A DNA stretch of 25,090 bases from the NCBI GenBank assembly GCA_964505465.1, contig CAZDIG010000003.1, forward strand, positions 1 through 25,090, written 5' to 3'. How positions within the stretch are numbered: position 1 is the stretch's first letter; each line of letters begins with the position of its first letter. Of this stretch, positions 1 to 25,090 are shown in pieces. The notes beneath the pieces are model-generated. The model had not been told where the DNA came from. It was given only the letters and a program-made list of their open reading frames with translations, and ran no database searches. The translations under genes were made by a program, and so were the position numbers. The DNA comes from an uncultured Candidatus Saccharibacteria bacterium. GTDB lineage: Bacteria; Patescibacteriota; Minisyncoccia; Minisyncoccales; Staskawiczbacteraceae.

Positions 1-114
1 CCGTTCCTCGTCTGAAGGACCGATTATTCTTGTTCCTTGTAAATAGGCATAAACGCCAACCACCGCTACCAGAATTATTAAAGCTATCAATAAAATGATT
101 TTTGTTGTTGGCAT
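1..114 (-). CDS. 5' part of a membrane-anchored or secreted protein (runs off the window)
   Basis: ATG at 114 gives MPTTKIILLIALIILVAVVGVYAYLQGTRIIGPSDEER, an N-terminal hydrophobic helix, open to the window edge. Confidence 0.7.
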   Translation of the reverse strand, partial: MPTTKIILLIALIILVAVVGVYAYLQGTRIIGPSDEER

Positions 115-359
115 ATATATAAAGTATTTTATCAGAAATTATTAAATTAATAAATCGACCTTTTTTATTTTTAATATTACTATTTATAAGCAATCTCAAC
201 ATACCTTGATATACCTTGCATAAAAAATTATTGGGTCGTCCCAAAGATTTCCTCTATAATCATTATTTAATCACTATATCTCCGCTAATCATATCCCAAT
301 TTGTAGAATTAATTGAGTTTAAAGAAGCTATCTGGGTGGTAATTTCTTCTCCGGTAATG

Positions 360-689
360 CTAAAAAGTAAGAGAAATCCAACCAATATTCTCTCCCCAGG
401 CATATCCAGAAAAGTTGCCTTTAGAATCAATGGCTACTTGGCTATGGGTTGGATTGAAGTTGAGCCATCCTCCGTTTTCTGACCAGGCGTAACCGGATAG
501 ATTTCCTTCTCCGTCATTGGCGACCTTGTAATTATTATCACCGCAAGTATTGGTGTTTGAGCAATTCAGGGAAATCCAACCGATGTTTTCTCCCCAGACG
601 TAACCTGTTAACTCCGTGTCAGCAATCCCAACATTACCGTCAGCGGAGCCAAAATTCAACCATCCTCCATTTTCTGACCAGGCGTATAC
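360..689 (-). repeat. Tandem duplication (195-bp period) encoding YAWSENGGWLNF...GY(V/A)WGENIGWISL twice
   Basis: 27-nt segments 465-491 and 660-686 differ at one position. The protein units are evident in the translation. Confidence 0.85.
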
Positions 690-3600
690 TCTAATACTAA
701 CCGCATCCGATTTTTTGGTATCTGTATTTCCATAGTTATCTTTACCCGTAACGATGCATTTCCATTGCTCATTTAAAGACAGTTTTTCAGATTCAATATT
801 ACCCTGAAATGAGGTTGAGGCGGGCATTCCATTTTCTACGGGAATATCGGTTTCATCATCTTCTATCCAGTAAATCCAACTTTCTCCTCCGTCCACGCTT
901 TTCTCCCAGGTAACATCAGCTGTTAAAACATCTCCTTCATCCGGGTCATAAATCGTAAAGTTACAAATTAAAGTGTCGTCTGTGGCGGGCTCAAGCGGGG
1001 TAATATGGGTCTCGTCAACCGTCGTGGAAATCTCGGTAATATTTATTGTGGCAGTTTTTTCGGATGGTAAAAGATCTTTCTGCACATCGCCCAGATAAGA
1101 GGCTTTTAAGTTGTGATTCCCTATTGACGCTGTAAGCGGTATTGAATAATTGATTTGGGCGACTCCCGAAGAGTTAGTGATAGCGGAACCGATAGCCACA
1201 TTGTCGGTTTCGTCCTTAAAGGAGATGGTTTCTTCAGCGATGGGTGTTCCGGATTCATACTTTAAGGTGGCGGAGAGGGAGACTTCACTTCCTGCGGTGG
1301 CGGAGGCGGGAGCGGTGAAGGGATCAATCTGGGTGGGAATCTCGGTAATATTTATTGTGGCAGTTTTTTCGGATGGTAAAAGATCTTTCTGCACATCGCC
1401 CAGATAAGAGGCTTTTAAGTTGTGATTCCCTATTGATGTTGTAAGCGGTATTGAATAGTTGATTGTCGCCACCCCGGAAGCATTGGTGACAGCGGAGCCA
1501 ATATTGGTACCGGAGGTCTCGTCCCTGAAAGAGATGGTTTCGCCGGAGATGGGATTACCAGAGGATTCATATTTGAGGGTGGCGGAAAGGGAGACAGTAC
1601 TGTTTACCGTGGCCTGGGCTGGAGCAGTGAAGGGATCTATTTTGGTGGGGTTTCCTTTAGTAGAGATTTCCACACAGATTGTATAATTATTAGTCTTTAC
1701 GCAGTTTCCAAAACTAGTCACGATCATCGTCGTCGTCTTATCTGAAGCTAAGGTGGATTTCTGGGCGTTGCCCGCATAGCTCGCTTTTAAAGTGTGGCTG
1801 CCTACAATAGCACCAAGCCCTATCGTATAATTTATCGTAGCTACACCCGAAGTATTAGTAATAGCGGAGCCGATAGCAACATTGTCGGTCTCGTCCCTGA
1901 AAGAGATGGTCTCGCCGGAGATGGGCGTACCTGATTCATACTTGAGGGTGGCAGAAAGGGAAACCTGGCTCCCTGCAGTTGCGGAGGCCGGAGCGGTGAA
2001 GGGATTAATCTCAGTGTTACCGCCGAGTGAAGCAGAAATATCTACACAGAGAGTAGAACCATTATAAGTATTACAATCCCCTATACTAGTTACGTTCATC
2101 GTGGCTGTCTTTTCCGACGCTAAAGTAGCTTTCTGGGTGTTGCCTGCGTAGGAAGCTTTTAAGGTGTGGTTGCCTACGGTGGCGCCCAGGGAGATTTTGT
2201 AGTTGATGGTGGCTATTCCGGAAGCATTGGTGACAGCGGAGCCAATATTGGTACCGGAGGTCTCGTCCCTGAAAGAGATGGTCTCGCCGGAGATGGGCGT
2301 ACCTGATTCATACTTTAAGGTGGCGGAGAGAGAGACTGAACTTCCTGCGGTGGCGGAGGAAGGAGCGGTGAAGGGATCAATTTGGGTGGGAATCTTAGTG
2401 ACATTCATTGCCGCAGTCTTTTCAGAGGGTAAGAGATCTTGTTGGACATTACCTAAATAAGAAACTTTTAATGTGTGACTGCCGATAGTTGCAGTAAGAG
2501 GTATTGAATAGTTGATTGTCGCCGCTCCCGAGGCATTGGTGGTGGCGGAGCCAATAGTAATATTGTCGGTTTCGTCTCGGAAGGAAACGGTCTCTCCAAT
2601 AATGGGCAATCCTGATTCATCATATTTGAGGGTGGCAGAAAGAGACACGGTGGTGCCGGCTTGGGTTTCAGAAGGAACGGTGAAGGGGTTAATTTGGGTG
2701 GCGTCACCGCTAATATCTACTGTCGCTGTTTTTTCAGAGGGCAGTGTGGATTTTGGAAAACTACCCAGATAATTTGCTTTTAAGGTGTGGGTTCCAATGG
2801 AAGCACCAAAAGAAACTTGGTAGTTTATCGTTGCTACTCCTGAGGAGTTGGTGGTGGCGGAGCCAATGGTGATGTTGTCGGTTTCATCTCGGAAGGAGAT
2901 GGTTTCTCCAGAGATAGGCGTACCCGAGTCATACTTTAAGGTAGCGGAGAGGGAAACCTGGCTTCCTGCGGTGGCGGAGGAAGGAACGGTGAAGGGATCA
3001 ATTTGAGTGGAAATTTGAGTTACATTTATTGTGGCTGTTTTATCAGAAGGCAAGAGGGACTTTTGTGGATTACCCATATAGCTTGCTTTTAAGACGTGGT
3101 CCCCTATTATTGTCCCAAGAGGAATTGAGTAGTTAATAGTTGCTACCCCCGAGGAGTTGGTGATGGCGCTGTAAGTTGTACCACCATAGTTATACAAATC
3201 TGAAATTTCTGTTTGAGTTAGGGCTCGGTTGTAGATACGAACTTCGTCAAGAAAACCGTTGAGAGGGTCCCAACTCCCGGGTCTTCGTGCAAAAACCACA
3301 CTAGCCGTACTGGCTGGTAAAATTCCGGAGGCCGTATCCGATGCCACTAAAGTGTCACCAACATATCCTTTTCGTCCAACCCCGTTTTTATAAGTTACTG
3401 TTATCATTCTCCATGTATTTAAAGCCGATGGTATATCAAAATCTAATGACCAAGTAGTTAAACTTTCGTTACTCCAGTGTATTCTTGTGGTTGACCCCGG
3501 GTAAAAACCAAACCACCAAGCTCTTGGACTATCTCCTTTGTGAGATATTGGAGCCCAGTTAGCTTTAGCAACATTAAGTTTAACCCAAGCTGTAATAGTA

Positions 3601-4760
3601 ATTTCACTAGACGGATTAAGAGAAAAATTATTGGGTACTTCAATATAATCGTCCGACCCGTCAAAACTCAAAGCTTTATTAAACTTTCCATCAACCCAGG
3701 TGGGCGCATTAGATGGACAACTTGGTTTTAGAGTTCCGTGGTTAGCGTTTACACTTTGATCGTTGGCCTGACATCCTTCGCCTTCATTTAAGGGCCAGCT
3801 TCCTACTATTGACGAATCTCCAACTGTTCCTCCAGCAGTAGTATCGGTAAAAAATATTGTTTCATTGGCTATTGGAGTTCCGTTTTCATACTTTAAGGTG
3901 GCGGAGAGAGGAATTTGGCTTCCCGCGACGGCCGAGGCGGGAGCGGTAAAGGGATCAATTTTAGTAGCATCTCCTAAAGCTGTTATATCTACACAAACGA
4001 TATATCCTTCTGGGGTTATGTCGCAGTTAATAGCGGATGTCCTGATTATGATATTGTCATAACAATAAGAGCTTTGGTCGTTGTTATCCATCAACTCTAC
4101 CCAAACCTCTTGGGGTCCTTCAAAAGGGAAAATCCAAGACTTGGTTTTAGATGTAGCGTCCCAGTCGCCTAAAGACACATCCCAATCAAACCAATCTGTC
4201 CACATTCTGGTTAAAAACCCGTCCTGGGAATCGTCGCTGGCGAAGCGGACTTTGACGATTCCTCTGTCATCGGAAGACGCACCCACGCTAATAGAGATTA
4301 TTTCACCCTCGTAGGCAAAATGGGGAACGTTAATTAAACAATTTGGTGGCCTGTCTCCGCCAATTGTAAAACTACCGACGTCAGTTAAATCCCGCCGGAA
4401 ACCTATTTTATCTACAGCAAAAATATCTACAGTATAAATACCGTCGGAATAGCCGGCGGTTGAAAGTATCCCGCCGTATAGATTATCGCCCGTTCCGCCA
4501 TCTTCATGAGCTCCGTCGTCATATAATACCACCCTCTCTAATTCTTTTTTCTGCGAATCTCTTATTATTGCCACCACAGTATGGATTCCAGAAACATCGG
4601 TGGCCACAGCAGTAATTCTTACCATCTCGCCTATTTGGGAAATATTTATATTCGTTATATCCGGCTCCGGATAGGGCGCAATTTCAAAACTCGGCCCTTG
4701 AGAAAAAACAGGTCCGGCGACGAGAAAAGATAATAAAATATATAAAAGATATTTTTTCAC
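360..4760 (-). CDS. 1466-aa secreted surface protein / putative pilus-associated adhesin (signal peptide, Ig-like domains, LamG domain, 7 Ig-like repeats, C-terminal GYAWSEN-type repeats)
   Basis: GTG start and signal peptide MKKYLLYILLSFLVAGPVFS. LamG/concanavalin motifs WPLNEG, ALSFDGSDDY, ITITAWVK, LDEVRIYNRALT. Seven ~103-aa T/S/G-rich repeats. Last gene of the minor-pilin operon. The ORF is solid; the function is inferred. Confidence 0.85.
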   Translation of the reverse strand: MKKYLLYILLSFLVAGPVFSQGPSFEIAPYPEPDITNINISQIGEMVRITAVATDVSGIHTVVAIIRDSQKKELERVVLYDDGAHEDGGTGDNLYGGILSTAGYSDGIYTVDIFAVDKIGFRRDLTDVGSFTIGGDRPPNCLINVPHFAYEGEIISISVGASSDDRGIVKVRFASDDSQDGFLTRMWTDWFDWDVSLGDWDATSKTKSWIFPFEGPQEVWVELMDNNDQSSYCYDNIIIRTSAINCDITPEGYIVCVDITALGDATKIDPFTAPASAVAGSQIPLSATLKYENGTPIANETIFFTDTTAGGTVGDSSIVGSWPLNEGEGCQANDQSVNANHGTLKPSCPSNAPTWVDGKFNKALSFDGSDDYIEVPNNFSLNPSSEITITAWVKLNVAKANWAPISHKGDSPRAWWFGFYPGSTTRIHWSNESLTTWSLDFDIPSALNTWRMITVTYKNGVGRKGYVGDTLVASDTASGILPASTASVVFARRPGSWDPLNGFLDEVRIYNRALTQTEISDLYNYGGTTYSAITNSSGVATINYSIPLGTIIGDHVLKASYMGNPQKSLLPSDKTATINVTQISTQIDPFTVPSSATAGSQVSLSATLKYDSGTPISGETISFRDETDNITIGSATTNSSGVATINYQVSFGASIGTHTLKANYLGSFPKSTLPSEKTATVDISGDATQINPFTVPSETQAGTTVSLSATLKYDESGLPIIGETVSFRDETDNITIGSATTNASGAATINYSIPLTATIGSHTLKVSYLGNVQQDLLPSEKTAAMNVTKIPTQIDPFTAPSSATAGSSVSLSATLKYESGTPISGETISFRDETSGTNIGSAVTNASGIATINYKISLGATVGNHTLKASYAGNTQKATLASEKTATMNVTSIGDCNTYNGSTLCVDISASLGGNTEINPFTAPASATAGSQVSLSATLKYESGTPISGETISFRDETDNVAIGSAITNTSGVATINYTIGLGAIVGSHTLKASYAGNAQKSTLASDKTTTMIVTSFGNCVKTNNYTICVEISTKGNPTKIDPFTAPAQATVNSTVSLSATLKYESSGNPISGETISFRDETSGTNIGSAVTNASGVATINYSIPLTTSIGNHNLKASYLGDVQKDLLPSEKTATINITEIPTQIDPFTAPASATAGSEVSLSATLKYESGTPIAEETISFKDETDNVAIGSAITNSSGVAQINYSIPLTASIGNHNLKASYLGDVQKDLLPSEKTATINITEISTTVDETHITPLEPATDDTLICNFTIYDPDEGDVLTADVTWEKSVDGGESWIYWIEDDETDIPVENGMPASTSFQGNIESEKLSLNEQWKCIVTGKDNYGNTDTKKSDAVSIRVYAWSENGGWLNFGSADGNVGIADTELTGYVWGENIGWISLNCSNTNTCGDNNYKVANDGEGNLSGYAWSENGGWLNFNPTHSQVAIDSKGNFSGYAWGENIGWISLTF
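1032..3971 (-). repeat. Seven intragenic Ig-like repeats of 309-312 bp (R7 1032-1340, R6 1341-1652, R5 ~1713-2021, R4 2085-2393, R3 2394-2705, R2 2706-3014, R1 split 3015-3170 + 3837-3971)
   Basis: Recurring consensus TxI(D/N)PFT(A/V)P..A.AG..VSLSATLKY.SG.PI.GETISF.DET...IGSA.TN.SG.A.INY.I......G.H.LKA.Y.G......L.S.KTA..N.T. A 99-bp exact DNA identity links 1029-1127 and 1338-1436. Confidence 0.92.
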
Positions 4761-4786
4761 AACCTTATTTTATTTTACCATAAATT

Positions 4787-5608
4787 TTATACGTTTTCTC
4801 TCTCGGTGCAATTTGCTAAGGTATCACAAGCCGTAATGTCTGCATAATAAACTCCTTCGGGCCCTGTCCAGATTCCGATATAAGTACCCTGAAATTCGTT
4901 ACCGCTATAGAGGACCATAGGAATGTTATCAATGGTGTTTTCATCCGGGTTTTGGATTTCGGCAATAACACTCGCTGGATCTACCCCATCGGCGTCGGAG
5001 ATATCCGCTAAAATAGTAATTTCTACACCAAGAGGCGTGGAACGGGGAACCGCCGAGGTATTATAAATGGAGGGGCCTTCTGAAGGCGGTATCCATTCTT
5101 TTCCAAAAGAAACTTCAATTGCTCTAGAGAAAGAGCTTGCTGTTTTTGTATAGTTTCCGAAAGACTTAATTACAGTTGCCGAAATATTGCCGGGAGCCCC
5201 TTGTACCGTCGTCTTAATTGAGGCGTTTACGTCGTATCTTTTATCGCCAAAGATCGAATAAAAACTTATATCGCAATCTATGCAACTAACTAAGTCGCAG
5301 CCACCCTCAACCAACTCCGCACACTGAATTCCTTGGCAATTCGGGCAAACGCTTGGATAGTGGCAAAGCATACAAAACCCTCTAGTCCCTTCCATCGGAA
5401 TTGATTTTCGGTCTATATATAGGGCATTTTCAATCCCGCTATCTGCCGCATAAATAGACACAACCGAATTTCCTATTTCCCTGGCAATTTTTATTTCGCT
5501 GGTCAGAATTAAACTTATTCCTATAACAATTGAAAGAATGGTTGCTGTGATAACAATCGTAAGATAAATGGAAATGCCCTTTTGCGAATTTTTAAAATGT
5601 TTTTTCAT
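4787..5608 (-). CDS. PilX/GspK-like minor pilin with Cys-rich insert and C-terminal Ig-like domain
   Basis: KG|ISIYLTIVI cleavage site without Glu5, hydrophobic helix and SIYAADSGIENALY (PilX N-terminal signature). Fourth of the minor pilins. Confidence 0.8.
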   Translation of the reverse strand: MKKHFKNSQKGISIYLTIVITATILSIVIGISLILTSEIKIAREIGNSVVSIYAADSGIENALYIDRKSIPMEGTRGFCMLCHYPSVCPNCQGIQCAELVEGGCDLVSCIDCDISFYSIFGDKRYDVNASIKTTVQGAPGNISATVIKSFGNYTKTASSFSRAIEVSFGKEWIPPSEGPSIYNTSAVPRSTPLGVEITILADISDADGVDPASVIAEIQNPDENTIDNIPMVLYSGNEFQGTYIGIWTGPEGVYYADITACDTLANCTERENV

Positions 5609-6140
5609 CTATGTTTCTTTGAGAAATTGATGTTTGTATCTGCATTTTTGGCTGATTTCCAGCTCCTTTCACTTGAACTTCTAAAAAAATTGTCACTCGG
5701 GGTTGAAAGGTGTCGTTTTCGGATTCTCCGGAAAGCTTGAATTTAAGTTGGTTGATCTGAAGTTTTTCAGAAGTAATCGGAACGGAAAGACCTCCATTTT
5801 TTATTTCTTTTATTTGCTTATCGCCTTCGTCAAATAAAAATTCCTGGCAGGCATCGTTTTCCGTCTCGTTGATAAATTTTACCCTAGAAACATCTCCGCC
5901 GGGGTTTTCATAGTTTAAACCGGCTGAGATACAAATAGCATTAGTGTCTTTCTTCGCCATTCTTAATGCCCTGCTCATATACTCTAAAACGTAGCTTGTT
6001 TGGTTTAAAAGCTCTTGTTTGGCAAAGGTGTTTCTCTGGGTGCGGACAATATAAACAAAAATACCGGTGATGACAGAAATGATGATTGAAAATATGGCAA
6101 CACTTACCAGAACCTCAACTAAAGTAAAACCTTTTTTCAT
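5592..6140 (-). CDS. PilW/GspJ-like minor pilin
   Basis: MKKG|FTLVEVLVSVAIFSII type IV N-methylation motif. Overlaps the next gene by 17 nt. Confidence 0.85.
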   Translation of the reverse strand: MKKGFTLVEVLVSVAIFSIIISVITGIFVYIVRTQRNTFAKQELLNQTSYVLEYMSRALRMAKKDTNAICISAGLNYENPGGDVSRVKFINETENDACQEFLFDEGDKQIKEIKNGGLSVPITSEKLQINQLKFKLSGESENDTFQPRVTIFLEVQVKGAGNQPKMQIQTSISQRNIDEKTF

Positions 6141-6149
6141 AAATAGAAA

Positions 6150-6674
6150 TTAGTACCAGTTGTATAAATATTCTTCGGCTTCAAATAAAAATGACTTTCC
6201 TTTTTCCTCCCAGTTTATATAAACGGTAACCTGCGCTTTGTCGTCTTCTAATTTTGTGATGTAGATTTGCCTTTTATATTTGGTGGAGACGCCAGCAGAA
6301 TAGCTGTAAAAATTATTATCATCAACATTCAAATAACTACCGGTGTATGATCTTAGGGGAGTTTCTTCTTCGGCTGTTCCCGATTTATAATCGGCCTCAC
6401 AGCCGACAGAGCAGAAAGTAAGTCCAGTATCCCAATCTTCTTCCTCTAACCAGTTTGTGTCCCTAATATTTCTTATTATTTCAATTCCTTCTTGCGCCAA
6501 GTAAACCGCGATTAAGCGAGATGGAATAAAGGGGGCATAAAAAACAATTTTAAAAACAGCCGAGGATACACCAATAATCCCGACAATTAAAATAAAAATC
6601 GCAATTATCATTTCAATAAAACTGAATCCTTTATTTTTAGAAATTGTTGAAAACATTAAATTGACTAAATTCAC
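6150..6674 (-). CDS. PilV/GspI-like minor pilin (start may instead be the ATG at 6656)
   Basis: KG|FSFIEMIIAIFIL motif and AVYLAQEGIEIIRNIRD. The GTG start overlaps the upstream TGA (GTGA). Confidence 0.82.
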   Translation of the reverse strand: MNLVNLMFSTISKNKGFSFIEMIIAIFILIVGIIGVSSAVFKIVFYAPFIPSRLIAVYLAQEGIEIIRNIRDTNWLEEEDWDTGLTFCSVGCEADYKSGTAEEETPLRSYTGSYLNVDDNNFYSYSAGVSTKYKRQIYITKLEDDKAQVTVYINWEEKGKSFLFEAEEYLYNWY

Positions 6675-7237
6675 TCTATTTCTATCAAACCGCTGGTATT
6701 TATTTTAACGGTTTTTGTTTTTGTGTTGTCACCTTTTAAACAAATTATCACCCGGCCCTCAAACGAACCATCTATTGTTACTGTCGGACTCGGCGGCGTA
6801 AAAACAACACTAAAAGGATCTGGGACCAACCGACAGTATATCAATTCCTTTTCAAGGTATATATTTTTATATACCCTTTCTTTGCCGGGTTGAGATATAT
6901 CTACATCTCCCGGCGTATAATCATGGGAATTGTCGCAATCTGGAAATCTGATGTAAAAATAACCTTTTTCGTCGTAATAATTTTGATTGAAATCCATGCC
7001 AAAACCCTTTGCCACCCCGCCGCCCTCGCAGATAATCTGTTCGGTTGCCGTTGCTTTCACTTGGACTTCTTTTAAATCCTGGCTTAATTTATGAGCCGCC
7101 TTCTGAAGGGTTACCTGTTGCCTTTGTTTTGGGATAGAAACAGCAATGATGGTTGTGAATATGGCAATAATCGAAGTGACAACCAAAACCTCAATAAGGG
7201 TGAAACCGTCTTTCAATAAACGTTGGGAATGCGTCAT
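6671..7237 (-). CDS. FimT/FimU/GspH-like minor pilin
   Basis: DG|FTLIEVLVVTSII motif, helix LQKAAHKLSQDLKEVQ and C-terminal VKINTSGLIE. Confidence 0.82.
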   Translation of the reverse strand: MTHSQRLLKDGFTLIEVLVVTSIIAIFTTIIAVSIPKQRQQVTLQKAAHKLSQDLKEVQVKATATEQIICEGGGVAKGFGMDFNQNYYDEKGYFYIRFPDCDNSHDYTPGDVDISQPGKERVYKNIYLEKELIYCRLVPDPFSVVFTPPSPTVTIDGSFEGRVIICLKGDNTKTKTVKINTSGLIEIE

Positions 7238-7257
7238 AGATAATATTGATAACCAAA

Positions 7258-8052
7258 TTACTTAAGAAAACCAAGGTACCAATTAACCAGATTGCTTCCA
7301 AAGAATAGGGCTAGAAATGTCCCTGTAACTAAAAATGGTCCAAATGGTATTTCGCTTTTTAAGCCTTTTTTCTTTAAAATAATTAATCCTACTCCTATTA
7401 TAGCACCGATAAAATAAGCTAAAAATAGGGCTACTAGAATTTCCGGAAATCCCAGAAAAAGGCCCATAAAGATTGCTAATTTTACATCGCCGAAACCCAG
7501 CCATCGCCCCCGCGAAAACAAAAACAAGCTTAACAAGAATAAGCTGGATATGGCCGCCGCAATGATTCCGTCAACAGAATTATTTAGTTGCACGAGCTTT
7601 AAATTTTGGCTCGTGGCGTCTAAGAATAAATTATAGAATAATGCAATTACAATCGCGGGATATGTAATTTTGTCGGGAATAATATAGTGTTTTGAATCGT
7701 AAGCGAAAATAATAATAAGAAAACAAGAAAAGATGGATAAAAAGAAAAGGTTTAAGAGATTATATGGATTTGAAAATGAGAAATAAAACTTAAAAAGCGA
7801 AAAAAATATTATTCCTGTAGTCAATTCTATTAATGGATATTGAATAGAAATTTTTTCTTTGCAGTACCGGCATTTTCCTTTTAGTATCAAAAAGCTAAAA
7901 AGAGGAACTAAATCGTAAAAAGCCAATTTGTGCTTGCATTTTGGACAATAAGACCGGCCCCTTAAAAAGGATTCATTATAAGGAAGCCGGTAAATAATAC
8001 AGTTTAAAAAACTTCCAACAAAAAGTCCGATTATAAATATTATTAAACCCAT
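7258..8052 (-). CDS. pilD: Prepilin peptidase / N-methyltransferase (A24)
   Basis: GSFLNCIIYR, RSYCPKC, LKGKCRYC zinc motifs, AYDSKHYIIPD, GFGDVKL, IPFGPFL and multiple TM segments. ATG at 8052 preferred over the TTG at 8055. Confidence 0.95.
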   Translation of the reverse strand: MGLIIFIIGLFVGSFLNCIIYRLPYNESFLRGRSYCPKCKHKLAFYDLVPLFSFLILKGKCRYCKEKISIQYPLIELTTGIIFFSLFKFYFSFSNPYNLLNLFFLSIFSCFLIIIFAYDSKHYIIPDKITYPAIVIALFYNLFLDATSQNLKLVQLNNSVDGIIAAAISSLFLLSLFLFSRGRWLGFGDVKLAIFMGLFLGFPEILVALFLAYFIGAIIGVGLIILKKKGLKSEIPFGPFLVTGTFLALFFGSNLVNWYLGFLK

Positions 8053-8109
8053 CAATTTTGAATTTTACCGAAGCATATAAATTGTTATGTGCTCGGTTTA
8101 TATTCTTTT

Positions 8110-8137
8110 ATTTTACAATACCTGCAACCTAAAGCAA
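8110..8137 (-). promoter_or_regulatory. Putative sigma70 promoter for the pilD-minor pilin-adhesin operon
   Basis: TTGCTT-N16-TAAAAT on the minus strand, just downstream of the pilA terminator. Confidence 0.5.
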
Positions 8138-8147
8138 AATTCCAAAT

Positions 8148-8185
8148 AAAACAAACTCCGTATTTTAAAATACGGAGTTTGTTTT
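8148..8185. terminator. Perfect 38-bp palindrome, intrinsic terminator after pilA
   Basis: AAAACAAACTCCGTATTTT/AAAATACGGAGTTTGTTTT, 23 nt past the pilA stop, with T-tracts on both strands. Confidence 0.8.
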
Positions 8186-8208
8186 TACGAAATAATTTTA
8201 TCTACACT

Positions 8209-8640
8209 TTATAAAAAATCGCAGTCGGTGTTCACGTTGTCGCATGAAGATGTCTCTTCAGCGTTCCCTTTGCTATCAACACACCAAGCGGTCATTCCCG
8301 TTCCGGGATTCCATAACCCTGCGCAAGCGGCCCATGCTGCGTCCGCATCGGTACAGTTGACAGCTCCGCCAGTTTTTACCTGGGCGGTTACTGCGGCTAT
8401 AACTCTGGCTCCATCTTCGCTGGCGCAAAAACCGGTATAAACGCTGGCGTTATCGTCATAATAAATTTCTGCTGCTGCCGGCAATGCTGATAGATTTCCC
8501 TTAATAGCAGCATCTTTTGCTTTATTTCTAGCGGACCTAACGTTGATTAAAACTATTGCCGCCAAAATTCCGATAATGGCTATTACCACTAAAAGTTCAA
8601 TTAAGGTGAAACCTTTTGACTTTTTACCAAGAATTTTCAT
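8209..8640 (-). CDS. pilA: Major type IV pilin
   Basis: KSKG|[45 protein letters not shown] and six Cys. It has its own promoter and terminator, as expected for the major subunit. Confidence 0.9.
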
Positions 8641-8701
8641 GGTTAAGTTTTTTGATTTAATTTTTAAAGGCCGACCTTTTTAAATATTTAATCTTTATTC
8701 A

Positions 8702-8731
8702 ATTATATTATGTTATTGGAAAATATGTCAA
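8702..8731 (-). promoter_or_regulatory. Consensus sigma70 promoter for pilA
   Basis: TTGACA-N18-TATAAT on the minus strand between the pilC stop and the pilA start. Confidence 0.7.
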
Positions 8732-8744
8732 ATAAATACCCATT

Positions 8745-9953
8745 CTAGATAGTCTGGAGCATTTTGTACAGGGGCATATAAACCGAAAATGCTAATATCG
8801 CCACCACTATACCCAAAAAGATTATCAGGATTGGCTCAATAAGACTCATAAAAGTATCTACACCTCTTTCTATTTCCTTCTGGTAAAAATTTACAATTTC
8901 CATCAGGGTTTTATCTAATTTGCCTGTGCTTTCCCCCACCCTAATCATCTGGGTCACAAAAGGGGGGATAGTGTCTGGATATTTTATTAAAATAGTGCTT
9001 ATTTTTTCTCCCTCTGTTACTCCTTTCTCCACATCGGCAATGATTTTTTTATAAACATTATTTCCTATTATCTCTTTGACAATCGCCAGGGCGCTGGTGA
9101 TGGATAAGCCAGCTCCAATTAAGGTTGAAAGATTTTCGGAAAAACGGGTCAAAAACACTTTTTGCAGGAATCCGCCGACAAGCGGTATCCCTAAAGAAAA
9201 TTTATCATAAATTTTCTTTCCCTTTTTGGTTCTTAAATAGTAAACAATAAAAGCAATCAAACCCAAGAAAGCAGTAATTAAAATCCAGCCAAAGTGCCTC
9301 AAGAATTGATAAAAACCCAACATCACTTTAGTCATAAAAGGAATGTCTCCTCCTGCTTCCTTTAAAACTTCTGTAAAGCCGGGGACCACCCCCACTATTA
9401 TAATCACAATTACTGTGGCAAGAACAAATAAAACCAAAATTGGATAGATCATCGCATTCTTGACTCTGGCCATAATATTATATTCTCTCTCCAAGTGTTC
9501 GCTAAGATAAGAGAGAGATTGAGAAATTTTCCCGGACGCCTCACCAGATTTAAGTAAGTTAGTATAGAAAATGTTAAAAATTTCAGGGTAATAAGAAAAG
9601 GATTCGGAAAGCGCTTTTCCTTCCTCTACTGACTCGGAAATTTTTAGAATCTTTTCTCTAAATTCTGGTCGGGGAGTCTGCGACGCTAAAATCAAAAGAC
9701 TATGAATCACCGGGACCCTGGATTCTAACATAACGCTTAACTGCCGAGAGAATATTGCTAATTCTTTTTGCGAAACCTTTTTGAAAAATTTAGGTTTTTT
9801 AAATAAAAACCTCCGGGTTTTAACTTCTGTTAACGAGGTGGCATACAAATTATATTTTTGTAAAAGATCTGCCGCTGTCTCCCGCGAAGATGCTTCAAGT
9901 TCACCTGTTTGAATTTTCCCTTCTTTGGTTCTTGCTTTATAAAAAAATTTCAT
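8745..9953 (-). CDS. pilC: Type IV pilus inner-membrane platform protein PilC/GspF
   Basis: FSRQLSVMLESRVP, SGEASGKI, MIYP, VGESTGKLD and LIEPILII, with two F domains. Confidence 0.95.
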   Translation of the reverse strand: MKFFYKARTKEGKIQTGELEASSRETAADLLQKYNLYATSLTEVKTRRFLFKKPKFFKKVSQKELAIFSRQLSVMLESRVPVIHSLLILASQTPRPEFREKILKISESVEEGKALSESFSYYPEIFNIFYTNLLKSGEASGKISQSLSYLSEHLEREYNIMARVKNAMIYPILVLFVLATVIVIIIVGVVPGFTEVLKEAGGDIPFMTKVMLGFYQFLRHFGWILITAFLGLIAFIVYYLRTKKGKKIYDKFSLGIPLVGGFLQKVFLTRFSENLSTLIGAGLSITSALAIVKEIIGNNVYKKIIADVEKGVTEGEKISTILIKYPDTIPPFVTQMIRVGESTGKLDKTLMEIVNFYQKEIERGVDTFMSLIEPILIIFLGIVVAILAFSVYMPLYKMLQTI

Positions 9954-9966
9954 CGCTTCGTTGAAC

Positions 9967-10055
9967 GCGATACTAATCTACGAATAACATACCAATTATA
10001 CGAATATTAGTATCATTAGTATGTAAATTAGTATCATTGGTATCGCTATATTATT
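9967..10055 (-). repeat. Palindromic intergenic element, copy A (starts at the pilT stop codon)
   Basis: GCGATAC...GTATCGC termini and units of ATAC(C/T)AAT and their reverse complements. 80/89 identical by hand alignment to copy B at 23401-23543. Confidence 0.8.
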
Positions 10056-11118
10056 TTAGTAAATTTTTAAGCTCGGCTGGATTTACCGAATAATTAAGCG
10101 CGTCTTTCAGGGAAATTTCTTTTCTTCTAACAAGGTCAACTAAACGCCTATTTAGAGAGATCATTCCCTCTTTGGCCGATGTTTCAATTACTGTTGGAAT
10201 TTCGTGAATTTTGTTTTCCCTAATTAAAGTGGCTATTGCTAAATTGGCGGTCATTACTTCGCAGGCCGGGATAAACCCGCCTTGAATTCTCGGAATTAAT
10301 CTTTGGGAAACTATGCCTAAAAGCGAATCCGCTAATTGAAATCTAATTTGGTTTTGCTGGTCTGAAGGAAAAACATCCACAACACGGTGGATTGTCTGAG
10401 GAGCGGAGTTTGTGTGCAAAGTGGCAAACACCAAATGGCCGGTTTCGGCGGCGGTGATAGTGGTGGAAATTGTTTCCAGGTCGCGCATTTCTCCCACCAT
10501 AATTACATCGGGATCTTGGCGGAAAATAGATTTTAAAGCCCGAGAGAAACTAAGGGTGTCTTGGTAAACCTCTCTTTGGTCAACAATCGCCCGGTCATCT
10601 TCAAAAATATACTCAATCGGATCTTCAATAGTAATTATATGCACTGGCTGGGTATGATTTACTTCATCCACTAAAGCGGCCAAAGTGGTGGATTTCCCTT
10701 GACTGGAGGCTCCCGTCACTAAAACCAGCCCCTGGTTATGTCTGGTAAAATCGTGCAAAACCGCAGGAAGATTTAATTCTTCAATAGTTTTAATTTTGTT
10801 TGGAATAAGACGAAAAGCCATACTTATGCTACCTTTTTGAAAAAAAGTATTCACTCGGAATCTTGCTTTCCCCTCAAAATCATAGGAAAAGTCAATTTCT
10901 TTTTCATCAAAAAATCTCTTACGCTGGAAATCCGACATCAAGGCAGAAGCGAAACCTTCTGCGTCCTCCGGCGAAATTATTTTTTCTTTAACTAAAGGTA
11001 TCAAATTTCCAGTGATTCTGAAGGTAGGAGCGTGGCCAACTGAAAGATGAAGATCTGATGCTTCTTCCTGGATAACTAAAGATAAAAGTTGTTTTAATTT
11101 TTCAGAATAATTGGTCAT
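10051..11118 (-). CDS. pilT: Type IV pilus retraction ATPase
   Basis: Walker A GASSQGKSTT, TIEDPIEY, RQDPDVIMVGEMRDLET, TGHLVFATLHTN and AIATLIRE (AIRNLIRE-like). Confidence 0.95.
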   Translation of the reverse strand: MTNYSEKLKQLLSLVIQEEASDLHLSVGHAPTFRITGNLIPLVKEKIISPEDAEGFASALMSDFQRKRFFDEKEIDFSYDFEGKARFRVNTFFQKGSISMAFRLIPNKIKTIEELNLPAVLHDFTRHNQGLVLVTGASSQGKSTTLAALVDEVNHTQPVHIITIEDPIEYIFEDDRAIVDQREVYQDTLSFSRALKSIFRQDPDVIMVGEMRDLETISTTITAAETGHLVFATLHTNSAPQTIHRVVDVFPSDQQNQIRFQLADSLLGIVSQRLIPRIQGGFIPACEVMTANLAIATLIRENKIHEIPTVIETSAKEGMISLNRRLVDLVRRKEISLKDALNYSVNPAELKNLLK

Positions 11119-11143
11119 AGAGTTACCCTTAATAAGTAAAGAA

Positions 11144-11509
11144 TTATTCCAACATCTTTTTTATTTCTTCTACCACTTCGGTGGGGGTATATTCCGCTTT
11201 GACAAAGTATTTCACCGCACCCAGCTCAAAACCCGTCTCCACTTCTTCTTTCTGCCCGAGATTTGAAAGAATAATCACTTTCAGATTCTTAAATTTTGGA
11301 TTCTCTTTGATTCTTTTTAAAACTTCCCAGCCGTCCAGTTTGGGCAGAATAATGTCTAAAACCGCTAGGTCAAATTTTCCTTTTTTAAGCTTATCTAAAG
11401 CGATCTCCCCGTCGGGAGCCACTTCAATATTATAACCCTCGCCCTTTAATCTGGTGACATAAATATCTATTAGAAACGGGTCGTCTTCTATTAATAATAT
11501 AGATCTCAT
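11144..11509 (-). CDS. Single-domain response regulator (receiver only)
   Basis: IEDD acidic pair, phospho-acceptor LDIILP, SNL and YFVK. No output domain. Confidence 0.92.
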   Translation of the reverse strand: MRSILLIEDDPFLIDIYVTRLKGEGYNIEVAPDGEIALDKLKKGKFDLAVLDIILPKLDGWEVLKRIKENPKFKNLKVIILSNLGQKEEVETGFELGAVKYFVKAEYTPTEVVEEIKKMLE

Positions 11510-11552
11510 ATTTTTTTACGAAATTACGAATAATTAGCAAGTGGCAGGTATT

Positions 11553-13286
11553 CTACTTTTCTTCAGCCGTGCTTATGACTTCCTCAATAGTCGTTTCTCC
11601 GTCCAGAGCTTTTAAGACGCCGTCCTGGAGCATCGTTAACATCCCTTGATTTCTCGCTTCTTCCATAATCGCGGCTTCGGTGGGTTCTTTTAAAATTATT
11701 TCGGTTAAGTTCTCGGTTACAGATAAGACTTCAAATAGTCCGCTCCTGCCAGTAAACCCTTTAAAGTTGCATTTTTCGCATCCCTGGGGTTCATAGATAT
11801 AAATTGTTTTGGGAATCTTGGCTTCATTTTTAACAAGCGGGGGAAGTTTGTCTATTTTTTCTAAAATATAATCTAGAATTTTTTGTTCGGGTTTAACCTT
11901 CTTTTTGCAATAAGGGCAAAGATTTCTTACGAGTCTCTGGGCGATAGCAATATTTAAAGCGGCTGGGATTAAAAACGGCTTTACCCCCATATCAATGAAT
12001 CTTGGAATCACGCCGATAGAGTTGTTGGTGTGCAGTGTGGATAGCACCGTATGACCGGTAAGAGCGGCGTGGATAACCAAGCTTGCCGTTTCTTCGTCGC
12101 GCACCTCCCCCACCATAATAATATCGGGGTCTTGTCTTAAGATATGGCGGAGCCCCTGGGCAAAACCATAACCAATTTCTGGTTTTACCTGTGACTGGTT
12201 AATCCCCTCAATAGAATATTCAACCGGATCCTCAATAGTAATAATATTTACGCCTTCTTTATTCAAGGTGCGCAAAAGGGCGTAAAGAGTGGTGGTTTTA
12301 CCAGAACCAGTGGGGCCCGTCGCAAGAATCATTCCGTAGGGCTTTTTCAACGCCCCCTCCGCAATCTTTAAGCTTCGTCCCCTAAGGCCTAATTGTGTAT
12401 AAGATTTAACGCCCACCCCGGGATCCAAAACCCTGATTGCCGCTTTTTCGCCGTAAAGCGTCGGGAGAGTGGAGACTCTAAAATCAATTTCCTTGGTGTC
12501 AACTCTTGAGGAGAACCTGCCATCTTGAGGAATCCTGGTCTCGTCAATTTTTAAATTTGAAAGAATTTTTATTCTCGCAATAATAGCCGGATGCACCCTC
12601 AAAGGCAAAAATAGGCTGGCATATAAAATACCGTCTAATCTGAAACGAACTTTCAATCTGTCTTTTTGGGGTTCAATATGAATATCCGAAGCTCTTCCTT
12701 CAATTGCGTGCCTTAGGATAACCGAAACCATTTTAATGATTGGCGCTTCCTCGGCTATTTCTTTGGTTATCGTTCTATCTTCTTCTATTATCAAATCAGG
12801 AGTAGGGCCCCCACCTCTTTCTTTTTCCAGGGCATCTAGGGCTTTTTCCGCCTCCTTTCTCAAAGTCCGATGTTGTTTTAAGAGATTATTGAAATCAGAA
12901 GGGACGATTAAAGAAATTTTGGTTTTAAACTTCCCCTGCCGGCTTAAAAATCTTAAGGCTTCCTGGGAGCGGACGTCCTCGGGATAAACCATTCCCACTT
13001 CAACAATATTATCTTTTTTGGCAATCGGTATCATTTTATAATAAACCGCCGGTTCTTCAGGGATTAATTCCAGAACTTCCAGCGGTACCTCCTCCGGAGT
13101 TATTTTTTTGAGAGGGATTTTTAAGCCTTTGCTTTTTAGCTTAAAAAGGTGTTCTTCTGGAACGATCCCTTTTTCTAAGATTATTTCCTCTTCTGTTTTG
13201 CCAACTCTTTTTGCTTCAAATTCCAAAGCTGTCGCCTTGGTTTGGTCTATTATTTTTTCTTCAACTAATTGTTTAATTAAACTCAT
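11553..13286 (-). CDS. pilB: Type IV pilus assembly ATPase PilB/GspE
   Basis: ASDIHIEP, GPTGSGKTT, TIEDPVEY, RQDPDIIMVGEVRD, TGHTVLSTLHTN and the CPYC...CEKC zinc motif. Confidence 0.95.
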   Translation of the reverse strand: MSLIKQLVEEKIIDQTKATALEFEAKRVGKTEEEIILEKGIVPEEHLFKLKSKGLKIPLKKITPEEVPLEVLELIPEEPAVYYKMIPIAKKDNIVEVGMVYPEDVRSQEALRFLSRQGKFKTKISLIVPSDFNNLLKQHRTLRKEAEKALDALEKERGGGPTPDLIIEEDRTITKEIAEEAPIIKMVSVILRHAIEGRASDIHIEPQKDRLKVRFRLDGILYASLFLPLRVHPAIIARIKILSNLKIDETRIPQDGRFSSRVDTKEIDFRVSTLPTLYGEKAAIRVLDPGVGVKSYTQLGLRGRSLKIAEGALKKPYGMILATGPTGSGKTTTLYALLRTLNKEGVNIITIEDPVEYSIEGINQSQVKPEIGYGFAQGLRHILRQDPDIIMVGEVRDEETASLVIHAALTGHTVLSTLHTNNSIGVIPRFIDMGVKPFLIPAALNIAIAQRLVRNLCPYCKKKVKPEQKILDYILEKIDKLPPLVKNEAKIPKTIYIYEPQGCEKCNFKGFTGRSGLFEVLSVTENLTEIILKEPTEAAIMEEARNQGMLTMLQDGVLKALDGETTIEEVISTAEEK

Positions 13287-13304
13287 TTTTAAATTTACTA
13301 AGAC

Positions 13305-13736
13305 TTACTTTTTAGGCTGTTCAATTGGTTTTAGTTCGGGCTTTTCATAAGGGATGAAGGGGTTTTCTCGTCCCACCGGGGCGGCCTCAACCCTAATTTC
13401 AGAAAGGCCTAGTGCTTTTAAATATTCAACAACTTCCTCGCTGGAAGCAGCCAAAATTTTTCCTGTCTGGATTTGCCCTTCCGTTGTTTTACCTTCATAG
13501 ATAAATTCTCTTTTTATCTCTTCAAAAGCCTGAAGAGCTTTGATTTTTTCAGAATCTAAGAGTTCAAAATTGATACTGATTTTAGGGGCATGGAATGCCT
13601 GCTCCACTGGGATAGTTTTTGGTTTCATTAAGAAAACTAATAGGGCGATAATAAGCAAAATCGCAGAGACCGATCCGACGATGGTTAAAATTATTATCTT
13701 TTGCCTTTTTTTAGGAGAGATAAAGACAATTGCCAT
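13305..13736 (-). CDS. Bitopic membrane protein in the PilP position
   Basis: Basic N-terminus, one TM helix and C-terminal GRENPFIPY (reminiscent of the PilP R-D-P-F motif). Lies between pilO and pilB. Confidence 0.7.
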   Translation of the reverse strand: MAIVFISPKKRQKIIILTIVGSVSAILLIIALLVFLMKPKTIPVEQAFHAPKISINFELLDSEKIKALQAFEEIKREFIYEGKTTEGQIQTGKILAASSEEVVEYLKALGLSEIRVEAAPVGRENPFIPYEKPELKPIEQPKK

Positions 13737-13739
13737 AAT

Positions 13740-14267
13740 TTAGTAAGAATAAACTTTTACTGTTACGTTAAACTCAAAAGTCTCCTCAAATTCTTTCCGC
13801 GCAACGAAAGAAACGTCTTCCACTTCAATTAAACGAGCTGATTTTTCCAGAGACATTAAGAAATTCTTAAAAGCAGGATAAGGCCCCACCACCCCGAAAG
13901 AAAAATTAGTTTCCTTTATCCGGCTACCTTCTTTAATCGGGGAGATTTTAAGAAGATTGGCTTTTAAGAATATTAAGCCGTTTTCCAAACTTTTTTTCTG
14001 CAGGAAATAAACTAAAGAATGCAAGGCGGGGGAAGATGGCAGGGCGCTGTCAATTTTTTTAAGGATTTCTTCTTTTTGTTTTAACTTTTCGTAGGTGCTG
14101 GCAATATCCGAAAAGTAAGCCGACCTCCCTCTGTATTCGGCCTCCTTTTTGCTAAGTTTTATCTGGAACTCTTCAAATTCCTGATATTTTGGCACAACCA
14201 AATAGAATGCTACAAATAAAATCACGAATAGAATTACAGCAATAGCAATTGGACGATCTACTTCCAT
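13740..14267 (-). CDS. pilO: Type IV pilus alignment protein PilO
   Basis: N-terminal TM, coiled coil, ALP, and GPYPAFKNFLMSLEKSARLIEVEDV. Confidence 0.85.
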   Translation of the reverse strand: MEVDRPIAIAVILFVILFVAFYLVVPKYQEFEEFQIKLSKKEAEYRGRSAYFSDIASTYEKLKQKEEILKKIDSALPSSPALHSLVYFLQKKSLENGLIFLKANLLKISPIKEGSRIKETNFSFGVVGPYPAFKNFLMSLEKSARLIEVEDVSFVARKEFEETFEFNVTVKVYSY

Positions 14268-14791
14268 TGGAATATTTGCGGATTAAGGGAAAAGATTACA
14301 GAAAAAGTAATCTTACCCCCTTCTCCTAAACTAAAAAGGAATAATTTTGTATCTTGAATAAATTGGCTTTCCTGAAAAAGATAGGCTTGTTGGGCCAACA
14401 TTTGCGCGTCTTCGGTTTTTCCGCTCAGCCGAATTTTTGATTCGCCTTTATTTAACTTTACCTCGGTAAACCTAACCTTTGGCAAGGTGGTCTGCTCAAG
14501 AAAGGTGAAAAAGTTTGATGGGATTGCATGATTATTGAGAAGGGTTGTAAAATCGTTAATTTTTTCTTGATATTCAAACACTTTTTTCTCCAAAGCCAGC
14601 TGGTCTTTTGTTCCGGTTTTGGAAATAAGCTCCTGTAATTGTTTGAGTTTTTGCTCTTGAAAAGAAATCTTTATGCTAAAAATGAAGTAGCAGATAATAG
14701 CGGCTAGAAGGATAGCCAAAGAGAAATACATTATTGCGTCCAACCACCAAACTTTTTTATTTTTTAACTGATAGATAAGGGCGAAAGCCAT
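14258..14791 (-). CDS. pilN: Type IV pilus alignment protein PilN-like
   Basis: TM, coiled coil, then a ferredoxin-like core (LEQTTLPKVRFTEV, IRLSGKT). Lies between pilM and pilO and its stop overlaps the pilO start. Confidence 0.72.
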   Translation of the reverse strand: MAFALIYQLKNKKVWWLDAIMYFSLAILLAAIICYFIFSIKISFQEQKLKQLQELISKTGTKDQLALEKKVFEYQEKINDFTTLLNNHAIPSNFFTFLEQTTLPKVRFTEVKLNKGESKIRLSGKTEDAQMLAQQAYLFQESQFIQDTKLFLFSLGEGGKITFSVIFSLNPQIFQWK

Positions 14792-14823
14792 ATATGGATT
14801 ATTTCAATTTGATTGATTACTCT

Positions 14824-14851
14824 ATTATATAATATCTAACTATTTAAACAA
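14824..14851 (-). promoter_or_regulatory. Putative internal promoter upstream of pilN
   Basis: TTGTTT-N16-TATAAT on the minus strand in the pilM-pilN gap. Confidence 0.4.
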
Positions 14852-14863
14852 ATAGAGCAAATA

Positions 14864-15940
14864 TTACTGACCTAATCCCCCTAATGCCGTTCCGACCGCC
14901 ACCGTAAAACGGGGCCCCATCTCTTTCAGGGTTTCGGCCAGAATAGGAGGGTAAAGCAGGTCGGAAAAAGGATTCGGGGTTTCCACTTTTATTTTTAGAT
15001 TTTCTGAAAAATATTCCCTCAGGCCCTTTAAATTAGCCGTCCCCCCCGTTAAATAAATCTCTTCAATATCCTTATTTTCGCTTTGACTGAATTCGCTAGC
15101 GATATTTTTTATTTCTATCAAAAGGGGGTCAATTAAAAGTTGTAGGACTTTAGTGATATCTTTTTCCGAATCCGATGCCATTATTCCGTATTTGCATTTT
15201 ATTTCTTCGGCTTCTGTCTCATCAATACTTAAAGCGGTGGAAACGGCATGAGTTAACTGACTGCTGGAGAAATCAAAACTATAACTCTTTTTTAAAACTC
15301 CTTTATCAATTATGCTGGCGGTTGTGCTTTGAACGCCCAGATCAATCAAACACGCCACTTTTTTATTTTCTTTAATTGAGGACCTCACTATTCCTAACAC
15401 CTCAGCTTCTAAAGCATAAAGTTCCAACCCTGCCATTTGAGCAACTCTTTGGTACTCCGCCACCACGTCGTTGGGGACAGCGATTAATAATATCTTAAGG
15501 GTGGATTTCTTGTCGCCCGGCGTTCCTCTTATTATCCGCCAATCAAGAGTAGTTTCGCCGATGGGAAGAGGGGTATACTGCGGAGCCGTGTAACGGACGG
15601 CTTGAGGAATTTCATCTTCTGACATCGGAGGAAGTTCAAAGGAAGTAAAAAAAGTGGAAAAATCAGGAATGGAAAAAATCGCGGCTTTAGTTTTAATCCG
15701 CGCCTCTTCTAAAATTGCCCGGATAGCCCTTGAAACAAAAGCGCTGGAAACTAAATGGGTGGATTTTTCAAACGTCCTGAAAGACTCCTTAAAAAGCGCG
15801 GCGGCTTTGATTTCGCCGTAGTTTTCCAAAGTTCTTCCGCCGCCCCAGCGGGAAATTTCAACAACTTTAATGGATGATGTTCCAGTGTCTATTCCCAAAA
15901 ATTTTTTGGGGAAAAGGAATTTAAAAGGGTTAAGCGCCAT
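14864..15940 (-). CDS. pilM: Type IV pilus assembly protein PilM (actin/FtsA fold)
   Basis: LGIDTGTSSIKVVE, IDLGVQST, YLTGGTANL and AVGTALGG. Confidence 0.93.
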   Translation of the reverse strand: MALNPFKFLFPKKFLGIDTGTSSIKVVEISRWGGGRTLENYGEIKAAALFKESFRTFEKSTHLVSSAFVSRAIRAILEEARIKTKAAIFSIPDFSTFFTSFELPPMSEDEIPQAVRYTAPQYTPLPIGETTLDWRIIRGTPGDKKSTLKILLIAVPNDVVAEYQRVAQMAGLELYALEAEVLGIVRSSIKENKKVACLIDLGVQSTTASIIDKGVLKKSYSFDFSSSQLTHAVSTALSIDETEAEEIKCKYGIMASDSEKDITKVLQLLIDPLLIEIKNIASEFSQSENKDIEEIYLTGGTANLKGLREYFSENLKIKVETPNPFSDLLYPPILAETLKEMGPRFTVAVGTALGGLGQ

Positions 15941-15951
15941 TTTTAAAACTT

Positions 15952-15979
15952 TTGCTTCTAATATTATTTTTATTATAAT
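15952..15979 (+). promoter_or_regulatory. Putative comF promoter; its -10 lies in the palindrome ATTATAAT, which could also serve pilM
   Basis: TTGCTT-N16-TATAAT in the 66-bp divergent gap. Confidence 0.5.
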
Positions 15980-16006
15980 CTAAATAAACCAATAAAGGAA
16001 TATGAC

Positions 16007-16738
16007 ATGCAAAAATATAGCGGCCAGAAAATAAAAGATTTTTTAGTAGATCTTCTGTTCCCAAAGTTTTGTTTGGGTTGCAACATTGAAGGAACTTATC
16101 TTTGCGAAGACTGCAAGGCAGCGCTTGATATCCTTCAATTTTCTTATTGTCTCTGCAATAAAAATCCCCTGCGTCTTCCGGAAGCCGGAAAATGCGGAAA
16201 ATGTCGCTCTAAAAAACTTTCCGGCCTTTTTTATGCTCTTTCCTATCAGGAGAATCCGCTAACTAAAAAACTAATCCATCAGTTCAAATACCCGCCTTAC
16301 ATTAAAGAATTAGCCAGACCGCTTTCTGAATTAATAATAGAACATTTTTCTTTGTTAAACAAAGGGTGGCAAAAAGTTTTGGAGAACGCCGTTTTAATTC
16401 CCGTTCCTTTAGATAAGAAAAAGATGAAAAGAAGAGGCTTTAACCAAGTTGAAGAAATTGCCCGGAATCTTTCAAAAATTTTAAAAATTCCTTTGATTTC
16501 AAATAATCTAATTAAGATAAAGAAAACACTGCCGCAGGTTGAACTCTCGGAAAAAGAAAGAGAAGAAAACATAAAGAATGCGTTTCTTTGCAGAAATCCT
16601 GAGGAAATAAAGAAGAAAAAAATTTTATTAATTGACGATGTCTATACTACCGGCTCCACAATGGAAGAATGCGCAAGGGTTTTAAAAACAGCCGGCGTAA
16701 AAGAAGTATGGGGAGTGGCCGTGACCCGCGAAGGTTGA
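16007..16738 (+). CDS. comF: ComF family competence protein (zinc ribbon + PRTase domain)
   Basis: LLFPKFCLGC...CEDC, CGKC, IPVPL, RGFNQ, QVELSEKEREENIKNAF and LLIDDVYTTGSTMEECARVL. Confidence 0.93.
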   Translation: MQKYSGQKIKDFLVDLLFPKFCLGCNIEGTYLCEDCKAALDILQFSYCLCNKNPLRLPEAGKCGKCRSKKLSGLFYALSYQENPLTKKLIHQFKYPPYIKELARPLSELIIEHFSLLNKGWQKVLENAVLIPVPLDKKKMKRRGFNQVEEIARNLSKILKIPLISNNLIKIKKTLPQVELSEKEREENIKNAFLCRNPEEIKKKKILLIDDVYTTGSTMEECARVLKTAGVKEVWGVAVTREG

Positions 16739-16740
16739 AA

Positions 16741-16768
16741 TTGACTTAATCCTTTTTATTTGTAAAAT
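16741..16768 (+). promoter_or_regulatory. Putative promoter for tRNA-Ser(GCT)
   Basis: TTGACT-N16-TAAAAT, 20 nt before the tRNA. Confidence 0.5.
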
Positions 16769-16788
16769 ATAAGGGTAAAATAAAAAAT

Positions 16789-16878
16789 GGAGGAGTGGCC
16801 CAATGGCACGGCAGGAGATTGCTAATCTCCGAGGGTGTAAAAAGCCCTCTGTGGGTTCGAGTCCCACCTCCTCCGCCA
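16789..16878 (+). tRNA. tRNA-Ser(GCT), CCA encoded
   Basis: Acceptor GGAGGAG/CTCCTCC, anticodon arm GGAGA-TTGCTAA-TCTCC, long variable arm, T arm GTGGG-TTCGAGT-CCCAC, G73-CCA. Confidence 0.93.
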
Positions 16879-16918
16879 GCAACATTTTTTATCGAGGACC
16901 GAGACACTTTGAATAAAT

Positions 16919-16946
16919 AAAAATCGCCCTTTTTGGGCGATTTTTT
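16919..16946 (+). terminator. Intrinsic terminator after tRNA-Ser(GCT)
   Basis: AAAAATCGCCC-TTTTT-GGGCGATTTTTT. Confidence 0.8.
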
Positions 16947-17035
16947 GTCTATGCAAAGGCTTGACGAAATCCTATATAATCTGTATGGTAATAATAGCAC
17001 ACCGAGAATGGTTTTCGGTTTTAACAATTAAATAG

Positions 17036-17042
17036 AAAGGAG
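17036..17042 (+). promoter_or_regulatory. Strong Shine-Dalgarno site of the radical SAM gene
   Basis: AAAGGAG 9 nt before the ATG at 17052. Confidence 0.75.
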
Positions 17043-17051
17043 AAGTGAACC

Positions 17052-18161
17052 ATGAGAAAAGATCTCGTAAAAGAGAATATAGCGTCTTCTTGTTATTTTA
17101 GATCTTCTGTTATCGCGCCACATCGCAAAGCTTTATTGCAAATTACGGAACGATGCAATCTGCACTGTTCCCATTGTTTTCTTTCGGCTGGTGATTATGG
17201 CAGAACTATGTCTTTCGATGTCATCCAAGATACAGTAATTCCAAGATTACAGTCTTGCAGAGTGATTGGCGTTACATTGACTGGTGGAGAGCCATTTATC
17301 CACCCAGACATTATTAGAATAGCACGTTTGTTTAAAAGTAATAGCATTCGTGTTGGTATTTGTAGTAATGGGTCTGCAATTACTACAGAACAGATAAAAT
17401 CGTTGGTTGAAATCGGTGATATTCATGTGAATGTAAGTCTTGATGGTTTTACTCCTGCGAGCCACGGAAAATTCCGTGGGGATGAGGATTCTTTTGATAA
17501 AACAATTGATGGGATCCGCCGATTGGGCAAACATCATTTACTTCGGGGAATATTGGTTACCCCCAATAATTTTGCAGAGGCAAATGAATATGTAGATATT
17601 TGCGAATTTGCGATCGAAAATGGCGCTAGCTATGTTCTTATAAATCCTTTAGCCAGTATGGGTAGAGGAACGAAATCAAAAGACAAACTCGGTTCTCCGG
17701 ATATAATGATGAGAAAAATTCAGGAGCTTACTAGTCCGTTTAGCGATCGTATTCAAATTGTTTATGTTAGATTTCCCAATGATCGTAAGTTTCCCTTAGG
17801 AGGATGTGAGGCGGGGAGTATAATTTACGTTTTCACTTCTGGGAATGTTGTTATTTGTCCATATTTGGTTTTTGCTTCTAGGACTCCGCAGAGTAGGCAC
17901 AAAGAAGAAGAATTTATTATTGGAAATATCTTCTCTGATGCCGATATCAACGATAAGGTTGATACTTATAGATTTCATGAAAAATACCACACGGGAAATA
18001 ATCCCATTTGTAGTAGTTGTTCAATCAATCTGCAATGCGGAAAAGGTTGTCCTGCTGCAGTTATTGCTTCAGGTGGAATAATTGGGACAGTAGATGAAGA
18101 TATATGCCCGATTGAAACCACAAAGGAAGACAAGGTTGAAGAAGGTAAGTCTAATGTCTAG
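17052..18161 (+). CDS. Radical SAM enzyme with C-terminal SPASM domain
   Basis: CNLHCSHC (CxxxCxxC), LTGGEPF, CSNG, VSLDG, and seven SPASM-type Cys (GCEAG, ICPY, CSSC, QCGKGC, DICP). Confidence 0.92.
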   Translation: MRKDLVKENIASSCYFRSSVIAPHRKALLQITERCNLHCSHCFLSAGDYGRTMSFDVIQDTVIPRLQSCRVIGVTLTGGEPFIHPDIIRIARLFKSNSIRVGICSNGSAITTEQIKSLVEIGDIHVNVSLDGFTPASHGKFRGDEDSFDKTIDGIRRLGKHHLLRGILVTPNNFAEANEYVDICEFAIENGASYVLINPLASMGRGTKSKDKLGSPDIMMRKIQELTSPFSDRIQIVYVRFPNDRKFPLGGCEAGSIIYVFTSGNVVICPYLVFASRTPQSRHKEEEFIIGNIFSDADINDKVDTYRFHEKYHTGNNPICSSCSINLQCGKGCPAAVIASGGIIGTVDEDICPIETTKEDKVEEGKSNV

Positions 18162-18768
18162 GCAAGACGGTTTGTTCGTTGTTTTCGATGGCCCTAATGG
18201 CGTCGGGAAGACAACGCTGGTAAACGAAGTAGCAACTCAATTGCGACAGCAAGGATATAATGTCCTTGCAACAAAGGAACCAACCAGGTCGCCCCTCGGA
18301 CAGTTTGTCCGCAATGCCGAAGAAAAATGTCGAGGTAAAACTCTAGCTTATTTAGTGGCCGCTGATAGGCAATTTCATCTTGAACAGGAAATATTGCCAG
18401 CATTAGATAGGGGAATGATTGTCCTTTCGGATAGGTATATTCCGTCATCTCTTGTTCTTCAATAATTAGATGGAGTACATTTGGAATTTATCTGGTCTCT
18501 TAATAATCAATTCCGCATTCCTGATTTAACCGTTATCTTAATTGCTTCGCCAGAAACGCTTATTTATCGCTTGAGTAGTAGGCATGAATTGAGCCGTTTT
18601 GAAAAGGAGCAACTTTCTGTTAGAGAAGTAGAACTATATTTGAATGCGATAGAATTCTTACGGATAAAAGGTTTTAACGTTCTTTTCACAGAGAATAACG
18701 GTAAAACTTCTATTGATCGGGTTACTACATTAATAATCGAAGAAATTTTGAAATATATACCCCACTAA
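18154..18768 (+). pseudogene. tmk: Thymidylate (dTMP) kinase homologue interrupted by one in-frame TAA at 18463-18465
   Basis: The ATG at 18154 overlaps the rSAM stop. Motifs DGPNGVGKTT, TKEP, AADR and DRYIPSS are intact. Codon 104 is TAA and the same frame continues (LDGVHLEFIW...PDLTVIL...RL) to the TAA at 18768. Confidence 0.88.
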
Positions 18769-18803
18769 AATAAGACAGTTGTCTTTATTGGTGGGGATTT
18801 TTT
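18760..18803 (+). terminator. Putative terminator after the kinase gene
   Basis: CCCCAC...GTGGGG stem enclosing AATAAGACA/TGTCTTTATT, followed by ATTTTTT. Confidence 0.55.
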
Positions 18804-18835
18804 ATTGTATAATACATTAATCAACTCGTAAAATT

Positions 18836-19579
18836 ATGAAATTTTCCTTATTCTGTTGGAACATCGCAAATCCCTCAGAGGAGCGCGCAGTTAAGCAAGG
18901 TGAGTGGCTTCGGAAACGTTCTGAAAGCGTTTTTGTTTTAACTGAAACAAAAAACAGTAAGGGTTGTCTTTTTTTAGAAAAATATTTTCGGGCATATGGT
19001 TTCAACGTTGCTTTTTCTAAGCCCAAAGGCAAAGAATATGGAGTCATGATTATAAGTAAACATCCCTTGCAAGAAAGCGATTTTTCTAATTCGATTAATT
19101 TTCTTAAGGCTCGGATAGCGGCCACTAAGATAAATTTTAGTGGCAAGGTATTGGAAGTAATTGGGACATATGTTCCTTCTCGGGATGTTAGCCAAGAAAA
19201 AATTAAAAAAAAGAAACGCTTCTTAAAGATTTTGCAAGAAACATTAAATAAATCTTTATTTTCAAATACACGAGTTTTTTGCGGAGATTTTAATGTTTTA
19301 GAACCAGACCATAATCCCCATTATCGATTTTTTGAGAAATGGGAATATGATTTCTACCAGTGCTTTAATAATCATCAATTAGTTGATTCTTTCCGGCATT
19401 TGAATCCCAATAGTCGGGAATATAGTTGGGTTGGTCGGACTGGAGATGGCTATAGGTATGACCACTGTTTTATTTCGAATGATCTCTTGCCATCGCTTAA
19501 GGGTTGTTATTATCTTCACGAACCAAGAGAAAAAAGATTAAGCGATCACTCTGCCATTGTTATGGAATTGGGTGTATAA
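18836..19579 (+). CDS. Endonuclease/exonuclease/phosphatase (ExoIII / AP-endonuclease-like)
   Basis: WNI, VLTET, YVP, GDFN, DSFR, YSW, YRYDH and SDH catalytic motifs. Confidence 0.9.
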   Translation: MKFSLFCWNIANPSEERAVKQGEWLRKRSESVFVLTETKNSKGCLFLEKYFRAYGFNVAFSKPKGKEYGVMIISKHPLQESDFSNSINFLKARIAATKINFSGKVLEVIGTYVPSRDVSQEKIKKKKRFLKILQETLNKSLFSNTRVFCGDFNVLEPDHNPHYRFFEKWEYDFYQCFNNHQLVDSFRHLNPNSREYSWVGRTGDGYRYDHCFISNDLLPSLKGCYYLHEPREKRLSDHSAIVMELGV

Positions 19580-19602
19580 TTTTAATAAACAACAGTAACA
19601 AT

Positions 19603-20181
19603 ATGAATAATATTGAGATTGAAATTCAAGTTAATATCGGGAAGAAAAAGCCATTGGCATCTTTTCTAGAGAAGAATGCTGTTTTTCAAAAAGAAAGCCA
19701 TCAGGTAGATGAATATTTCTCTCCAAGCCATAAAAACTTTATAGAAACGCGGCCAATAAAAGAATGGCTTAGATTAAGAGACTCAGATGGCAGGTATTTT
19801 GTAACTTATAAAAACTATCATTATGACAAAAATGGGAAGAGCACTCACTGCGATGAATACGAAACAAATGTAGGAGATATAGGTAAATTAAAGAAAACGT
19901 GGAATGCTTTGAATTTTAGGTCTCTTGTTGTTGTCGATAAAATACGGAAGACTTGGGCATATAAAAACTATGAGATTTCAATTGATTCCGTAAAGAATTT
20001 AGGGGATTTTGTAGAAATTGAATATATTGGTGAAAATAAAAGAATAGATCCTGAAAGGGTTACGAACGAAATGATAAATTTTCTTAAAACTATCGGTTGC
20101 GGGGAAATAAAAAGAAATTATGTTGGTTATCCGTTCCAATTAATGTTCCCAGGTGAGATTGAAAAAGAGATGTGGGTATAG
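19603..20181 (+). CDS. CYTH-family protein (class IV adenylyl cyclase / triphosphatase-like)
   Basis: True start is probably the ATG at 19603. EIEIQ (ExExK variant), QVDEYF, WLRLR, VTYK, EYET, VDKIRKTW and SIDSVKNLGDFVEIE. Confidence 0.88.
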   Translation: MNNIEIEIQVNIGKKKPLASFLEKNAVFQKESHQVDEYFSPSHKNFIETRPIKEWLRLRDSDGRYFVTYKNYHYDKNGKSTHCDEYETNVGDIGKLKKTWNALNFRSLVVVDKIRKTWAYKNYEISIDSVKNLGDFVEIEYIGENKRIDPERVTNEMINFLKTIGCGEIKRNYVGYPFQLMFPGEIEKEMWV

Positions 20182-20301
20182 AACTGCGAGTTCGAATCCT
20201 ACTACCGTCGCGGGAAAATTTAAGAACAAAATTACATAGATGGCACTAGGGCGACCGAACTAGTTCGAATAGAGTCGCCCCCGCCAATTGGGAAAAGCTA
20301 T

Positions 20302-20387
20302 GGAGGGGTGCTCCGAATGGCAAGGAACCAGTCTTGAAAACTGGCGCCCTGAATAAGGGCTTGTGAGTTCGACTCTCACCCCCTCCG
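20302..20387 (+). tRNA. tRNA-Ser(TGA), CCA not encoded
   Basis: Acceptor GGAGGGG/CCCCTCC, anticodon arm CCAGT-CTTGAAA-ACTGG, long variable arm, T arm GTGAG-TTCGACT-CTCAC. Confidence 0.93.
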
Positions 20388-20416
20388 CACTTCGACAAGC
20401 TCAGTGTAAACATTTT

Positions 20417-20489
20417 GCCCTCGTAGTTTAATGGACAAAATGCGAGGTTGCGGACCTCGTGACTGCAGGTTCGATTCCTGCCGAGGGCA
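20417..20489 (+). tRNA. tRNA-Arg(GCG), CCA not encoded
   Basis: Acceptor GCCCTCG/CGAGGGC, anticodon arm CGAGG-TTGCGGA-CCTCG, T arm GCAGG-TTCGATT-CCTGC. Confidence 0.92.
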
Positions 20490-20498
20490 TATAGTAAG

Positions 20499-20526
20499 AA
20501 AACAGAATTTTTTAATTCTGTTTTTT
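20499..20526 (+). terminator. Terminator after tRNA-Arg
   Basis: AAAACAGAATT-TTTT-AATTCTGTTTTTT. Confidence 0.7.
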
Positions 20527-20527
20527 G

Positions 20528-20556
20528 TTGACATATTAAGATAAATATGTTACAAT
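20528..20556 (+). promoter_or_regulatory. Near-consensus sigma70 promoter with extended -10 and no downstream sense ORF
   Basis: TTGACA-N17-TACAAT, preceded by TG-n. Confidence 0.6.
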
Positions 20557-20571
20557 TAGAGGGTAACCCAA

Positions 20572-20608
20572 AAAGACCCGCCTGGGATTAAATCCTACGC
20601 GGGTCTTT
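20572..20608. terminator. Bidirectional-looking terminator hairpin downstream of the nitroreductase
   Basis: AAAGACCCGC...GCGGGTCTTT arms plus inner pairing, 14 nt past the nitroreductase stop. Confidence 0.8.
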
Positions 20609-20622
20609 CTATTTTAGTAATT

Positions 20623-21225
20623 TTAAAATCTTTCTTTATGGGTAATACATTTTAGCTCTTTTTTGGGAATATGTAATACGCCTTTTTTATCAAGCCAGTA
20701 TTTTATGCTTCCTTTAAACCCCGTTAGAAATCTTTGATTTTTAAACGGGGTAAATTTTTCTTCAACCGATTTCTGACCGGGGTAACCTAAAGCAATTATG
20801 AATTCAATAATATAATTTTGAGGAATATTTAAAATTTTTGCTAATTTTTCTCGATTCACTGAACCAATTATGCAAGAAGCAATACCTCTTTCAAGGGCAG
20901 TTAAAATAATATTTTCGGCTGCTAATCCTACGTCGTATTTTGCATTTTTGTTAATTTTTTGATTTGATAAGATTACAATATAAGCTACTGGTTTCTCTTT
21001 TTCTTCTGGCGCGCCATCCTTTAAATAGCCAGCCCAGCGAGTACAATTGAAAACTTCATTTAAATTTTTAGTTACCAAAATATATTCCAAGGGCTGCAAA
21101 TTAGCCGAAGAGGGCGCCAGCCTTGCCGCGTTTAAGCAATTAAAGAGAATTGATTTTGCAATTCTTTTTTGTTTAAACTTTCTAATTGTTCTTCTTTTTA
21201 AAATTAGCTTGTAGGTGTCGTTCAT
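20623..21225 (-). CDS. Nitroreductase family FMN-dependent oxidoreductase
   Basis: ILKRRTIRKF, AARLAPSSANLQP, DVGLAAENIILTALERGIASCIIG and IALGYP. Confidence 0.92.
   Translation of the reverse strand: MNDTYKLILKRRTIRKFKQKRIAKSILFNCLNAARLAPSSANLQPLEYILVTKNLNEVFNCTRWAGYLKDGAPEEKEKPVAYIVILSNQKINKNAKYDVGLAAENIILTALERGIASCIIGSVNREKLAKILNIPQNYIIEFIIALGYPGQKSVEEKFTPFKNQRFLTGFKGSIKYWLDKKGVLHIPKKELKCITHKERF
20718..20751. repeat. 34-bp palindromic element inserted in frame in the nitroreductase
   Basis: ACCCCGTT...AACGGGGT arms flanked by a 2-bp AA duplication, encoding TPFKNQRFLTGF. Confidence 0.6.
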
Positions 21226-21281
21226 ATTTAGTTATCACTCACATTTTTAGTGTAGTATAATTAAAAGAAGCAGGCAATTCG

Positions 21282-23405
21282 ATGCTAAATTTATCCACTC
21301 CAATTGAAGAAATTCCGCGCATCGGCGCCGTTTACCAAAAAAGACTAAAAAAACTTGGAATCAAAAACATCCGAGACCTCTTTTTTCATTTTCCGCATCG
21401 CTATGAAGATTTTTCCAAAATAACCGCAATATCGCAAATTAAACTCAACGAGGTTTGCTGCATTAGAGGAAGAATTTTAGAAATTAAAAATTCCAGAACG
21501 TGGAAGAAAAGAATGATTTTAACCCAAGCGGTTGTTGAAGACAAAACGGCAGCGATAAAAGTAGTCTGGTTTAACCAGCCGTATTTGGTTAAAAGTTTAA
21601 AAATCGGGGATTTTGTTTATCTGGCAGGAAAAGTAATTTTAGGAGAAAACGGCCTTTATTTAAACAACCCGGCCTACGAGAGAAGCGGACTGAAATCCGA
21701 CTTGACTCATTTGGGCAGAATCGTTCCAGTGTATCCGGAAACAGAAGGATTGTCCTCCCGATGGCTCCGTTACATTCTAAAACCTTTGCTTTTAAAGTTG
21801 GGTAATAAACTTTTAGATCCTCTGCCGGAAAGTTTGAGAACAAAAAATCAATTGATGCCGATCAAAGAGGCGGTTTGGCAAATTCATTTCCCTGATTCTC
21901 TAAAAAAAGCGGAAGCCGCTCGTTCCCGTTTTGCTTTTGAAGAACTTTTCCTGATTGAACTCTCGGTTTTAAAAGAAAGGTTAAAATTAAAGCAGGTGAA
22001 GGCGCTGTCAATCCCAATGAATATTAAACTAATGAAAAAATTCACCGACGCCTTGTCTTTTACGCTTACTGATTCGCAAAAGAAATCTGCTTGGCAAATT
22101 TTAAAGGATTTAGAAAAACCCTTTCCGATGTCCAGGCTTTTAGAGGGCGATGTAGGATCGGGAAAAACAGTGGTGGCAGCGATGGCGACGTTAAACGCAG
22201 CTAAGGCTGGTTATCAGGCCGCGATTATGGCGCCAACAGAAATCTTGGCGAAACAACATTTCAGAGAAATCCCAAAATTATTAGCGCCTTTCAAATTAAA
22301 AATCGCCCTTCTAACCGGGAAAGAAGACAGGATTACCTCAATAAAGCTCAAAAATGAAGTTCTGGAAATTTCTCGCCAGAAAATTTTAGAAAGATTAAAA
22401 GAGGGTGAAATCAATATTTTAATCGGCACCCATGCTTTGATTCAAGAAGAGGTGAAATTTAAAAACTTGGCCTTGGCGGTGGTAGATGAACAGCATCGCT
22501 TTGGAGTAGAACAGCGGGCTCGCCTCTGCCAAAACAATGGTTCGCAGGTGAAACTTATCCCCCATCTTTTATCAATGACCGCCACGCCCATTCCCAGAAC
22601 CTTAGCCCTAACGGTTTACGGAGACCTTGATTTATCTTTGATTACCGAACTTCCTAAAAACCGAAAGAAGATTAAAACATTTGTAGTCCCGCCGGCGAAA
22701 AGAAAGGAAGCTTATAAATTCATAAAGGGGGAGGTTAAAGACGGTAGGGGCGTTTTTGTGATCTGTCCGAGGATTGAACCGTCAAATAAAGAGAAAAAAG
22801 ATATTCTGGGTTGGTCGGAGGTTAAAGCGGTTAAAGAAGAACACGAAAAATTATCAAAAGAAATCTTTCCCGATTTAAAAATCGGAATGTTGCACGGCAA
22901 ATTAAAAACTAAAGAGAAGGAAAAAATAATGCAGGATTTCAAGTCGGGGGAAATTGATATTTTAGTTTCCACTTCGGTGGTAGAAGTAGGAATTGACATT
23001 CCCAGAGCCACCGTGATGATGATTGAAGGCGCGGAAAGATTCGGGTTAGCCCAACTGCATCAGTTCCGGGGGAGGGTCGGGAGATCCGATCTTCAATCGT
23101 ATTGTTTTTTATTTACCGATTCTCCGGCTGTAAACACAAAGAGAAGATTGTCGGCTTTAGTTCGCTGTAACAATGGCTTTGAGTTGGCGGAAAAGGATCT
23201 CCAGATCAGGGGGCCGGGAGAGTTATATGGAAATCGGCAGTGGGGCATTCCGGATTTAGCTATGGCGAATCTTAAAGACTTGGTGTTAGTAGAGAAAACC
23301 CGCGAAGCAGCCAAAGAAATTTTAGAGAAAGACCCTAAATTAAAAAATTATCCCCTGCTTAGCGAGAAACTGGGGGAATTTGAAAAAAGGATACATTTTG
23401 AATAA
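21282..23405 (+). CDS. recG: ATP-dependent DNA helicase RecG
   Basis: N-terminal wedge/OB region, EGDVGSGKT, DEQHRFGV, MTATPIPRTL, AERFGLAQLHQFRGRVGR and DLQIRGPGE. Confidence 0.96.
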   Translation: MLNLSTPIEEIPRIGAVYQKRLKKLGIKNIRDLFFHFPHRYEDFSKITAISQIKLNEVCCIRGRILEIKNSRTWKKRMILTQAVVEDKTAAIKVVWFNQPYLVKSLKIGDFVYLAGKVILGENGLYLNNPAYERSGLKSDLTHLGRIVPVYPETEGLSSRWLRYILKPLLLKLGNKLLDPLPESLRTKNQLMPIKEAVWQIHFPDSLKKAEAARSRFAFEELFLIELSVLKERLKLKQVKALSIPMNIKLMKKFTDALSFTLTDSQKKSAWQILKDLEKPFPMSRLLEGDVGSGKTVVAAMATLNAAKAGYQAAIMAPTEILAKQHFREIPKLLAPFKLKIALLTGKEDRITSIKLKNEVLEISRQKILERLKEGEINILIGTHALIQEEVKFKNLALAVVDEQHRFGVEQRARLCQNNGSQVKLIPHLLSMTATPIPRTLALTVYGDLDLSLITELPKNRKKIKTFVVPPAKRKEAYKFIKGEVKDGRGVFVICPRIEPSNKEKKDILGWSEVKAVKEEHEKLSKEIFPDLKIGMLHGKLKTKEKEKIMQDFKSGEIDILVSTSVVEVGIDIPRATVMMIEGAERFGLAQLHQFRGRVGRSDLQSYCFLFTDSPAVNTKRRLSALVRCNNGFELAEKDLQIRGPGELYGNRQWGIPDLAMANLKDLVLVEKTREAAKEILEKDPKLKNYPLLSEKLGEFEKRIHFE

Positions 23406-23543
23406 TATAGCGATACCAATAATACCAATTGTCATACCAATGATACTAATTTTTATACCAATGATTAGTATAATTGGTATGTTTTTGGTAAATTAGTATC
23501 ACGCATTAGTATAATTGGTATGAAATTCGTATATTAGTATCGC
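23401..23543 (+). repeat. Palindromic intergenic element, copy B (starts at the recG stop and supplies the GT2 stop codon)
   Basis: Same arms as copy A, plus a 54-bp internal expansion of the same units. Confidence 0.8.
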
Positions 23544-25066
23544 TTTCTACTTTTTTCCGTCACCCAAAAGCCCATGTATTTTCCAAACATTAAACGAATT
23601 TGGGCATCTAATGCGGGCAAGGCCCCGAATAATATTAAGGTAACGGGTAGAAGCAGCCATTGAAAAAATACGGAGAATTTTTTAAACCGGCTTACTCCCG
23701 CCGGCCGCGGGGGTAAAATAAACATGCTCAAAATTGCTGAAATAAGCATACCTAACAGGGTAAATGTCATAATTCGGCTGGTCAAACGGGGCAGGTTATA
23801 AGAAAGAGTGCTGGAGCTAAATTTTTCTCCACCTAAAAACAACGGCAACCAACCTAAAATTAAGATTAAAAAAGCCGAGGTAGACCAAGACCAAAATCCG
23901 TCTATTAAGGTAGTTAAATGCATCAATTTATTCCAGAAAGGAATTTTTTTGTTTCTAAAAAATCCGTGTATTAAATAAGGAATCTCAACACAACCCCAAG
24001 CCCATCTTCTTTGTTGTTTATATTGATTAACGGCTGTTCGCAGAAGGTTTTTAGCTAAAACGACATCCATGGAAACGGGATAATATAATGGTTGTACTTT
24101 ATAATCTCCGTCGTAATAAAGATAAGCTTTCCAAAAAATCCGCGAATCATCGGAAACTATATTCTTGGGATAGCCTACTTCGGAAAACACTTTAAAAGGC
24201 ATAGCGTGGCTCGAATAAGTCACGATTTTTTCCGGCCTTTCTTGTTGCATCATTTGCCAGAAAGTATTAGAGGTCGCCACAACTCTTGTAAAAACCGGCG
24301 CCTCCCAGACATTGTTATTGTAAACAGGAATGGGTTGGTAGCTCTCCCTTAGGGGATTTTTAGATTTTAAATACTGCCAAGTTAGGCAAGCAAAATATTG
24401 AGGATAAACCCTGGTGTCTATATCAAAACTGGAGACAATAATATTTTTATAGGGAATGTTTAGTTTATCAATTATTTTTTCTTTTGCTTCTTTACCCGCC
24501 CAGGCCTCGTTTGATCCCTTTCCCGCCAATTCCCCCGGAATATTTTTAGGATGAATTGTTGCCAAAAAGTGCGGAAATTTTTGGGAATATTCTTTTTCAA
24601 GGATTTGGGCGGTTTTTAGACTATCTTCGCCACCCCTTTCTTCAACGCTTAAAACTACGATCAGATTTTCTTTAGGGTATTCGGAATTTAAGATGGCGTT
24701 TAAGCTTTCTTTTATTATTCCCGATTCTTCTCTAAAGGCCGGTAAAATTATCAGGTGATAAATTTCCTGCCACCTTTCTATTCTTTTAATTTTTTCTAAC
24801 CAGTTAATTTTGAGATTCCTTTTCATTCGGATATAACTCGCTACTTGGCAGATTGAAAGATAGGCTATTTTACATAGGTAATAGAGACAGAATAAAATTA
24901 TAAAGATTGCAACCCAGTCTGGCTTCAACCATGAAAAAACAAGGACTCCTAATAAAGTCCCTAAACTTATAGCGCCGGGGATAGTTTCAAGGATTCGGTA
25001 AATTTTTCTTTCTTTTAAATTAGAAATGTCGGGCGCTTTGGCAATCTCCAAATAGTCTTTTTTCAT
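23534..25066 (-). CDS. Membrane-integral processive glycosyltransferase family 2
   Basis: N-terminal TM pair, DID, SDD and QQRRW (D,D,D,QxxRW pattern), then C-terminal TM helices. Confidence 0.88.
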   Translation of the reverse strand: MKKDYLEIAKAPDISNLKERKIYRILETIPGAISLGTLLGVLVFSWLKPDWVAIFIILFCLYYLCKIAYLSICQVASYIRMKRNLKINWLEKIKRIERWQEIYHLIILPAFREESGIIKESLNAILNSEYPKENLIVVLSVEERGGEDSLKTAQILEKEYSQKFPHFLATIHPKNIPGELAGKGSNEAWAGKEAKEKIIDKLNIPYKNIIVSSFDIDTRVYPQYFACLTWQYLKSKNPLRESYQPIPVYNNNVWEAPVFTRVVATSNTFWQMMQQERPEKIVTYSSHAMPFKVFSEVGYPKNIVSDDSRIFWKAYLYYDGDYKVQPLYYPVSMDVVLAKNLLRTAVNQYKQQRRWAWGCVEIPYLIHGFFRNKKIPFWNKLMHLTTLIDGFWSWSTSAFLILILGWLPLFLGGEKFSSSTLSYNLPRLTSRIMTFTLLGMLISAILSMFILPPRPAGVSRFKKFSVFFQWLLLPVTLILFGALPALDAQIRLMFGKYMGFWVTEKSRKRY

Positions 25067-25090
25067 AATAAAAATCGCTAAGCGTGCGGT

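Follow-up and report, generated by a model that had tools for sequence, protein, structure and literature searches.

A radical SAM, kinase and ExoIII-like nuclease cassette, probably concerned with an unusual deoxynucleotide, inserted in a tRNA gene cluster of a Patescibacteria genome from groundwater

A radical SAM (rSAM) enzyme encoded beside a Tmk-family kinase is known from viperin and CMPK2, and prokaryotic viperins (pVips) make 3'-deoxy-3',4'-didehydro-NTPs. SPASM enzymes are mostly peptide or protein modifiers; BlsE, DesII and NirJ/AhbD are small-molecule members of the SPASM/twitch group. Routes in which a pyrophosphatase, a modifying enzyme and a dedicated kinase act one after another are represented by dUTPase–ThyA–Tmk and by gp56–gp42–gp1 of phage T4. 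At DNA ends, 3'-blocking groups are removed by ExoIII and APE1, and NUDIX, MazG and ExoIII proteins are classic house-cleaning and repair enzymes. Here we compare these systems with a block of four genes in a stretch of 25,090 nucleotides (the window) from a groundwater Patescibacteria genome. This block is a single representative of a cassette that is self-contained, has spread horizontally and has deoxynucleotide chemistry at its centre. The cassette spans several bacterial phyla and is apparently undescribed: no description of it was found in the literature searched, in PADLOC or in NCBIfam.

As the first-pass annotation of this DNA had stated, the four genes (rSAM, kinase, EEP nuclease and CYTH) are co-oriented, all on the + strand, and lie between tRNA-Ser(GCT) (16789-16878, +; ARAGORN and Rfam tRNA, 53.7 bits) and tRNA-Ser(TGA) (20302-20388, +; ARAGORN, Rfam), which form the left and right boundaries of the insertion. 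Next to the latter is tRNA-Arg(GCG) (20416-20490, +; ARAGORN, Rfam), which completes the ancestral cluster as its third tRNA. A consensus scan found a terminator-like hairpin 3' of tRNA-Ser(GCT), with an 11-bp stem and T/A runs on both sides (16919-16945, no strand assigned), and a promoter-like site TTGACG-17-TATGGT 5' of the rSAM gene (16961-16989, +), which agrees with the consensus at 9 of 12 positions and is a pattern match only. The rSAM/SPASM gene (17052-18161, +) encodes 369 aa. The Shine-Dalgarno sequence AAAGGAG stands 9 nt 5' of its ATG (17036-17042, +) and had rightly been called unusual for this window, because an SD-like motif precedes only 2 of the 23 window genes. The kinase gene (18154-18768, +), of the thymidylate kinase family, begins with an ATG at 18154, before the rSAM TAG (18159-18161), so that the two genes overlap as first noted. 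It contains an in-frame TAA (18463-18465) and is a pseudogene or a split gene. Across its stop codon lies an intrinsic-terminator-like hairpin (18760-18796, +) with a U6 run reaching 18802; the RNA fold has an energy of −19.1 kcal/mol (z = −3.6). This hairpin is followed by an extended −10-like element, TGTATAAT (18806-18813, +; inferred from the pattern only), and then by the genes for the ExoIII/APE1-type EEP nuclease (18836-19579, +, 247 aa) and for a CYTH protein, a triphosphate tunnel metalloenzyme of 192 aa that occupies a variable fourth slot (19603-20181, +). The hairpin and the element after it support the earlier suspicion that EEP and CYTH form a unit of their own here, and the two genes may be on a separate transcript in this organism.

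The order ComF–tRNA-Ser–tRNA-Ser–tRNA-Arg–RecG is found without the cassette in 79 relatives (RecG 48-76% identical), in which tRNA-Ser(GCT) and tRNA-Ser(TGA) are only about 100 nt apart. This is the presence/absence comparison proposed earlier for this tRNA locus. The cassette is inserted into the tRNA-Ser/tRNA-Ser/tRNA-Arg cluster and is lineage-specific among the relatives compared, and its tRNA flanks together with the empty site in the 79 relatives are those of a tRNA-associated island. The SD motif and a lower GC3 give the inserted genes a mild foreign signature. No integrase is encoded in the window and no bracketing direct repeats (att sites) were found around the block. Immediately 3' of the CYTH stop codon is a tRNA-like 3' fragment beginning with GAGTTCGAATCC (20186-20212, +), which was called neither by ARAGORN nor by Rfam; the 10-mer GTTCGAATCC within it occurs only once in the window. 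This fragment may be a leftover of a tRNA or of an attachment site. In the window, the cassette has the DNA-uptake genes for type IV pili and ComF as neighbours.

To survey the distribution of the cassette, we used 80 genome loci with a gene for an rSAM relative. They come from Patescibacteria, many Actinomycetota, Bacteroidota and MAG contigs of other phyla; mis-binning is possible for part of the cross-phylum records, which are MAG contigs, and L053 resembles an actinomycete contig. The kinase and EEP genes adjoin the rSAM gene in 75 of the 80 loci, and truncated contigs account for two of the other five. Similar neighbourhoods in actinomycetes, mentioned in the first-pass annotation, are thereby verified, and the gene-neighbourhood check that it proposed shows that the three genes do occur together elsewhere. 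The trio is present on a Streptomyces linear plasmid, where stop and start codons overlap, and also in a Ktedonobacteraceae genome. Pairwise distances of rSAM, kinase and EEP are correlated over 72 loci (Spearman 0.91-0.93, Mantel p <= 0.005), and judged by these distances the trio co-evolves as one unit. Overall the cassette is patchy, being present in roughly 0.2% of species genomes; it is widespread across Pseudonocardiaceae genera, and single Amycolatopsis genomes carry two copies. Of the 80 loci, 42, nearly all from Actinomycetota, have a divergent LysR-type regulator gene beside them. Outside LysR and the enzymes of the fourth slot no neighbour is conserved; in one locus ThyX is encoded 3' of the cassette. 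We are confident that this is a real, conserved and nucleotide-centred module. If the genes were housekeeping tmk, xth and CYTH genes standing by chance beside an unrelated rSAM gene, the name 'dTMP kinase (tmk)' given by PGAP and the resemblance of the EEP to xth would be easily understood. This explanation is scarcely credible and is already contradicted, because the trio is kept in most loci across phyla, its distances co-evolve and the entire block is missing from the 79 syntenic relatives. Moreover, family-specific motifs separate the kinase and the EEP from the housekeeping enzymes.

The rSAM protein matches Pfam Radical_SAM and has the motif CNLHCSHC, with C35, C39 and C42 as the CX3CX2C core. 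It is a SPASM enzyme by its signature CX9-16GX4C ... CX2CX5CX3C ... C, which comprises C252, C269, C320, C323, C329, C333 and C352. Across the 104 aligned family members six of these seven cysteines never vary; the seventh, C352, is conserved in at least 90% of them and is invariant in a set of 20 sequences. Scores within the family are 290-497 bits, as compared to at most 165 bits for the next full-length proteins, and the identity between members across phyla is 55-66%. None of the curated NCBIfam rSAM families (NirJ, AhbD, MftC, ScmF and others) reaches its cut-off, the best being NirJ2 with 92 against 500 bits, and the nearest outgroup proteins are outside these families as well. On these scores the rSAM family is uncharacterised, sharply delimited and highly conserved. 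By Foldseek its fold resembles SkfB, SuiB, BlsE and anSME. The first-pass annotation had argued that a protein with a seven-Cys SPASM domain is no canonical viperin. Profiles, structure search and the cysteine alignment are all on its side: the PADLOC pVip models give 60 and 41 bits over residues 29-141 only, PDB viperins give 25-36 bits in the N-terminal core, and on viperin structures Foldseek TMq is ~0.50 over roughly 255-300 columns. Assignment to viperin/pVip was rejected for the partial profile match and the full SPASM domain; a pVip would match along its whole length, C-terminal nucleotide-binding extension included. A RiPP-type SPASM peptide maturase, with an N-terminal recognition element and a precursor gene, was rejected as well. 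The rSAM protein has no RiPP-recognition domain, since its core starts near residue 25, and neither a precursor peptide gene nor a conserved small ORF was found among the cassette neighbours.

Read through its stop codon, the kinase scores 124.7 bits against TIGR00041 (Tmk; cut-off 83.25). A Tmk gene has an uninterrupted frame, which this one lacks. At the position of the TAA, aligned homologues have Arg or Gly, with three exceptions (Ala or Val), and a stop in none. The same TAA is seen in all other datasets that we examined, namely a further contig collection, three other assemblies and contigs of four more sequencing runs. In Tmk, dTMP is contacted by the P-loop carboxylate of Mtb Asp9, which reaches the ribose hydroxyl, by Phe70, which stacks on the thymine, and by Arg74 and Arg95 (PMC3619541). 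The P-loop Lys, the DRY Arg, the equivalents of Arg74 and Arg95 and the LID arginines are all retained in the cassette kinase. In place of Asp9 the family has Gly and the window protein Asn; Phe70 is represented by Cys in the family and by Val in the window protein, and AYQ is replaced by VLQ. As aligned, the cassette kinase is without two of the dTMP contacts, and its predicted sugar- and base-contact residues are unlike those of true dTMP kinases. The kinase is dispensable in some lineages, because it is absent in the closest relative (L004/L087) and in L237 and broken in the window.

The EEP protein matches Pfam Exo_endo_phos and stays below the xth equivalog cut-offs (TIGR00633, 86.4 against 99.05; TIGR00195, 91.1 against 182.55). 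All APE1 catalytic positions tested (N68, E96, Y171, D210, N212, D283, D308 and H309 in APE1 numbering) have their equivalents in the window protein, namely N9, E37, Y112, D151, N153, D209, D237 and H238, with a conservation of 95% or more over 52 family members. Equivalents of F266 and W280 in the AP pocket of APE1 are kept, too. Family-specific invariant features are YVPSRD, located at the catalytic Tyr, GYRYD, R17, W24 and R93. The rSAM protein could also be a maturase whose post-translational target is one of its neighbours, EEP or kinase, in the manner of anSME and sulfatases. The cassette would then represent a nuclease or kinase system that is activated by the rSAM protein, and not a small-molecule pathway. 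We take YVPSRD to resemble the sulfatase (C/S)xPxR site. Protein and peptide modification is the rule among SPASM enzymes, and the closest folds (SkfB, SuiB, CteB, PqqE, anSME) come from this class. However, the missing RiPP-recognition domain and precursor gene speak against such a maturase, L081 has the rSAM gene but not the cassette EEP, L022 has the rSAM gene together with another EEP of the Xth type, and the variable pyrophosphatase slot would be left without a role. We give this possibility little credence.

The CYTH protein (Pfam CYTH, 64.7 bits) is of the CyaB type, with 97.2 bits against a TIGR00318 cut-off of 57.95, and the S. acidocaldarius TTM (SaTTM, 7ns8) is its nearest solved structure. 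Its motif in the window is E5-I-E7-I-Q9; ExExK is present in 11 of 11 other cassette CYTH proteins. Judging from this Lys to Gln change and from the nonsense codon of the kinase, the window copy of the cassette is partly decayed. Over the 80 loci the fourth slot is occupied by NUDIX (51), CYTH (11), MazG-like (9) or deoxynucleoside kinase (dNK, 2) proteins. The four-gene unit as first proposed therefore stands for its rSAM–kinase–EEP core and not for CYTH, which is one of several occupants of the slot; the nucleotide-chemistry theme gains from the same observation, because these occupants indicate deoxynucleotide phosphate chemistry. By family, each of them would yield a nucleoside monophosphate, either as an NTP pyrophosphatase (CYTH, NUDIX and MazG types) or as a dNK. 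The dNK at two loci would also suit a salvage of deoxynucleotides from foreign or turned-over DNA, in which the EEP frees nucleotides, the rSAM enzyme makes a modified one usable and Tmk-like or dNK kinases re-phosphorylate it. Patescibacteria rely on salvage, and the neighbouring pilus and ComF genes as well as the single ThyX gene would fit such a pathway. However, the cassette came to lie near the pilus and ComF genes by an accident of insertion, because the 79 relatives keep the same synteny without the cassette; the ThyX link is one case only, ExoIII-type enzymes are poor bulk nucleases, and the cassette is also present in large free-living actinomycetes that can make their own nucleotides. 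In our view salvage is quite improbable.

What the cassette makes or handles is probably a deoxynucleotide of an unusual kind. As its function we tentatively favour a modified-nucleotide pathway combined with DNA-end clean-up, a reading to which we give somewhat less than even weight. The slot enzyme would supply a deoxynucleoside monophosphate or, alternatively, limit the triphosphate. The rSAM enzyme would modify the monophosphate by radical chemistry, most plausibly at the sugar, and the dedicated kinase would phosphorylate the altered nucleotide; alternatively, the kinase might feed the rSAM enzyme as CMPK2 feeds viperin. Abnormal or blocking residues at DNA 3' ends, or abasic-type sites, would be cleared by the EEP. 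The output would be a non-canonical deoxynucleotide directed against replication of a competitor or a phage, with the nuclease shielding the producer. Several observations count against this scheme, besides the LysR and PADLOC results given below: the SPASM class mostly modifies peptides or proteins, NUDIX, MazG and ExoIII proteins belong to house-cleaning and repair as well, the kinase is absent in L004/L087 and in L237 and broken in the window, and one EEP homologue is solitary, with no rSAM gene within 5 kb.

The first-pass annotation had seen here a candidate antiviral or defence system, for which we found no support. No described system in PADLOC-DB v2 was matched; there were only weak partial matches (pVip core; PDC-M51B, 43 bits; VakA, 31 bits) and none at all for EEP and CYTH. 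Enrichment near known defence genes, which it had proposed to look for, was not seen: the cassette flanks hold no consistent defence islands, only scattered restriction-modification genes. The cassette was not found in 50,697 phage records, and IMG/VR gave only four prophage-region matches. The LysR gene beside 42 of the loci is more in keeping with an operon for metabolism or stress than with a typical defence system. A defence role for the cassette is possible but not supported, and we infer that a chain-terminator mechanism with self-protection is plausible.

The same LysR regulator would be a stress switch if the cassette were an operon for nucleotide-pool sanitation and DNA repair. NUDIX, MazG or CYTH would then hydrolyse a damaged deoxynucleoside triphosphate, the rSAM enzyme would repair or convert the damaged monophosphate or a DNA lesion, cf. 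spore photoproduct lyase, the kinase would restore the product to the pool, and the ExoIII-like nuclease would handle matching DNA lesions. MutT-like NUDIX, MazG and ExoIII-type proteins are typical of house-cleaning and repair, and the wide occurrence of the cassette across Pseudonocardiaceae genera as well as the lack of a consistent defence-gene link are in line with it. However, a normal product would not call for a kinase of its own in which the sugar and base pocket is altered. Two copies in single Amycolatopsis genomes and a patchy distribution over species genomes are unusual for repair, and the rSAM protein is similar to spore photoproduct lyase in the common core only. Sanitation is in our opinion unlikely.

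Compared with known systems, the cassette shares with viperin/pVip and their NMP kinases (RSAD2–CMPK2 in vertebrates; VakA) an rSAM gene beside a thymidylate-kinase-family kinase and the nucleotide theme, and its rSAM core can be superposed on viperin structures with a Foldseek TMq of ~0.50. Viperin has a single [4Fe-4S] cluster and no SPASM auxiliary clusters, whereas the cassette rSAM protein has the full seven-Cys SPASM domain of the two-cluster kind; the cassette adds an ExoIII-like nuclease and the pyrophosphatase slot, and its kinase reaches only 31 bits with VakA (PADLOC 'viperins associated with kinases'). With the SPASM/twitch enzymes (SkfB, SuiB, CteB, PqqE, MftC and anSME; BlsE, DesII and NirJ/AhbD) it has the CX3CX2C core and the seven-Cys SPASM domain in common, and both in sequence and in fold they match it best (SkfB, 90 bits; BlsE, 64 bits, TMt 0.69; anSME, TM 0.63). 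In contrast to them, it forms a clade of its own, separated by a wide score gap and below all curated cut-offs, lacks a RiPP-recognition domain or precursor gene, and has nucleotide and DNA enzymes as partners. The cassette EEP is similar in length to exodeoxyribonuclease III/APE1 (Xth) and keeps the catalytic residues and AP-pocket aromatics, but it is below the xth cut-offs, has family-specific invariant motifs and is co-inherited with the rSAM gene. A like logic is found in the T4 pathway of dCTPase gp56, dCMP hydroxymethylase gp42 and dNMP kinase gp1, that is, a pyrophosphatase, a monophosphate-acting enzyme and a dedicated kinase, and in the dUTPase–ThyA/ThyX–Tmk route. In phage modified-deoxynucleotide pathways a nuclease is present too. 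The likeness to the phage pathways is one of logic, taken from established knowledge, and not of homology; the cassette is cellular, and its modifier is a radical-SAM/SPASM protein.

The radical SAM (rSAM) gene, the Tmk-family kinase gene, the ExoIII/APE1-like EEP gene and a variable fourth gene form a conserved, co-inherited and mobile module that is centred on nucleotides. The first-pass annotation had placed four such co-oriented genes between two tRNA-Ser genes, and the gene and tRNA coordinates agree with this. Specifically, tRNA-Ser(GCT) (16789–16878) lies to the left of the block, and tRNA-Ser(TGA) (20302–20388) lies to the right, followed by tRNA-Arg(GCG) (20416–20490). The rSAM gene (17052–18161) encodes a 369-aa protein with a CNLHCSHC motif and a complete seven-cysteine SPASM signature. 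The kinase gene, of the thymidylate-kinase family, starts at ATG 18154 and overlaps the rSAM stop codon, as had been noticed earlier. It carries an in-frame TAA (18463–18465); read through this codon it scores 124.7 bits against TIGR00041 (cut-off 83) in a profile search. The EEP gene (18836–19579) codes for an EEP-fold protein nearest to ExoIII and APE1, and the nearest solved structure of the CYTH protein (gene at 19603–20181) is a triphosphate tunnel metalloenzyme of Sulfolobus acidocaldarius. The Shine–Dalgarno (SD) site before the rSAM gene, AAAGGAG 9 nt 5' of the ATG, is indeed strong and unusual: only 2 of the 23 window genes of at least 100 aa are preceded by an SD-like motif at a distance of up to 22 nt, namely rSAM (AAGGAG) and comF (AAGGA). 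Translation in the window organism seems to start mostly without an SD site. The terminator-like hairpin and separate promoter motif proposed at first reading were also found. A strong hairpin with a U run (−19.1 kcal/mol, z = −3.6) spans the kinase stop codon, and TGTATAAT lies between it and the EEP gene, which suggests that EEP and CYTH may form a separate transcript in the window organism. The sequencing runs that hold the window sequence are DNA metagenomes stored as contigs.

A one-genome-per-species scan gave 393 rSAM relatives, and the architecture was read in the best 80 of these loci; the counts come from tblastn, and gene calls at high-GC loci are crude (GC3 filter). The best 80 loci belong to Patescibacteria, to many Actinomycetota (including Streptomyces, Lentzea, Amycolatopsis, Actinosynnema and Kutzneria) and to a complete Ferruginibacter chromosome, and also include metagenome-assembled (MAG) contigs labelled Planctomycetota, Bipolaricaulota, Peribacteria and Melainabacteria. 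Some MAG labels may be mis-binned, and cross-phylum claims are best based on complete genomes and long contigs. For instance, the 10.6-kb contig labelled Candidatus Melainabacteria (L053) has 67% GC, and its LysR-rSAM-kinase-EEP-NUDIX layout is that of Lentzea; it probably comes from an actinomycete and was wrongly binned. Kinase and EEP genes adjoin the rSAM gene in 75 of the 80 loci, and of the other five loci two are on contigs that break off at the rSAM gene; the rSAM-dTMP kinase-EEP neighbourhoods in actinomycetes mentioned at first reading are thus confirmed. The rSAM gene comes first in most loci (rSAM-kinase-EEP), and the kinase gene in several Patescibacteria (kinase-rSAM-EEP). On a 336-kb Streptomyces linear plasmid the stop and start codons of the cassette overlap, and the RefSeq names are 'radical SAM protein', 'dTMP kinase', 'EEP family protein' and 'MazG-like family protein'. 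An intact cassette is present at bases 105683–108607 of NZ_CP109010.1, a plasmid of Streptomyces sp. NBC_00690. Amycolatopsis sp. NPDC051758 and lyj-109 each have the whole cassette twice, on different contigs of the assembly. A search from the EEP side gave 861 homologues, many of them sharing contigs with rSAM matches and one solitary. Over 72 loci the pairwise distances of rSAM, kinase and EEP correlate (Spearman 0.91–0.93; Mantel p ≤ 0.005), with rSAM the most conserved (mean pairwise identity 70%, as compared to 57% for the kinase and 56% for EEP). The cassette also occurs in a Ktedonobacteraceae genome (L236, 1–5780), there immediately 3' of a pentapeptide-repeat protein and an NB-ARC/TPR (STAND-type) protein. 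This is a single case; STAND-type NTPases are frequent in conflict systems. On a Patescibacteria-like contig (L237, 3896–6620) the rSAM and EEP genes are followed by a ThyX (Thy1) thymidylate synthase gene and there is no kinase gene; a link between ThyX and the cassette was dropped, since this was the only such locus among those examined.

CYTH, the fourth gene of the block in the first-pass annotation, is not a fixed member of the cassette. Among the best 80 loci the fourth slot is occupied by a NUDIX hydrolase in 51 and by CYTH, of at least two subtypes, in 11; a small MazG-like pyrophosphohydrolase is found in 9 Streptomyces-type loci and a deoxynucleoside kinase in 2. Three unrelated folds among them all hydrolyse a nucleoside triphosphate to its monophosphate, and the kinase variant arrives at this monophosphate too, starting from a deoxynucleoside. 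No functional clue is stronger than this repeated non-orthologous displacement: what the pathway requires is either a (deoxy)nucleoside monophosphate or a means of controlling the triphosphate. A divergent LysR-type regulator is present at 42 of the 80 loci, almost all of them in Actinomycetota.

How the cassette came to the window was read from a metagenome scan anchored on the neighbouring RecG. It gave 80 loci, one of them identical to the window, and in the other 79 RecG is 48–76% identical. The relatives have in common PilM and ComF, then a pair of tRNA-Ser genes separated by about 100 nt, then tRNA-Arg and RecG. None of the 79 relatives has rSAM, kinase, EEP or CYTH genes at the syntenic tRNA site, and this includes the closest one (L156; RecG 76%, PilM 89%), while in the window the two tRNA-Ser genes are 3.4 kb apart. 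The block is an insertion in the window lineage only. A chance adjacency of housekeeping genes is contradicted by this absence together with the frequency of the trio and the correlated distances. The GC3 of the inserted genes is 0.26–0.31 as compared to about 0.34–0.43 in core genes. No integrase and no bracketing direct repeats were found in the window around the block. Immediately after the CYTH stop codon lies a tRNA-like 3' fragment (20186–20212; GAGTTCGAATCCTACTACCGTCGCG) with the only GTTCGAATCC 10-mer of the window. It is called by neither ARAGORN nor Rfam, and neither a 5' half to go with it nor a direct repeat was found; it may have been left by a disrupted tRNA or an old attachment site. 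In eight other relatives the tRNA cluster upstream of RecG holds other cargo: SDR, OMP decarboxylase, methyltransferases, a PHP protein, a ZIP transporter, Band 7, PhoH, rubrerythrin, PIN, NYN and a Phd antitoxin. The tRNA-Ser/tRNA-Ser/tRNA-Arg cluster is a general insertion hotspot of this Patescibacteria group and is not defence-specific.

Other features of the surroundings were also noted. A nitroreductase gene (20623–21225, minus strand) with the lowest GC3 in the window (0.26) lies between tRNA-Arg and RecG. It is missing here in the relatives, in which tRNA-Arg and RecG are usually about 75–130 nt apart, or more with other cargo, and it is probably a second, independent insertion. Just downstream of its stop codon a near-perfect 18-nt inverted repeat (20572–20608; 89% complementary, arms 1 nt apart) is probably its terminator. 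The two tRNA-Ser genes also differ in direction: they run with RecG in the window, GCT first and TGA second, but against RecG in most relatives (L156 among them), with TGA first and GCT second. The window orientation is shared with a few (five) relatives, and it seems that an inversion took place together with the cassette insertion or before it. At 360–4760 (minus strand), adjoining type IV pilus genes, a 1466-aa protein with LamG, Big_1, Big_3_5 and CarboxypepD_reg repeats is encoded by a gene that stands out from the rest of the window in both GC content (0.45) and codon usage (L1 distance 0.52 as compared to about 0.33 in other window genes).

The cassette is partly decayed in the window. 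In aligned kinase homologues the TAA site is Arg or Gly in all but three, which have Ala or Val, and a stop codon in none. Recoding was rejected for this reason, and the alignment indicates that the TAA is a nonsense mutation. The identical TAA occurs in three other assemblies, in a contig collection (L155) and, with no variant, in contigs of four more groundwater sequencing runs, and therefore it looks fixed in the population, although contigs drop rare variants and a minority allele is possible. Residues 3' of the stop still fit the family consensus, suggesting either that the lesion is recent or that the two halves remain functional. A kinase gene is missing from L237 and also from L004/L087, the relative whose rSAM protein is closest to that of the window (65% identity); the gene content indicates that the kinase is being lost in the window branch. 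The window CYTH motif is E-I-E-I-Q as compared to ExExK in all 11 other cassette CYTH proteins. The window rSAM and EEP proteins keep all family-invariant residues. Thus a tiny Patescibacteria genome gained such a module at a tRNA insertion hotspot and then started losing it.

Regarding the individual proteins, it was right that the rSAM protein is not a canonical viperin: its pVip/viperin matches are limited to the shared N-terminal core, and viperins have no SPASM clusters. It belongs to no curated family (best NCBIfam match 92 bits as compared to a cut-off of 500; Pfam and PADLOC matches only generic or partial). In a search of 1.84 billion representative proteins its family scored 290–497 bits and the next full-length proteins at most 165 bits, and the ten nearest outgroup proteins have no family assignment either. 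A first AlphaFold model from 20 sequences was unusable (pLDDT 58.6). A second one from 104 sequences (pLDDT 81.6) matches SkfB, SuiB, BlsE, CteB, PqqE, DesII and anSME at TM 0.5–0.7, and the predicted structure is a generic SPASM/twitch fold. Several matches at this level could suggest a maturase that modifies neighbour proteins, which we consider improbable; the RiPP-recognition domain is absent. The rSAM family is compact (about 360 aa) and very conserved. None of the APE1 catalytic residues is missing from the EEP protein, which also has counterparts of F266 and W280 in the AP-site pocket, together with the family-specific invariant motifs YVPSRD and GYRYD. It is likely to be active on DNA 3' ends or abasic sites. 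Salvage of deoxynucleotides from DNA, with which a nuclease and the deoxynucleoside kinase variant might be reconciled, seems a poor prospect. The kinase keeps the P-loop lysine, the DRY arginine, the Arg74 equivalent and the LID arginines. In the Mycobacterium tuberculosis enzyme Asp9 is the P-loop carboxylate that binds the dTMP ribose hydroxyl, and Phe70 stacks on thymine (PMC3619541). In the cassette family the Asp9 position is Gly (Asn in the window), the Phe70 position is Cys (Val in the window) and AYQ is changed to VLQ. The substrate is probably other than plain dTMP.

A defence role, suggested at first reading, was not borne out. No PADLOC system matched the cassette. Among 140 of the 262 nearest neighbours we found scattered restriction-modification methyltransferases, one PglX, one WYL and otherwise unrelated singletons, and no consistent defence-island context. 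A phage origin was rejected: there was no match among 50,697 phage genomes, and no more than four true members are present in IMG/VR, each within a region predicted as prophage in the genome of an actinomycete isolate, and two of them at region edges. The PADLOC result, the neighbours, the absence from phages and the LysR regulator count against a standard defence system. The cassette appears to be undescribed within the literature and databases searched: no description was found in full-text literature, with most subscription journals outside its coverage, and the names in PADLOC, NCBIfam and RefSeq are generic.

We favour, though tentatively, the reading that the cassette is a pathway for a modified deoxynucleotide in which DNA ends are cleaned up as well. 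That the kinase is a dedicated one and has a changed sugar pocket suggests phosphorylation, and not destruction, of the altered nucleotide. A LysR-controlled operon for nucleotide sanitation and repair, in keeping with the regulator, seems to us unlikely. The most attractive form of the modified-deoxynucleotide pathway is the idea, put forward at first reading, of an antiviral or antagonistic analogue system; such a system, which would be a DNA-directed counterpart of viperin, is possible but rather doubtful. In such a system the SPASM rSAM enzyme would make a sugar-modified deoxynucleotide of a new type, e.g. a 3'-altered chain terminator of DNA polymerase, and the Tmk-fold kinase, having lost the 3'-OH-binding carboxylate, would activate it. 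The pyrophosphatase would gate the nucleotide pool, and the ExoIII-like nuclease would trim blocked 3' ends and so give immunity to the producer. If this is true, Patescibacteria and actinomycetes would share an antiviral or antagonistic nucleotide chemistry of a new class. To our knowledge, viperin, MoaA, QueE and a few nucleoside-antibiotic enzymes are so far the main examples of radical-SAM chemistry on nucleotides, to which a cassette that makes or processes a non-canonical deoxynucleotide would add. Such a cassette could yield a natural nucleotide analogue that is new, along with the kinase dedicated to it and a nuclease suited to the repair of its 3' ends, enzymes of interest to antiviral research, antibiotic research and enzymology. 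Cultivable hosts (Streptomyces, Lentzea and Amycolatopsis) have members of the rSAM family, also on a plasmid, and this makes the question directly testable.

Our preference for a modified-deoxynucleotide pathway comes from the kinase pocket and the nuclease, of a type that would fit the clearing of abnormal or blocking residues from DNA, taken together with the likeness to known systems. A pyrophosphatase or deoxynucleoside kinase, a modifying enzyme and a dedicated kinase would together lead to a non-standard deoxynucleotide, as in the routes dUTPase-ThyA-Tmk and T4 gp56-gp42-gp1. Moreover, the rSAM gene of the cassette beside a gene for a Tmk-fold kinase parallels the pairing of viperin with CMPK2.
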